Shown here piece after piece: positions 1 through 64,000 of a DNA stretch of 64,000 bases. A model generated the notes under the pieces. The model saw only the letters and a list, made by a program, of their open reading frames with translations. It searched no databases and was not told the DNA's origin. How positions within the stretch are numbered: position 1 is the stretch's first letter; the number at the start of each line of letters is the position of its first letter. The DNA lies in contig CAVPLM010000005.1 in the NCBI GenBank assembly GCA_963706025.1, forward strand, positions 608,001 through 672,000. Direction: 5' to 3'. Position numbers and translations under genes: made by a program. The stretch comes from an uncultured Actinomycetes bacterium. GTDB lineage: Bacteria; Actinomycetota; Thermoleophilia; RBG-16-64-13.

Positions 1-77
1 TCGGCCGAGATACGCTTGATCCCCGACTCGAAGTCGACGATCACGCCGTCCATGTCGATGTAGAGAATCTTCTTCAC
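1..77 (-). CDS. HAD-superfamily 5'(3')-nucleotidase (NT5C-like), N-terminal part; runs off the window edge
   Basis: Not in the ORF track. Reverse strand reads GTG-KKILYIDMDGVIVDFESGIKRISA, containing the HAD motif I DxDGV. A GGAGG RBS lies just upstream (within 81-90). Confidence 0.7.
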   Translation of the reverse strand, partial: MKKILYIDMDGVIVDFESGIKRISA

Positions 78-120
78 CGTATCCCTCCCGGGTTGTTGAC
101 AATGTCGCGTCTCCACGGGC

Positions 121-888
121 TCATCTGCAGAGAGCCGAGGCAAAGTCTTCGCGTCGAGAGAACTCGCGACTGCTCAGAAGCGTCCCTTCCTCCACCCGGA
201 CCCGGCCGTCCTCAATCACAGCGTAGCGAAACCTCCCGGGGTCGTCCATTCCCAGGAACGCGCACGGATCGATCATGTGGAAGCCGCGCTTCTCCAACTC
301 CGGTATGGACGGCGTGTGCCCGACAACCTGGCGGATTCCAGCCAGGGGAAGGAGAGGTGAGTACGGTCGCGGCCGAAACCACGTAGGACCGTCGTCGCCC
401 AGGATCCCCCGTTCGTCGTATTCCCCCGTCTCGAACTCCCGTCTGAGAGCGGTGAGAAAGGCCTGGTTGAGATGTGCGGCCAGGCGCTCGGGGTCGGACT
501 CACATTCCTCTTGGAAGACCCCCTCGTAGGCCTCGGAGACCCCGGCGTGGGTGATGAGCACTCCCTCGATGCAGGTGGCCACCTTCCAGGCCGCCGACGG
601 TCCCGCGTTCAGCACCTTATCGATGAGGAGTGGCCGAAAGCCGCGGTTTTCCGGCTCCTGAGGGTAGACGATGTAGTCCAGCAGCACGGCCACATCGTGG
701 TTGCCCATGAGCACCTCGGTGGCATGGTCCTGGACGAGGTCGATGCAGCCACCGGGATCGGGGCCGCGATCAAACAGGTCCCCGGCGTAGACGAAGCCGT
801 CCTCGCCGGGCCGAAAGCCGCCGTGATCGAGGGCGTTCTGGATGAGCTCGGGGTAGCCGTGAGCATCGGATATGACGAAGGTTCGCAT
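121..888 (-). CDS. Calcineurin-like metallophosphoesterase
   Basis: Motifs SDAHG, GDLFDRG, GNHD, THAG and VGHTP occur in canonical order. Confidence 0.9.
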   Translation of the reverse strand: MRTFVISDAHGYPELIQNALDHGGFRPGEDGFVYAGDLFDRGPDPGGCIDLVQDHATEVLMGNHDVAVLLDYIVYPQEPENRGFRPLLIDKVLNAGPSAAWKVATCIEGVLITHAGVSEAYEGVFQEECESDPERLAAHLNQAFLTALRREFETGEYDERGILGDDGPTWFRPRPYSPLLPLAGIRQVVGHTPSIPELEKRGFHMIDPCAFLGMDDPGRFRYAVIEDGRVRVEEGTLLSSREFSRREDFASALCR

Positions 889-934
889 CAGCTATCTCTT
901 TCTGCTGGTCCCCTGCGGACCAGATGCCTGCTTC

Positions 935-1130
935 TCAATCTTTGGTTTCGGGAAGACCGAGTTCGCGCACGAAGCGGTCGATATCTTCATCCGAGACGTT
1001 TCCATCCCGGTCGACCTTGAAGTAGCGCCGGGATCGGGCCTGCTTCCGGCCCGTCGGAAGCGATCTCGACAGGCGAGGAACGCTCCCGGGCGAGCCGGTC
1101 TTCCTGCTCTTTGCGCTTGCTGCGCGTCAT
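935..1130 (-). CDS. Small hypothetical protein (about 64 aa), probably with one frameshift
   Basis: ATG at 1130 overlaps the upstream TGA (ATGA coupling). Reads MTRSKRKEQEDRLARE..., then after a frame change ...RRYFKVDRDGNVSDEDIDRFVRELGLPETKD*. Fills the gap inside the operon. Confidence 0.35.
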
Positions 1131-2142
1131 GCGGCTACTTTGGGAAACAGCGACAGCTGGATCAACTCTTCTTCCCAGACCAGTCCTGAGCCAGAGACCT
1201 GCTTGGTCTCCAGACGCAGGTCATAGCCCAAATCAGCGGCCGGCTGCTCCTCGACCCCGGCCTCGCGAATCTCGGCGAACAGTCGGAGCGCGGATGCCTC
1301 CGCATCGAAATCCTTCGGTACCGCTGCTTTGTGAAGCAGAGCTTCGAGCGCGTACCCGCGAAGCAGCTTGGGATAGAGCCGTGTGAAGCGCTTGGCCGGC
1401 TGCAGGAGGTCCAGACAGACGAACTCGCCGCCGAGGAACACCAGCGCTCCCACGGTGTCGTTCGCGGTGGAGGAGACGTCGAGCGCGAAGGCCCGAAGGA
1501 TCCTCTCGAGATCGTTCTTCCCGGCCTCATAGGTGTCGGCCATGGCCATGGTCGGTGAGTCGATCCCCAGGGCCAAAGCCGATCTTCGGACCTCGTTCCA
1601 GACCGCTCCTTGGTCGGACATACAAGCCTGAGCACGTAGAAGCTGAGGCTCCTCGCTCATCCTCCCCTGCAGCCCGCTCAGCTTCGCGACCTGCGGGCGT
1701 GGGCTTTCATGTGCTCGCGCACCTTACGCTCCTTTTCCCGGCGCAAGGCGGAGTGGCTGATGTACACGCCCGAGTCGAAGGCTCGGCTGCGGTGACTCCA
1801 GCGGCCCTGCTCCACGCAGCTCACCGGGAGCACCGTCTTACCCACCCCCACCAGGATGGTGGCGTTGGCGATGCGGTTCTGCTTCGCCCCCACCAGTTCC
1901 TCGCCGTCGAAGATGAGGACCGGCCAGGGACCCTTGTTCACGGCCTGCAGATAGGGAACGGATCCGGCCTCGCTCACCTCGGTTATGGTGAGCGTGCCTC
2001 GGGTGATAGCCTGCTCGAGGAGCACGTAGCGAGCCTTGACCTTCGCCTTGGAGCGGAGAGGCAGGATGCACAGAGCACCGTCCCACATGGGCGCTCCCGG
2101 CCTGAGCGTCCCCATCGCTTCTTTTACCTTCTGTTCGTACAT
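1127..2142 (-). CDS. ARPP-1 (DUF6569) family protein, split by a frameshift near 1670
   Basis: Signature GEELVGAKQNRIAN...LPVSCVEQGRW in ORF 1678..2208; continuation SDQGAVWNEV...YPKLLRGYALEA in ORF 1127..1660. Likely start MYEQK at 2142. Confidence 0.8.
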
Positions 2143-2210
2143 CACGGCCTCTCTTTCTTTCAGTATCGCGGCTCCCCGGCCCCTCCGGGAATCACTGCTC
2201 CGCATCACTT

Positions 2211-2232
2211 ACAGTAGTAATTATACCACTGT
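2211..2232. promoter_or_regulatory. Imperfect palindrome (candidate operator) overlapping an extended -10 box of the ARPP-1 operon
   Basis: ACAGTAGTA-ATTA-TACCACTGT; the minus strand reads TGG-TATAAT (TATAAT at 2225-2220). Lies in the AT-rich divergent intergenic region. Confidence 0.55.
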
Positions 2233-2326
2233 TAGCGACTTATTAAACACAGAACCCCTAGCGCACGGGCTCTCAGCGTGATATCGTCTAGACATAGTGT
2301 GACACGCGCCTCGGACAGGAAAACGC

Positions 2327-2866
2327 ATGGGACGCAGAAGCAGCCAGCATGACGAGCCCGGATACTCCCCGGCCTTCGCCAAGGCCCTCGGGCGGGAGAT
2401 CAAGGTGATGCGTACTGATCTCGGTATCGAGCGACGGGAGTTTGCCGAGCGGGCGGGGATCTCCTACTCCTACATCACCGAGATCGAGAACGGCAACAAG
2501 CCGCCATCGTCCTCGGTATTGGAAGATATCGCGAGCGCCTTGGGCATGCGCATGTCCCAGCTCATTCAGGCGGCCGAGGAGCGCATGGACACGGCAGAAC
2601 TAGAACAAGGGCGGTCGGCGCCCTACGAAGCCGAGCTGCTCCAGCCCTCCCCTCGCCTCTCCATGGAGGAGTTGCCGTCGGCTCCGGAGCACCTGAATCT
2701 ACAACTGCGCGCTGCTCTTCCCCGTCGCTATGCCATGCGGCCCAGCCTCAGAGGCCCGAACCGGAACCTGCGCGCGGCCCTTATGGAGCTGGAGGAACTG
2801 CTCAGGAACATGGCGACGGAGGACGTCGAGCGCCTGCTGGACTATGCGCGCCGGCTGGCGCGTTAA
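2327..2866 (+). CDS. XRE-family helix-turn-helix transcriptional regulator
   Basis: N-terminal HTH GREIKVMR...FAERAGISYSYITEIENGNKPPS; divergent from the ARPP-1 operon. Confidence 0.88.
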   Translation: MGRRSSQHDEPGYSPAFAKALGREIKVMRTDLGIERREFAERAGISYSYITEIENGNKPPSSSVLEDIASALGMRMSQLIQAAEERMDTAELEQGRSAPYEAELLQPSPRLSMEELPSAPEHLNLQLRAALPRRYAMRPSLRGPNRNLRAALMELEELLRNMATEDVERLLDYARRLAR

Positions 2867-3204
2867 GCAACGTCAGCTACATCACAGAGTCGAGCTCTCA
2901 CCGGCCGCACCTCACCGCCGTGGCCGGCTTCCGCCCCTTTTGCAGTTCGGCCCACTGATAACGAATCAGCGGGCCGGCCGGCAAACCGGCCCCCAGCTTG
3001 GCCTACTTCCCTTTCTCACCGTAGCGAATGACAGCCAGGCCTATGCGAGCGAATATCGCCACCACAAACCCCACGATCCCCACGATTAGCGTTATCGTCG
3101 CCAGTACGAGCACGGCCGCGCTGTCTGTGTACCGTGCAGGTGGATTCTCTTTCTCGAAGCCCACCAGCCGGTCTTCCTCCACCTTTGGATCGAATCCCTT
3201 CATT

Positions 3205-3310
3205 CCCTACCGGGGAGGGTCTCTCGGCAACCGCGGGTTGGAGATCCAGTACCTCGAAGACCCGTTCGAACGACACCACTGTGGTCATGATATCTCGAAC
3301 ACCCGACACG
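3205..3310 (-). pseudogene. Short remnant resembling the TMD-NBD junction of an ABC exporter
   Basis: Translation VRDIMTTVVSFERVFEVLDLQPAVAERP resembles the SFERVFEVLD segment of actinobacterial ABC exporters; flanking domains are absent. Confidence 0.35.
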
Positions 3311-3450
3311 AGGTTAGGGGTCAAGACTCATTCGAGAAGTGGACGGCTCCGAGCTGCCGCGGCGCTGCTTGGGGTACCATGCAGTATGCAGCAGAAGAGC
3401 CAGCGTGGGTCGAGCTGGACAGCGAAGTGGAAAGTGGGGAATAGGGCGAG

Positions 3451-4467
3451 ATGCCTCTCGGCGGATACTGCGAGGCGTGCGGTCGATGGGTGTGGGTGGC
3501 GCCCAATGGATCCTGCCGGTCTGGCCACCCGCCCAGCCGGGTGCGGGAGGTGCAGCAACTCAGGCCGCTGACCTCCCCCCGCGGGACGCTCATGCGCACG
3601 CCGCCAACACCTAAGGTCACTCCCTATCACGTGCGTTTCTGGTGGAGGCACTCGGCCTGGATCCTGCTCACGCTGACCCTCGGCTTCCTCAACTGGCTGG
3701 CCTTCGTCTACATCGGCCTGCGTGCGCGTCAATCGCAGTGGTTGATCTGGGGCTTCGTCTACCTGTTGCCCTTGGCCGCGACCGTCGCCGCCATCGGCTC
3801 GCCGTACTTCTGGTTTGCCCTCGCGGTCCAGATCGTCGTTGCAGTCGTCTCCTTCATCCATGCGGTCGCTGTGCGCCCGCGGTACCGGGCGCTCATGTTT
3901 GGTGATCCCCCTATCGGGTCGGTGCCCGCACCGCCCATGATGGTCGCTCAACAACGGCCGGACCTGGCGCGAAATCTGGACCAGAACGTGGCCCAGACCT
4001 TGCGCGAAGCCTACCAGCGAGTAGGTGAGATGAGTGACGCCGCCAACCACATCGCCAGGCCCGAGACCCGCCAGGCCATCGCCCAGCTCTGCGCCACGGC
4101 CCAGCAGATCCTGGCCGAGATCCAAAAACACCCCCAGAGGATGGACGTGGCCCGGGGGTTCCTAACCTACTACCTGGAAGCGGCGGCCCGCATAGTGAGG
4201 GGCTACGAGGAACTGGTGGCCCGGGGCAGCGATTCGCCCGAGGTCCGGAAGACCCTGGCCCAGGCCGAGAACTCGCTCCCCGGCATCCAGAGAGCCTTCG
4301 ACAGCCACCTGGAATCCCTGCTGCAGCTCGACTTACTGGACCTGGAGAGCGAGATAGACCTGCTGGACAAGACCGTGCAGATGGAGAACCGGTTCAACTC
4401 CGGGCCCGAGATCGACTCGGCACCCGTGACCGTTACACCGATGCGTCCTGCTGGGGGCGCGAGATGA
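3451..4467 (+). CDS. XpaC-like (5-bromo-4-chloroindolyl phosphate hydrolysis family) membrane protein with an N-terminal Cys/His motif
   Basis: C-terminal helical region ARGFLTYYLEAAARIVRGY...DLESEIDLL; three hydrophobic segments; N-terminal CEAC...C...H; immediately upstream of a TelA homologue. Confidence 0.75.
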   Translation: MPLGGYCEACGRWVWVAPNGSCRSGHPPSRVREVQQLRPLTSPRGTLMRTPPTPKVTPYHVRFWWRHSAWILLTLTLGFLNWLAFVYIGLRARQSQWLIWGFVYLLPLAATVAAIGSPYFWFALAVQIVVAVVSFIHAVAVRPRYRALMFGDPPIGSVPAPPMMVAQQRPDLARNLDQNVAQTLREAYQRVGEMSDAANHIARPETRQAIAQLCATAQQILAEIQKHPQRMDVARGFLTYYLEAAARIVRGYEELVARGSDSPEVRKTLAQAENSLPGIQRAFDSHLESLLQLDLLDLESEIDLLDKTVQMENRFNSGPEIDSAPVTVTPMRPAGGAR

Positions 4468-4503
4468 CCGTGGGAGGTGTCCGATGACCGCAGGAGGTGC
4501 CCG

Positions 4504-5652
4504 ATGACCGACGATACAGCCTCTCGCCCGGCGGACCTTCCCGCCGCGTTCGAGCCGGTGCTTCCCGGGGAGGTCGGCGCCGCCCTTCCCGCAGAGGGCG
4601 AAGTCGCGCCCGGACCGCGGGCGTTGACGCCCGAAGAGCAGGCCCGGGTGGACGCCATCCGGGAATCCATCGACGTGACCGACGCCCAGATGGTGCTCCA
4701 GTACGGCCTCACGGCGCAGAACAAGATCTCAGCCTTCACCGACTCGCTGTTGGCCGACGTTCGTACGCGCGACACCGGGGAAGCGGGGCGGGCACTGACC
4801 TCCCTCCTGGGCAAGGTCAGGGAGCTGAACGTCGACGCGCTGGCCAAGGGAACGTCAGGATCGCGCATCCCTCTGGTGGGCAAGCTCATGGACGGGTTCA
4901 AGCGTTTCGAAGCCCGCTACGAGAAGCTCTCCTCCAGCCTGGAGAAGCTCATCACCGGCCTGGAGCGGACCCGCATGGGCCTGCTGAAGGACCTCACCGT
5001 GCTCGACAAGATGTACGAGCTCAACCTCGAGTACTTACGCCAGCTCGACCTGTACATCGCCGCCGGTGACGAGACTCTCGAGGAGCTTAACACCAGGCGG
5101 CTCCCCGCCATGGAGGTGGGAGTAAGGGCGTCGCAGGACCCGCTCGTGGCTCAGCAACTGGCCGATTTCCGCCAGGCAGGGCTGAGGTTTGAGCGACGCC
5201 TCCACGACCTGAAACTCACGCGCACCATCGCCATACAGAGTGCGCCGCAGATCCGTCTTATCGAGGCCAACAACCAGGGTCTGGTGGAGAAGATCCAGAC
5301 GTCGGTGACCAACACCATCCCCCTGTGGAAGAACCAGATCATCATCGCCCTCAGCCTCTACCGCCAGCAGCAGGCCCTAGCCGTGCAGAAGGCGGTCACA
5401 GACACGACGAACGAGCTGCTCGCGAAGAACGCCGAGATGCTCCGGACGGGTTCGGCCGAGGTGGCCCGCGAGACCGAGCGCGGGATCGTGGATATCGAGA
5501 CCCTCCGCAAGGTCAACGACGACCTGATCGCCACGCTGGAGGAGACGATCCGCATTCAGGACGAGGGTCACGCGCGCCGGGTACAGGCAGAGGTGGAGCT
5601 GCTTCGTCTGCAGTCGGAGCTCAGGAAGAAGCTGGTCGACCTGGCTGGGTAG
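4504..5652 (+). CDS. telA: Toxic anion resistance protein, TelA/KlaA family
   Basis: Motifs RRLHDLKLTR, QSAPQIRLI, NTIPLWKNQ and ERGIVDIETL; AGGAGG RBS before the ATG at 4504. Confidence 0.92.
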   Translation: MTDDTASRPADLPAAFEPVLPGEVGAALPAEGEVAPGPRALTPEEQARVDAIRESIDVTDAQMVLQYGLTAQNKISAFTDSLLADVRTRDTGEAGRALTSLLGKVRELNVDALAKGTSGSRIPLVGKLMDGFKRFEARYEKLSSSLEKLITGLERTRMGLLKDLTVLDKMYELNLEYLRQLDLYIAAGDETLEELNTRRLPAMEVGVRASQDPLVAQQLADFRQAGLRFERRLHDLKLTRTIAIQSAPQIRLIEANNQGLVEKIQTSVTNTIPLWKNQIIIALSLYRQQQALAVQKAVTDTTNELLAKNAEMLRTGSAEVARETERGIVDIETLRKVNDDLIATLEETIRIQDEGHARRVQAEVELLRLQSELRKKLVDLAG

Positions 5653-5821
5653 TCGGCACCGCGGCCGGGATGGGTTCATCAGCCCGCCGGTCGGGTGTCC
5701 AGTCGCAAGGTAAGCAGAAGGGATCAGAAGTAAGCAAGGAGGGGTAGAAACGGAGTTCCACGCGAACGACGATACTCTCTCGAATAATGCCTTTTTACAG
5801 GTATTTTCTTCTTCTGCTAGG

Positions 5822-5893
5822 AGCCGGTGAAGGGACTTGAACCCCTAACCTGCTGATTACAAATCAGCTGCTCTACCATTGAGCTACACCGGC
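5822..5893 (-). tRNA. tRNA-Thr (anticodon TGT)
   Basis: Reverse complement GCCGGTG TAGCTCAATGGTAGAGC A GCTGA TTTGTAA TCAGC AGGTT AGGGG TTCAAGT CCCTT CACCGGC T folds as a full cloverleaf. Followed by CCT, so CCA is not fully encoded. Confidence 0.97.
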
Positions 5894-6182
5894 CCGAGAG
5901 GCGGCACCGCACCACGCCGCCGCTCCCCGCCCACCGCCGGCACGCCCCCATTGCCGGCATTCGCCGGCACGGTAAGCGCGCCACCGCAAAGCCAGAAGAT
6001 TTTAGCGCGCCTGCGCCCATCGCGCGGCCTCGTGATGGTCCGTAGCCGCAAGAGGATCGACCAACGCTTGAGAATCACCACTCCTGGGTAAGGATTCATA
6101 CTAGAAGGCTCGCTCGCATCAGCCCTTGATGAGTCCGCCCCCTTCCGCTCCTTTCACGCACGACGCGAAGCCGAACCTCTCC

Positions 6183-6208
6183 TGCAACTAACCGAACGCG
6201 TATCCGAC
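6183..6208 (+). promoter_or_regulatory. Possible ECF-sigma-type promoter
   Basis: TGCAAC-N16-CGAC, ending about 25 nt before the ATG at 6233; resembles SigX/SigW-type consensus. Confidence 0.3.
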
Positions 6209-6232
6209 TCGCCGATCTGAGGGAGGCTAATC

Positions 6233-6502
6233 ATGCTATTCGTGACATTGGGCGCCGCAAAAGCGGCAACGACCAAGGAGCGGGTCGCTCGACGGATGCA
6301 GTGGTCCTATCCTCCGGGAACACGCATCATCGCCGAATACTGGCTCCAGATCCCCGATCCGACGGTGATCGTGATCTCCGAGGCCGACGATATCGCCCCC
6401 ATAATGGCTGCGACGAGCGCCTGGGACGACGTCTTTTCCTTCACGGTCGTGCCGGCCGTGACCGCGGAACAAGGAATGGAGCTCGCCAAGAAGATGACGT
6501 GA
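6233..6502 (+). CDS. Small DUF3303/GYD-like protein
   Basis: 89 aa with GGAGG RBS; pattern WSYPPGTRIIAEYW...VISEADD...WDDVFSFTVVPAVT. Confidence 0.7.
   Translation: MLFVTLGAAKAATTKERVARRMQWSYPPGTRIIAEYWLQIPDPTVIVISEADDIAPIMAATSAWDDVFSFTVVPAVTAEQGMELAKKMT
6404..6456 (+). repeat. Direct repeat, copy 1 (53 bp; partner at 10256-10308)
   Basis: First 28 bp ATGGCTGCGACGAGCGCCTGGGACGACG are identical in both copies; 46 of 53 positions match by manual alignment. Confidence 0.9.
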
Positions 6503-6659
6503 CGGTCCGAGACCGGAACGACCAAGCGGTCGTCGACCGCCTCGACGGAGCAGTGGGGCCCTCATAGGGGCTGATGCGAGCGGCCCGCAGCACTGCCCGG
6601 AACGCCCCCCGTGTCTCGTTGTCCTCTCCGGCGCACACCGAGAGTGAAGGTACCCACGC

Positions 6660-8115
6660 TCAGCAGGCGTTTCCGCCCCTGGCCAGCTCGAGATAGCGCT
6701 CGGCGACCTTTCCCCAGGAAGCAAACCGTAGGCGGCAGAGATCGTGGAGTTGGTCACGAAAGGCGAAACCAGCCGTGGGGTAGCGACCGAGAACGTGTAT
6801 CGCCAGGCGCGAGAGCTCCTCGCTGAGGCATTGACCGGGAGCGAGGGCCCTCAGCAGCGGGTCCGCCAAGGCGTCCGCCACCACATCGACTATAGGGGCG
6901 AGGCCGGAGTGGAAGCTTGCGAGGGGCAGAGCGCCGGCGGAAAGCGCCTCGATGGTGACGAGCCCGACTGCCTCTGGGAATACGGACGGGGCCAGCGAGA
7001 CATCCGCGGCAGCAAAGAGGCGACCGAGCTGGGCTGACGTTGAGATGGCCGAGAAAGTGCAATGGCAGAGGGCCGACGTGGGGCACCGCGGCGGGAACCA
7101 ACTCACCGAACTCTGGTGGGGCACGGAGCTCATCTGACTTAGCGGCAAGCGCACGCGCGGCCGCCTCATCCCCCTCGCCGAGCAGTCTCGCCAGCTCCGT
7201 CAAGGGCGCCTGAGCCGGGCCCTCCCCCGCGATCAGCAACCGCACCGAAGGATAGTGCGCAAGCACACGAGGCAGGCAAGAGACGGCGTATTGGACGCCT
7301 TTCGTCCACATCAGCCGACCGGCGTAGACGATGATGCGGTCCTCGGGGCGCAATTCAAGCCCGTCGGGCAGAGCGACCTCGCGGGTTAGAGCCTCGATCG
7401 CGGCCATTCGATCGGAGGCAGGGGCAAAGGTGCGCGCATCGACCCCCGGCGGGATCGCAAACGTCTTGCTCGCCATAGGCAAGCGGTGCTCCGCCGCCCA
7501 GGTGACGATCTCGGCAGCGCCTGGTTCGGAGACGGCCACCACTGCGGCAGCGGCCTCGAGGCCCTCCAAGGCGAAGGGGGCAAGCCGCCGATCACGCTTG
7601 ACGCTGAAGTTGAGCTCCGACCCATGCACGGTCACGACGTAGGGAGTGTCCGCGGCGAGCGCCTGCTTGACGAGGTACGGGGCCATCATCGCGTGGTTCG
7701 CGAGGACGAGGTCAGGGGGCCAGGTCGCGAATATGGTCCGTAGGGCGGAAGCATTGTCGAGTACGTACGCTTCGATCCACTCGGTGGGGCTGTCTTGAAA
7801 CGCCCTTACCTGCTCGGCCTCGAACCCCGGGAAAGGACCGTCGACGTACACGAGCAGACGCCGAAGCTGCGGCCGAACGAGCCGGCAGCGCCCCTCGTAG
7901 AGCGGTGGTCGTACATCACCGAGGGGCATCGGCTCGGCGTTGTTCTCATCGACGACGTAGACGGCATCGACGAAGTCGTACAGTTCGGGACTGCGCTCCT
8001 GGCAGACGAGAGTGACGTCATGACCCCGCCGGACCAGCTCACGCACCACCTCGCGCGCGTATATCCCGCTCCCTGAGTCATGAAGGTAGTACCCATGAAC
8101 AACGGCGACGCGCAC
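6660..8115 (-). CDS. Glycosyltransferase family 4, frameshift near 7040
   Basis: GSGIY...GHDV, YAGRLMWTKG in ORF 6754..8115; PSVFPEAVGLVTIEALSAG in ORF 6660..7169. Confidence 0.88.
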
Positions 8116-8246
8116 TGCGACCTCCAGGAGGGATGCGGCTAGGGCATCGATTCTCGGTTCAGAGGACCGAGACTACCACTACTGCCAGAGTCAGACGAGG
8201 CGTCCGAGAGGAGCGGGCCTCTTACGGGAACTCGGGCTCGTGAGGG

Positions 8247-9339
8247 TCAGTACTTGGCCGCCTGCAGATCCTCGAGATCGCCGGGACTGAGGTCGGCCAG
8301 GAACCCCAGTACGAATGCGCCGGCCTCCTGGATCCTGGCCGCGCTGCAGTGCTCGTAGGTGTCACCGGTGGTGTGGTAGAGCGGGTCCTCGCGCCACTCC
8401 AGCCAGGCGGCCGGGTAGCCCGCCAACTCGAAGGGCTCGTGGTCACTGTATCCGAAGGAGGAGGGGTCCTTCACGTAGGTGAGACTGACCCCCGTCGCAC
8501 GTGCGTAAGCCTCGAGCATGTCCCGGAGTCTGCGAGGACCCTGACTCATCGTCCGCACGGTGAACGTGTCACCGTAGCCCACCATGTCCAGGGAGATCAT
8601 GGCGACCACGAGCCCTCGGTCGGCGGCCGTCATCTGCTGAACGTAGGCTCGGGAGCCATAGTGATGATGGTCGGGGTCGGTGTCGATCATCTCCTCATTG
8701 CCGAAGAGAACAAAGACCACGGTCGGGGAGATATCGGCGCCCATCACGTCGCGAGCGAGTTCGAGGACCGCGGCCGAACCCGACGCGTTGTCATTGCCTC
8801 CGGGGGACGGTTCTTTGCTGTCCATGTGTCCGCCGATGACGACCGTCAGAGGAGACGAGCCCTTCTTGACCGCGATGACGTTGTGCGACGTCAGGCCGTT
8901 CGGCACGGGAACGTCGGTCAGAACGGCCTCGTAGCCGAGGCCGTTCAGATAGCCCGCGGCATACTGGGCGGCCTCGGCCTCGGCCTCGGTCCCGCCCCGC
9001 CTCACGCCGATCTCGGCGGCCAGCTTCCCGACGTGGTTCATGGCCTGTGCCGCATCGAAGGCCAAGACCGGCTGCGGCGGCGGCTCCGTCGATGTGGTTG
9101 TGCTCGGGAGCGTGGACGTCGTGGTGCTCAGGAGCCTCGAGCGCACGGTGGTGGTGCTTGCGACTGCGGCGCCGGGCGTCGCACTCCTCGTGCTCGTCGT
9201 GGAAACCGCGAGCGACTCGCGTCGTGCTGCTCGAGACGACCGGCTGAGAGCGGGGTCCGGCGAAGAGATAGAGGAGTCCCACCCCGAGGAGAACCGCAAT
9301 CACGACGACTGCTACGACGACAAGGATGGTCCGCTTCAT
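8247..9339 (-). CDS. Secreted or membrane-anchored M28 family metallopeptidase, frameshifted in the Ser/Thr-rich N-terminal linker
   Basis: GGHMDS, GGNDNASG, NEE, SLDMVG, SDHEPF and YHTTGD motifs; hydrophobic N-terminus MKRTILVVVAVVVIAVLL lies in another frame starting at 9339. Confidence 0.88.
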
Positions 9340-9480
9340 GCGGGCAGTCTAGCAAAGGGCACTGACGAGCCCACTGTGGAGCAGTCGTGTCGGTCTCCTG
9401 TGGACCGGTCTCGCGCCGACTCCGGGTCGTCCGATCCGGCCTCCCAGGTAGGAACAGCGGTCGGAGAAACCCGGTCGGCG

Positions 9481-9921
9481 TTACTTGAGCATCTTGAGCG
9501 CCAGAACCCCCATGGCCCCGAAAGCCGTGAGCGCCGCCAGGCTCACTTTGGTGACGTCGAACAACGGCTTCACCTGGACTCCGTCTGGGGTGACGATGAT
9601 GGCGGCTACCGGTCGGCCGACGGATCCACCGCCACCGCCCCCTCCTCCGCCGGCCCCTTCAAGGGCGCTTCCTGCGGAAGTACTTGGTTCCTCCGAGGCT
9701 TCGCTTCGGCGGGCGCGAGGCAGCCCGAACCCCATGCCTGAGCCGAACCCCCCGCCGCTGGCGACTTCGGATGCGGTTATCACCGTGTATTGGCCGGACG
9801 TGACCGGTTGGCCGAACACCTTGGTGGAATCCCCTGAGGACAGCAGCCGGTCCAATGCCTGCAATCTCCCTTGGGACTCCTTCTCCACGTTCTGCAGGAA
9901 CTCGCGGATCGCTTCGTTCAT
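9481..9921 (-). CDS. YtfJ/GerW-like glycine-rich protein
   Basis: VFGQPV...GGGFGSG...GGGGGGGGSVGRPVAAIIVTPDGVQVKP; start MNEAIRE overlaps the upstream stop. Confidence 0.75.
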   Translation of the reverse strand: MNEAIREFLQNVEKESQGRLQALDRLLSSGDSTKVFGQPVTSGQYTVITASEVASGGGFGSGMGFGLPRARRSEASEEPSTSAGSALEGAGGGGGGGGGSVGRPVAAIIVTPDGVQVKPLFDVTKVSLAALTAFGAMGVLALKMLK

Positions 9922-10220
9922 GGCGATCTCTCCTTTCGCCTGGTTGCTCGAGTCAAGAGCCCGTATGCGCAGAGCATCGCGACCATCGCGATGGCGGCCT
10001 GGACCACCCGGGTCACGTTCACGATGGGAATGCGCGCCGTTCGTCCCTCCCTTGAGACGAGCACCGCGCACGGCCAACTTCGCACCAGGACTCCACTCCT
10101 CCACCTCAGAGCCGCTGACCTGGAGACCGGGGTGACCGTGACAGAACCCACCTCCACCGCGGGTGACATTACGGTCCTGAAGGTAAGGAAGCGACGCCTA
10201 TTGTCCCGGGCAGATTCCAT
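9918..10220 (-). CDS. Hypothetical protein with C-terminal membrane anchor, coupled to the YtfJ-like gene
   Basis: 100 aa, ATGA overlap with the downstream gene, hydrophobic C-terminal segment. Confidence 0.55.
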   Translation of the reverse strand: MESARDNRRRFLTFRTVMSPAVEVGSVTVTPVSRSAALRWRSGVLVRSWPCAVLVSREGRTARIPIVNVTRVVQAAIAMVAMLCAYGLLTRATRRKERSP

Positions 10221-10255
10221 CTAAGGGTTGATACCCACTCGACGCAGTTCTAGTC

Positions 10256-10308
10256 ATGGCTGCGACGAGCGCCTGGGACGACGCGTCAACCTTCACGTTC
10301 GTCCCGGC
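10256..10308 (+). repeat. Direct repeat, copy 2 (decayed internal fragment of the 6233..6502 gene)
   Basis: Translates MAATSAWDDASTFTFVPA versus MAATSAWDDVFSFTVVPA in the intact gene. Confidence 0.9.
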
Positions 10309-10365
10309 GAGCGGCCCACAGCACCACCCGCCTCGGTCACGGCGGCGCGCATCCGGCGGCCGCTT

Positions 10366-11025
10366 CTACAGAACTACCCGCCGGCTCTCCAGATGCAGCG
10401 TCACTTTGCGCTTGATGCGCTGGAGGGCGTTGTCCACCGTTTTGGTGTCGTGACCTATGTGGGCGGCGATGGCCTCGTAGGAGTTCCCCTCCAGGTAGTA
10501 CTTGAGCACCCGCGACTCCAACGGGCTGAGCAGCCGCACCAGGCAATCGGTGAGGCTGACCACTTCCTCCGAACTGATCACTTGTTGCACCGGGTCACTC
10601 GCCCGCCCTGAGGGGATCACATCGGCAAGAGTGCGGCTGTCGAAATCGGCGCTGGATGGCGAGTAGCTGAAGCTCACGTAGGTATTGAGCGGGAGGTGTT
10701 TCTGCCGAGAGGCCGTCTTGATCGCAGTGATGATCTGCCGGGTCACGCACAGCTCGGCGAAACTGCGGAAGCTCGTGCTACGGTCGTGCTCGTAGTCGCG
10801 AATGGCTTTGTAGAGCCCGATGTAGCCCTCTTGGATGAGATCGTCGCCGTCTCCTCCGGCCAGGAAATACGAATTGGCCTTGAGACGAACAAAGTAGTGA
10901 TATCGGGTCAGGATCCGTCGGGTGGCGTCGGCATCACCGCTCTTAGCCCGCGCTACAAGCTCCTCGTCGGTCCAGTCGGCTGTGGTCGCCTCAGCAGCCT
11001 TCCTCGCAAACGCCGCGCTTTCCAT
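10366..11025 (-). CDS. sigH: RNA polymerase sigma factor SigH (Spo0H type)
   Basis: YFLAGGDGDDLIQEG, FAELCVTRQIITAIKTASRQKHLPLN and DNALQRIKRK; canonical position after yacP. Confidence 0.95.
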   Translation of the reverse strand: MESAAFARKAAEATTADWTDEELVARAKSGDADATRRILTRYHYFVRLKANSYFLAGGDGDDLIQEGYIGLYKAIRDYEHDRSTSFRSFAELCVTRQIITAIKTASRQKHLPLNTYVSFSYSPSSADFDSRTLADVIPSGRASDPVQQVISSEEVVSLTDCLVRLLSPLESRVLKYYLEGNSYEAIAAHIGHDTKTVDNALQRIKRKVTLHLESRRVVL

Positions 11026-11070
11026 CGGTCGTCCCTCCCGCTAGAGGTTGCGGAGCCGAGTCTCGGACCC

Positions 11071-11697
11071 CTATTCCGGTCGGCTCGGTTCCTCCGGCTG
11101 CGCGGACAACTCGTCCCGCAGCGCCTTCAGCCTCTCCACCGTGTCGGGGTCGATCCTGTCCTCGATCCTGTGACTCATTGTAATGCAATTCTCAGGATTT
11201 GCAATCCTTTTTGTGTGTTCTTGCAAATCTGCCACGAATTGCCGGGACGAGCGCCGGATGACGTTGGGGACAAAAATGGTCTTCTGCAGTTGGTAGTCGG
11301 ACGACACCACCACTACATTTTTCCCTGCACTTATCGCATAAACCTCCCTTTCGATGATGCTGTCCGCAGAGCGTGAGAACGACCCGAAATACACGTCCAC
11401 ATTTGCGGTTGCACTCTCGGTCTTTTGCAATACCTGGGAGTGCGAATCGAACACCACGATGGCTCTGTCGGAACTCCCACCCATGTAGCTGGCGATACGG
11501 TCGAGCAGCCGGCGCCGCTCGTCTTCCAGATCGACTGCACCCGGGCCGGTGGACGACCCCAGGCCGTGCTGGGGCCGGCGCCCGTCACGTCCCTGTCGTG
11601 CTTGAGCCGGCTGCGACCGACTGGGACGCTCGTTCTCTTGATGATGCCCCAGGAACTGGTGGAGCACGTTGTAGCCGTCGATGAGATAGACCGTCAC
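11071..11697 (-). CDS. yacP: NYN-domain ribonuclease YacP/Rae1 family
   Basis: YLIDGYNV, VVFD, SADSIIE and VVSSD motifs; GTG start; lies between rlmB and sigH. Confidence 0.88.
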   Translation of the reverse strand: MTVYLIDGYNVLHQFLGHHQENERPSRSQPAQARQGRDGRRPQHGLGSSTGPGAVDLEDERRRLLDRIASYMGGSSDRAIVVFDSHSQVLQKTESATANVDVYFGSFSRSADSIIEREVYAISAGKNVVVVSSDYQLQKTIFVPNVIRRSSRQFVADLQEHTKRIANPENCITMSHRIEDRIDPDTVERLKALRDELSAQPEEPSRPE

Positions 11698-11710
11698 GGG
11701 TGACTCTCCC

Positions 11711-12656
11711 TCACGCGTCGTCCGGCGACGCTGCGCCCGGCCCTGGCGGCCGCGGAGCGCCAGATGCGGCCGCCTGCGTGGCCGCCCGAGCGGCCGCCTG
11801 CGCACCACGCTGCCGTAACGCCTCATACAGGAGGACGCCGGTCGACACGCTCACATTGAGCGAACCCACCCGTCCGGCAAGCGGCAGCCCGACCATCACG
11901 TCACACAGCGAGTCCACCCGGCGACCCAGTCCCTCCCCCTCGGAACCCACCACGAAGCAGGTCGGATACTCATAGTCCTGGCAGGTGTAGAGGCTGTCTG
12001 CCCCGGAAGCTGCCCCGTATATCCAGAAACCCGCTTCTTTGGCCTGCACCAAGGAGTCGGCCAGATTGCGAACCCTGACGACGGCTGCATGCTCGCTGGC
12101 GCCGGCGGAGGCCTTAACCACGGCAGCGGTCACCTCGGCCGCGCGGTGCCGCGGGATGAGCACGCCCGCCCCGGTCCCCTCCGCGGTTCTGATGACGGCC
12201 CCCAGATTGTGCGGGTCCTGTATCTCGTCCAATGCCACCAGCAGCGTGTGATCGCGCGAGGACTGCCTCCAGTTCGAGGTACGGATAGGGATCGACTTCC
12301 GCGGCGATGCCCTGATGGTCGCCCGTCCTCAGGCGGGAGCTCAGTTCCCCGGCCGGCAGCCGCTGCACAGCGGGAACTGCGCACGAAGCGTCGGCGCACC
12401 AGTCCTGCAGGCTGCGCTCCAGCCCCTCGCCGCCTTCGCCCATCGCGACCAAGACCGCGTGCACGCGCCTGCGCCCCCGTAGCGCCTCACGCACAGGATT
12501 ACGACCGTAGATGAACTCGGTCCCAGCGGATGGGCCGTCACGGTTCTCCGACTCGCGGCGCCTCGGGCGCGGCGCCCCGCCGTGCGCCGCGCCGGGAGCG
12601 GAGCCGGGCGCGAGCCTGCGCGCCGGTCTACCTGGCTGCGACGATCTTGTAGCCAC
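11711..12656 (-). CDS. rlmB: 23S rRNA Gm2251 methyltransferase RlmB (TrmH family), frameshift near 12245
   Basis: IYGRNPVREAL and HQGIAA in one frame; QDPHNLGAVIRTA, VGSEGEG and SLNVSV in the next. Confidence 0.92.
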
Positions 12657-14163
12657 TGGGGACGTCCCGGATTTCGAAGCCCCGCTCGGCTATGGCGGCG
12701 CGCAAGGCGTCGGCCCGGGCGAAGTCCCGAGCAGCCCGGCATTGCCGGCGCTCTTCGGCCATGGCCACGATGTCAACAGGGATGGCCTCATCGCCGCCGG
12801 CTAAGGCCTCAAGCCCCAGAACGTGCACCATCTCCACCATCCCCGCGCGTACCCGCCCCGCCGTCTCCGGCGATAGCCCACCGCCGGCCAAGGCGGCATT
12901 GGTCTCGCGAGCCAGTCCGAACACCTCGGCCAAAGCTGCGGCGGTATTCAAGTCGTCGGCCAAGGCATCGGTGAAAGCGCGGCCGCGTACCGCCGCATGC
13001 GCCAGGAAACGGGCGTCCCCTTCCGGCGCTGTCGCGGCCGGTGCGGCGTCACCCTCGGCGACCGGAGTGCAGCCCGAAGCCGCGGCCCGGTCGGCCAACT
13101 CCCGGAACACGTTGCGCAGCCGGTCGACCTGTTGCTCGCTCTCCTCGAGGAGTTCCGAGCTGAATTCCAGCGGACTGCGGTAGTGACTGCCCAGGAAGGC
13201 GGCGATGAGCGCCTCCGGCCGGTGCTCGTCCAGGATATGGCGCAGGGTGAGGATGTTCCCTATGCTCTTGGACATCTTCTCCTCGCGCAGGTTGAGCATC
13301 CCGTTGTGCATCCAGAAACGCACGAACGGCTCCTGCGAGGCATCTCCGGACTGCGCGCCCTCCGTCGGGGCGCGCCCGGATAGTCCGCCCCCGGCCATCG
13401 CGCCCCCGGCCATCGCGCCCTCGGCCATCGCGCCCTCGGCCTGGGCGATCTCGTTCTCGTGATGGGGGAAGATAAGGTCCCGGCCTCCCCCGTGGATGTC
13501 GAACCCCATTCCCAGATACTTCAGACTCATGGCCGAACACTCGATGTGCCATCCGGGCCGGCCCGGCCCCCAGGGGCTATCCCAGGCCGGCTCTCCCGGC
13601 TTGGCTCCTTTCCAGAGGGCGAAATCCAGCGGGTCGGCCTTCTCTTCTCCAGGGTCGATGCGGGCTCCGTGCCGCATCTCCGCCACCTGCTGCTTGGATA
13701 GCTTCCCGTATGCGGCCCAGCTATCGACGTCGAAGTAGACGTCTGGACCCGACTGGTACGCATGTCCCCTCTCCACCAGTGCGGCAATGAGATCGATGAT
13801 CTCCTGGATGTGCTCGGTGGCCAACGGCTCGATGTCCGGGCGCCCCAGACCCAAACGATCGGTGTCCTCGCGATAGGCCTGGGCGAATTCCTCGGCCACC
13901 TCCCGCGAACTCCGGCCCTGAGCGTTTCCCTTCTGGATGATGCGGTCGTCGATGTCGGTGATGTTCTCCACCAGAGTGACCCGATAGCCGAGCGATTCGA
14001 AGTAGCGCTTCGCCACCATCGAGACCACATACGGCCGGGCGTTCCCCACGTGCACGTAGTTGTAGACCGTGGGCCCGCAGAAATACATGGTCACGTGGTC
14101 CCCGTCGCGAGGGACGAATTCCTTCTTCTCCTGGCTCAGGGAGTCGTACAGGCGCATCGTCAC
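12628..14163 (-). CDS. cysS: Cysteine--tRNA ligase
   Basis: CGPTVYNYVHVGNAR, GRPGWHIECSAM, DLIFPHHENE and KMSKS. Confidence 0.98.
   Translation of the reverse strand: MTMRLYDSLSQEKKEFVPRDGDHVTMYFCGPTVYNYVHVGNARPYVVSMVAKRYFESLGYRVTLVENITDIDDRIIQKGNAQGRSSREVAEEFAQAYREDTDRLGLGRPDIEPLATEHIQEIIDLIAALVERGHAYQSGPDVYFDVDSWAAYGKLSKQQVAEMRHGARIDPGEEKADPLDFALWKGAKPGEPAWDSPWGPGRPGWHIECSAMSLKYLGMGFDIHGGGRDLIFPHHENEIAQAEGAMAEGAMAGGAMAGGGLSGRAPTEGAQSGDASQEPFVRFWMHNGMLNLREEKMSKSIGNILTLRHILDEHRPEALIAAFLGSHYRSPLEFSSELLEESEQQVDRLRNVFRELADRAAASGCTPVAEGDAAPAATAPEGDARFLAHAAVRGRAFTDALADDLNTAAALAEVFGLARETNAALAGGGLSPETAGRVRAGMVEMVHVLGLEALAGGDEAIPVDIVAMAEERRQCRAARDFARADALRAAIAERGFEIRDVPSGYKIVAAR
13391..13435. repeat. 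Three 15-bp tandem repeats inside cysS
   Basis: (C/T)CGGCCATCGCGCCC three times, encoding GAMAE-GAMAG-GAMAG. Confidence 0.9.
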
Positions 14164-15647
14164 GCCCCTCCCCGTGTCCCAGGACCAGGCGCGTTCCGAG
14201 CCACGAAGGCGGCCGCCGCTTCCAGCCTCGAAAGGATCCTGCTCTTCCCCAGCCCTCCCACGAGGTAATACAGTTCCGGGCCTTCGTCCCTACCACTCAA
14301 CGCCACGCGCAGAGGTTGGTAGATCGACTTGCCTTTGATGCCCCGCTCTCTGGCCACTTCGACCAAGTCTCGCAGGACTTCCCGAGCCTCCAGGGAGGGC
14401 ACGAACTCGGCCGGCAACCCGGCGAAAGCCTCCTTGGCCAGCTCGAAAACGGCGCCGGCCCCCGGAGCGAGCAAGGCCTGGGCAAAGGGACATGTGGCCG
14501 GATCGCTCTCTTCCACGAACACGGCCGCGTATTTCGGCGCGTCCCCCAGCACCACCAGGTTGGCCTGCACCGCCTCGGTCACCACCTCCCGCTGCACCGG
14601 GGCCAGCTTGACGCCGCCTGCAGCCAGATATGGCTCGATCGCCTCGTAAAGCTCCACCGTACCGAACTCCCGTATATACAGGCCGTTCAGCCAATTGAGC
14701 TTCTGTGCGTCGAAGATGGCGGGGCTCTTCGACACCCGTTCGAGCTCGAACTCCTCCACCAACTCGGCCAGAGTGAACTTCTCCCGTTCGTCGGCGGGGT
14801 GCCAGCTCAGCAACGCCAGGTAGTTGACGAGGGCCCCGGAGAGGTAGCCCAGGCCCTTGAAATCGCCAATGGAGGTGGCCCCGTGCCGCTTGGACAGCTT
14901 GCTCCCGTCGGGAGCAAGGATCAAGGAATGGTGTCCGTAGCGTGGCGTCGGTTCACCCAGAGCGGAGAAGAGCATGAGCTGGCGGGCGGTGTTGGTGATG
15001 TGGTCCTCGCCCCGGATGACGTGGGTGATCTCCATGCCTGCGTCGTCGATGACAACGGCGTAGTTGTAGGCAAAGCCACCGTCAGTGCGCTTGATGATGA
15101 AATCCCCTATCACGTCCGACGAGAAGGTGATGGGCCCGTGGATGAGATCGTCGAAGGTCACGTCCCCTTGGGGCACCCGGAAACGGATCGCCGCCTCCTC
15201 CCCAGCCGCGAGCCGCGCCTCCACCTCGGTCGCAGGCAGCCGGCAGCAGGTGCGGTCGTACTTGGGCATCTCGCCCCGGGCCAGTTGCTGCTCCTTGCGC
15301 TGGTCCAACAGCTCTTGCGGGCAGAAGCAGGGGTAGGCGTGACCATCACCCAGCAATCGCTGCACCCCGGCTTCATACAGATGGGCCCGCTCGCTCTGTC
15401 TGTAGGGACCGTGGGGCCCACCCATGTCGGGGCCTTCGTCAGCATGGAGCCCCAGCCAGGCCAGGTCGCTGATGATGCTGGCGTCATGCGCGCTGGTGGA
15501 GCGCTTGAGGTCGGTGTCCTCGATCCTGAGCACCATGGCGCCGCCGTGATGACGGGCGTAGAGATAGTTGTAGAGGGCAGTGCGCGCACTGCCCACATGG
15601 AGCGACCCTGTGGGACTGGGAGCGAAACGCACACGAACGTCGGTCAT
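14160..15647 (-). CDS. gltX: Glutamate--tRNA ligase
   Basis: RFAPSPTGSLHVG, HVIRGEDH and KLSKRHG. Confidence 0.98.
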   Translation of the reverse strand: MTDVRVRFAPSPTGSLHVGSARTALYNYLYARHHGGAMVLRIEDTDLKRSTSAHDASIISDLAWLGLHADEGPDMGGPHGPYRQSERAHLYEAGVQRLLGDGHAYPCFCPQELLDQRKEQQLARGEMPKYDRTCCRLPATEVEARLAAGEEAAIRFRVPQGDVTFDDLIHGPITFSSDVIGDFIIKRTDGGFAYNYAVVIDDAGMEITHVIRGEDHITNTARQLMLFSALGEPTPRYGHHSLILAPDGSKLSKRHGATSIGDFKGLGYLSGALVNYLALLSWHPADEREKFTLAELVEEFELERVSKSPAIFDAQKLNWLNGLYIREFGTVELYEAIEPYLAAGGVKLAPVQREVVTEAVQANLVVLGDAPKYAAVFVEESDPATCPFAQALLAPGAGAVFELAKEAFAGLPAEFVPSLEAREVLRDLVEVARERGIKGKSIYQPLRVALSGRDEGPELYYLVGGLGKSRILSRLEAAAAFVARNAPGPGTRGGA

Positions 15648-16189
15648 GGTCTCTCTTCGTTAGTAGTCCCCGGGGCTTCTGTCGACCTGTCGTTCGCCGC
15701 GACCCGCTGAACGAGAGCCACTGCCTGCGCGGCAATGCCCTCCCGCCGCCCGCTGAACCCCATTCCTTCGGTGGTGGTGCCCCTCAGGCTCACTTGTTCC
15801 ACGCGGACCTCCATCGCCGCCGCCAGGCGCTCGCGCATGGCCTGACGGTGCGGGGCGATCCGCGGCTCTTCACAGATGACCACGGCATCAACGTTGACCG
15901 GCTCCCAACCATTATGCCGCAGGATCCCAACCACCACCTTCAGCAGCTTAAGGCTGTCGGCACCGGCGAAGGCCGGGTCGGTGTCGGGGAAATGATGGCC
16001 GATGTCCTCGAGACCTGCGGCGCCCAGCAGCGCGTCCATGATCGCGTGTGCGAGCACATCGGCGTCACTGTGGCCTCCGAGGCCGCCTTGTTCGCGCAGT
16101 CGCACCCCTCCGAGCACGAGAGCGCGCCCAGGCTGGAAGCGGTGGGCATCGTAACCCAGACCTACTCTGAGTCCGGGATCGCCGTTCAC
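15644..16189 (-). CDS. ispF: 2-C-methyl-D-erythritol 2,4-cyclodiphosphate synthase
   Basis: RVGLGYDAH, GHSDADVLAHA, DIGHHFPD and TTEGMGF; exact start uncertain (GTG at 16189 used). Confidence 0.95.
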   Translation of the reverse strand: MNGDPGLRVGLGYDAHRFQPGRALVLGGVRLREQGGLGGHSDADVLAHAIMDALLGAAGLEDIGHHFPDTDPAFAGADSLKLLKVVVGILRHNGWEPVNVDAVVICEEPRIAPHRQAMRERLAAAMEVRVEQVSLRGTTTEGMGFSGRREGIAAQAVALVQRVAANDRSTEAPGTTNEERP

Positions 16190-16256
16190 TTTGGGGGTCC
16201 GACTCTTGGCCGGCACTCTGCAGCGGTCTCGTTGCCGGCTTCCGGCCGGGTCTCGG

Positions 16257-16976
16257 TCACCATCGACGCTCCGCCAGTATCTGTTCGGCAAGCCGCAGAT
16301 CGACCCGGTCGGTGATCTTGAAGTTCTCGGGCGAGCCTTCCACCACCGCCACCCGGCCCCCGCGCGCCTCGACGAGCGCGGCATCATCCGTCGCGTCTGC
16401 GAGTGCCTCGTCGGATACGCGGTAGGCGTCCATCAGGGCCTGCCAGCGGAAGATCTGCGGAGTCTGGGCCCGCCAGAGATTGCGTCGGTCGGGGGTGCTC
16501 CTGATGAGACCACCTTCGTCGACGATCTTCACCGTGTCGACGCTGGGAATAGCCAGAACTGCCCCGTCCAGGGTCGGGTCGGCCGCGAGGGCAGCGACGG
16601 CCCGGCCTATCGCGTCGCAAGTCACCAGGGGCCGGGCTCCGTCATGCACTCCCACCAGATCCCAGGAGCCGACTTCAGCCAGCGCCAGAAGACCTCTCTT
16701 GACCGATAAAGGTCGCTCCTCACCGCCGGCCGTCACCAGCGCCACCTTGCCGATCCGTTCCATCGCGATCTCGTTGATGCAATACTCCACGTCCGGGAAG
16801 TTGACCACCACCGCGAGGGCGTCGACTTCGGAACAGGAGCCTAGGGTGCTGAGAGTGCGCTGCAACATGGGGATGCCCAGCAGGGGAACGTACTGCTTGG
16901 GAAGCCCCGAATCGAGGCGGGCGCCGTAGCCGGCCGCGGCCACCACCAAGGCCAGACTGAGTCCTGGGCCTCCCAT
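16257..16976 (-). CDS. ispD: 2-C-methyl-D-erythritol 4-phosphate cytidylyltransferase
   Basis: AAGYGAR...PKQY, VHDGARP, AQTPQIF, TDDA and NFKIT. Confidence 0.96.
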   Translation of the reverse strand: MGGPGLSLALVVAAAGYGARLDSGLPKQYVPLLGIPMLQRTLSTLGSCSEVDALAVVVNFPDVEYCINEIAMERIGKVALVTAGGEERPLSVKRGLLALAEVGSWDLVGVHDGARPLVTCDAIGRAVAALAADPTLDGAVLAIPSVDTVKIVDEGGLIRSTPDRRNLWRAQTPQIFRWQALMDAYRVSDEALADATDDAALVEARGGRVAVVEGSPENFKITDRVDLRLAEQILAERRW

Positions 16977-16988
16977 ACCCTCTCCCTC

Positions 16989-18035
16989 TCAGGAGGTCAG
17001 TCGCGCGAAGATCATCTTCCCCGCCGGGTTCTGCAGAACCGAGGTGACTTCCACCTCCACGTCCTCACCCAGCCGGCCGCGACCGCCCTCGATCACCACC
17101 ATGGTCCCGTCATCCAGATACGCCACTCCCTGGTCTTCTTCCTTGCCCTCGCGAAGGACCCGCACACCCAGGCTTTCTCCGGGCAACACCACCGCCTTCA
17201 GGAAGTTGGCCAGTTCGTTGACGTTCAGGACCTCTACCCCCTGGATATGGCAGAGCTTGCTGAGGTTGTAGTCGGTGGTGAGGATGCAGGCCTTCATCTC
17301 CTTGGCCAGCTTGATCAATTTGGCGTCCACTTCAGCCACATTCGGATAATCCCGCTCGATTATCATCACCCGGTTGTGGGCCTCCTGGAGATCGCGCACG
17401 GTGTCTAGACCACGCCGACCGCGGGCCCGTTTGCCGGGCTCGGCCGAATCGGCGATTGACTGCAGCTCCTCCAACACGAAACCGGGCACGACCAGATCCC
17501 CTTCCAAGAACCCGGTGGCCACAACGTCGCCGATGCGCCCGTCGATGATGACAGAGGTGTCGAGCAGTTTGGGCCTTATGAACTGCTCCGCCCCCGGTTG
17601 CTGCAGCAGCCCCTTGAACCCCAGAACCCGAGCTAGGTCGGTGTGGCGTTTGTAGGCCAGGTAGGCGAACAAGTAACCGCTTATCGCGAACAGCAGCGGG
17701 AGCAAGTACGGCCCCACCACCGGCAGGTCCTTGATGGCAAGGCTGCCGAGTGCGGCGATGCCCAGGCCGATAAGGAGCCCGAGGGTGGTGAAGATGAGAC
17801 CGCTCGCCGTGAGCAGCGAACTGGCTCTATCGAGTCGCCGGCCCAGACCGGTCGCGGCCCGACCGAGGAAGCCGCCCAACACCACCCCGAGAAGGATCCC
17901 CACCACAACGCACAGCGCCACAAGAAGCGGGTACGCGACCGTACCCAGGTCGGAGTGGGGCAAGTACTCGATGGCCAACTCGTAGCCGGTCACCCCACCC
18001 ACGAGGGCCAGGAGCAATCTCAGGGCGAATACCAT
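16989..18035 (-). CDS. yacL: Membrane PIN/TRAM-domain protein (YacL family)
   Basis: Four N-terminal TM segments, LDTSVIIDGRI, RGRRGLD, TTDYNL and QGVAYLDDGTMVV. Confidence 0.93.
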   Translation of the reverse strand: MVFALRLLLALVGGVTGYELAIEYLPHSDLGTVAYPLLVALCVVVGILLGVVLGGFLGRAATGLGRRLDRASSLLTASGLIFTTLGLLIGLGIAALGSLAIKDLPVVGPYLLPLLFAISGYLFAYLAYKRHTDLARVLGFKGLLQQPGAEQFIRPKLLDTSVIIDGRIGDVVATGFLEGDLVVPGFVLEELQSIADSAEPGKRARGRRGLDTVRDLQEAHNRVMIIERDYPNVAEVDAKLIKLAKEMKACILTTDYNLSKLCHIQGVEVLNVNELANFLKAVVLPGESLGVRVLREGKEEDQGVAYLDDGTMVVIEGGRGRLGEDVEVEVTSVLQNPAGKMIFARLTS

Positions 18036-18039
18036 CCCT

Positions 18040-18552
18040 CTACCGGCCCGCGTAGCGTGGTCGAGCGCAGATCTCTGCGAGAATGCCGTCGAGCAGGCGA
18101 AGAGCATCGTCTTCCCGCATGCGCTTGGCGCACATCACCTCGGAAGCAAGGATGCGCTTCACTCTGCCGTACATCTGCTTCTCGCCGGTAGAGAGCCCCT
18201 GTTCGTGCTGCCTGAGGGCGAGATTGCGGAGAACGTCGGCGATCTCCAGGACATCTCCGCTCTTGATCTTCTCCCTATTGTGCTTGATCCGGCGATTCCA
18301 GTCCTTGGGCATCTTGGTGGGATCGTCACGAAGGACCCCGAGCACCTCGTCGACCATCGGCTCTGGGATGACCGCCCGGATGCCGGCATTCTCCACTCCA
18401 TCCACCGGCACCATCACAGTCATGTCGTTGTGTAGTATCCGGATGTTGTAGAAGCGGCGCGGCAGCCCCTGGAAATCCTGCTCCACTATGCCCAGTATCT
18501 GACCGGCCCCGTGCTGAGGGTAGACGATGGTCTCGCCCACGCGGAACATCAC
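18040..18552 (-). CDS. carD: CarD family transcriptional regulator
   Basis: FRVGETIVYPQHGAG, conserved WNRR, LSTGEK. Confidence 0.95.
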   Translation of the reverse strand: MMFRVGETIVYPQHGAGQILGIVEQDFQGLPRRFYNIRILHNDMTVMVPVDGVENAGIRAVIPEPMVDEVLGVLRDDPTKMPKDWNRRIKHNREKIKSGDVLEIADVLRNLALRQHEQGLSTGEKQMYGRVKRILASEVMCAKRMREDDALRLLDGILAEICARPRYAGR

Positions 18553-19631
18553 CCGTACCGCTCCAGGAGGTTGACTTCGCGCAGGCGCACCAGACCCTCG
18601 CGGATATCGTTGGCCCGGGCCATCCCCACTCCGTCGATGGCGGCCAGTTCCTCTACCGTCGCGTCGAGCAGGCCCCGCACATTGCCGAACCGGGAGGCCA
18701 GCGCTTCGATGACCGTATCGTTCAAGCGGGGGATCTTCCGCAGCATGCGGTAGCCACGGGGGCTCATGTGCTTCTCCAGGGTCAGGACGTTGGGGCCGTA
18801 GCCCAGGATCTCGCCCACTCGAGCCAGGGAGAGCAACTCCTCGGAGCGAAGGGCCCCCAGGGCCTCGCGAGCTTCCTTCAGCCGCGCGGGGGAGGGATCC
18901 GGCAGATAGTCGGCCAGGATCGCGGCCCGGTCCTCGCGCACGTCCACCATCAGTTCCTCCAGCTGAAGTTGCACCAGTCGGCCTTCGTCACCCAACTCGA
19001 TGATGTAGTGCTCGATCTCCTGGACGATCACCAGCACCATCTCCGAACGCTGCAGCACGGATAGAACGTCGTGGAGGGTCACTGCATCCTCGAACTCAAG
19101 GGCCGACAGCGACGTGGACACCTGGTTGAGCCGGGCCTTGAACTTCTCCAGGGTCTGCAGCGCCTGGTCGGCCTTATCCAGGATCACGCGGATCGGGTCC
19201 ATTATGTAGCGGATGCCGGCCAGATAGATGGTCACCACGTCGCGGGCCGCCGAGATGGAGATGGCAAGAGCGTCGATCTGCTTGGCGACCCGCTCGGCAG
19301 TGCGATGGCGGGTACCGGTCTCTTGGGACTCGATGCGGGCGTCGGGCATCAACTGCACGTTGGCATGGATGATGTGCCTGCCGGTACGGTCGAGAAGGAT
19401 GGCCCCGTCCATCTTGGCAAGCTCGTAGAGGATCATGGGCTTGAGTTCGACGTCGATGTCGATCCCCCCGGAGATCATGGGTCTGATCTCCTGCTCGTCG
19501 GCGAACACGAGCAACGCTCCCGTGCGGGCCCGAACGACGTTGTCGATCGCCTGCCGGATCATCGTTCCCGGGGCGACCATCTGCAGGGCTTCGACCAATC
19601 GTGCCTCTAGGGCCGGGGGACGCTTACCCAC
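18549..19631 (-). CDS. disA: DNA integrity scanning diadenylate cyclase DisA
   Basis: ELAKMDGA, ETGTRHRTAER and a C-terminal HhH motif IDGVG. Confidence 0.97.
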   Translation of the reverse strand: MGKRPPALEARLVEALQMVAPGTMIRQAIDNVVRARTGALLVFADEQEIRPMISGGIDIDVELKPMILYELAKMDGAILLDRTGRHIIHANVQLMPDARIESQETGTRHRTAERVAKQIDALAISISAARDVVTIYLAGIRYIMDPIRVILDKADQALQTLEKFKARLNQVSTSLSALEFEDAVTLHDVLSVLQRSEMVLVIVQEIEHYIIELGDEGRLVQLQLEELMVDVREDRAAILADYLPDPSPARLKEAREALGALRSEELLSLARVGEILGYGPNVLTLEKHMSPRGYRMLRKIPRLNDTVIEALASRFGNVRGLLDATVEELAAIDGVGMARANDIREGLVRLREVNLLERYG

Positions 19632-21045
19632 GGGTGCTCCTTGCTGCCGTGTTCTTGACCACCTGATTCACCGCTTGTCCGATATCCGTCACCGCCACCA
19701 ACTCCACTCCGGGAGCCATCCCTCCGGCTCCCAAAAGCTCTTCCGCGTTTCGGCCGGGGATCAGGATGCGAGGAAACCCGCGCCGCGTGAGCTCCTGGAC
19801 ACGCTTCTCGCCTTGCAGGACGTAGCGTATCTTCCCGGTGAGACTCACCTCCCCGAAGGCGGCCACGCCTTCAGCGCCGCCGCCGTCCCGCCAGGCCGAA
19901 GCCACCGCCAGAGCCACCGCCAGATCGGCGGCGGGATCCTCGAGCACCAGTCCTCCTGCAACGTTAACAAAAATGTCGCATTTGAGCAGCGGCAGTCGAG
20001 CCCGGCGGTTAAGAACTGCCACGATCATGGCCAGACGGTTGCGGTCGACGCCTCTGGCCACCCGCTGGGGCATCGCCAGGTTGCTGGGGGTCACCAGCGC
20101 CTGCACCTCGGCCAGAAGGCAGCGAGTGCCTTCAAGGACCGGCACCACCGCCGATCCGGAGCGCAGGTCGCCGTCTTCAAGGAAGATCGACGAAGGGTCG
20201 GGGACTTCCACCAGCCCTTGCTCGGCCATCTGGAACACGCCCACCTCGTTCGTGGAACCGAAGCGGTTCTTGACCGCCCGTAGGATGCGGAACGGCTGCG
20301 TCCTCTCCCCTTCGAACGACAGCACCGCGTCGACCATGTGCTCGAGCACCCGCGGGCCGGCCAGTTCTCCCTCCTTGGTCACGTGGCCGACCAGAACCAG
20401 GGCCATCCCACCGGCCTTGGCCACCCGGAGAAGCTGAGCGGTGGAATCACGGATCTGCGCGATCGAACCCGGAGTGGACCCCACCTCCGACGACCACAGG
20501 GTCTGCACCGAGTCGACCACGCACACCTCCGGCCTCAGGTGCTCGAGAGCAGCGACCACCGACTCGGTCTGGGTCTCGGTGAGCAGGCGAAGGTCGCCCA
20601 TGCCCGGCTGGGTCCCTCCCAGCCTGGTGCTGCGCAGCTTGACCTGAGCCGGCGACTCCTCCCCCGAGATCAACAGCGTGGAGACGCCGCGTGCCTCCAT
20701 GCTGAGCAGGGCCTGAAGGAGAAGGGTGCTCTTGCCCACGCCCGGTTCGCCCCCCACCAGCACCACCGACCCGGCCACCAGCCCGCCGCCCAACACCCGG
20801 TTGAACTCGCCCAGACCGGTATCGATGCGGGCCTGGGCGCCGAGATCGACGGCGGACAGGTGGAGGGGCGCGGGCGCCGCCACGGGCGGGCCCGCGCTGC
20901 GCGATCCGAGGCCACGCGGCACTTTCGGGGGCACCACTTCCTCGACAATGGTGTTCCAGCTGCCGCATCCCGGGCACCGTCCCAACCATCCCGGGGAGGC
21001 ATAGCCACACTCCCGGCAGATGAAGGAGCTCTTGCCGCGCGGCAT
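19624..21045 (-). CDS. radA: DNA repair protein RadA/Sms
   Basis: CRECG...CPGC zinc finger, GEPGVGKST and KNRFG; start MPRGK at 21045. Confidence 0.97.
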   Translation of the reverse strand: MPRGKSSFICRECGYASPGWLGRCPGCGSWNTIVEEVVPPKVPRGLGSRSAGPPVAAPAPLHLSAVDLGAQARIDTGLGEFNRVLGGGLVAGSVVLVGGEPGVGKSTLLLQALLSMEARGVSTLLISGEESPAQVKLRSTRLGGTQPGMGDLRLLTETQTESVVAALEHLRPEVCVVDSVQTLWSSEVGSTPGSIAQIRDSTAQLLRVAKAGGMALVLVGHVTKEGELAGPRVLEHMVDAVLSFEGERTQPFRILRAVKNRFGSTNEVGVFQMAEQGLVEVPDPSSIFLEDGDLRSGSAVVPVLEGTRCLLAEVQALVTPSNLAMPQRVARGVDRNRLAMIVAVLNRRARLPLLKCDIFVNVAGGLVLEDPAADLAVALAVASAWRDGGGAEGVAAFGEVSLTGKIRYVLQGEKRVQELTRRGFPRILIPGRNAEELLGAGGMAPGVELVAVTDIGQAVNQVVKNTAARSTRG

Positions 21046-21058
21046 GGGCCGCTCCGTT

Positions 21059-23549
21059 CTACTTGGTCTCGTCGGCCACGAGGATGTCCGGCGCCCCGAG
21101 GATGACCTCCAAGATGACCAGATGGTCGTCCTCACGATCCAAGAGCACGGTGCTGCCCCGAGGGAACCGGCCCGAAAGCACTTCTTCGGCCAGCAGGTCT
21201 TCCACGTGACGCTGGATGGCGCGCCGGAGCGGGCGCGCGCCCATGGTGGGGTCGAAGCCCACGTTAACGAGGAACTCCTTGGCGTCCAGGGTGAGGGCAA
21301 GGCCTATCTCGCGGTCTTTGAGTTGCTCTTCCACCCGGGCCATCATCAGTTCGACGATGTCGGTGATCTCCGGACGGGAGAGTTTGCGGAACACGATGAC
21401 TTCGTCCACCCGGTTCAGGAACTCGGGCCGGAACATCTTCTTCAGCTCCGCGGTGACCCGGTTCTTCATCTCTTCATACTCCAGGCCGCCCTCTTCCACC
21501 GGCTCGCCGAAGCCCAGAGTCTGACCTTTTGAGATGGTGGAGGCACCGATGTTCGACGTCATGATGATGATGGCGTTGCGGAAGTCCACTGTGCGCCCTT
21601 GGGCGTCGGTGAGCCTGCCGTCCTCCAGTATCTGCAGGAGGATGTTGAACACGTCCGGATGAGCCTTCTCGATCTCGTCGAGCAACACCACCGAGTAGGG
21701 GCGGCGGCGCACCGATTCGGTGAGTTGGCCGCCTTCGTCGTAGCCCACGTAGCCGGGCGGCGAACCTACCAACCGGCTGACGGCGTGCTTCTCCATGAAC
21801 TCCGACATGTCGACCTGGATGAGCGCGGCCTCGTCCCCGAAGAGGAACTCCGCCAGGGTGCGGGCCAACTCCGTCTTGCCCACGCCCGACGGGCCCAGGA
21901 AGATGAAGGAACCGGCGGGACGGTGAGGATCTTTGAGGCCGGCGCGCGAACGGCGGATGGCCCGAGAGACGGCCTTGACCGGCTCGTCCTGGCCGACCAC
22001 CCGCTTGTGCAGGGCTTCCTCCATCCGCAGCAACCGGTGCCGTCTCGGCCTCAGTGAGCTTCGTCACCGGGATGCCGGTCCACATGGCGGTGACTTCCGC
22101 GATCTCGTCCTCTCCGATGGAGATCTCGGCGGCTTCGTCGGACTCGCGCCACTTGTCTTCCAGTTCCTTGCGCTGGTTCAGCAGCTTTCGCTCCCGATCC
22201 CGCAACGCGGCCGCCTTCTCGAAATCTTGGATCTCGATGGCCGCTTCTTTGTCCCGGCGTACCTCGAGGATGGCATCCTCCACCTCGCGCATGTCGGGCG
22301 AGGCGCACATGTTCTGGATACGCTTGCGAGAGGCCGCCTCGTCGATCAGGTCGATGGCTTTGTCGGGCAGGAAGCGGTCGCTGATATAGCGGTCGGCCAG
22401 GTAGGCGGCGGCTTCGAGAGCCTCGTCGGTGATGCGCACCTTATGGTGCGCCTCATAGCGCTCGCGGAGTCCAGACAGGATCTGCCTAGTCTCGAGGACA
22501 CTCGGCTCTTTGACCAGGATCTTCTGGAAACGTCGCTCAAGGGCGGCATCCTTGGCCAAGTGCTTTCGATACTCATCCAGAGTGGTGGCCCCGATGGTCT
22601 GCAACTCTCCCCGCGCCAGGGCCGGCTTGAGAATGGAAGCCGCATCGATGGCACCTTCGGCGGCGCCCGCCCCCACCAGATTGTGGATCTCATCGACGAA
22701 GAGGATGATGTCGCCGCGCTCGCCGATCTCTTTCATGACCTTCTTGAGGCGCTCTTCGAACTCGCCCCGATACTTCGACCCGGCCACCAGGGCACCCAGG
22801 TCGAGGGTGTAGATCTGCTTGTCTTTGAGCAGGCTGGGCACATCGTTCTTGGCGATACGCTGGGCCAATCCCTCTACCACCGCCGTCTTGCCGACACCGG
22901 GCTCGCCCACCAGCACGGGGTTGTTCTTCGTGCGCCGCGAGAGGATCTGCATGACGCGCTCGATCTCCGTCTCCCGTCCGATCACCGGGTCGAGCTTGTC
23001 CTCCTCGGCGTACTTGGTGAGATTGCGCCCGAACTGATCGAGGACTTTGGACGTCTTGCGGTCCTTGCTCTCGCCAGTGGCGCCCGCCGTGGTCCCCCGG
23101 CTCTGCCGGCGGGTCGGACCGGCCAGCACCCGCATGACCTCCTGGCGTACCCGGTCGGCGTCGACCTCCAAGTCGTTCAAGATCCGCGCAGCCACCCCTT
23201 CGCTCTCCCGTACCAATCCCAACAGGATATGCTCGGTACCGATGTAGTTGTGCCCCAGGGACAGAGCCTCGCGCAACGCCCATTCCAGCACCTTCTTGGC
23301 CCGAGGTGTAAACGGGATCTGGCCCTGCGACTCGTTGTCGCCCTCCCCTACGATGCGGACCACCTCTCCCCGCACCTCTTCGAGGCTGACTTCCAAGGCG
23401 CCCAGCACTCGGGCGGCGACTCCGTCGGCCTCCCGCAGGAGACCGAGGAGCAGATGCTCCGTCCCGATGTAGTTGTGGCGAAGGACCCGAGCCTCTTCTT
23501 GGGCTAAGACGACCACCTGTCGGGCTCGCTCTGTGAACCTTTCGAACAT
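21059..23549 (-). CDS. clpC: ATP-dependent Clp protease ATPase subunit ClpC, frameshift near 22040
   Basis: [21 protein letters not shown], two Clp-N repeats, [11 protein letters not shown] coil and second Walker A GPSGVGKT in the next frame. Confidence 0.97.
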
Positions 23550-23564
23550 TACTTCCCTCTCCGA

Positions 23565-24581
23565 CTAGCGCGCGCAGGCGCCTGCGAATATCTCGCGCAG
23601 CAGCCGCGCCCGGGTCTGATCTATCTCGGGGCTTTCCAAACAGCCCGTTTTCGCATCCAAATGGTCCATCACGATGTGCGCCGGCTGCAGCCTCGTCATC
23701 AGATCGAAGACGGACTCCGCCGGCAGACCGGGGACTTCCACCAGCCCTTGCTCGAGCCCCACCTGGGCGGCCGAAAGCACATTGACCGCCTCCGAGAACG
23801 ACATGGACCACCCGTGCTGGCCCACTCCCAGAGAGCGCCCGATGTGGTCGCGAGCCTGGATGGGGTTCTCCCGCAGAAGCATCTTCCTCACCGATCGTTC
23901 CTTCTCCGCGATGCCGTGGGAAATGACCTCGATTTGCTGGAGTATCTCCGCTTCGGGTTTACCCTGCCGTCCCAGGTTGGAAACCTGGACGACGCCTCCT
24001 GCTCCGCCCCAGAGAGGTGTCAAAGCCAGGCCGTCGGTCACAAGTTCGAGGGCGATGCCTCCCAAACGACCCGTGAGCATGAGAGCGGGAACCTGCAGGG
24101 TAGCGTAGACCCGCATCCCGCTGCCCGCCTGACTCGGCCTGCTGGTCAGATAGCCCCAACTAGCATCGAAGGCGTAGGCCAGGACCGTCTCCAAGCGGTC
24201 GTCGAGCGCAGCCAGGAGCGACCAGAGATCGTCCAGATGGTCGCCGGCCCGGAAGCCGAGCAAACGTACGTGGTCGACCCCATTGATCTCGAGGGAAGCC
24301 TGATCCTCGCCGTACACCGCGAAACCCCTGCCCTCCCCGGCACCATCGGCGAAAGTCGGGGTCATGAGTCCCTGTTCCACCAAACGGATAGTCTCGACGC
24401 CGGAGAGATCATCGAGATCGTAGACCCGCCAGGGTCGCTCCCAAACGCCTTCGGTCAGAGTATCGACGATCTCTTGGCGCAGCTCCTCCAGCACCTCACC
24501 CTGTTCGACATGGGAGAAGCGCCTCCGCGCCTCGTTGCGGGAAAGCCCCAGACCCGAGGCTGCAAGCGTGGAGGCGCTCAC
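23565..24581 (-). CDS. mcsB: McsB-like ATP:guanido phosphotransferase homologue with degenerate catalytic motifs
   Basis: Lies between mcsA and clpC with a GTGA overlap; scaffold motifs YAFD..WGYLTS, PAL..TG, QVSN and LQPAH...D..RA.LLRE are recognisable. Confidence 0.85.
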   Translation of the reverse strand: MSASTLAASGLGLSRNEARRRFSHVEQGEVLEELRQEIVDTLTEGVWERPWRVYDLDDLSGVETIRLVEQGLMTPTFADGAGEGRGFAVYGEDQASLEINGVDHVRLLGFRAGDHLDDLWSLLAALDDRLETVLAYAFDASWGYLTSRPSQAGSGMRVYATLQVPALMLTGRLGGIALELVTDGLALTPLWGGAGGVVQVSNLGRQGKPEAEILQQIEVISHGIAEKERSVRKMLLRENPIQARDHIGRSLGVGQHGWSMSFSEAVNVLSAAQVGLEQGLVEVPGLPAESVFDLMTRLQPAHIVMDHLDAKTGCLESPEIDQTRARLLREIFAGACAR

Positions 24582-25171
24582 GACGCACCGCTTTCCAGCT
24601 TCTGGCCCAGTTCGGCCAGCCGGTCGCGGACACCCGCCGCTTCTTCGAAGCGCTCGCATTCCACAAGCTCGCGCAGCATGCGCTCGAGGCGCATGATCTC
24701 GTGACGCAGGGAGTCGTTCTCCGGCACCCGACGAGGCACCTTGCCCAGGTGCTCCGTCGGCTGTACATCACCGTCCAGTGCAGTCTGCAGGTCGTCGGCG
24801 AAAACCCGGTAGCAGTTGGGACAACCCACCATCGCCGATTCCTCGAGATCGGTAAGAGTGGTGCCACATACACCACAAAACCGGTCCTCCTTCGGGGGTG
24901 CGGGAGTCTCGGCTGCCTCGCTCTCGATATGCTCCTGGGTCAGACGACGAAATACCGACGGTACCGCCAGCACCAGAGCCAGGCCGTCCGTCTGTTCGGC
25001 GATGCTCTGGGCGCAGTCGGGACAGAGATGAGTGTGGGTGACGGCCCCATCCACCACCCTGAGCAGGTGCATGGTCGCCTTTTCTTCACCGCACAGCTCA
25101 CAGTCTGCTGAGCCGTCAAGGTCAAGATTCCAGTCGGGTGATTCCTCTGCAAACACCCGGTCCACCTCCAA
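24578..25171 (-). CDS. mcsA: McsA (CxxC motifs plus UVR domain)
   Basis: CELC, HLCPDCA, CGVC, GCPNCY, HLGKVP and ERFEEAAGVRD. Confidence 0.93.
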   Translation of the reverse strand: MEVDRVFAEESPDWNLDLDGSADCELCGEEKATMHLLRVVDGAVTHTHLCPDCAQSIAEQTDGLALVLAVPSVFRRLTQEHIESEAAETPAPPKEDRFCGVCGTTLTDLEESAMVGCPNCYRVFADDLQTALDGDVQPTEHLGKVPRRVPENDSLRHEIMRLERMLRELVECERFEEAAGVRDRLAELGQKLESGAS

Positions 25172-25434
25172 CGGTAGGCCTGCCTGGCCCGCCGGCCACC
25201 GGCACGAAAGTAGGAGAAAACAGCGCTCACCGTGCCGGGAATGGTCGAGAAACTACTGCCCGAAGTGTAGCATAATGGGCTTTCGGCCTCGGGCCTGGAC
25301 CTCCTTCCCACAGTCCTTCACATCCGCTAAGACTGGCGGAAGCGTGCCGCCGTTCCAAGCCCTCAGCAGAGGCGTATCCAGGCCCTCAGCGCGCCGGGAA
25401 TGCAGCACCCCCGGTCGTTCGGCGCGCAGGTCGA

Positions 25435-26964
25435 TCAGCGCTCAGGTCGCAGCTGGGGGAAGAGGATAACGTCTCGGATCGATTCCATGCCCAGCAGCAT
25501 CATGGCCAGACGGTCGATACCGATACCCAGTCCGCCCGCCGGCGGCATGCCGTACTCCAGAGCCCGAAGGAAATCCTCATCGACCACGTGAGCCTCCTCG
25601 TCGCCGGCCTCCTTGTTGCGCTCTTGCTGCTCGAACCGGCGCCGCTGGTCCATGGGGTCGTTGAGCTCCGAGAAAGCATTACCCATCTCCTTGCCGCCGA
25701 TGATGGGCTGGAACCGCTCCACCAGCTGCGGATCGTCCGGCCGGCACTTGGCCAGGGGGCTGAGTTCCAACGGGTAGTCGATGGCGAAGGTGGGTTGGAT
25801 GAGCGCCGGCCACACGACATGCTTGAGCGCTTTGTCGACCAGGGTGGCGAAGGTCTCCCGGTTATCAACCTCGATCCTTCGCTCGTGGAGAACTCTATTG
25901 GCAGCCTGAGGGTCGGCGCGGATGGCGGCCAGCGAGAGACCCACATGCTCCCGAAGGAGGGAATCTATGGTGCACCTGGGCCACGGGGGCTTCAGCTCGA
26001 TGCTGTTCTCCCCCACCACGACCTGGGTGGTGCCGATCACTTCCACGGCCAGAGCCGGGATCATGTTCTCAACCAACTCCATGATCGCGTTGTAGTCCAC
26101 ATAGGCCCAGTAAAGCTCCATCATGGTGAATTCGGGATTGTGGACCAGCGAGATACCCTCGTTCCGGAAATTCTTCCCGATCTCAAAGATGCGATCGAAC
26201 CCCCCCACCAGCAGCCGCTTGAGATAGAGCTCGGGCGCTATGCGCAGGTAGAGGTCGGTGTCGAGCGCGTTGTGGTGGGTCACGAACGGTCGGGCCAGGG
26301 CTCCACCGGGCAACGGCTGAAGGATGGGCGTCTCCACCTCTACGAACCCCTGGGCTTCCAGATAGCGGCGCATGGCCGACACCAGCTTGCCCCGAGCCTG
26401 CAGCTGCCACGCGACCGCCGGGTTGGCGACAAGGTCGACATAGCGCTGACGGTAGCGGGTCTCACGGTCCTGCAGGCCATGCCACTTCTCAGGGAGCGGG
26501 CGCAGGGACTTGGTGAGGAGAGTCCAGTCCTTGGCGAAGACCGTCAGCTCCCCTCGCCGGCTCCGAAACACGTGCCCCTCGCAGCCGATGATGTCGCCGA
26601 CGTCGATGTCGGTTAGCCTTGAGAAAGAACCTTCACCCAGAGTATCGACGTTGGCGTAAACCTGCAGATCGTCCCAACCGTCACGCAGGGTGACGAATAC
26701 TGCCTTGCCGTGCTCTCGGCGCGCCATCACACGGCCGGCCACCCGGTAATGCGCACCCTCGTCCTTCGCGCCGGGTTCGAGGCCGGTGTGCGCCTTGGTG
26801 ACCTCCCCGAGGTGAGTCCGCGGATCGAAGCAGCGCGCGTAGGGCTCTATGCCGTCGTGGCGCAGCCGTTCGGCCTTGTTCAGACGGTCTCGCTCCCAGT
26901 CGGGCAGTTCCGCCGCGAGGCCGTCGCCTTCGCCGTTCTCAGCGGATCCGCCGGACGCGCTCAT
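25435..26964 (-). CDS. lysS: Lysine--tRNA ligase (class II)
   Basis: LRPLPEKWHGL, YLRIAPELYLK, FRNEG, HNPEFT and GIGIDRL. Confidence 0.98.
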   Translation of the reverse strand: MSASGGSAENGEGDGLAAELPDWERDRLNKAERLRHDGIEPYARCFDPRTHLGEVTKAHTGLEPGAKDEGAHYRVAGRVMARREHGKAVFVTLRDGWDDLQVYANVDTLGEGSFSRLTDIDVGDIIGCEGHVFRSRRGELTVFAKDWTLLTKSLRPLPEKWHGLQDRETRYRQRYVDLVANPAVAWQLQARGKLVSAMRRYLEAQGFVEVETPILQPLPGGALARPFVTHHNALDTDLYLRIAPELYLKRLLVGGFDRIFEIGKNFRNEGISLVHNPEFTMMELYWAYVDYNAIMELVENMIPALAVEVIGTTQVVVGENSIELKPPWPRCTIDSLLREHVGLSLAAIRADPQAANRVLHERRIEVDNRETFATLVDKALKHVVWPALIQPTFAIDYPLELSPLAKCRPDDPQLVERFQPIIGGKEMGNAFSELNDPMDQRRRFEQQERNKEAGDEEAHVVDEDFLRALEYGMPPAGGLGIGIDRLAMMLLGMESIRDVILFPQLRPER

Positions 26965-27446
26965 TACGACATCTTGCCGATGGCCAGTATCTCGTAGTGA
27001 AGAGAGCCGACCGGCACCGGCACGGTGAGGACGTCGCCCACGCGCCTCCCGATGATGGCCTGCCCCACCGGTGATTCGTTCGACAGCCGGGCCCTCGCCG
27101 GATCGGCCTCAGCAGAACCGACCAGAGTGTAGATGCGGATCTCCCCGGCATCCACGTCTCGCAGGGTGACCGTGCTCCCGACGCTCACCTTGTCGGTCTC
27201 GATCTCAGAGTCCTTGATGACCCGGGCCCGCCGGAGTTTCTCCTGAAGCAGGCTGATGCGATGCTCCAGCATGGCCTGCTCGTTCTTGGCGTCATCGTAC
27301 TCGGAGTTCTCGGTGATGTCGCCAAACTCCCGGGCGGCGCGGATGCGCTCGGCCACCTCTTCCCTTTTCACCGTCGAGAGATAAGTGACCTCGTCCTGGA
27401 GTTGCTTGAGACCTTCTTCTGTGAGCATGATTTCTGTGCGAGACAC
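26964..27446 (-). CDS. greA: Transcription elongation factor GreA
   Basis: GDITENSEYDDAK and SNESPVGQA. Confidence 0.97.
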   Translation of the reverse strand: MSRTEIMLTEEGLKQLQDEVTYLSTVKREEVAERIRAAREFGDITENSEYDDAKNEQAMLEHRISLLQEKLRRARVIKDSEIETDKVSVGSTVTLRDVDAGEIRIYTLVGSAEADPARARLSNESPVGQAIIGRRVGDVLTVPVPVGSLHYEILAIGKMS

Positions 27447-27502
27447 GATTACCTTCCTTGGACGGCCGCCAAAAGGACAAGTGCGCCTGAAAGTAGCCGC
27501 GC

Positions 27503-27531
27503 ATTATAAGTTGGGTGACCGTAGTTGTCAA
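27503..27531 (-). promoter_or_regulatory. Consensus sigma-70/sigma-A promoter for greA-lysS
   Basis: Minus strand TTGACA-N17-TATAAT, an exact consensus match. Confidence 0.9.
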
Positions 27532-27595
27532 TACGCGAAAAGCTCGGGCGATAAGGCAAACACCCCGAGCGACGGTGCCCTCGGAGGCCGGGGAC

Positions 27596-28666
27596 TCAGG
27601 CCTCAGTCGCGGCCAGTCCTGCCAAAGCCTCGTCCAACGCCCCGGCGTCGCCGGTAGACCTCAGTCGCTCCAGGGTGGACGCTGGAACTCCCGATGGACG
27701 CAGGTACCAGCTCAGCAACTTGCGGATCCACCGGGCCGCTCGCTCCGGGCCCTGCTCTGCCGCGGCCAGACTGAGAAGCCGGCGAAGGTCTTCCACGACC
27801 ACGGGGAGAGGGGGGCGCGCTGCGCTCCTGCCGGAGAGCAGCGCGCCCACCAGCCAGGGGTTGCCGGCCACACCCCGGGCGGCCATCAGAGCCGCCGCCC
27901 CGGTGGCTTCCCACACCGAGAACGCCGAGGTTACGCTCACTACGTCGCCCGAGGCCATCACCGGCACCCCCACTGCGGCCACCACCGCCGCAGTGATAGC
28001 GTGATCGGCGGCCCCCCGGTAATACTGCTCGGCCGCGCGGGGATGCACCCCCAGGCCCTGCACGCCCACCGCCTCCAGGCGGGGAGCCAGTCCCACCACG
28101 GTCCGCTCGCCCTGTCTCATTCCGCTCCGAAGCTTCACCGTCACCGGCACACCCGCCTGTAGCGCCACGCGCACCACGGCCGCCGCCACAGCCACCGCCC
28201 GATCGGGGTCGCCCAGGAAGGCGGCTCCTGCGCCGGTCCGCACCACCTTCCGCACCGGGCACCCCATGTTGATGTCGATCAGGTCGGGTACGGCGGGACG
28301 ACTGAGGACCACCTCCGCGGCCCGGGCCATGACGCCAGGGGTGTCACCGAAGAGTTGAACCGCGATCGGCCGTTCTTCTTCCGCGAAGTCGAGATATCCG
28401 GCAGTGCGGACATTGCCGTGAAGAAGACCGTAGACGCTGACCATCTCGGTGGTCACCAGACCGGCGCCGTGCGCCTTGAGGTGCCGCCGGTAGGCGCTGC
28501 TGGTGAGCCCGGCCATGGGAGCCAACACCACCCGGTTGGGGACATGGAGGCCTCCGATACAAAAAGGAGCAGCCAGAGACGCGCTGGTGGACGGACCAGG
28601 CGCATCGGACGAAGTAGATCTCGGGGGCGGTGCCTCCGGCACCGCCCGCCCATCCGGCACCCTCAT
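27596..28666 (-). CDS. dusB: tRNA-dihydrouridine synthase (DusB-like)
   Basis: LAPMAG, TEMVS, IDINMGCPV and PVTVKLRSG. Confidence 0.93.
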   Translation of the reverse strand: MRVPDGRAVPEAPPPRSTSSDAPGPSTSASLAAPFCIGGLHVPNRVVLAPMAGLTSSAYRRHLKAHGAGLVTTEMVSVYGLLHGNVRTAGYLDFAEEERPIAVQLFGDTPGVMARAAEVVLSRPAVPDLIDINMGCPVRKVVRTGAGAAFLGDPDRAVAVAAAVVRVALQAGVPVTVKLRSGMRQGERTVVGLAPRLEAVGVQGLGVHPRAAEQYYRGAADHAITAAVVAAVGVPVMASGDVVSVTSAFSVWEATGAAALMAARGVAGNPWLVGALLSGRSAARPPLPVVVEDLRRLLSLAAAEQGPERAARWIRKLLSWYLRPSGVPASTLERLRSTGDAGALDEALAGLAATEA

Positions 28667-28693
28667 GTTCTGACCCTCGGGGCGCCGAGCATC

Positions 28694-29461
28694 CTAAGGA
28701 AGATTGCGCCTGTAGATGATCTCCAGGCCCTTGAGAGTGAGCAGTGGATCGAGCTTGTCGAGGGTGCTCGCGTGATCGAAGATGAGAGGAGCCAGGCCCC
28801 CGGTGGCCACCGTGACCGCCTCTGCCCCCATCTCGACGCGCATCCGTGTCACGATCCCGTCCACCTGCCCGGCGAAGCCGTACAGGGCCCCGGCCTGCAT
28901 GGCCTGAACCGTGCTCCGGCCGATCACAGTGCCCGGATCCGCCAGCTCTATCTTGAGAAGCCGCGCGGCCCGAGTGGCGAGCGCATCCAGCGACACCTCT
29001 ATGCCGGGCGCGATGGCATGGCCCAGATACTCTCCCGCAGCCGATACGGCGCTGAAAGTGGTGGCAGTGCCGAAGTCGACGGCGATGCAGGGGCCTCCAT
29101 AGGCATCGTGAGCGGCGACTGCGTCGACGATGAGATCGGGACCGACCTGCCGCGGATCACTGGTGAGAATGGGCATGCCCGTCTTCACACCCGGGCCCAC
29201 CATGAGGGCCTCCAGGCCGAACCTGCTCACAGCCATGGACGCATACTCCTGGCTCAGCCTGGGCACCACCGAAGCCACCGCCAAACCGGTGACCGAATCT
29301 CGCGAGAACCCGTCCAGGTGTAGCAGTCCCTCGATCAATACCGCGATCTCGTCCCCGGTCTTGTGGACATCGGTGGCAAAGCGCCAATTGCCGGCGAAGT
29401 CCCTCCCGGAGAAGAGCCCGACCGCGGTCTGGGTGTTGCCTACATCGACCGCCAGCAACAT
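28694..29461 (-). CDS. coaX: Type III pantothenate kinase
   Basis: AVDVGNT, VGPD, VDFGTATT and ATGG. Confidence 0.96.
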   Translation of the reverse strand: MLLAVDVGNTQTAVGLFSGRDFAGNWRFATDVHKTGDEIAVLIEGLLHLDGFSRDSVTGLAVASVVPRLSQEYASMAVSRFGLEALMVGPGVKTGMPILTSDPRQVGPDLIVDAVAAHDAYGGPCIAVDFGTATTFSAVSAAGEYLGHAIAPGIEVSLDALATRAARLLKIELADPGTVIGRSTVQAMQAGALYGFAGQVDGIVTRMRVEMGAEAVTVATGGLAPLIFDHASTLDKLDPLLTLKGLEIIYRRNLP

Positions 29462-29534
29462 GATGGTCCTCCTCGCCTCCTCGAATCCGTGGGTATTCTC
29501 ATGTCCCCCAGGCGATATCCCGCGGGCGAAGGCT

Positions 29535-30386
29535 TCACTTGTCCGCCAGCAGAGTCAGCCCCACATTCGCCGCAGGAGCGCCCATGGTCAGAGCGCTGGT
29601 GGAGATGAGGTCCACCCCGGTCTCCGCCACCACCCGCACACTGTCCAGAGTCACGCCGCCTGAAGCCTCCAGCACCACTTCTGGATCGAGCTCTCGCGCC
29701 AGTCGCACCAGCTTCCGCAAGGACTCCGGGCTCTGGTTGTCAAGCATGATCAAGTCTGCGCCGCAGGCGATAGCCTCGCGGAGATCGGCCTCGTTCTCCA
29801 CTTCCACTTCGACCTTGATGTAGTGAGGATGAGCCATCTTGACCCTGTCCATCGCCGCCCGCACCCCACCGGCGGCGGTGAGGTGGTTGTTCTTAAGCAG
29901 CACCATGTCGAACAGACCGAACCGGTGGTTGTGACAACCTCCGTAGATGACCGCCCGCTTCTCCCACACGCGCAGCCCCGGAGTGGTCTTGCGGGTATCG
30001 ACCACGGTCGCGCCGGTGCCTTCCACGGCGCGTGCAAATCGCCTGGACTCGGTGGCTACGCCGGAAAGATGGCTGAGGAAGTTGAGCATGGTACGCTCCG
30101 CCGTCAGGATGCTGCGCACCTGCCCTTCGATCGTCGCCAATCGGTCTCCATCGGTCGCCGACGCCCCGTCCTCCACCAGCGCAACGAAGACCGCTTCCGG
30201 ATCTACCTCGCTCATGGCGGCCGCGGCCAACGGCAGGCCGCACACCACCATTTCCTCCCGAGCCGTTATGACCGCCCGGCCGCGGAGGCCAGGGGGCACG
30301 GTCCACGTGGAGGTGACGTCCCCGTAGCCGGCAAGATCCTCGGCCAAGGCCTGCCGGACCAGGACGAGACTCGCCTGTTCGTTCAC
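29535..30386 (-). CDS. nadC: Nicotinate-nucleotide diphosphorylase (carboxylating)
   Basis: DTRKTTPG, NHRFGL, EVEV, IMLDN and EASGG. Confidence 0.97.
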   Translation of the reverse strand: MNEQASLVLVRQALAEDLAGYGDVTSTWTVPPGLRGRAVITAREEMVVCGLPLAAAAMSEVDPEAVFVALVEDGASATDGDRLATIEGQVRSILTAERTMLNFLSHLSGVATESRRFARAVEGTGATVVDTRKTTPGLRVWEKRAVIYGGCHNHRFGLFDMVLLKNNHLTAAGGVRAAMDRVKMAHPHYIKVEVEVENEADLREAIACGADLIMLDNQSPESLRKLVRLARELDPEVVLEASGGVTLDSVRVVAETGVDLISTSALTMGAPAANVGLTLLADK

Positions 30387-32061
30387 GATCCTACCTCCCC
30401 CGCGCTCGACTGGACGATCGGACCGCCGGTGACGGGGTCCCGATGTATGCTGATGTGCCGCCGCCAGTGGTCGTCATCCCGTTCGGGATAATCGGACCGC
30501 AGATGAACGCCGCGACTCTCCTCGCGAACCGCGGCAGACTCGACAATGTGCTCGGCCACGGTCAGGAGATTGAGCAGTTCCAGTTCGGCCACCGTGAGAG
30601 CTGGAGGGGCGAGCAACTGCCGCACCGCCGCCAGACCGACCCGCACGCGCTCCAAGCCGGCCCGCTCGCGAACGATGCCACACCAGTCCGTCATCAGGCG
30701 GCCCACGGCCGTTCTCCCCTCGGCCACCACCGCAGGGTCGTTACCTTCTCTCATCTCCTGGGCCAGGTTCAACCGGATCTTCCGCACTGCCGGGTCGGCC
30801 ACGGCCAGATAGCGCTCCAGGTCGCGGACCGTCCGCTCCCCAAAGACCAGACCTTCAAGTAGGGAGTTGGAAGCCAAACGATTGGCGCCGTGGATGCCCG
30901 TGTTGGCCGTCTCGCCGCAGGCATAGAGCCCCGGGATCGTCGTCCGGCCCCAGGTATCCGTCAGCACACCCCCGATGAAGTAGTGAGATGCGGGCGCGAC
31001 CGGGATGAGTTGGGTGCAGAGATCGAAGCCTCTCTTCTCCAGCCCTGTGTACACCGTGGGGAACCGCTCACGCAAGAAGTCGCACTCCAGGTGACGGGCG
31101 TCCAGCCACACATGGTCGGTGCCGTCCCGCTCGAACACCCGCTTTATATGGCGTACCACCACGTCCCTGGGAGCCAGCTCCGCCCGAGGGTGCGATCCGA
31201 CCATGAACCTCTCCCCTCCGTCATCCCGCAAGTAGGCACCCTCCCCCCGGAGAGCCTCGGTGACCAGAAGGGTAGGATTCTCGGTCCCGTAGAAGGCGGT
31301 GGGATGGAACTGCATGAACTCCATGTCCCTCATGACCGCGCCGGCCCGATAGGCCATCGCGTGCCCGTCGCCGGTCGCCACGGCGGGGTTGGTGGTGCGC
31401 GCGAAGACCTGGCCGGCTCCCCCACACGCCAGCACGACCGCGCGGGCCAGGCTGACCGTCAGTCCGCCTTCCCGATCCAAAGAGATCGCTCCCACACAGC
31501 GGCCTGCGTCCATGAGCAGGTCGATGACGAACTCGTTCTCGTGCAGCTGCACCCGAGTGCCCGAACTCATCGCATCGGCCAACGCGCCGGCCACCACGCT
31601 ACCGGTGGCATCCCCCCCCGCGTGCACGACCCGGGGGACCGAGTGCGCCCCTTCCGAGCCGAGGATGAGCTTGCCATCACGCCGGTCGAACTTCGTCCCC
31701 ATCCGCTCCAGGTCCCGCACGCGAGCAGGGCCTTCTTCCACGAGCACGCGCACGGCTTCATCGTCACAAAGCCCCACTCCGGCCTCGAGGGTGTCTTTAA
31801 GGTGCAGCTCCGGGGAGTCATAGGGACCAAGCGCCGCCGCGATGCCTCCCTGAGCAAGGAAGGTGGTGGTCTGATCCAGAGTGCCCTTGGTGATGAGGCC
31901 GACGTTCCACCTGCGGGCGGCGCCCACCGCCGCCGTAAGTCCGGCGATGCCGCCCCCGATCACCAGCACGTCGTAGCTGGAAAAGCGGACATCGGCTCCC
32001 CCTTGCGATACCAAGGGAGCCAAGGGGTCGGGCAAACCCGGCTGCGAACGGCCGGGCTCCG

Positions 32062-32065
<4 letters not shown>
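30383..32065 (-). CDS. nadB: L-aspartate oxidase
   Basis: GGGIAGL, AQGGIAA, QFHPT, TEALRGEG, HGANRLASNSL and ESRGVH; GTG start overlaps the nadA stop. Confidence 0.96.
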
Positions 32066-32976
<911 letters not shown>

Positions 32977-33519
32977 GGGTGAACTCCTGCTCCTTCCCGG
33001 AATCGCCTCGTTTGGACCGGCCGGGAGACGCCTGACCACCTGGTCTCGCACGAGGGTCAGAGCTTTCACCACCGTCCTCCCACTCGGAAGGACCAACTCC
33101 GGGGCAAGCTCGGCTAGGGGCTCGAGCACGAAGCGACGCTCCTCCATGCGCGGATGGGGGATCTCCAGATCGGCCTCCTGCAACGAGACCCCATGGTACC
33201 AAAGGATGTCGATATCGACGGTCCGAGGACCCCATCTGACCACACGCTCCCTGCCCAACTCGCTCTCGATCAGCCGAAGGGCGGAGAGAAGATCGCGGGG
33301 GGACAACGTCGTCTGTAGGCCGACCACCTGGTTGAGAAAGTCGCCCTGATCGGGGCCACCCACGGGGGCGGTCACGTAGAGAGCCGATTCTGCCGACACG
33401 CTGGTGCCGGGCAGGGCGGCCAGACGACCCCGGGCCAGCCGAAGCAAGGTCTCCCTGTCTCCCTGGTTGGAGCCCAGCCCCAGATAGACGCGGGCTGGGG
33501 CGCCCCCCGCGGCGCCCAG
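32977..33519 (-). CDS. folK: 2-amino-4-hydroxy-6-hydroxymethyldihydropteridine diphosphokinase; no canonical start and no stop before nadA
   Basis: VYLGLGSNQGDR, FLNQV, RWGPRTVDIDIL and IPHPRMEERRFVLEPL; in frame with both folB and nadA. Confidence 0.92.
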
Positions 33520-33522
33520 CCC

Positions 33523-33903
33523 TCAGCCCTCGAGATCGGCGCGCTGCAGTTCCACGGCAGCGGCCACACTGGCCAGCGCACAGGCCACCGGCGGATGAGG
33601 CTTGGTCACCTGCACCCACACCTCATCGACGGGGAATCTCCGCAGGATGCTCTCGGCCGTCGCCCGGGCCAGACGTTCGAGGAGGGAGAAGCTCTGCGTG
33701 GTCGCCACTTCCACCACGACGTCGAGGACTTCCGTGTAGTCGACGGTATCGACCACGTCGTCGGTCTCGGCCGCGTCGCATTCGTCCATGGTCAGACGCA
33801 CGTCGAAAAGCAGGCGCTGCCCAAGCACCCTCTCTTCAGACGTTACCCCATGGTGGCCGTACACCTCCAGCCCTTGTATGAAGATATCCACCGTAGCCCC
33901 CAT
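33523..33903 (-). CDS. folB: Dihydroneopterin aldolase
   Basis: YGHHGV..EER..GQ, DTVDY, LLERLA and KPHPP. Confidence 0.96.
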   Translation of the reverse strand: MGATVDIFIQGLEVYGHHGVTSEERVLGQRLLFDVRLTMDECDAAETDDVVDTVDYTEVLDVVVEVATTQSFSLLERLARATAESILRRFPVDEVWVQVTKPHPPVACALASVAAAVELQRADLEG

Positions 33904-33918
33904 TCCTGATCTGGCCGG

Positions 33919-35133
33919 CTAGCGCCTCCGCGGGCCGAAGACCGCCCGGGCGACGCTCAGGGCATCGCGATTGAGACCTACCCGATGCGCCCGCACAATA
34001 TGCGCGCCGGCTGCCGCCACTATCACGGTCGTGGCGGCGGTGCCCTCGTCCCGAGCCTGCGGCTCCTGGGTCCCAAGGATCTCGCCAAGGAATCTCTTGC
34101 GCGACGTCCCCACGACGATCGGTCGCCCCAGGGAACGGAAGGCTGCCAGATCCCGAAGTATCTCCAGATTGTGAACGGTCGTCTTGCCGAACCCGATACC
34201 CGGGTCTATGAGCAGGTTCTCCTCTTTCAACCCGTTGTCGACAGCCCAGTTGAGCCGCTCCACGAAGAACTCGTACACGTCTCGGACCACGTCGACATAG
34301 GTGGGCGCTTCCTGCATGGTCTTCGGTTCTCCGAGCATATGCATGAGAATCACAGGGCAGTCGGCATCCCGTACGACTGCCACCATCTCGGCGTCCATCC
34401 GTAGAGCGGAGATATCATTGATCATGTAAGCGCCCGCGGCCAGCGCGTCAGCCGCCACCGCGGCCTTGTACGTGTCGACGGAGATCTGCCCCGGCAGGGC
34501 CGCAGCCAAGGCCCTTACGACCGGTAGCACCCGTTCCCGCTCCACCCGCACCGAGAGCGCGTCCGCCCCCGGCCGGGTCGACTCGCCCCCTACGTCCACC
34601 AGCGCCGCCCCTTCGCGGGCCATGTCCAGGCCGGCACGCACCGCTGCTTCCGGGTCGGAGAGAAGGCCTCCGTCGGAGAACGAATCGGGGGTGACGTTGA
34701 CCACTCCCATCACCAGCGGAGCGTCGGACAGGTCGAGACCCGGATGACACGCCGGAACTGGGTTGTCGTGATTACGGAGGGCTGCCTCGATCGAACGGGA
34801 GAGGCGGCGCAGCCCAAACGGCTGGACCTGGAGTTTGGGAAGGAGCCGGTCGAACTGGGCGAGGGTGCCCATCACCAGGCAATCGGCTTCGTCGCCGCGC
34901 GTCTCGTACACGTCCCGGGAAACAGCTACCTCCCCGCCCCGAGACAGCATCTCCTGCTTCAGGATGCTGGCGGCGCGGACATCGAGCCCCGTCACCCGCA
35001 GCACGCGGAAAAGGGCCTTCTTGTCCATGATGTCGACGCCCGCCGGAGAGACCCGGGCTTGGGCCATGGCGGCCCTGATCTCCGCCAGGTCGCGGAGTGC
35101 CAGGACCTGGGGACGACCTTCGTCCGGGATCAT
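33919..35133 (-). CDS. folP: Dihydropteroate synthase with N-terminal extension
   Basis: MGVVNVTPDSFSDGG, GGESTRPG, DPGIGFGK and SRKRF. Confidence 0.97.
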   Translation of the reverse strand: MIPDEGRPQVLALRDLAEIRAAMAQARVSPAGVDIMDKKALFRVLRVTGLDVRAASILKQEMLSRGGEVAVSRDVYETRGDEADCLVMGTLAQFDRLLPKLQVQPFGLRRLSRSIEAALRNHDNPVPACHPGLDLSDAPLVMGVVNVTPDSFSDGGLLSDPEAAVRAGLDMAREGAALVDVGGESTRPGADALSVRVERERVLPVVRALAAALPGQISVDTYKAAVAADALAAGAYMINDISALRMDAEMVAVVRDADCPVILMHMLGEPKTMQEAPTYVDVVRDVYEFFVERLNWAVDNGLKEENLLIDPGIGFGKTTVHNLEILRDLAAFRSLGRPIVVGTSRKRFLGEILGTQEPQARDEGTAATTVIVAAAGAHIVRAHRVGLNRDALSVARAVFGPRRR

Positions 35134-35150
35134 CGCGTCCGGCTCCCGGG

Positions 35151-35720
35151 TCAGCCTGGGGGAGCCTCTATAAGGGCCAAGACCTCAGCTCGGGTGGCAG
35201 CGTTGGTCCGGAAGACGCCACGCACCGCAGACGTGACCACCCGCGATCCGGGCGCCCGCACACCCCGCATGGACATGCATAGGTGCTCGGCTTGGATCAG
35301 CACCAGAACCCCTGCGGGGTCGAGAGAAGTCACCAGCGTGTCGGCTATCGTGCTCGTCAACCGCTCCTGCAGTTGCAGCCGCGCAGCCGCGGTACGCACC
35401 AGCCGTACCACCTTGGACAACCCGGTGATCTTGCCGTGCTTCGAAGGGATATAGGCCACGTGGGCCACGCCGAAGAAAGGCAACAGGTGATGCTCGCACA
35501 GTGAGTGAAACGTGATATTCCGGACGAGGACCATCTCCTGGTGGGTGTCGGAACCGATGGCCACCACGATGGAGGAGAGGTCTGCGGACTCTGTGGCGAT
35601 GACGTCTTCATACATCTCCGCCACCCGCCGAGGGGTGTCCACCAGACCCTCGCGTTCGGGGTCCTCCCCGATACCCTCGAGCAGAAGGCGGATACCCTTC
35701 TCGATCTTGGCTCTATCCAC
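35151..35720 (-). CDS. folE: GTP cyclohydrolase I
   Basis: SLCEHHLLPF, GLSK, QLQERLT and HLCMSMRG. Confidence 0.97.
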   Translation of the reverse strand: MDRAKIEKGIRLLLEGIGEDPEREGLVDTPRRVAEMYEDVIATESADLSSIVVAIGSDTHQEMVLVRNITFHSLCEHHLLPFFGVAHVAYIPSKHGKITGLSKVVRLVRTAAARLQLQERLTSTIADTLVTSLDPAGVLVLIQAEHLCMSMRGVRAPGSRVVTSAVRGVFRTNAATRAEVLALIEAPPG

Positions 35721-35747
35721 GGAGTGGCCTGGGCACGCTCTTCCCGT

Positions 35748-37715
<1,968 letters not shown>

Positions 37716-37766
37716 CTGGACTCCACCAATCGTTGTATCAGGGCCAGAGATACTACCACAAGGGCG

Positions 37767-38282
37767 CTAGTCCAAGTCGTCGATCACACCGATGTAGGGC
37801 AGATTGCGGTACTTCTCGGCATAGTCCAGCCCATATCCCACCACGAACTCGTTCGGGATCTCGAAGCCTGTGTAGCGACACTGAAGCTCCGCCGTCCGGC
37901 GACTGGGCTTGCTGAGCAGGGTGACGATCTCGATGGAGGCCGGGTTGCGAGAGCCCAGGTTGTTGGTAAGGTACTGGAGGGTCAGACCGGAGTCGATGAT
38001 GTCCTCCACTATGAGGACGTGCCGGCCCTCGATGTCGACATCAAGGTCTTTGAGGATCCTCACGACCCCCGAGCTATCGGTCGACTGCCCATAGCTCGAC
38101 ACGGCCATGAACTCGACCTCAAGCTCAAAGGGCAGCCGTCGGGCCAGGTCGGCCATGAAGAAGATGGCTCCCTTGAGGACGCAGACCAGAATAGGGTATT
38201 TGCCTTCGTAATCAGCCCTGATGGCGGCGGCCAGGTCGTCGACCTTGGCCTGCAATTCCTCCCTGGATATGAGGACTCTCAC
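37767..38282 (-). CDS. hpt: Hypoxanthine phosphoribosyltransferase
   Basis: VLKGA, VEDIIDSGLT and FVVGYGLDY. Confidence 0.97.
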   Translation of the reverse strand: MRVLISREELQAKVDDLAAAIRADYEGKYPILVCVLKGAIFFMADLARRLPFELEVEFMAVSSYGQSTDSSGVVRILKDLDVDIEGRHVLIVEDIIDSGLTLQYLTNNLGSRNPASIEIVTLLSKPSRRTAELQCRYTGFEIPNEFVVGYGLDYAEKYRNLPYIGVIDDLD

Positions 38283-38288
38283 TGCCCT

Positions 38289-39728
38289 CTAGCCCTCTCC
38301 TTTGTCTGCCTCCGGCGATCCGGCGCCGTCCGGACGCGGACTCAAGCTCAACCGCACGATGGTGGTGGTATCGCGCCCTATTCTACCCTCCTCGACGACC
38401 ACCAATCCACACACCCACACGATGCTGTCGCCACAGACCACCAGCGGCGTGCGAGCCCGCGCACCGGCCGGCACCCGGAGGTCGACGAACAAGTCCTGGA
38501 GCTTGCGTGTCCCCGGCGCGCCAAGTGGCCGCAGCCGGTCCCCCGGCTGCGGCGCCCGAACCACCAGCGGACCTGCGAGCAGGCGGGCATCGACATAGGC
38601 CTCGAGTGCGGGATCGGGGGCGAAGAAACGCTCCACACGCTCGGCCCGGATGTGCGCTCCTTCCCATTCCACCTCACCAGGCACGGGCAGCGACATCGGG
38701 CCAGGCACCGGCGGTAGCATCTGGACGCCCCGCTCGAGCCGGATGAGGTCGTACTCCTTGCAGGCGCGCCAGCCGCCGCCGAGCGCGCGTTCCGCCGACC
38801 CCGGCACCGCGAGCAACGCCTCGACGGCCAGCACCGCCGCGCGCGACGCGATGGCCGTCGTCCGCCCCTCGAGCCACTGATGCAACAGCAACCTGCGCAC
38901 CGCCGGAGAGAGCTGCGACAATCTGGATGCGCTCAGTCCCGCGGCGTGGGCCGCGTCCGGGTGACCGACATGGGCACCGGCCTCTGCCAGCACGCCCTTC
39001 ACCAATCCTTCCATCTCAGCGGCCACTTCCGCCGCCCGGGCGGCTGCATCCACCGCACCTGGCAACACGGCTTCCCAAGCGGGGAGAACCTGCTCTCGGA
39101 TGCCGGTCCGCGCGTAGCCCGGGTACGCGTTGCCCCGATCTTCGGCGAACTCGACTCCATGTTCCCGGCAATATGCCGCGGTCTCTTCCCGCCGGCAGCC
39201 CAGCAATGGCCGGACCCACGGCGGGTCACACGGCGTCATGCTCCGGAAGGCCGCCAGACCCCCATAGCGCCCCAGCCGGTAGAGCATGGTCTCCACCTGG
39301 TCGTCCGCGGTATGCCCCAGAGCGATCCTCGTGCAATCCCATTCCCGGGCTGCCTGAAGCGCGGCCTCCTGCCGGGCGGCGCGCGCCGACTCCTGGACGC
39401 TGCCCGCCGCCTTGTCTATGGGCCGATGCGCTACGTCGAGCTCCACCCCCAGTCGGGCACACGTGCGTACCACCAGCGCCTCATCTGCCTGGCTCTCCTC
39501 GCCTCGGAGATGATGATTCACGTGCAGCGCGTATACGGATGCGGGGCCCGCCCGGCCGGCCGATCTGCCGGCCAGCAGATGAAGCAGAGCCAGGGAATCC
39601 TGACCCCCGGACACCATGATCAAGGCGCGGGAACCCGGAGGGAACATACCCTCACGGGACATCAACGCCCGCGCTTTGCGGGCTAGGGATGGTCGCGCTT
39701 GCCTACCCGGCGCCGCCCCCTTCGTCAC
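38289..39728 (-). CDS. tilS: tRNA(Ile)-lysidine synthetase
   Basis: SGGQDS, HVNHHLRG, GHTADDQVET, RPLL and C-terminal KLQDLF. Confidence 0.95.
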   Translation of the reverse strand: MTKGAAPGRQARPSLARKARALMSREGMFPPGSRALIMVSGGQDSLALLHLLAGRSAGRAGPASVYALHVNHHLRGEESQADEALVVRTCARLGVELDVAHRPIDKAAGSVQESARAARQEAALQAAREWDCTRIALGHTADDQVETMLYRLGRYGGLAAFRSMTPCDPPWVRPLLGCRREETAAYCREHGVEFAEDRGNAYPGYARTGIREQVLPAWEAVLPGAVDAAARAAEVAAEMEGLVKGVLAEAGAHVGHPDAAHAAGLSASRLSQLSPAVRRLLLHQWLEGRTTAIASRAAVLAVEALLAVPGSAERALGGGWRACKEYDLIRLERGVQMLPPVPGPMSLPVPGEVEWEGAHIRAERVERFFAPDPALEAYVDARLLAGPLVVRAPQPGDRLRPLGAPGTRKLQDLFVDLRVPAGARARTPLVVCGDSIVWVCGLVVVEEGRIGRDTTTIVRLSLSPRPDGAGSPEADKGEG

Positions 39729-39822
39729 GAGTTCTCACCCTCCCTGGTTTCGTCAGTTGGGGCTGGTATTGTACTACCACTCTCAAAGCACTCCGGAGCA
39801 CGAGCGGGGCAGGAGACGGGCT

Positions 39823-41119
39823 CTGACCAACGCGGTTGGCATATCTGGTACGCACGGACGGCTTCTGATCGTCCACGGACACGAGTTGTCCTCGTACAAC
39901 TTCAGCGATGAACACCCGCTGCAGCCGACCCGGTATGAGCTCACGATGTCCTTGCTCTCCAGTCTGGGATGGCTTGACAGAAGCGATCTCGACGTCGAAG
40001 CTCCGCGGCCCGCCCTCACGGAGGAGTTGCTCACCGTGCACTCGTACCCCTACGTGCAGGCGGTCGCTCACGCGCAGGCGATAGCCCAAGGGATGACCCA
40101 GCCCATCGATCTGAGCCTCTACGGGCTGGGGACAGCGGACAACCCGCTTTTCCCCGCCATTCATGATGCTTCTGCCCTGTACACAGGCGCGACGATACAG
40201 GCCATGAACGCCCTCATGGAGGGGCGAGCGGTCCATGCTTATGCTCCCGCCGGCGGCCAGCACCACGCCATGAGGGCTCGAGCGTCGGGGTTCTGCGTCT
40301 ACAACGATTGTGCGGTCGCCATCACGGCGGCGGTGGCGGCCGGCTACCGGGTCGCGTATGTCGATCTCGACGCCCATCACGGGGACGGGGTACAGGCCGC
40401 CTTCTACAGCGATCCCGCGCGTTCTCACGATCTCGATCCACGAATCTGGACGCTATCTATTCCCTGGGACCGGGGGCGTGGACGAGATGGGCGCCGGCGA
40501 AGGGGCAGGCGCCTCGATCAACGTACCCCTGCCGCCCATGGCGGGCGACGACGCCATCCTTCTCGCGATGGAACGTATAGTCGTCCCAGCAGTGCGCTCT
40601 TTCGCTCCCGATATCATGGTGGCGCAGACGGGGTGTGACACCCATCATAGGGATCCTCTTACCCACCTCACCGCCACCCTCCCTCTCTACCCCAGACTGG
40701 CCGAGCACCTCCACGATCTGGCCCACGAGTGCTGTTCCGGGCGCTGGCTCATCGTCGGCGGGGGCGGATACGACCCGGTCGACGTGACACCACGCGCTTG
40801 GACCGCGTTCTTCGGCACGGTCCTGGGCCAGGAGACCGCCGACGTCGAGTTGCCGCAAGATTGGATCCGGGCCTCCAGGCAACTCGGGGGCGACCCCCCA
40901 AGCCGCCTCCTTGATGATCCCGGTCCGGTCTGCGATCCCCTGCCCGCCGGAACCATCACCCAACTGCTCACGGATATCGAAGACACGGCCCTGGCCGAGC
41001 TCCGGCGGCAGCACGGACGCGATCGACCACGTCGGCGGGCGTCTCTTCGTCACCACCTTGCACTCCACCGCCGGCTTTGCTTATATTGGCACGCCCGAAC
41101 ATCCCAAAGGAGGAGAACC
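39823..41119 (+). CDS. acuC: AcuC/histone-deacetylase family protein, frameshift near 40418; probable CTG start; true end uncertain
   Basis: HPLQPTR, GGQHHA, SGFCVYND, DLDAHHGDG, then SIHE...FPGTG, GCDTHHRDPL and GGGGY in the next frame. Confidence 0.88.
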
Positions 41120-41308
41120 ATGGGTGTCCCCAAAGTCGATCCCGATCTTTGCACCGGCTGCGGTATCTGTGAGGATATCTGCCCCGATGTGTTCGAGATC
41201 GGCGATGACGGCCTGTCTCACGTGATCGACCCGAACGCATGCGAAGACTCAAGCTGCTGCGAAGAAGCGGTCGACGAGTGCCCGGAGGGCGCCATCAACA
41301 TCGAGTGA
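41120..41308 (+). CDS. Single-cluster ferredoxin
   Basis: CTGCGIC...CP and CPEGAI; strong AAAGGAGGAG RBS. Confidence 0.92.
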   Translation: MGVPKVDPDLCTGCGICEDICPDVFEIGDDGLSHVIDPNACEDSSCCEEAVDECPEGAINIE

Positions 41309-41357
41309 ACCCACCGCGGTCTTTTCGCGGAGCAATACCTGACTACAGCATTCCGTT

Positions 41358-41398
41358 CATGAAAAAGCCGCCCCTCCCGGAGGAGCGGCTTTTTCATG
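41358..41398. terminator. Bidirectional intrinsic terminator
   Basis: CATGAAAAAGCCGC-loop-GCGGCTTTTTCATG, with T tracts on both strands. Confidence 0.85.
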
Positions 41399-41418
41399 CT
41401 TCCAAAGGGAGGTCTGCC

Positions 41419-41989
41419 ATGGCCCCTGTTCGACCATGAACGCGTCCCCCCGGGGCAACGCCTCGTGTCCGACTTCCCTGTGCTCCATGCCGGTTCGATA
41501 ATGCGCGTCCAGCGAGACGCCTGGCGTTTGACCATCGACGGGCTCGTCGATCCCTCCCTCACGCTGGATTGGGACGCTCTACTTGCTCTGCCGGCGACCG
41601 AGCAGACCTGCGACATCCATTGCGTGACGGGCTGGACCAAGCTCGACACCCGATGGAAGGGCGTGCGGGTGTCCAGACTGTTCGAGGACCTCGTTCTGTC
41701 CCCCGAGGCCCAGCACGCGGTCGTTCGCGCTTATGGCGGCTGGACGACCAACCTCCCCCTGGAGGAGCTGTTGCGGGACGACGTGCTTCTCGCCTACGAA
41801 TACGAGGGCCAGCCTATCCCCGCCGAGCACGGGGGGCCTGTGCGGCTTATCGTGCCCCGCCTCTACTTCTGGAAGAGCGCCAAGTGGCTCGAGGGGATCG
41901 AGGTGACCGCGGACGAGCGCTTGGGCTACTGGGAACGCCTCGGCTACCACCGCCTCGGCGACCCCTGGCTGGAGCAGCGCTACTCGTAG
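41419..41989 (+). CDS. Sulfite-oxidase-like molybdopterin oxidoreductase; apparent 1-nt insertion just after the ATG
   Basis: RVPPGQ, DIHCVTGW, EHGGPVRL, YFWKSAKW and GYWE; GGAGG then ATG at 41419. Confidence 0.9.
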
Positions 41990-42089
41990 CGATCATCGGC
42001 GGCCGGGCCGCCGGCCGACAGTGCCCCAGTGCCGGGACCGGCCGCGGCCTGCGGCGGTGCCCGGCCGCTTCCCGTCCCCCGCAGGATAC

Positions 42090-43622
42090 ATGCCCTTTCT
42101 GTCGAACGGTTTTGCCCGAGGAGAAAGGAGCAAGAACATCGAGTTTCCCGGCTTGATCCGACTCGGACTGGCTGTCTTCACAGCCGTCTTGCTGACGACA
42201 GCATGCGTGGTTTCCGTGTGGAGGACCGGCTCCGACCGTCACCTGCGAAAGGCGCGTTTTCTCTCGGAGATCGGGCTGGCCGCCCTTCTGCTTGCTCTAT
42301 GCGCACTGCTGGCCGTCCGACCCACACCGGAGCAGGGATCGTTCCCGTTGGGCCAGGTACTTCTGCTGGCAGCCGCTTTGGCGTCTTGCTCGATCTCCTT
42401 TTCCTTGCGGGCGCGAGGCTCGGTCGACGCCGAGCGGCCGCTCGATACCTCCACCGTCGACGCCCTCACTCATGTCGCCAGCCATAGGGCTTTCCAGGAT
42501 CGCCTGGTCCACGAGTGCGAGCGGGCCTATCGCTTCGGCGACACTTTCATGCTGCTCGTGCTCGACCTGGACGACTTCCACCCCATCAACAACCAGTACG
42601 GACACCGCACCGGAGACCGGATACTCCTCGAACTGGCGCGGCAGCTCCGGGGACAGCTGCGTGAGATCGACATGGTCGCTCGCTTCGGCGGCGACCAGTT
42701 CGCGATGATCCTGCCGCATACCTACGAGAAAGGCGGTACGGACGTCGCCGAACGCCTCCGGCAAAACGTCGCGAGTTGGGTCTTCCTCACCACCGGGGGA
42801 GTTGACATACACCTCACCGTCAGCCTAGGCCTTTGCGCCTATCCCCGGGACGGCGCCTCGGCGCCCGAATTGGTGGAAGCAGCCCAGAAAGCCCTGAAGT
42901 TCGCGAAAGCAATGGGCGGGAATCAGGTCCAGGCGTCTCGAGACCTTCCCAGCAAGGAAGCCCCCGACAACGTGGTATCCCTGTCTCGCTCCGGAAGGGG
43001 AGCCATCGTACGCAGTCTGGCCGCCGCGGTCGACCTGCGCGACGGCTACACGCGCGAGCATTCCCAGCTCGTCTCGGAGCTCTCGGTCGCCGTCGCGCAT
43101 CGTCTCGCCCTCCCCACGGAGGAAGTCGCTCGCATCAGCGAAGGTGCGCTTCTGCACGATGTGGGCAAGATCGGAATCTCCGATGCCATCTTGAGCAAGG
43201 CGGGTGGTCTCTCGTCAGAGGAGTGGAAGAGCATCCGCCGTCATCCGCTATTGGGCAGGAAGATAATCGTCGAACAGGTCCCCGAGTTGATGGACGTCGT
43301 TCCGTTGGTCCTACATCACCAGGAACACTACGATGGTTCGGGGTATCCGGAGCAGCTCGGGGGCGAGGACATCCCCTTGGGCGCGCGCATTATCGCGGCA
43401 GCGGATGCATATCACGCGATCCGGTCCGACCGTCCCTACCGCTCCGGTCGCACGCACGATGAGGCCACACGGGAGCTGCGGCGCTGCAGCGGAGGGCAGT
43501 TCGATCCCCGGGTAGTGGACGCTCTGGTGGCCGCGCTCGACGGCGATCCCGCACTGCAGGGGATGCTTCCGCTCGGGGCCCGGAGGCTGGCCACCGCCGG
43601 TCCTGCAGCCGCCCGCGCCTAG
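42090..43622 (+). CDS. Membrane protein with degenerate GGDEF domain and HD-GYP phosphodiesterase domain
   Basis: Three TM segments; REID...RFGGDQF; HDVGK, HHQEHYDGSGYP and ADAYHA. Confidence 0.9.
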   Translation: MPFLSNGFARGERSKNIEFPGLIRLGLAVFTAVLLTTACVVSVWRTGSDRHLRKARFLSEIGLAALLLALCALLAVRPTPEQGSFPLGQVLLLAAALASCSISFSLRARGSVDAERPLDTSTVDALTHVASHRAFQDRLVHECERAYRFGDTFMLLVLDLDDFHPINNQYGHRTGDRILLELARQLRGQLREIDMVARFGGDQFAMILPHTYEKGGTDVAERLRQNVASWVFLTTGGVDIHLTVSLGLCAYPRDGASAPELVEAAQKALKFAKAMGGNQVQASRDLPSKEAPDNVVSLSRSGRGAIVRSLAAAVDLRDGYTREHSQLVSELSVAVAHRLALPTEEVARISEGALLHDVGKIGISDAILSKAGGLSSEEWKSIRRHPLLGRKIIVEQVPELMDVVPLVLHHQEHYDGSGYPEQLGGEDIPLGARIIAAADAYHAIRSDRPYRSGRTHDEATRELRRCSGGQFDPRVVDALVAALDGDPALQGMLPLGARRLATAGPAAARA

Positions 43623-43652
43623 TCGAACCGGGGCCCTCACGGCGGGGAGCCG

Positions 43653-44147
43653 CTACCAGAAGGCGACCATGCCCAGGATGTGGTAGAAGAACACCCCCAC
43701 GAAGACCACCAGCATCACCAGTGCTACTTCAAGAGCGCTGCGAAAGCGCCGGAGCCGCCAGATCACCAGACTGGTCGCGAGAACGGCGGCGATCTTGAAG
43801 AGACCCGCATAGGCCGGGTTCAACTCAAACAGCGAACGCATGATCGGGTTGGCTTCGCCCCCTCCCATGGCCAGTACGTTCACCGTGAGCAAGAAATCGG
43901 CAAGGTTCAGCATGTTCACGGTCAGCAGGATGACCCGCAGGGTCGCCGGGCGGTCTCTAAGTCCGGTCAGAACGCCCTCGAAGGCCACAGTCGCCCTGCC
44001 CGAGGAGGCTGATCCCCGCCGCTCGAAGCCGCTCCTGCGCTCGGGCCAGACCAGACTGACGCGGCGCCGGCGACGGTCGCCCTCGCGACGCTCGCCCTGG
44101 CGCCGGGCGTTCGACTCTGAGTCGATTGTAGCCCTCATCTTGCCCAT
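43653..44147 (-). CDS. DUF5658-like membrane protein
   Basis: LNLADFLLT...GGEANPIM...FK pattern; N-terminal ERR/DRR repeats. Confidence 0.7.
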   Translation of the reverse strand: MGKMRATIDSESNARRQGERREGDRRRRRVSLVWPERRSGFERRGSASSGRATVAFEGVLTGLRDRPATLRVILLTVNMLNLADFLLTVNVLAMGGGEANPIMRSLFELNPAYAGLFKIAAVLATSLVIWRLRRFRSALEVALVMLVVFVGVFFYHILGMVAFW

Positions 44148-44168
44148 GTGTAGAATAGTATAGCGGCA

Positions 44169-45476
44169 TCAGTCTGGAATGGATACCCCCACAGGGCCTT
44201 CGCTATTCTCCGCTGCCTGGAGGCTGAGACGGTTCCACTCTCTGTAGAGGATGGGCGCCGCGAAGACCAGGCCCAGCAGTGACACAATGCCGGCCACGCT
44301 GATCACGTACCCGGACAGATGCACGTAGAGTATCGGTGCCACCAGAGTGCCGATCAGCGCTGCAAGCTGCACGAAAGTCTGTTCCAAGCCCTGCACGCTT
44401 CCCAGCCATCGAGGCGGCACCACCTGCACCATGAAACCTTGCTTGGCCGGGTAGGACCAGGCCACCGCAAAGCCTTCGATCACATTCACCGTAAGAAAAA
44501 GGATCATGTTGGTGGTGGACCCGTACAGAATCCAGGCCAACGCTGAGACCGTGTACCCAGAGAACATGAGCACCCAGCGGTTGTAGCGATCGGCCAGATA
44601 CCCGCCGACCCAGGACAGCAGCATGGGCGCGCTGAACGCGATCCAGGTCAGGCCGATGAAGCGCACCGACGCCCCCAGCTGGCGAAGCCACAGACTCCAT
44701 AGGACCTCGAAGACTCCCATGGCGAAATGCCCTGTGGTCGCCACCACGATGAAGGCCAGCACCGGCCGGGTGACCAACCGCCTGTAGGACGGACGCTTGA
44801 CCTTCACGGCCCGGCGGCGGCGGGCGTGCTCGGGCTCCTTGATGGTGAAGAAGAGCACCACCGCCGTGATGGCCGACAGCACGCTGCCGAACAGGAAGAT
44901 CGCGTAGAAGGCCCATTTCCCCTCGCCGCCGCCCAGGCTATACAGAGGCCAGGCCAAGACCGGTCCTGCCACGAGCCCCCCGAACTGGGCGGTCGTCAGC
45001 CAGCCGTAGGCCCGGCTCCGCGTCTCCTCGGTGGAGAGGTCCGCCACCAGGGCCTGCCCGGCCGGGGTCACGGCCGCAGCCCCCACCCCTTCCAAGAATC
45101 TGAAGAAGATGAACCACGCCGGGTGCGTAGTGGTCACGAACAGAGCGGTGGCCACCGCGTACAGTGCCACCCCACCGACGATCACCGGTTTGCGCCCCAC
45201 CGAATCGCTCAGACGGCCAAAGGGAGCGGAGAACAAGAACGTACCCACGTAATAGGCGGCGGCCACCACGCCTATCAGCCACACCGGGGCCAAGGCCTGC
45301 TCCTGGAGGAACACCGGCAGGTAGGGCAAGATGGCGCCGAAACCCAGCCAGACGACCAGGCTGGCGGCGCATATCACGCCGAGCTGGAACCAATGGGTCC
45401 GCGCCGGGCCGGCGCCCGGATCGCTCGGGTCTCTATTCGGGACAGGGTCCGACTGACTTGCCACAACCGTGCTCAT
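44169..45476 (-). CDS. MFS transporter (drug:H+ antiporter-like)
   Basis: About 12 hydrophobic segments, motif A GRLSDSVGRK and RFLEGVG. Confidence 0.93.
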   Translation of the reverse strand: MSTVVASQSDPVPNRDPSDPGAGPARTHWFQLGVICAASLVVWLGFGAILPYLPVFLQEQALAPVWLIGVVAAAYYVGTFLFSAPFGRLSDSVGRKPVIVGGVALYAVATALFVTTTHPAWFIFFRFLEGVGAAAVTPAGQALVADLSTEETRSRAYGWLTTAQFGGLVAGPVLAWPLYSLGGGEGKWAFYAIFLFGSVLSAITAVVLFFTIKEPEHARRRRAVKVKRPSYRRLVTRPVLAFIVVATTGHFAMGVFEVLWSLWLRQLGASVRFIGLTWIAFSAPMLLSWVGGYLADRYNRWVLMFSGYTVSALAWILYGSTTNMILFLTVNVIEGFAVAWSYPAKQGFMVQVVPPRWLGSVQGLEQTFVQLAALIGTLVAPILYVHLSGYVISVAGIVSLLGLVFAAPILYREWNRLSLQAAENSEGPVGVSIPD

Positions 45477-45576
45477 GTGGGAACTTTGGGTACGATCTAC
45501 ACCACAAGATCGCGCAGCGCGCGCAGTCACACAGGCTATCACTTTGTGGCCGGTCATCGAATCAGCGGGAGGAAAG

Positions 45577-46422
45577 ATGGTCGAGCATCCGGGACGGGCC
45601 TTCCAAGAGAAGACGGCCTACCACCGGTACTCCATGGAGCAACACGAACTCGATTGGCGGAGCAAACCGCCCATCTACAAGTTCTACCCCCACGCCCCGG
45701 TGATCAGCCTGCCGTCTCCTGCCGCGAACCTAGATCAAGACCGGGCCCCCGACCTCTGGACATGTGTCAGCCGGAGGCGCAGCGTACGGGCCTTCGGCAC
45801 CGCCCCGCTGACTCTTCTCGACCTGTCCCGTCTCCTCTGGGCCTCAGCCGGCGTGACCACATCCTTCATCACCCCGCACGGGCAGGACTTCTATCGAGCC
45901 GCCCCAACTGCCGGGGCCCTCTATCCCATCGAGACCTACGTGGTCGCCAACAACGTGGAGGACCTTGAGCCGGGCCTCTATCACTACCGCGTCACCGGCG
46001 TCGACATCCTCGAGCGCCCCATCGTAGAGGGCAGCCACGCGTTGGAGCAGCTCAAGACCGGAGACTTGAGGAGCCAGATCGCGGCCGCGGCGCTTGATCA
46101 GCCTATGTGCGGGAAAGCCGGAGCCGTCCTCGTTTGGACGGCAGTATTCGCGCGCAGCGAGTGGAAGTATAGGGAGCGCGCCTATCGCTACTTCTATCTC
46201 GATGCCGGTCACATCGCCGCCCACCTGTCGCTGGCGGCAGTCGCGCAAGGATTGGGCAGCTGCCCCGTCGCAGCGTTCTTCGACGACGAGGTCAACGCTC
46301 TCGTGGGCATCGACGGACGCACCGAGGGCGTCGTCTATATGGCCGCGGTGGGAAGACCTAGCAGGCCCTTCTTCGGCGGTGGTCGGGTCGACCTGCGTCA
46401 TACCGCCCGGCCGAAAGAATAG
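45577..46422 (+). CDS. SagB/ThcOx family nitroreductase-fold dehydrogenase
   Basis: RRRSVR, RAAPTAGALYPIETY and KYRERAYRY...DAGH. Confidence 0.92.
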   Translation: MVEHPGRAFQEKTAYHRYSMEQHELDWRSKPPIYKFYPHAPVISLPSPAANLDQDRAPDLWTCVSRRRSVRAFGTAPLTLLDLSRLLWASAGVTTSFITPHGQDFYRAAPTAGALYPIETYVVANNVEDLEPGLYHYRVTGVDILERPIVEGSHALEQLKTGDLRSQIAAAALDQPMCGKAGAVLVWTAVFARSEWKYRERAYRYFYLDAGHIAAHLSLAAVAQGLGSCPVAAFFDDEVNALVGIDGRTEGVVYMAAVGRPSRPFFGGGRVDLRHTARPKE

Positions 46423-46451
46423 GTCGGACTGCGAGCGGCCGGCGCCGGTTC

Positions 46452-46940
46452 CTAAGTATCCGGGGACCGCCTGCGGCTGAAGTACTCGATCTCAGGGTCG
46501 TGCACATATCCGATGGCGCGGAAAAAGCGCAGCGAGCCCTCGTTGGGCGTCTCGATGAGAGCTGCGATGATCTCGAGGCCGAGTGCCTCCAGCCGAGCTT
46601 CGACCTCGCGTACCAGCAGGCGGGCGATCCCCAGGCGCTGAACCTCCGGAGCCACGGCCAACCGGTTGATCCACCCTTTCCGGCCATCGTGGGTGCCGAG
46701 GACCGTACCGACGAGTCTGCCCCCCATCTCGGCCACGAGAAACACCGATCTGTCCGCCCTCAATTCCGCGGCCACCCTCTCGCGGCTGTCCCGTCCCTGG
46801 GGACGGAACGGCAGACCGGCCTTCGACCAGAGCGAAAGCACCGAGTCGTAGTCTTCGATCCGGAGCTCACGGACGGTTATGTCCGGCTTTCCCGCCGCGG
46901 TCGCCATCTCCCGGGGCCTCTCTTTCGTCTGGGCCTGCAT
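46452..46940 (-). CDS. GNAT family N-acetyltransferase
   Basis: HDGRKGWINRLAVAPEVQRLGIA and FFRAIGY. Confidence 0.92.
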   Translation of the reverse strand: MQAQTKERPREMATAAGKPDITVRELRIEDYDSVLSLWSKAGLPFRPQGRDSRERVAAELRADRSVFLVAEMGGRLVGTVLGTHDGRKGWINRLAVAPEVQRLGIARLLVREVEARLEALGLEIIAALIETPNEGSLRFFRAIGYVHDPEIEYFSRRRSPDT

Positions 46941-47143
46941 TCACGCTTGTCCTGCGGTCGCGCAGGGCTCTCGGTTACCCTCCATTGTGCGACCAGAAGG
47001 CGAGCTTCGCAAACAGACTTGCGGCGCCCAGGCCTCCCGGTGCTGACCTTGCCGTTTCGGCAAGACCGTCCCCTGCTATTGACTTTTAGCGACGCTTTCT
47101 GTCACATTGATCCGCAGAGCGCCCGCGACCCTCGGGAGCAGCC

Positions 47144-47636
47144 ATGGCCTTTGGCTTAGATGCCGTCGATCGCCGCATCCTGGCCCTGCTCGTGGAAGAC
47201 GGCCGTATGCCGGCCGCTGAGATAGCGCGCCGCATCGGCCGACGTCTCCGAGCGCTCGGTCCGTTACCGCATCGATCGTTTGCAGCGCCTCGGAGTGGTG
47301 CGTATCTCGGCGATCGTCAATCCCCTGCCGCTCGGCTACACAACCATCGGCGACGTGGCGATCGACGTGGCTCCCGGTTGCCTGCAGGACGTGGCCGCCC
47401 ACCTCGTCGACCTCGACCAGGTGAGCTACGTGGCCGGGTCGGTCGGCGATGGCGACCTGGTAGTCCAGGTCTACGCCCGCGACCCGGAAGAGCTGGTGCG
47501 CCTCGTCAACGAGGTCATCGGTGCCATCTCCGGAGTGACCCGGGTGCGCACGAATATCGTGCCGTGGAAGCTCAAGGAAGTGTGCGATTGGCACGTCCCG
47601 GCGGAGCTCGCCGAGGAAGGGGCGGCGATGGTCTGA
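47144..47636 (+). CDS. Lrp/AsnC family transcriptional regulator, frameshift near 47240
   Basis: LDAVDRRILALLVEDGRMPAAEIARRIG, then VSERSVRYRIDRL...VGDGDL in the next frame. Confidence 0.9.
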
Positions 47637-47714
47637 GCAGGCGGGTCCGGTCAACCTGAATCGGGCGCGGAATGAGCCAACATGTGCTTCCGCGCCAAGT
47701 CCATGGGGGTGAAC

Positions 47715-49365
47715 ATGCAAGGGCAAGGAGAGGGCGAGATAGCATTCGCGCGAAAGGCCAGCGGACTCGTCCGCGGTCTGAGCATGTGGGACGCCTTTGG
47801 CGTCGGCTTCATGAACCAGGGGCTGACTCCCAGCATCTGGGTCATGGTCAGCCTGGGTCTGGGCGTGTATCTGGGTGGCAACCTGATCATCGCCACCATC
47901 ATCTCTTTGGTGCTCGCCGGTATCGGCTTCCCGCTGGTATGGGGCATCCTGGGCGGGTCCATGCCCCGGTCCGGGGGCGAGTACATCTACAACTCGAGGA
48001 TCATCCACCCCCTGATAGGTATCGGGGAATCGTTCGGTAACGCGTTCATCTGGCTCATGTGGATCTACGTCCTGGCCCCGTGGATGGCCGACCCGGGATC
48101 CATCATGCTTTCGGAGTTCATGGGCTGGACCTGGCTCTATGACTCCGCCAGCGAGACGTTCTTCGGCGGCCTCTCCTACGCGTGGGGCTCGTTCGTCATC
48201 GCCACCATCGCCAGCATCATCGCGTTCTTCTTCGTCGTCTTCGGGATCAAGGTCTTCGCCCGGGTGCAGAAGGTGGTCATGGGCGTCGGTATCCTCGGGG
48301 CTATCGTCATAATCATCGTGCTACTTTGGTACAGCAAGGCGGACTTCATCGCCTCCTGGAACAGCCTGGCGGCGGAATACGGGTCGCTGAACTACGATGA
48401 CTTCATCGCGGCCGCCAGCACCGCGGCCGGCACCGAGATGCCGACGACCTGGAACTGGTACGACACCTTCGGGGTGATGGTCGCGGGCTCGTGGCTCTTC
48501 GCCTACTCGTACTGCATCACGTTCATCGCCGGCGAGGTGAAGCGACCGGATAAGAGCATCATCCTGTCGAACCTCTTCGCCATCGTCGTCCCGGCGATTT
48601 TCATGATCCTCACGGCGATCGGCCTGTACACCCTGGTCGACTTCAACTTCCTTTCCGCCTCGGCCTGGGTGGACAACGCCGGGACCGACGCGATAGAGGG
48701 CTACAACATGCCCTGGAGTCCGCACTTCGTAGGGCTGGCTGCGGTCGTGAATTCGAACCCGGTGATACTGTTCCTCATGGCCTTCTCGTTCCTGCTCTTC
48801 ACTCTGTGGTGGGTTGCCCTGTCGTACCTGGCCTTCCCGCGCATCATCTTCGCGTGGGGCATGGACCGCATGGGTCCCAAATGGTTCACGGACGTGAACG
48901 CGCGCTTCGCTTCCCCGATCAAGAACTACATTTTGTGCTTCTTCATCGCCGAGCTCCTCATCGCGCTCTATGTTTTCTGGCTGAACGAGCCCATGCAGGG
49001 CCTGTCGGTGACCGCCCTCGAGATCTTCTCGGTGTTCGGCGTCACCGCCATCGCGGCCGCCATCTTCCCCTTCTCCAAACGCGCCAAGCATATCTGGGAG
49101 GCTTCACCGTACCGGAAGTGGAACCTGCTCGGAGTGCCCGCGGTGACGTTGGGGGCAGTGGTCAATATCGCCTACTTGGCGATCCTGGCCGTCTTCTTCT
49201 TCTTCCAGCCCACCAATCTGGAAGGGTTCACCCTCACGACCGGGATGCTGATTCTCGCGACCTGGGCGCTCGGTCTCATCTGGTACTGGTTCTGGAGTTG
49301 GCGGGTGAAGAAGACCGCCGGCATCAGCACCAGCTATGCTTACTGGGGAGCTGCCACCTGAGTGA
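47715..49365 (+). CDS. APC-superfamily amino acid/amine permease
   Basis: FARKASGLVR, MPRSGGEYIYNSR, AGEVK and RIIFAWGMDR; a frame change near 49345 gives a GELPPE* ending. Confidence 0.9.
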
Positions 49366-49410
49366 TCTGTCGGTTTGATGCGGCCGAGCATGACCGGGCC
49401 GCGACAACGG

Positions 49411-49437
49411 GGTCGCCGCCGCTTCGCGGCGGCGACC
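49411..49437. other. Intercistronic GC hairpin without U tract
   Basis: GGTCGCCGCCGC-TTC-GCGGCGGCGACC, a perfect 12-bp stem. Confidence 0.6.
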
Positions 49438-49508
49438 TCCGCATATGCCGGCCGCCGAGCGCGGGGATCTACGCACCCAGGCCTCGAGCAGCCGGAGAAG
49501 GAGTGATC

Positions 49509-50453
49509 GTGCTCAAGCTGTTCTACGTTACCGATATCCACGGATCGAACGTCTGCTACCGGAAGTTTCTGAACGCGCTGCCCATATACGGGGTGGACAT
49601 AGCCATTCTGAACGGCGATCTTTTGGGCAAGGTGCTCATCCCTCTGGTGGAGAAGGCAGGCGGAGGACGTGAATGCCATCTCATGGGCCAGTACACCGAG
49701 ATGAACTCGGCCGAGGAAGTGGCGGCGACAAAGAAGACCATCGAAAACGCCGGCTACTACTGGTCCGAGCAGACTCGGGAAGAGTACGACGCCATCAGGG
49801 CCGACCCGACGGCGATAGACAAGCTGTTCAAGAAGCGGGCGATCGAGCGTATCGAGGAGTGGCTGGAACTGGCGGACGAGCGCCTGGCCGGCAAGAGCCA
49901 TGTGGTCTACATCTGCCCGGGCAACGACGACTGGTGGGAGATCGACGACATGATCGCCCAGTCCAAGTCGCTGCGACCCTGCGACGACATGATCGTCGAG
50001 TTCGACGACTATCGGATGGTGTCGTCCTCGCGCTCCAACCCCACCCCATGGGACACGCCGCGAGAAGGGCCAGAAGAAGAGCTGACAGAATACCTCGAGA
50101 GCTTGTGCCAGAGAGTGGGCACCTCGCCCAAGGACTTCGAGAACGTGATCTTCAACTTCCACGTGCCCCCCTACGGCTACTCGCTCGATCTCTGTCCCAA
50201 GCTCGATGCGAACATGCGCATGGCGGCGGAGGAGAAGATCCACGCGGGCAGCGTTGGAGCCAAGCAGGTGATAGAAAAGTACCAGCCTCTCCTGGGATTG
50301 CACGGCCATATCCACGAATCCCGCGGCGCCCAGAAGGCCGGCCGCACCCTCATGATCAATCCTGGGAGCGAGTACTCCGAGGGAATCCTCAAAGGCGTCG
50401 TGGTGATGCTGGACAAGAAGAAGATCACAGACTACGTCTTCACCTCGGGCTAG
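49509..50453 (+). CDS. Icc-related metallophosphoesterase
   Basis: TDIHGS, NGDLLGK, PGNDD, FHVPP and LHGHIHE. Confidence 0.9.
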   Translation: MLKLFYVTDIHGSNVCYRKFLNALPIYGVDIAILNGDLLGKVLIPLVEKAGGGRECHLMGQYTEMNSAEEVAATKKTIENAGYYWSEQTREEYDAIRADPTAIDKLFKKRAIERIEEWLELADERLAGKSHVVYICPGNDDWWEIDDMIAQSKSLRPCDDMIVEFDDYRMVSSSRSNPTPWDTPREGPEEELTEYLESLCQRVGTSPKDFENVIFNFHVPPYGYSLDLCPKLDANMRMAAEEKIHAGSVGAKQVIEKYQPLLGLHGHIHESRGAQKAGRTLMINPGSEYSEGILKGVVVMLDKKKITDYVFTSG

Positions 50454-50465
50454 AAGGAGCTGACC

Positions 50466-51276
50466 ATGCCCAAACCGTTCATCCTTCCCAAAGACATCCC
50501 CATGGATCGGTATCCGGGGCCCCAGGTATTCCTCTCTGAGGGCCGGCGGATCGTCGACGCGGCTCGCGACGCCGGCTTCGCCATGAGGGTGATGGGGCCG
50601 CTCGCGCTCCACTACTACTTCCCCGAGCAGGTGGAGCTATACGCGCGGCTCGAACGGTTGGGGGAACGTTACTTCACCGACATCGACTTCGTCGCCTACA
50701 GCAAGGCCGGGGGGAAACTGAAGGGTTTCATGGAGAAGCTGGGCTACGACTGCGACGTCAACACCCTGATGACGACCGGCAAGACCCGTCAGATCTACTA
50801 CGGCGGAGCCGTGCCCATGATCGATGTCTTCCTGGACAAGCTCGACTACTGTCATGAGGTCAACTTCAGAGGCCGGTTGGAGTTCGACGAGTACTGCATC
50901 TCCCTCACCGACATCACCCTGCAGAAGCTCCAGATCTGGGAGATAAACGACAAGGACCTCAAAGACCTGGAGTTCCTTTTCACGGTGGCGGACGTCGGCG
51001 ACGATGAGGCGCAAGAAGATCAACCGCTCCTATGTCTCCAAGCGCCTGGCCGACGACTGGGGCTTTTGGTACACGGCCACCACCAACCTCGGCCGGGTGA
51101 AGGCCCACGTCGAGGGAGTGGACGTGCTGGACGATGCCCAGAAGGCACACGTCAAGCAGCGCTGCGACGACTTCCTGGCCCGCATCGAGGAGGAGCCCAA
51201 GACCAAGGACTGGCAGAAGCGCGCCAAGAAGGGCACGGACAAGATCTGGTACAACACGAGCTTCTCGGACTGGTAG
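50466..51276 (+). CDS. Uncharacterised protein with nucleotidyltransferase-like motifs, frameshift near 51010
   Basis: MRVMGPLA...FTDIDF...MIDVF (hG..., DxD and third Asp pattern); continues INRSYVSKRLADDWGFWYT in ORF 51004..51276; AAGGAG RBS. Confidence 0.65.
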
Positions 51277-51339
51277 AGGGCGGCGCGCGGCTGCCTTCTA
51301 CCTGCGCCGCGGTTGCTCACGTCGACCCCTTGATCGGGT

Positions 51340-51364
51340 AGGGGCCGGGCTCACCCCGGCCCCT
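51340..51364. terminator. GC hairpin between convergent genes (terminator-like or GTAG-type REP-like)
   Basis: AGGGGCCGGG-CTCAC-CCCGGCCCCT, preceded by GT so the element starts GTAG. Confidence 0.5.
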
Positions 51365-51418
51365 CCCACACCACCGGACATGCGGGCCGCGCATCCGGCG
51401 GTTCGCCGAGCATCCCCA

Positions 51419-51451
51419 CCTCACTCCGTCCTCACTCCGTCCTCACTCCAT
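51419..51451. repeat. Three 11-bp tandem repeats overlapping a stop codon
   Basis: CCTCACTCC(G/A)T three times. Confidence 0.8.
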
Positions 51452-51982
51452 CTTCTCGATCCAACCTGTCCACGCCGATCTAGAGGAAGGGGGCTCCATG
51501 GCTTCGTAGATGTTGTACAAGTGCTCCAGCACGCGAAGCGTGTAGCCTTCGTATTCACCTGTGCCCTGGGCCTGGTTGAAGACGTACTGCTCTACGTACC
51601 CGCTGCTGACGGCCCCGGTCCACTTGTCGCACACCCAGCTTCCCTTGTCGTTGGTGATGACACTGGACCCCCACAAGGTGGCGCTCTGGTCCGAACGGAG
51701 ATCCAAGTTGAACGTGACCTCAATGGTCCCGCTGACCCTGGGATCGGAGGCCTCGACCGTGGCTGTAAGCTTCCCGTCCCGGTACTCAGTGACGTCGCCC
51801 ACCACGGTCGCGGTGGCCTCCTGCGCCCCGGTATACATGGCGTTTCCGACGAAGGGCTCCAATCCCGAGAGCACTGCGCCTTCTGTCGATGATGCCTGGT
51901 CCCCGCATCCAGCCCAGGCCAGCGCCCCGGCCAGCAGCAGGAAAGCGGTGATCAGTACGCATGTGGTCTTTGCCCCACTCAT
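51443..51982 (-). CDS. Predicted lipoprotein with a beta-rich domain of unknown function
   Basis: Signal peptide ending LAWAGC (lipobox-like); AAGGAG RBS; paralogous to the C-terminal domain of the upstream gene. Confidence 0.8.
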   Translation of the reverse strand: MSGAKTTCVLITAFLLLAGALAWAGCGDQASSTEGAVLSGLEPFVGNAMYTGAQEATATVVGDVTEYRDGKLTATVEASDPRVSGTIEVTFNLDLRSDQSATLWGSSVITNDKGSWVCDKWTGAVSSGYVEQYVFNQAQGTGEYEGYTLRVLEHLYNIYEAMEPPSSRSAWTGWIEKME

Positions 51983-52036
51983 GACCCTGTCTCCTTCTTC
52001 ACAGCACGTTTCTCTGCCCGTTTCCTCTTTCGGTCT

Positions 52037-52801
52037 TCAGTCGGCCGACTGGATCCAACCCGTGATGGAACCTGAAGTGGCAGGTGGAACGGCGGCAGGT
52101 GTGGTCGATCCCGACACCTGCGTGGAATGCCACAGCAGGTACAGGCGCAGCCCGTCGTATCCACCGAAGCCAAGCGCCTCTCCAAAGGAGAACTGTTCCA
52201 ACCCGTCCGCGGTGAGGACACCCTCCCAGGAGGCGCACTTCCACGTGCCCTGGTCGTTGCTCAGGACCCATGAGCCCTGGATTTCGGCGCTGCCATCCGC
52301 GCGCACCCCGATGTCAGCGGTGATCTCCAGAGTGCCGCTGATTCCCGACTGGGACATGTCCAGCTCATACACCAGCACCCGGCCGCTGATCTGGGTGGTG
52401 TAGTTGATGTCGATGGCCGGGCTGGTGACCCCCTCGTTCTTCACCTGCTCAAGCGTGGCCGTGCCCATCACCGGTACGAGTCCGGCGGCCACGGAGGTCG
52501 CTGCCCCGGTCCCCGAGGTCGCCGTTCCGCCGGCAGGCAGGGTCGAGTCGGTGATCACCAGTGCAGGCCTACCCTGCAGGTAGGTCACCGTTTCATATGC
52601 GCCATAAGCCACTCCGCCGGCAAGGACGATGGAGGCGAACACTACGGCCACGGTCCGCGCCGTCCGCGCCCTCCGCCTTCTCCTTCGCCTGCGCGGCAGC
52701 CTATCGTCGATGCGCTCGCACAGCGCGGCTTCGTCCACGTACGGAGCGTTACGCTTGAACAGGTCACTCAGAAGCATATCGGTCTCGCGTTCGTTCATCA
52801 T
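52037..52801 (-). CDS. Predicted single-pass anti-sigma factor
   Basis: ATGA-coupled to the ECF sigma gene; short helical N-terminus, RRRRRRR, one TM segment, Thr/Gly linker and a beta-rich outer domain. Confidence 0.75.
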   Translation of the reverse strand: MMNERETDMLLSDLFKRNAPYVDEAALCERIDDRLPRRRRRRRRARTARTVAVVFASIVLAGGVAYGAYETVTYLQGRPALVITDSTLPAGGTATSGTGAATSVAAGLVPVMGTATLEQVKNEGVTSPAIDINYTTQISGRVLVYELDMSQSGISGTLEITADIGVRADGSAEIQGSWVLSNDQGTWKCASWEGVLTADGLEQFSFGEALGFGGYDGLRLYLLWHSTQVSGSTTPAAVPPATSGSITGWIQSAD

Positions 52802-53340
52802 CCCGCCTCCACCAGCCCCCTGAGCGCCTCTCGCGCGCGGTGCAGATGGCTGTTCACGGCTCCTTCGGAGATGTTCATGATCCTGGCAATCTCCCCCACA
52901 GAAAGGTCGTTCAGGTAGTAGAGAGTGGCCGCGGTCCGCTGGCGCTTGGGGAGCGACCGGAAGGTCGACACGAAGTCCAGGTCCGGCGTCCACTCCACCA
53001 GCTCGTCGCCGCCGGTCTCGGGGTCGCCATGAGCGCCTTGACTTTGGGAGCCCAGGCGCTCCACCACCCGGGCGGTGCGGGACAGGAACCGGCGATAGTC
53101 TTTGCAGCGGTTGATCCCCACCCGGTAGAGCCACGCCACCGGGTCCCGGTATTCATCCACCCGGTCCCAGCGAAGGTAGAGCTGGATGAAGGCCTCCTGG
53201 GCCGCGTCCGCGGCAGCCTCCCGGTCGAGCGAGATCATGGTGAGGCTCTGGACCAAGCGGGCGCAGTGGGTCTGCATGAAGGACTCGAAACTGCCGCTCC
53301 GGGTCTTGGCACGAACGGCTGTGAGATCGACCGGTATCAC
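52798..53340 (-). CDS. ECF sigma-70 factor
   Basis: AADAAQEAF, AWLYRVGINRC, LPKRQR and SVGEIARIMNISEGAVNSHLHRAR. Confidence 0.95.
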   Translation of the reverse strand: MIPVDLTAVRAKTRSGSFESFMQTHCARLVQSLTMISLDREAAADAAQEAFIQLYLRWDRVDEYRDPVAWLYRVGINRCKDYRRFLSRTARVVERLGSQSQGAHGDPETGGDELVEWTPDLDFVSTFRSLPKRQRTAATLYYLNDLSVGEIARIMNISEGAVNSHLHRAREALRGLVEAG

Positions 53341-53435
53341 GCGCTCACCTATGACCAGAGCCGGTCTCGTGGCTCCTCCCTCGATCGTCCTAGCCTTCTA
53401 TCAAGTAAGACGTCCGAGGAGTGCTGCCGGCTTTA

Positions 53436-53507
53436 CATCGAGTATAGGCTCCAGATCGGGTACAGGCCTCGGATCGAGCGTAGACCTCAGGTCAAGTGTA
53501 GACACCA
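53436..53507. repeat. Four degenerate 18-bp tandem repeats upstream of the ECF sigma gene
   Basis: CATCGAGTATAGGCTCCA / GATCGGGTACAGGCCTCG / GATCGAGCGTAGACCTCA / GGTCAAGTGTAGACACCA. Confidence 0.6.
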
Positions 53508-53664
53508 AGGCGGGGCTGCGCGACGGCGTCGGGACCAACAAGTGAATCTCGCAGTCCATGCCCGCTGTGGCGAGATTTCCGAATGAAGTGCGGGCAGACG
53601 GAGGAGACTCCTCTATCTCGGCCTCTGGCAACAGGAGGTGGGAAAGCCTGGACGTCAGCTGGCG

Positions 53665-54504
53665 TCAGTCAGGGGTGAATCCCTTGATCAGTGCGTCCAG
53701 GCTGGCAACGAAACCGGTGCCGTTTGCGAAGTCGCCCTCGGCCCCAAAGCCCACCGAGGTTCCAGACCCAGGCTGCTCATCGACCACAAGGTCGGACCCG
53801 GGTCCGACCGGCGGGGTATCAGGGGATCCTCCATCAAGGGCCATCACCAACTGCCCTCCGCTCGACCGCGACACCGCTTCCGGGAAGAGCTTGTGCAACC
53901 ACACCCGTGAGCCATCCGCGTCTACATCGGCAGCCCCGTCGCCGCTTGCCGCGGCCCGGACGCCCTGGGGGGTGGCGCCGAGCCCCTCCCCCTTTTGGGC
54001 GCCGTTCGTCAACCCTGCCTCCTCCCGCACCCACAGAGACAGGTACGTGTGCCCCACGAGAAGCGCTACCAGACTGCTTATCAGACTTGCACTGGCGCTC
54101 GGGTCCAACCCTGCTCGCGAGACCAGCTTCAGAAGAACGTTGGCCCGCTTCTTGGCCACCGGAGAGTAGGCGAGATCCCGCACCAACAGAGGAGCAGCAT
54201 TTGGATGAGTCTGGATGAAGTCCCAAAGTTGCACGAACGTGCCCTTCACCTGCTCTGTCCAGTCTACCTCGGTCGGCGGTGTGCCAAGCTTCCTATACAG
54301 GAACTCAGCGATGCCGGTCAACAACTCGTCCTTGTTTTCGAAGTGGTAGTAGAGAGAGCTGGCTTTGATTCCCAGGGCGCTCGCCAACGTCCGCATGCTG
54401 AGCGATTCAAGACCCGCCTCGTCGATGGCCTCGAGCGCGACCTCGCAGATGCGATCCCTGGTCAGCCGCTCCTTGACTCCGACGCCGTTCCCCGCGTCCA
54501 CCAC
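53665..54504 (-). CDS. TetR/AcrR family regulator with a long low-complexity insertion in the C-terminal domain
   Basis: LTRDRICEVALEAIDEAGLESLSMRTLASALGIKASSLYYHFENKDELL; ends F..SLDALIKG; start uncertain. Confidence 0.9.
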   Translation of the reverse strand: MVDAGNGVGVKERLTRDRICEVALEAIDEAGLESLSMRTLASALGIKASSLYYHFENKDELLTGIAEFLYRKLGTPPTEVDWTEQVKGTFVQLWDFIQTHPNAAPLLVRDLAYSPVAKKRANVLLKLVSRAGLDPSASASLISSLVALLVGHTYLSLWVREEAGLTNGAQKGEGLGATPQGVRAAASGDGAADVDADGSRVWLHKLFPEAVSRSSGGQLVMALDGGSPDTPPVGPGSDLVVDEQPGSGTSVGFGAEGDFANGTGFVASLDALIKGFTPD

Positions 54505-54533
54505 GTCCCCCAAAACCGATTTGACATGGCCGC

Positions 54534-54576
54534 CTAACATCGTTAGACTGGCCGCCAACTAACGTCGTTAGTTGGC
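54534..54576. promoter_or_regulatory. Two palindromic TetR-type operators (CTAAC-N3-GTTAG)
   Basis: CTAACATCGTTAG at 54534-54546 and GCCAACTAACG-T-CGTTAGTTGGC at 54554-54576. Confidence 0.8.
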
Positions 54577-55047
54577 TACGACAAACAATCGTCCGCCTTG
54601 CCGGAGTGCAACGGGCGCTGTTGCAGATACGGAGCGAAAGGAGCCGATGGTGCGCTTCCTCATACTCCCCTGCCCACCCGAGACGACCGCAAAGACGGCA
54701 CCGTCCGCAAAGACGGCACCATCTATATTCTCGACTCATCGTCGTTTTCCCTGAAGGAGCCCCGGGATCGATAGCGATATTCTTCTTGGGGTGATCTTCA
54801 ACGACACTTGCGTGTCGACCACTACGTGTCTTCTGATCCCTTCGGCGATGGCGCAGGAACGCGCCCCACCCTGGGACATCCCGCGCAAACAAGAGGGGCC
54901 GAAGCTCTCACTGGAAGCCGGCCCCTCGATGGGGAGACTGCGCGTCTCCTCGCGGATCAGGTTGCCTGCCGGCGCCCTAACTCGCACCTTGCTATTACCG
55001 CGTCATGGGCTCGACGTAAACCTCGGCCCGACGATTCCAAGGGTGCG

Positions 55048-55165
55048 CCTGTCGGGTGACCGCTGCCGTCGAACAGCGGCCACCCGACAGGGTATGGCAC
55101 AGAGGCCTGATTCGCAGGGTCACCTGTAACTCCCGCCCCTAGCACCGGCGGGACGTGTGTGACCT
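55048..55165 (+). other. Structured leader with two long hairpins
   Basis: CCTGTCGGGTGACCGCTG-N8-CAGCGGCCACCCGACAGG (55048-55091) and nested GGTCAC...TCCCGCC/GGCGGGA...GTGACC. Confidence 0.5.
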
Positions 55166-55195
55166 TCATGTAAGCGATTCTAGGGAGTTAGTTCT

Positions 55196-57480
55196 GTGCG
55201 TAGACTGATAGCCATATTGGCGGTTTCTGCCCTGTTCTGCGGGCTCTCGCTTGCGACGGGGAGCTCGCCCTCATATGCGGCGACTGAACAGGGAACGGGC
55301 GACGGCCGGACATTCAGGGTCATTGCCGGTTCAGATAGATACGAGACAGCCGTCCTGGTCTCCCAAGCAGGATTTCCACACGGAGCGCCGGCCGTTGTGA
55401 TAGCCCGGGGCGATGATTTCGCGGACGCGCTCTGCAGCGCTCCGCTGGCCTATGCCTACGGTGGTCCGCTCCTGCTGACACCAGAGAGCGGCCTCCCGGA
55501 GACGGTCGTGGCCGAACTAGAGCGTCTCGATCCATCCCAGGTCTTCCTCATCGGGATCGGAGACGGGTCGTCACCCGTTCTGAGACAGGTGGAGAGCATC
55601 GTCGAGCCGGAGAACGTCACCACCCTCGTCGGCAGAGACCGATATGAGACGGCCGCTTTGGTCGCCGATCAACTCGAAGCTCAAAGCCGGGGCCCCCGAC
55701 GCAAGGTGGTGATCGCTCCTGGGGACAGTTTCGCGGACGCTCTGGCCGTGGGCCCGCTGGCCGCGGTCAATCACTGGCCGATCCTCTACACCCCCCGGTA
55801 CGGGGATCTGCCGCAGATAACACGGGACGAGATCCGGAAGCTTGGGGTGGACTCGGCTCTCGAGGTAGGAACCTACGCTCGCATCGATCTCCCAAACGTG
55901 GTCAGGAAGGTAGGGATCAGATCGCTACGAGACTTGCGCCCATGATCGCTGAGTACGCGCTGACTCAAGGCCTCACCACGAGCCACGTTGCCTTCGCCAC
56001 CGGAGAGAAGTTCCCGGACGGCCTGGCCGCAGCCCCCTATCTTGCTCTGAATCAGGGGATCTTGCTCCTGACGAAGGGGGCCGTGGCTACTCCTGCCGTG
56101 GCGGGATTCCTGAGCCCCCGGGCCGCCGGTGTCCGCACCCTTGAGGCCATCGGGCTCTCGGCGGTTCCCGCCGGTCCTTGGCTCTCCTCGGGCAGCACCG
56201 AACCCTCCCGTGTCGGGACAAGACGGCACGCAGCCCGACCCCGACACCGCCGAGACGCCCGTGCCGCCCCCAGTTCGACGACGACCACGACGGCTAGGCC
56301 TACCACCACGACCACGACGTCGACGCCGCCTACGACCACCACCACGACCACCCCACCGACCGGACCACGACCACGGTGCCGCCACGCACGACCACCACGA
56401 CCCGGCCCGGCGACCACCACCACCACGGCCCCCACGAGCACCACCACCACGGTCCGCGTGACCAGCACGACGGTGAAACAGGCTACGACGACTACCACGG
56501 CTTCCTACCCACCGATCGTGACAACGACAACCCTGCCGCCGGCCACAACCCCCTCGGGTGTTGTCAGTGTCCGTGACTACGGGGCCAAGGGCGACGGGAC
56601 CGCCGATGACATTGGCGCTATCTGGGCCTGCATCACGGCAGCGGCAGCGGCCGACAAAGAGGTGTACTTCCCGGCCGGCACCTACAAGGTGAGCGATGGC
56701 ATCTGGCTACCCACTGGCTGACTCCCAATATAGCGGACTTGTCATCCGGGGGGCTGGGGTGGGGCAGACCATCATAACCATGAACGCCCAGCCCTCTACC
56801 GCCTATATGTTCTATGCCGTCGATTTGTCCGACGTGCATCTTTCCGATATGACCTTTCGCACTCCCGCGTCCTATTCGAACAACATCAGGGCCATCTTCT
56901 CTACCGGGATGCAGAACTCCTCCATCCGGCGACATCAAGATCGAGAACTGCGACTACGGCATCAAGCTGGGCCTCGGGCAACTCCCATGGCATGGCTCAA
57001 CCCGGCACAATGCGGGCAGATCGCTAGCATCATCGAACGTCACCAGCGGACGCTACGGAACCTGGACTTGCGGTATCTCCGAGCCCACCGGACGGCACGC
57101 TCATCTCCGTCTTCACGAGACCGGACAAACTACAACCTCACTCGAAACCGCGCTGCGCGGGGGTCCGGCACTGTCTGACAGTTCTGGTGTGAAAGCATCA
57201 CCACCACTGATGTCGCTCTTCGAACGGCTCTGAACGCCCACTCATCCCGTCGTCGGGTATCGAGCGCAACGTGTGACCTTGCACGCAATACCACCATCAC
57301 CGGACGGACTATGGCTGGCAAGTCACTGATGTGTCGAAGTCACCGTGGCACGGATTCACCGCTTTGAGCGGCATCGATCCCCTGGGTGACACCTATCAAG
57401 GCGGTGGTCCGACAGCACCGTCACCTTCCGCAACGGTCCTCAGCTGGATCGTAACTGGTGCGTCAACTGAGAGAAGACCT
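55196..57480 (+). CDS. Secreted protein with three CW_binding_2 repeats, a Thr-rich linker and a pectate-lyase-like beta-helix; multiple frameshifts, end approximate
   Basis: Signal peptide; G.DRYETA and FADAL/FPDGL repeats; poly-Thr; SVRDYGAKGDGTADD...VYFPAGTY; IRGAGVGQT. Confidence 0.8.
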
Positions 57481-57684
57481 ACAGCAACTACTGGTGATTG
57501 AGAACGCTGCATCCGCCCTGAGCTACTGCAGGCTTACGAGGTGCCATTCGATGGCGCAAACCGCTTCGGCCGGACTTCACCGGATCGAACTGGGCAATTG
57601 CTCGTCGGGAGACGGACACGGCAACCTGAGCGTAGATCGATGCGAAGGCACGTAGTCGATGCGAAGCCCATGCGAAGTCGCACA

Positions 57685-57736
57685 TGCCGGAGGCGGGACT
57701 CGAACCTGCACGGGCATAGCCCTACGGTGTTTAAGA
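57685..57736 (-). pseudogene. 3' half of a tRNA-Leu(TAA), att-site-like remnant
   Basis: Reverse strand T CTTAAAC ACCGT A GGGCTATGCCC GT GCAGG TTCGAGT CCCGC CTCCGGC A: anticodon loop, long variable arm, T arm with one mismatch and acceptor 3' strand. No D arm or matching 5' anticodon strand. Confidence 0.8.
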
Positions 57737-58710
57737 GATCGGTCCTGAGGTCCGGCGGCGGTTGAGCCTGTTGTCCTGCCAGAATACCGCTCTTGTGATG
57801 GGCTGATCTATCGAGCTCTGGTGGCATCCGGGGAGTTTGTCACCCGGATGTCACCAACGGGGCTGGCAAGTCTGCTCCCGCCTTGCACCCGATCGAGCCG
57901 GCGCCCTATGTACGTGCGTAACCTCTCAGCAGCATCGAGATCGCACCGTCACACTCGACGACGTTATGCAGGCCAGTGAGCACCAAGGAGAAACCGACCT
58001 CATCCGCGGTGGGCCCTTCCGCTGCTCCCGTAAGCAAGGCTGTCATTGGGTCTTTGCCTCTCGCCGTCACCAGCCTCGGAAAAGCTCCCGGAAGACCCGC
58101 GTCTCCCAGGCTGGCTCCCTTGTCACGGTTGGGAATTCGGCTGTGGGAGTCCGGCGTGCCTCGGCTGCGTCGCGCCAGGCCTCGTCGTCGGAGTGGACAT
58201 ACGAACAAAGGAAGTAGTACTACGACTGTAGGCTGGAGACATCCTTCTTGGGGCCGCTTCCTAGAGGCCCGTCGCAACGTTACGGAGCGTGCAAAACGCC
58301 CTCCCGGGCTTGAATCTGTTTTCCCACTGCTCCGTGCGCTCAGCTTCGTAGAGGTCCTGGTCGAAACTCGTGTCGGCGTTGCCCGAAAAGAACCACTGCT
58401 CGAACAGCTTCCGATCGGATGCCAGAACAACTGTGCGAAGCGTCGTGTCTATCAACTGCCGGATCATGGCGGGAACCGAGAAGCCCTCTCTCTGGCTCAG
58501 CGGCGTCCCGGGTCGATCCCACGCGTATGATGTACGCACCCCCGGGCAGGACGGGCACCACAGATCCCTCTTTCACATCTTGCGGGATCGCACTGCCGTC
58601 GTGGGCCGGCCGTCTGCGCTTCAGCTCGGCAATACTGCCCTTGACCTCCTTCGCCTTGTCTTTGTCCATGGTGCGTATCGAAGTCGGGACAACTCCGCGA
58701 ACGTTCTCCC

Positions 58711-59871
58711 TCACGCCCCTGGGCCGCTGAGGACCACTTGCTGCAGTAGTTCGCGTATCCGCTGTCCGATAACGGGGTAGGACAAGCGCTCGACGTAGTC
58801 CCGGCGCGCTCTAAGCGCAAACTCGGCAAAAACTTCCGGGCTCAAAACGATCTGCTCCACTGCGTCCGCGTAGCTCTCCGCGGCGCTGCCCTCCGGGATC
58901 AAAAAGCCCGTGCTGCCTTCTACCACACACGAGGGGGTTCCACCCGTACGTGTCGCCACTGAGGGGACTCCGTAGGCGGACGCTTCGGCCAGACCCAGGC
59001 CCATGCACTCCGCGACGGTTGGGAGTAGGTGCACGTGGCTGCTCAGAAAGAGCGAAGCAAGACGCTCTGTGTCCTTTTCGGATGAGCGGCGGAGAGTCCC
59101 GAGACTTTTCACCCATGGTAGCTGGGCCACGTCCTTTTCGGCAGGACCGCCCACCAGGGTAAGCCGAACAGCATGTCCTCTGTCCCGGAGGATCTGCCCG
59201 ATCTCGATCGCCCGGTCTCCCCCTTTGCGAAACCAATTGCCTCCCATCCACACAAGGCCGATCTCGCTTTGGGTCGATCGCCGGCGTATGGATTCGAGGA
59301 CGGCCGCCGAGGAGGGCAACGCGGGCAGGACTCCACCGAAAGGGATCACCCGGATCTTTTCATCCGGCACCTGGTACAGCCGCCGCGCCTGTTCCGCCGC
59401 CCATTCACTTAAGAAGACGACGGCCGTCGCTCGGTGCAATGCGGATCTCTCGGCCTCGTCGCCTCTGCGCACCGTCCCGGGCGAGAGCCCCGTGAAGTCG
59501 GGGTAGTAACCCACCATGCCGCCGAAGACCGCGTCGGTCCAGGTCACGACGGGAACGTCCAGCCGAGCCAGAGCGATTACAGGGCTCTCAGAGACCAGGA
59601 CCACGTCCGCGTCATGGCGGCGCTGCGCCGCCTCCACTGCCGACGCGTACGCGCGAAGCAGCGGGCGCGCTCTGTCGAAGGCCAGTCGCCGGCCGGTAGC
59701 GAATGACAAAAGCTTTCCCATCAGACGCGCGAGGTCCCGGCGCCGCCGGCAGAGGCCGTCGACGCAGACCACTTCTAGATCAGCCGCTCTCAAGACCAGG
59801 GGCACCGCCCCTTGGCGGCCCTCGGGAGATCCAGAGTCGGCCGAAGCCGTTGTCAGATAGAGGACCCTCAC
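58711..59871 (-). CDS. Glycosyltransferase family 4
   Basis: WFRKGGD and LPTVAECMGLGLAEASAYGVP...TGG; GTG start VRVLYL. Confidence 0.92.
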   Translation of the reverse strand: MRVLYLTTASADSGSPEGRQGAVPLVLRAADLEVVCVDGLCRRRRDLARLMGKLLSFATGRRLAFDRARPLLRAYASAVEAAQRRHDADVVLVSESPVIALARLDVPVVTWTDAVFGGMVGYYPDFTGLSPGTVRRGDEAERSALHRATAVVFLSEWAAEQARRLYQVPDEKIRVIPFGGVLPALPSSAAVLESIRRRSTQSEIGLVWMGGNWFRKGGDRAIEIGQILRDRGHAVRLTLVGGPAEKDVAQLPWVKSLGTLRRSSEKDTERLASLFLSSHVHLLPTVAECMGLGLAEASAYGVPSVATRTGGTPSCVVEGSTGFLIPEGSAAESYADAVEQIVLSPEVFAEFALRARRDYVERLSYPVIGQRIRELLQQVVLSGPGA

Positions 59872-60198
59872 TCCAGTCCTGCCGCGCGATTCAGAAAGAA
59901 ACCCGCCGGTGTCCCAGTATGGCGAATCTTGTGCTGGACCGACACGGCACCTCCTCTCTGCCACCTGCCTCACCTGAGAACATTCTAGCCCGCTCCGGCT
60001 GTGGTGGCCCCACGCCTGGCCCGCCGATGGCGCGCCAGGGAGAGAGGGTTGTCTGCCCCCGGGACTCCGACCCAGGGCGCCGTCCGGCCCAGTAACTCGG
60101 GGGCCGGGTGTTACACTCATCCAGCACGCGCGTCGAGGGTCGGGCGCAGCAGCTCATGGTAGGCCGGCCCGCAGCCTCGGGCCTCAAGAAGGAATCCA

Positions 60199-61443
60199 AT
60201 GAGTGCCATTTCGTTGAGTCGTCCCTCCCGTAGCTACGGCGGCGGAAGTACCTTGGCCACCTGCACGGTCTCGATCCCCGGTAAACCGCCCCGAGAACTG
60301 TGGATCCGAACCAGCGGGGCAGGGCTCGTGGAATCCGCCGATCCGTTCGTGGCGCTCGTTCTGCTGCCGGCGATGGTGCTCGGGGTACCGGTGTCGAGTG
60401 AGGGTCCCGTGTCGCGAACGCTGCTCGAGTCCGGCCTCCCGAGCATCCAAAAGATCTATGCGCTGTGGCGGTACGACAGATGGTATCCCCGATACCGGCG
60501 CTTCCACGAGGTGAAGATCGATGCCCCGGTGGCAGAAGACATCCCGTCGGCCGGAGGTGTGGGCCTGTTCTTCTCGGGCGGCGTCGACTCAAGCTTCAGC
60601 CTCGTCGACGCCCGCGATGAAATCACCCATCTCATCTTCATCCAAGACTGGGAGGGCACATTCCCGACGGACCAAGGGGAGCGAGCACTGTCCGGTGTGA
60701 CGAACGTCGCCCAAGGGTTCGGCAAAGCCGTCATTACGGTGGAGACGAACGCCAAATCGTTCCTCCTCTGGGATTATCTCTCGTGGCTACACTTTCATGG
60801 AGCGTTGCTTGCGGCGGTCGCACTCGAGTTGCAGGGGCGGCTCTCCAAAGTGCACGTGCCGGCGACCTACGACGTCAGCACGCTTCAACCATGGGGATCC
60901 CATCCATACCTCGATCCATTGTGGTCAACGACCGCGACCGAGGTCGTTCATGACCGGATCGACGTCACTCGTCTGCAGAAGCTCGCCGTCATCGCCGATG
61001 ACCGGCTGCTCATGGAGAATCTGCGGGTATGTGGAGAGCCGTATCACAACTGCGGCAGCTGTGAAAAATGCGTGCGTACGATGTTCACACTCCAGGCGCT
61101 CGGCCGCTACGAGCAGGGGCTCCCGTTCGACAGGCCGCCCCTTACCCCTCGGGAAATCGCTCGCCTGAATTGGTCGACCCGGGAGTATCCCGAGTACATT
61201 CAGGAAGTCGTGGACTATCTAAAGGACACCGGAGGTCATCCCGAGCTACTGAAGGCTACGCGGATAGCCCACTCCGGCTTCTACTACCACGGCCCCGGCA
61301 GGCTCATCAGGGGCAATCTTGGCCCGCGTCTGAGAGCCAGAGCCGGGCGAGAGTTGACGCAGCTCGTCGGGTCTGTGCGGAGGACGGCTGGATACCGGCG
61401 GATCGCTGGGCTCAAGCGGAACGGCTTGTCCGAACGCTCTTGA
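60199..61443 (+). CDS. PP-loop (adenine nucleotide alpha hydrolase-like) protein with a Cys cluster
   Basis: FFSGGVDS, PWGSHPYLDPLWS and LRVC...NCGSCEKCVRT. Confidence 0.75.
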   Translation: MSAISLSRPSRSYGGGSTLATCTVSIPGKPPRELWIRTSGAGLVESADPFVALVLLPAMVLGVPVSSEGPVSRTLLESGLPSIQKIYALWRYDRWYPRYRRFHEVKIDAPVAEDIPSAGGVGLFFSGGVDSSFSLVDARDEITHLIFIQDWEGTFPTDQGERALSGVTNVAQGFGKAVITVETNAKSFLLWDYLSWLHFHGALLAAVALELQGRLSKVHVPATYDVSTLQPWGSHPYLDPLWSTTATEVVHDRIDVTRLQKLAVIADDRLLMENLRVCGEPYHNCGSCEKCVRTMFTLQALGRYEQGLPFDRPPLTPREIARLNWSTREYPEYIQEVVDYLKDTGGHPELLKATRIAHSGFYYHGPGRLIRGNLGPRLRARAGRELTQLVGSVRRTAGYRRIAGLKRNGLSERS

Positions 61444-62344
61444 CTTCGGGAAGCCGCCAGCGCTGACCGAACCACCTGTCCCCCCCGGACGGATAGCCAT
61501 AGGATGCTGCCGCGGGGGTCGTCGTCAATTCACCGAAATACACGCGGCCGTCCACGCAATAGAGATCTACACGAACGAAATCGAACTCCGCGGAAAGAGC
61601 CCGCGCCACATCAAGCATCTCCCCGAGGCCGGCCGGCGGGGGAATCAGTGGGCCGCAGGGATACGATACACCGTCGAAAGGCAGAAGATTCCAGGAGGGA
61701 TCCAGCCAGGTGGTACGGTACGGTGAGAATCGCTGGTCATTGAAGTTCAGCCCTGCCGGCTCCCCGTCGAAGCAGTAGAACTTGTAGTCATCGGGGAGGT
61801 TCCCATCCACTCCGACAAAACGCTCGACCATGATCCGCCTGGGCACGTGCTTGTACGACCACTCCGAGTTGGCGTGATAGTAGTTTGTTCTCAGCCATCG
61901 GTTGAGCATGCGGCAGAATCCTTCTTGGTCGACCTCTGCCCTGTCCCGGACGACGATGTTCCACTTGCACCCGTGCGTGGCCTTGACCACGTATGGGGGG
62001 GAAAGATCTGCCCAGGGGATGTCCTCGGGCTTTTCGAACACCCCAAGAAGCGGGGCGAGATACTTTTCGCCGGCGCGTGCCGCGACGTAGTCCCTCACCG
62101 CTATCCGGTCGGAGCAGACCTGGAGCAACGGGCGCCGGTCGTAGAGCATGCGCCAGAGGATCTTCTCGTTAAAGCCTTCGGGATGCACGAGATCGGGCAC
62201 TCTCCCGAAGGCCCTTTGCTGCAGGCGCAGGGCGGCCAGGAGCTTCAGCCCGGAATGCCTCCAGGCACGGTACCCCCTCAGAGCGAACGGCAAGAAACGG
62301 GGGGGCAGAGCGTCCCGGACCCTGTGCCTAAGAACTCGTTTCAC
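61412..62344 (-). CDS. TupA-like ATP-grasp amidoligase
   Basis: FNEKI, SDRIAVRDYV, VKATHG, DYKFYCFDG, FVRVDLY and YFGELT. Confidence 0.92.
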   Translation of the reverse strand: MKRVLRHRVRDALPPRFLPFALRGYRAWRHSGLKLLAALRLQQRAFGRVPDLVHPEGFNEKILWRMLYDRRPLLQVCSDRIAVRDYVAARAGEKYLAPLLGVFEKPEDIPWADLSPPYVVKATHGCKWNIVVRDRAEVDQEGFCRMLNRWLRTNYYHANSEWSYKHVPRRIMVERFVGVDGNLPDDYKFYCFDGEPAGLNFNDQRFSPYRTTWLDPSWNLLPFDGVSYPCGPLIPPPAGLGEMLDVARALSAEFDFVRVDLYCVDGRVYFGELTTTPAAASYGYPSGGDRWFGQRWRLPEVKSVRTSRSA

Positions 62345-63224
62345 TTCGCCGCCACTCGGGGAGTCGAGCAAGCCGTGGCGGGCTCTCCCGCGCGCGCATA
62401 TATGCTTCCGCCCAGGTCCGGGACGCGACCGGGCCATCCGGTGGCTCACACGCACCCAGCATGAACCTGCCGCAGTGCGCACAGAAGATCTGCGACTCCG
62501 CTTTCATGTCGTCCTGTTCCTGGGGAAGGACCTTTCTCCCCAGATCGAAGCCGAAGATCCGGTCGATCGAGCCGGCTACCGGGCAAGGATAGTAGCCGTA
62601 GGGAGTCACTCCCAGGCCACACTCCTGAGTCTCCCAGCAGCCGTTGGAGAAGTCGGCTCCCCTGTACTCCGGCACGTCGATCGGAGCTACCTGGTAGGTA
62701 TGGAACGAAGGTTGGACCCGGCCGCTCTTGGCAGAATCGCGTACCCGTACACCGGGAGGCAGCCGCGCGACCATCGTTCTCGCCCGCTCGCTGTAACCGT
62801 TGGTGACGACCCCGACCCTGGTCTCGGAGGAGTACTCGTCGCGGTACCGGACTACCAGGTCGACGATTTCCAGGAACTCCGGGTGACACGTCGGTTCTCC
62901 CCCTCCGACCACGAGTTGCTTCCATCGGATCTGGTGCTCTCTGCTATCTTCCAAGAACTGCCGGACTTGTCCGACAGACATGTGATCGCCAGTGGGATGC
63001 TGCGCGCAGGAGCGATTGCAGTTGTGACAACCCAGGTCACATTCGTATGTGATGTCGATCACGGCAGCGTCCCGGCTTCGGTTCCATTTGGGGCCGAGCA
63101 TTCGGGTGGGCCCGGGCGAGAGCCGCCACAGGTCGTAACGCCGACCGACTCGGTGCAAGGCCGTGTGGACCCTCGGCGGCACGTGGGGCTTGATGCTCGT
63201 CTTGTAGATGGCACGGAGACTCAC
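62328..63224 (-). CDS. Radical SAM protein with C-terminal Cys motifs
   Basis: CDLGCHNC (CxxxCxxC), GGGEPT, TNG, YYPC and CAHC. Confidence 0.92.
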   Translation of the reverse strand: MSLRAIYKTSIKPHVPPRVHTALHRVGRRYDLWRLSPGPTRMLGPKWNRSRDAAVIDITYECDLGCHNCNRSCAQHPTGDHMSVGQVRQFLEDSREHQIRWKQLVVGGGEPTCHPEFLEIVDLVVRYRDEYSSETRVGVVTNGYSERARTMVARLPPGVRVRDSAKSGRVQPSFHTYQVAPIDVPEYRGADFSNGCWETQECGLGVTPYGYYPCPVAGSIDRIFGFDLGRKVLPQEQDDMKAESQIFCAHCGRFMLGACEPPDGPVASRTWAEAYMRARESPPRLARLPEWRRSETSS

Positions 63225-63281
63225 TGCTGGTCCACCCCCGGCGCAGAGCCGATCAGAACATGGTCGGGCGCAACGGCGACT

Positions 63282-64000
63282 CTAGGACCCCGATAGGACC
63301 TCGCCGATGGGTCGTCCGTCCAGTTCGTCGCAGCTCAACCCGAACCATTCAAGGAAGGTGGCGGCGAAATCCATGACGGACACCGTTCGGGCCACGGTTC
63401 CAGGCTGCAGTCCCGGCCCGACCACCGCGAACAGACCATCCGGTCTGTGATCACCGGTCCGGCAATAGCGATATTCTCCCTCCACCACGCCGATCTTACC
63501 CGAAGCGGCCCGCACCCGATAGGACAGATCGCTGCTCACCGCCTTGCTGCCCATGCGTACCTCCTGATTCCACTCGACCAGGAGATCCGGCAGATGCTCG
63601 AGGCGCTCCCCTCGGTAGAGGTCAGAGGTCTTCATGACCTTCTTCACCAGGGGCCGGCCACCGGCAACCTCGGTGACGGCCAGCAGGTCTTCGCTCAGCC
63701 GACGGCAGAGGTCATCGAACTCCGCGCCCGGCTCGATAATGCCTTGTGGTTCTCTACCCGCGAGGTTGACGCGGATGCCGCTGATCAGGTCTCCGTTGTC
63801 CTGAGGAAAACAAGCGCACTTCGCCAGGTCCAATCGGTCGGAGAGCCGGCGCGGGCCCGTGGTCTCCGGGTCTCGGGCCCAGCCGAGCATCGGTGACACG
63901 ACCGGCCTCAGGGAGCGCTGGACCGGCTTCGGCAACCTGCTCCATCCCCGCGCCCCGGTGCGGAAGAGCCTCCGGGGCATCGGCTCCGGGTGACCGGCAC
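63282..64000 (-). CDS. Alkaline-phosphatase-superfamily (type I phosphodiesterase/nucleotide pyrophosphatase-like) protein, C-terminal part
   Basis: IRVNLAGREPQG, PDLLVEWN, TGDHRPDG and MDFAAT...LDGRP; start lies beyond the window. Confidence 0.8.
   Translation of the reverse strand, partial: AGHPEPMPRRLFRTGARGWSRLPKPVQRSLRPVVSPMLGWARDPETTGPRRLSDRLDLAKCACFPQDNGDLISGIRVNLAGREPQGIIEPGAEFDDLCRRLSEDLLAVTEVAGGRPLVKKVMKTSDLYRGERLEHLPDLLVEWNQEVRMGSKAVSSDLSYRVRAASGKIGVVEGEYRYCRTGDHRPDGLFAVVGPGLQPGTVARTVSVMDFAATFLEWFGLSCDELDGRPIGEVLSGS

Follow-up and report, generated by a model that had tools for sequence, protein, structure and literature searches.

A degenerate McsB encoded between mcsA and clpC in uncultured Actinomycetota, probably a non-catalytic subunit

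Described McsB systems and the locus

Protein-arginine kinase activity is, to our knowledge, established for McsB alone, whose roles as adaptor and as kinase have been hard to separate. McsB of Bacillota (B. subtilis 6tv6 and 8wtb, G. stearothermophilus 6fh1-3, S. aureus 8gqd) has a two-domain fold, carries a catalytic Cys, both Glu, an Asn, three phosphate-binding Arg and the lid-loop residues, and has as partner McsA with two zinc fingers. Its gene sits between mcsA and clpC, with radA and disA next; PMC8957991 gives the order mcsA-mcsB-clpC-radA-disA for the ctsR operon of B. subtilis. The McsB catalytic site is named as C167 and NEEDH (PMC11046695), and the phosphoarginine (pArg) receptor of the B. 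subtilis protein as R337, R341, S285 and D338 (PMC8370763). In the homologous arginine kinase, the residues described as essential are Glu225, Glu314 and Cys271, and the phosphoryl group is bound by Arg126, Arg229, Arg309 and Asn274 (PMC11075012). Hanks-type bacterial pseudokinases, of a different superfamily, share the concept of an enzyme fold selected after loss of catalytic residues; a 2025 review of bacterial pseudokinases has McsB solely in its reference list (PMC12599244), and no published description of a kinase-dead McsB beside ClpC was found in the literature.

The window analysed here (the whole 64-kb stretch of DNA) contains the following genes around an mcsB-like gene.

25435..26964, minus strand: lysS, upstream of mcsA, in the slot held by ctsR in Bacillota
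24578..25156, minus strand: mcsA, 192 aa from a GTG at 25156 (197 aa from an alternative TTG at 25171)
23565..24581, minus strand: mcsB-like gene, 338 aa, phosphagen-kinase-like domain and McsB dimerisation domain, catalytic residues replaced
21059..23549, minus strand: clpC, in two ORFs (21474-23549 and 21059-22033)
18549..21040, minus strand: radA and disA, downstream of clpC, in the order of the B. subtilis ctsR operon

In the ORF listing, the open frame around the mcsB-like gene spans 23565-24659 on the minus strand. A GTG start at 24581, which yields the 338-aa form and shares GTGA with the TGA of mcsA, fits because relatives are 338-345 aa long, and the uninterrupted 338-aa ORF coupled to mcsA described in the original prediction was borne out by this overlap. 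For mcsA, the GTG at 25156 is more likely the start than the TTG at 25171, since it is preceded by GGAGG at 8 nt and marks the beginning of conservation.

The mcsB-like product belongs with McsB by homology and by its two-domain fold. It matched PF00217 (Pfam, E 7e-28), its best solved relatives by phmmer were B. subtilis and G. stearothermophilus McsB (E ~1e-28; for 8wtb/6tv6, E 7e-28 over residues 35-356), and identity to Bacillota McsB is about 26-30% over the full length, about 20 N-terminal residues of the latter being absent. The AlphaFold (AF2) model (pLDDT 92.9, pTM 0.90), in which the two-domain McsB fold is intact, gave TM 0.88 to B. subtilis 6tv6 and 0.85-0.86 to 6fh1/6fh3, dimerisation domain included (0.81-0.88 across the Bacillota structures). 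Arginine and creatine kinases share a homologous catalytic-domain fold (PF00217, E 1e-6 to 1e-12, TM 0.55-0.61), whereas their N-terminal specificity domain is absent, as in all McsB. None of the five NCBIfam McsB equivalog cut-offs (NF002194, NF053707, NF002191-3) was passed, at 169.1/385, 142.9/500, 125.7/381, 103.1/471 and 90.8/679 bits against cut-off, while a canonical control (P0197) scored 412 bits and cleared 385. Database annotation of 10 cluster representatives reads "protein arginine kinase" or "hypothetical protein" only. Across a large clade of uncultured Actinomycetota, with records titled Thermoleophilia, Gaiellales, Actinomycetes or Actinomycetota, this gene is the mcsB orthologue by position; every source of degenerate mcsB is a MAG or metagenome, with no cultured carrier among them.

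Catalytic motifs and their fate across the clade

In a residue-by-residue alignment to solved McsB, the window protein reads SGLGLSRN for SRIRLARN, VEQGLMTP for VEKHLISP, NGVDHVR for NEEDHIR, TSRPSQAGSGMR for TSCPTNVGTGLR and TPLWG----GAGG for RGIYGEGSEAVGN, where a 4-residue deletion takes out the second catalytic Glu; each of the changes listed for the five phosphagen-kinase motifs in the original prediction was recovered. At the named McsB catalytic site, Arg stands in for Cys167 and NGVDH for NEEDH, two of the five phosphate-binding Arg (the SRxRLARN pair and those of DHxR, GTGxR and RGxYGE) are left in the window, R106 and R157, and the lid-loop Glu is deleted. Mapping on arginine kinase 1m15 by ungapped arithmetic (query 121-243 against chain 218-342) placed Gly101 and Val102 on Glu224 and Glu225, Arg148 on Cys271, Gln151 on Asn274, and Arg157 on Arg280, with the Glu314 loop deleted, and the equivalents of the essential Glu225, Glu314 and Cys271 are absent, whereas those of D226, H227 and R280 are kept. 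The pArg receptor retains two of its four residues: D338 and R341 are preserved as D321 and R324, but R337 and S285 are replaced by Ile320 and Phe262, both hydrophobics being fixed in the family. The C-terminal motif had been described as retained, and this holds for its outline and for the D338 and R341 equivalents, but not for R337 and S285.

Motifs were compared in 119 close relatives at 62-100% identity to the window protein. The first NEED glutamate (position 101) is Gly, the RG arginine of RGxYGE is missing and the LWxGxGG loop with its deletion is present in all 119; the N-terminal pair of Arg at positions 10 and 12 occurs in none, and the catalytic Cys in one. Of 48 Actinomycetota loci fetched, 40 have an unbroken mcsB, always in the degenerate form, and 32/32 non-actinobacterial loci have the canonical one. 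The 41 degenerate rows of the tree group together as a single clade (SH-aLRT 100), with a stem branch of 1.71 and short branches inside, and the motif losses have one origin on it. For five pairs, dN/dS of the mcsB-like gene was 0.097-0.173, similar to the values for lysS (0.06-0.12) and disA (0.07-0.25). The original prediction had called for a check that the losses are clade-wide and under purifying selection, and both proved to be so (Gly at the first Glu in 119/119, degenerate form in 40/40 unbroken Actinomycetota loci, dN/dS 0.10-0.17), which excludes the simple decay that it had named as grounds for its rejection, in which close relatives would hold intact motifs. What was found is an enzyme homologue without its catalytic residues under purifying selection, as in a pseudoenzyme, inactivity itself being deduced from sequence.

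Gene decay or an artefact of error-prone assembly might also change motifs, and the window does have indel-type breaks (in clpC, an ARPP-1 gene and a glycosyltransferase gene), with mcsB itself broken in 8 of the 48 related loci. In five of these 8 records (L037, L044-L047), however, the neighbours are broken too, the ORF is whole in the other 40 loci, and the substitutions are common to 119/119 independent relatives from several sources, in line with the earlier claim that indel errors do not account for them. Decay or artefact, which we consider exceedingly improbable, is refuted by this sharing, the locus survey, the dN/dS values of 0.10-0.17 and the confident AF2 model.

Conservation within the family is uneven. 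The equivalents of R10, R12, E102, R106, C148, N151 and R188 are invariant in 106 canonical McsBs and variable in 122 family members, and such variability at formerly invariant catalytic positions is the pattern that would be expected after catalytic constraint was lifted. Family members have R, Y, H, S, Q or N at the Cys271 equivalent, A, T, S or V at that of Arg309, and V, D, E, T, L and S all occur at that of Glu225, while the His284 equivalent is 72% conserved and is Gln in the window. Elsewhere, 8 positions conserved in both groups differ between them in residue or by a gap, and 42 reach at least 95% conservation in the family against less than 50% in canonical McsB. In the active-site region, R15, N16, E69, D103, H104, R157, Q199, S201 and N202 are invariant, and a Gly-rich loop that is new has become fixed along with several Trp. 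If the product were a remodelled enzyme or ligand sensor, its old pocket rebuilt for a different ligand or reaction (at Gly101, Pro189, Trp191, the GxGG loop and the RGFAVYG strand), and not a pure scaffold, this would account for the sets of 8 and 42 positions and for the retention of R157, D103, H104, E69 and the QxSN motif, and a long stem branch followed by tight conservation suits functional change no less than functional loss. We nevertheless regard remodelling as quite unlikely: the guanidinium and gamma-phosphate positions (the Cys271, Arg309 and Glu225 equivalents) have not been re-fixed, the His284 position is likewise incompletely held, and no new invariant acid/base set was seen in the pocket motifs.

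McsA, ClpC and the mcsA leader

McsA has the CxxC pairs C24/27, C50/53, C98-99/101-102 and C117/120, forming two Cys4 zinc fingers, all 8 Cys being invariant in 41 McsA sequences, and a UVR/coiled-coil region at the C-terminus (Pfam UVR, E 2.3e-5), in agreement with the four CxxC motifs and UVR domain first noted. The McsB-binding loop is present; the HxGKxP loop (H141, G143, K144, P146) is common to canonical McsA, and the N-terminal motif FAEESPDWNLD is specific to the clade. The NCBIfam McsA score of 94 bits is below the cut-off of 210.

In the window, as in 48/48 Actinomycetota loci, mcsA is directly upstream of mcsB (0-153 nt in the clade loci, median about 12) and clpC directly downstream (17-193 nt, median 19; 17-33 nt in 43/48), and lysS lies upstream of mcsA in 45/48. 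A profile made from 7 CtsRs confirmed by Pfam was run on the loci and on the 64-kb window in six-frame translation. It had no match in the window or in the 48 clade loci; the 21 loci in which a CtsR was detected are all from Bacillota/Synergistota. The tandem heptad pattern of the CtsR (class III heat-shock) operator gave no operator-like repeat at up to 3 mismatches. In contrast to Bacillota, the locus thus has neither ctsR upstream nor an operator match, and the earlier observations that lysS replaces ctsR and that the heptad repeat is not seen both stand. The Mycobacterium neighbourhood, presumably lysS ... clpC ... radA-disA-carD, is like that of the window clade. A low-molecular-weight phosphatase-type domain (YwlE) was not among the Pfam matches of 70 window ORFs.

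The clpC frame is broken by one extra G at 22040/22041. Relatives have clpC in a single frame, dN/dS is 0.02-0.06 for both halves, and the 1-nt insertion is probably an assembly error. Both pArg-pocket glutamates (GTEH) are kept in the ClpC N-domain. Further indel-type breaks in the window lie in the ARPP-1 gene at about 1660-1680 and in the glycosyltransferase gene at about 7100-7170.

Two conserved features precede mcsA.

25264..25274, minus strand: extended -10-like element TATGCTACACT, a conserved motif upstream of mcsA
25199..25238, minus strand: conserved hairpin CCGGCACGG ... TCGTGCCGG, 9 pairs, in the mcsA leader

Of the 37 clade loci searched, 36 contain the motif T[AG]TGNTA[AC]A[AC]T, 34 of them at 106-136 nt before the mcsA GTG; L019 (87 nt) and L026 (7 nt) had been paired with the wrong GTG and were left out of the leader alignment. 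A simple sigma-70/terminator scan of 20900-25600 returned no promoters, the -10-like element included, and one terminator-like site, on the wrong strand. Because the RNAalifold consensus of 35 leaders was weak (4 pairs), hairpin pairing was counted on the structure read from the leader alignment: 88.5% of cells were paired (29-54% in slid controls), and double-change cells numbered 31 against 11.3 in shuffles, the observed value being reached in 0/500. Rfam at gathering score returned one tRNA only for the whole window, and on 25100-25450, with E allowed to reach 5, chance-level matches only, with no family for the hairpin.

The tilS-to-sigma-factor region as a whole keeps an ancient order, mcsA-mcsB-clpC-radA-disA being as in B. 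subtilis (PMC8957991), so that the mcsB-clpC synteny could be inertia. The product might then be a non-catalytic protein with a ClpC-unrelated job (for example sensing stress or redox state with McsA, or regulating another target) whose adjacency to clpC is inherited, and B. subtilis McsB does also affect ClpXP substrates (PMC8957991). We hold such a job to be improbable, given the tight, conserved spacing to clpC and the position of the sole conserved promoter-like element and leader before mcsA, with none seen before clpC, which argues for co-transcription and for selection on the unit.

Proposed role of the McsB-like product

We favour the reading that the McsB-like product is a non-catalytic subunit (pseudoenzyme) which, with McsA, partners ClpC after losing phosphotransfer chemistry, and consider it probable. 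In one burst of change on the clade stem, the ATP:guanidino phosphotransfer machinery was lost (both guanidinium-holding Glu, the Cys, the Asn274 equivalent, three phosphate-binding Arg and the lid loop), together with half of the pArg receptor pocket, the two-domain fold having been kept and conserved since. Because this machinery is lost while the fold is conserved, the product most likely no longer phosphorylates arginine. The subunit would act together with McsA, to which it is translationally coupled and which keeps the McsB-binding loop and zinc fingers, and the pair, in an operon-level module with ClpC, would be a substrate-selecting or activity-regulating partner of the unfoldase. McsA and ClpC are its predicted binding partners, and gene order suggests that the product may be a ClpC adaptor or scaffold; a complex prediction of the McsB-like product, McsA and the ClpC N-domain gave a score of 0.00 with the N-domain as partner, weighing neither way on binding.

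Several points speak against this reading. The adaptor role of B. subtilis McsB reportedly depended on its kinase activity (Kirstein et al. 2007), physical partnership does not follow from gene order alone, clpC in this window is frameshifted as assembled, and the carriers are MAGs and metagenomes only. The invariant active-site-region residues, Gly-rich loop and Trp could mean a bound ligand or another reaction, and the module may still deal with pArg, since the pArg-pocket residues of the ClpC N-domain, both Glu among them, are kept and leave room for pArg from another enzyme; the "pArg-independent substrate delivery" of the original prediction therefore goes beyond the data. Mechanistically, it is conceivable, if doubtful, that McsA and a kinase-dead McsB form a phosphorylation-independent device for targeting or activating ClpC, the former substrate groove or the acidic McsA N-terminus (FAEESPDW) engaging ClpC or clients directly.

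If the favoured reading is right, the pair would resemble MecA in acting on ClpC without chemistry; MecA, which binds the ClpC N-domain and M-domain and activates ClpC (PMC12583610), is unrelated to the McsB-like product in sequence and fold. Mycobacterium and other Actinomycetes share the phylum and conserve the pArg-pocket residues of the ClpC1 N-domain (PMC9604228). Mycobacteria reportedly lack a McsB homologue and any known arginine kinase, and pArg and ClpC1 pArg pockets nonetheless exist there (PMC9604228, PMC13345244); the window clade, in contrast, has retained mcsA together with a degenerate mcsB.

An entire clade of Actinomycetota, represented by MAG and metagenome records only, has preserved the ancestral mcsA-mcsB-clpC unit, in which McsB is not plausibly a kinase. 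The gene offers a natural separation-of-function variant for what McsA and McsB do for ClpC without phosphorylation, and the clade dates the loss of McsB chemistry in Actinomycetota. If McsA and the kinase-dead McsB do form a phosphorylation-independent device for ClpC, Actinomycetota would have lost McsB-made pArg before losing the gene, mycobacterial pArg would come from an unrelated kinase, and the two McsB functions, adaptor and kinase, could come apart in nature.

Organization of the mcsA-mcsB-clpC locus

Pfam matches and ORF calls gave the minus-strand order dus-greA-lysS-mcsA-mcsB-like-clpC-radA-disA-carD, in which the mcsB-like gene encodes an McsB homologue with altered catalytic motifs. 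The original prediction had placed lysS rather than ctsR upstream, which holds in the window and in 45/48 related Actinomycetota loci (clade loci).

25435-26964, minus strand: lysS, by Pfam match

The mcsB-like gene is flanked by mcsA upstream and clpC downstream in 48/48 clade loci, with median gaps of ~12 and 19 nt. Its reading frame, described as an uninterrupted 338-aa ORF coupled to mcsA, is indeed open from 24659, and the GTG start at 24581 shares bases with the mcsA stop codon (GTGA), yielding a 338-aa product that matches the length of its relatives (338-345 aa); 15 nt separate its stop from the clpC start. Window McsA carries the four CxxC pairs and UVR match ascribed to it, and its start is likely GTG at 25156 over TTG at 25171, judging by DNA conservation and a GGAGG box.

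Beyond this locus, the window also follows the B. subtilis order for tilS, hpt, ftsH, the fol genes, coaX, dus and lysS, and again further on for PIN-TRAM, ispD, ispF, gltX, cysS, a SpoU methylase, yacP and a sigma factor. This ancient gene order common to both supports vertical inheritance. The B. subtilis ctsR operon likewise runs mcsA-mcsB-clpC-radA-disA, according to PMC8957991. Unrelated genes (1.2-5.4 kb) are inserted between lysS and mcsA in L007, L016, L017, L044, L015 and L046, including a nitrilase-type hydrolase, a beta-lactamase-fold protein, a Kelch-repeat protein, radical SAM and others, with no CtsR among them. L015 and L027 are separate contigs within a single MAG record. Both have a full lysS-mcsA-mcsB-clpC set, with mcsB-like proteins 63% and 59% identical to that of the window; the bin probably mixes two organisms.

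In the window, clpC is split into two ORFs (21474-23549 and 21059-22033, minus strand), with one extra G at 22040/22041 compared with L001, L002, L003 and L006 (4/4 relatives aligned). We interpret the break as a probable assembly error or else a lesion of very recent origin; compared with L001 and L003, both halves show 95-98% identity and dN/dS of 0.02-0.06, and such strong purifying selection on both argues for assembly error. At least two further genes look split by frame changes, which suggests an indel-prone assembly, and two other ORFs are noted for their domains, the first being either a real fusion or a frame/stop artefact and the second possibly another broken gene.

Within 1127-2208, minus strand: ARPP-1 domain gene, split at ~1660-1680 (profile positions 2-142 in one ORF, 135-297 in the next)
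Within 6660-8115, minus strand: GT4 glycosyltransferase, split at ~7100-7170 by a frame change
32062-33447, minus strand: HPPK (folK) and complete NadA domain in one ORF, by domain matches
40310-41308, plus strand: histone-deacetylase domain, C-terminal half only (profile 165-296 of 298), then a ferredoxin domain, by domain matches

The clpC break has no bearing on mcsB, since the mcsB changes are substitutions common to the clade, and indel errors, as originally argued, do not explain them.

Fold and catalytic residues of the McsB homologue

The mcsB-like protein matched PF00217 (Pfam, E 7e-28), and its closest solved structures were McsB 8wtb, 6tv6 and 6fh1 (E ~1e-28 to 1e-26); all substitutions originally listed at the five altered motifs are visible in the alignment to these structures. 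An AlphaFold2 model (116-row alignment, pLDDT 92.9, pTM 0.90) was searched against the PDB using Foldseek, giving B. subtilis McsB 6tv6 as top match (TM 0.88 over 340 columns), followed by G. stearothermophilus McsB (0.84-0.86) and S. aureus McsB (0.81), with arginine and creatine kinases at TM 0.55-0.61. The McsB structure matches take in the dimerisation domain. The modelled fold is intact, and by fold, sequence and position the protein is an McsB homologue. It reached none of the five NCBIfam equivalog cut-offs for McsB (best score 169 bits versus 385), and window McsA also stayed below its own (94 bits versus 210); a canonical McsB control cleared the 385 cut-off at 412 bits. Records for these proteins are titled 'protein arginine kinase' at JGI and 'hypothetical protein' at NCBI.

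Arginine-kinase numbering was assigned by ungapped arithmetic (query 121-243 on 1m15 chain 218-342). By this count Gly101 and Val102 correspond to Glu224 and Glu225, Arg148 to Cys271, Gln151 to Asn274, Arg106 to Arg229, and Arg157 to Arg280; the Glu314-bearing loop is deleted. PMC11075012 terms Glu225, Glu314 and Cys271 essential, with the phosphoryl group held by Arg126, Arg229, Arg309, Arg330 and Asn274, and PMC11046695 defines the McsB catalytic site as C167 plus the NEEDH motif. The C-terminal region, predicted to be retained, is so only in outline: among the B. subtilis phosphoarginine (pArg)-receptor residues named in PMC8370763 (R337, R341, S285, D338), D338 and R341 align to invariant D321 and R324; R337 is replaced by Ile320 and S285 by invariant Phe262.

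Distribution and selection of the degenerate form

The 120 listed among 217 relatives from a word-indexed search are each at 62-100% identity; 119 of them (300-420 aa) were aligned, leaving out one 266-aa fragment. Among these listed matches, Gly at the first NEED Glu and a shortened LWxGxGG loop were each present in 119/119, the catalytic Cys in 1/119, and Arg at either N-terminal pair position in 0/119. An exhaustive scan run without a profile over 1.84 billion representatives (2930 matches at E<=0.001) returned only a handful of clusters above 45% identity and, beyond an identity gap, canonical McsBs (up to ~145 bits, 26-35% identity); 130 full-length representatives had EE in 117, Cys in 107 and the Arg pair in 117-120. 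The genome scan comprised 80 loci, 48 titled Actinomycetota, Thermoleophilia, Gaiellales or Actinomycetes and 32 others. All 48 had the degenerate form wherever the frame was readable, and 32/32 others (Bacillota, Synergistota, Verrucomicrobiota, PVC, Omnitrophota) had canonical McsB; the losses are thus clade-wide. The gene was a single unbroken match in 40/48 clade loci, the exceptions being L033, L034, L037, L044-L047 and L077, with neighbouring genes also broken in L037 and L044-L047.

In a 73-row tree (built by a quick search and midpoint-rooted just for display, with the 8 loci without unbroken mcsB left out), 41 degenerate rows fell on one side of a single branch (SH-aLRT 100); the stem measures 1.71 changes per column, and the internal branches beyond it are short. 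Purifying selection, another check proposed, was borne out by Nei-Gojobori dN/dS in five pairs (0.097, 0.121, 0.119, 0.147, 0.173; comparison genes lysS 0.062-0.118, disA 0.073-0.248, mcsA 0.141-0.236). The motif changes are a family trait, neither decay nor error: clade-wide shared substitutions, dN/dS of 0.097-0.173 and readable ORFs rule out decay or assembly error, an explanation we regard as having a negligible chance of being right.

Site classes were compared between 122 family and 106 canonical sequences. The same conserved residue occurs in both groups at 38 positions, and 8 positions are conserved in each yet differ in residue or are gapped (including E->G101 and G->P189); equivalents of R10, R12, E102, R106, C148, N151 and R188, invariant in canonical McsB, vary within the family. 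This variability at former catalytic positions is the pattern of lifted catalytic constraint, unlike a re-fixed new catalytic set, and a pocket remodelled for ligand binding or catalysis appears unlikely. Loss of arginine-kinase chemistry, taken alone, is highly probable.

NGxDH and the deleted loop recur in the more distant relatives P0298, P0299 and P0300-P0307 (34-48% identity), and P0298 and P0299, a sister lineage, still have the N-terminal R-x-R pair, a state that hints at stepwise motif loss. Separately, in the McsB-like representatives P0215, P0224, P0225, P0247, P0258, P0267, P0270, P0241 and P0139, ~30% identical to the protein of the window, NEED, Cys or Arg motifs are likewise missing (variants such as NGADH and NGVDALE); McsB catalytic residues seem to have been lost in further lineages too.

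Regulation, partners and function

A CtsR profile made from 7 Pfam-verified CtsRs matched 21 Bacillota/Synergistota loci, and gave no match in the window six-frame translation, in any clade locus or in Verrucomicrobiota/PVC loci. No CtsR operator-like repeat (up to 3 mismatches) was found in the window, in line with the predicted absence of ctsR and its heptad repeat. Canonical McsB with mcsA and clpC, without adjacent ctsR, occurs in L048-L050, L053-L056, L058 and L059 (Verrucomicrobiota, PVC, Omnitrophota), with a class IV aminotransferase upstream in L049, L053, L055 and L058, the four Pfam-checked loci. Upstream of mcsA, in the window and in L001-L043, lie a conserved -10-like element and a leader of ~100 nt.

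25264-25274, minus strand: extended -10-like T[AG]TGNTA[AC]A[AC]T upstream of mcsA, conserved in the clade
25238-25230 with 25207-25199, minus strand: 9-pair leader hairpin, by covariation
25110-25156, minus strand: acidic/aromatic motif (M)FAEESPDWNLD, within residues 1-16 of 192-aa McsA, clade-specific and conserved

The -10-like element was present in 36/37 clade loci searched, 106-136 nt before the start codon in 34 of the 36; L019 (87 nt) and L026 (7 nt) reflect wrong-GTG pairing and were omitted from the leader alignment. Hairpin pairing was found in 88.5% of cells (slid controls 29-54%), and double-change cells numbered 31 versus 11.3 in shuffles (0/500 reaching the observed value); the counts are somewhat biased towards the hairpin, since the structure was read from the same sequences. 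Covariation supports the hairpin, which matches no Rfam family, and element and leader may form a cis-regulator in place of CtsR control.

Clade McsA keeps 8/8 Cys and the HxGKxP loop, and has gained the N-terminal FAEESPDWNLD missing from canonical McsA, which could be a docking peptide or degron. The ClpC N-domain is 84-99% identical within the clade. Its pArg-binding residues, a further point to be checked, are present: both GTEH glutamates (equivalents of E32 and E106, the key pArg determinants in PMC12583610) and the T7, R9 and K85 equivalents. Partnership of the mcsB-like protein with ClpC is putative, drawn from operon structure; a role independent of ClpC seems improbable.

No published description of a degenerate McsB was found in the searched full texts, where subscription literature is mostly missing; actinobacterial ClpC1 papers (PMC9604228, PMC13345244) know of no McsB homologue or arginine kinase in mycobacteria. 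The most likely reading, held with moderate confidence, is that the mcsB-like protein is a pseudoenzyme which, paired with McsA, would act non-catalytically in the ClpC module.
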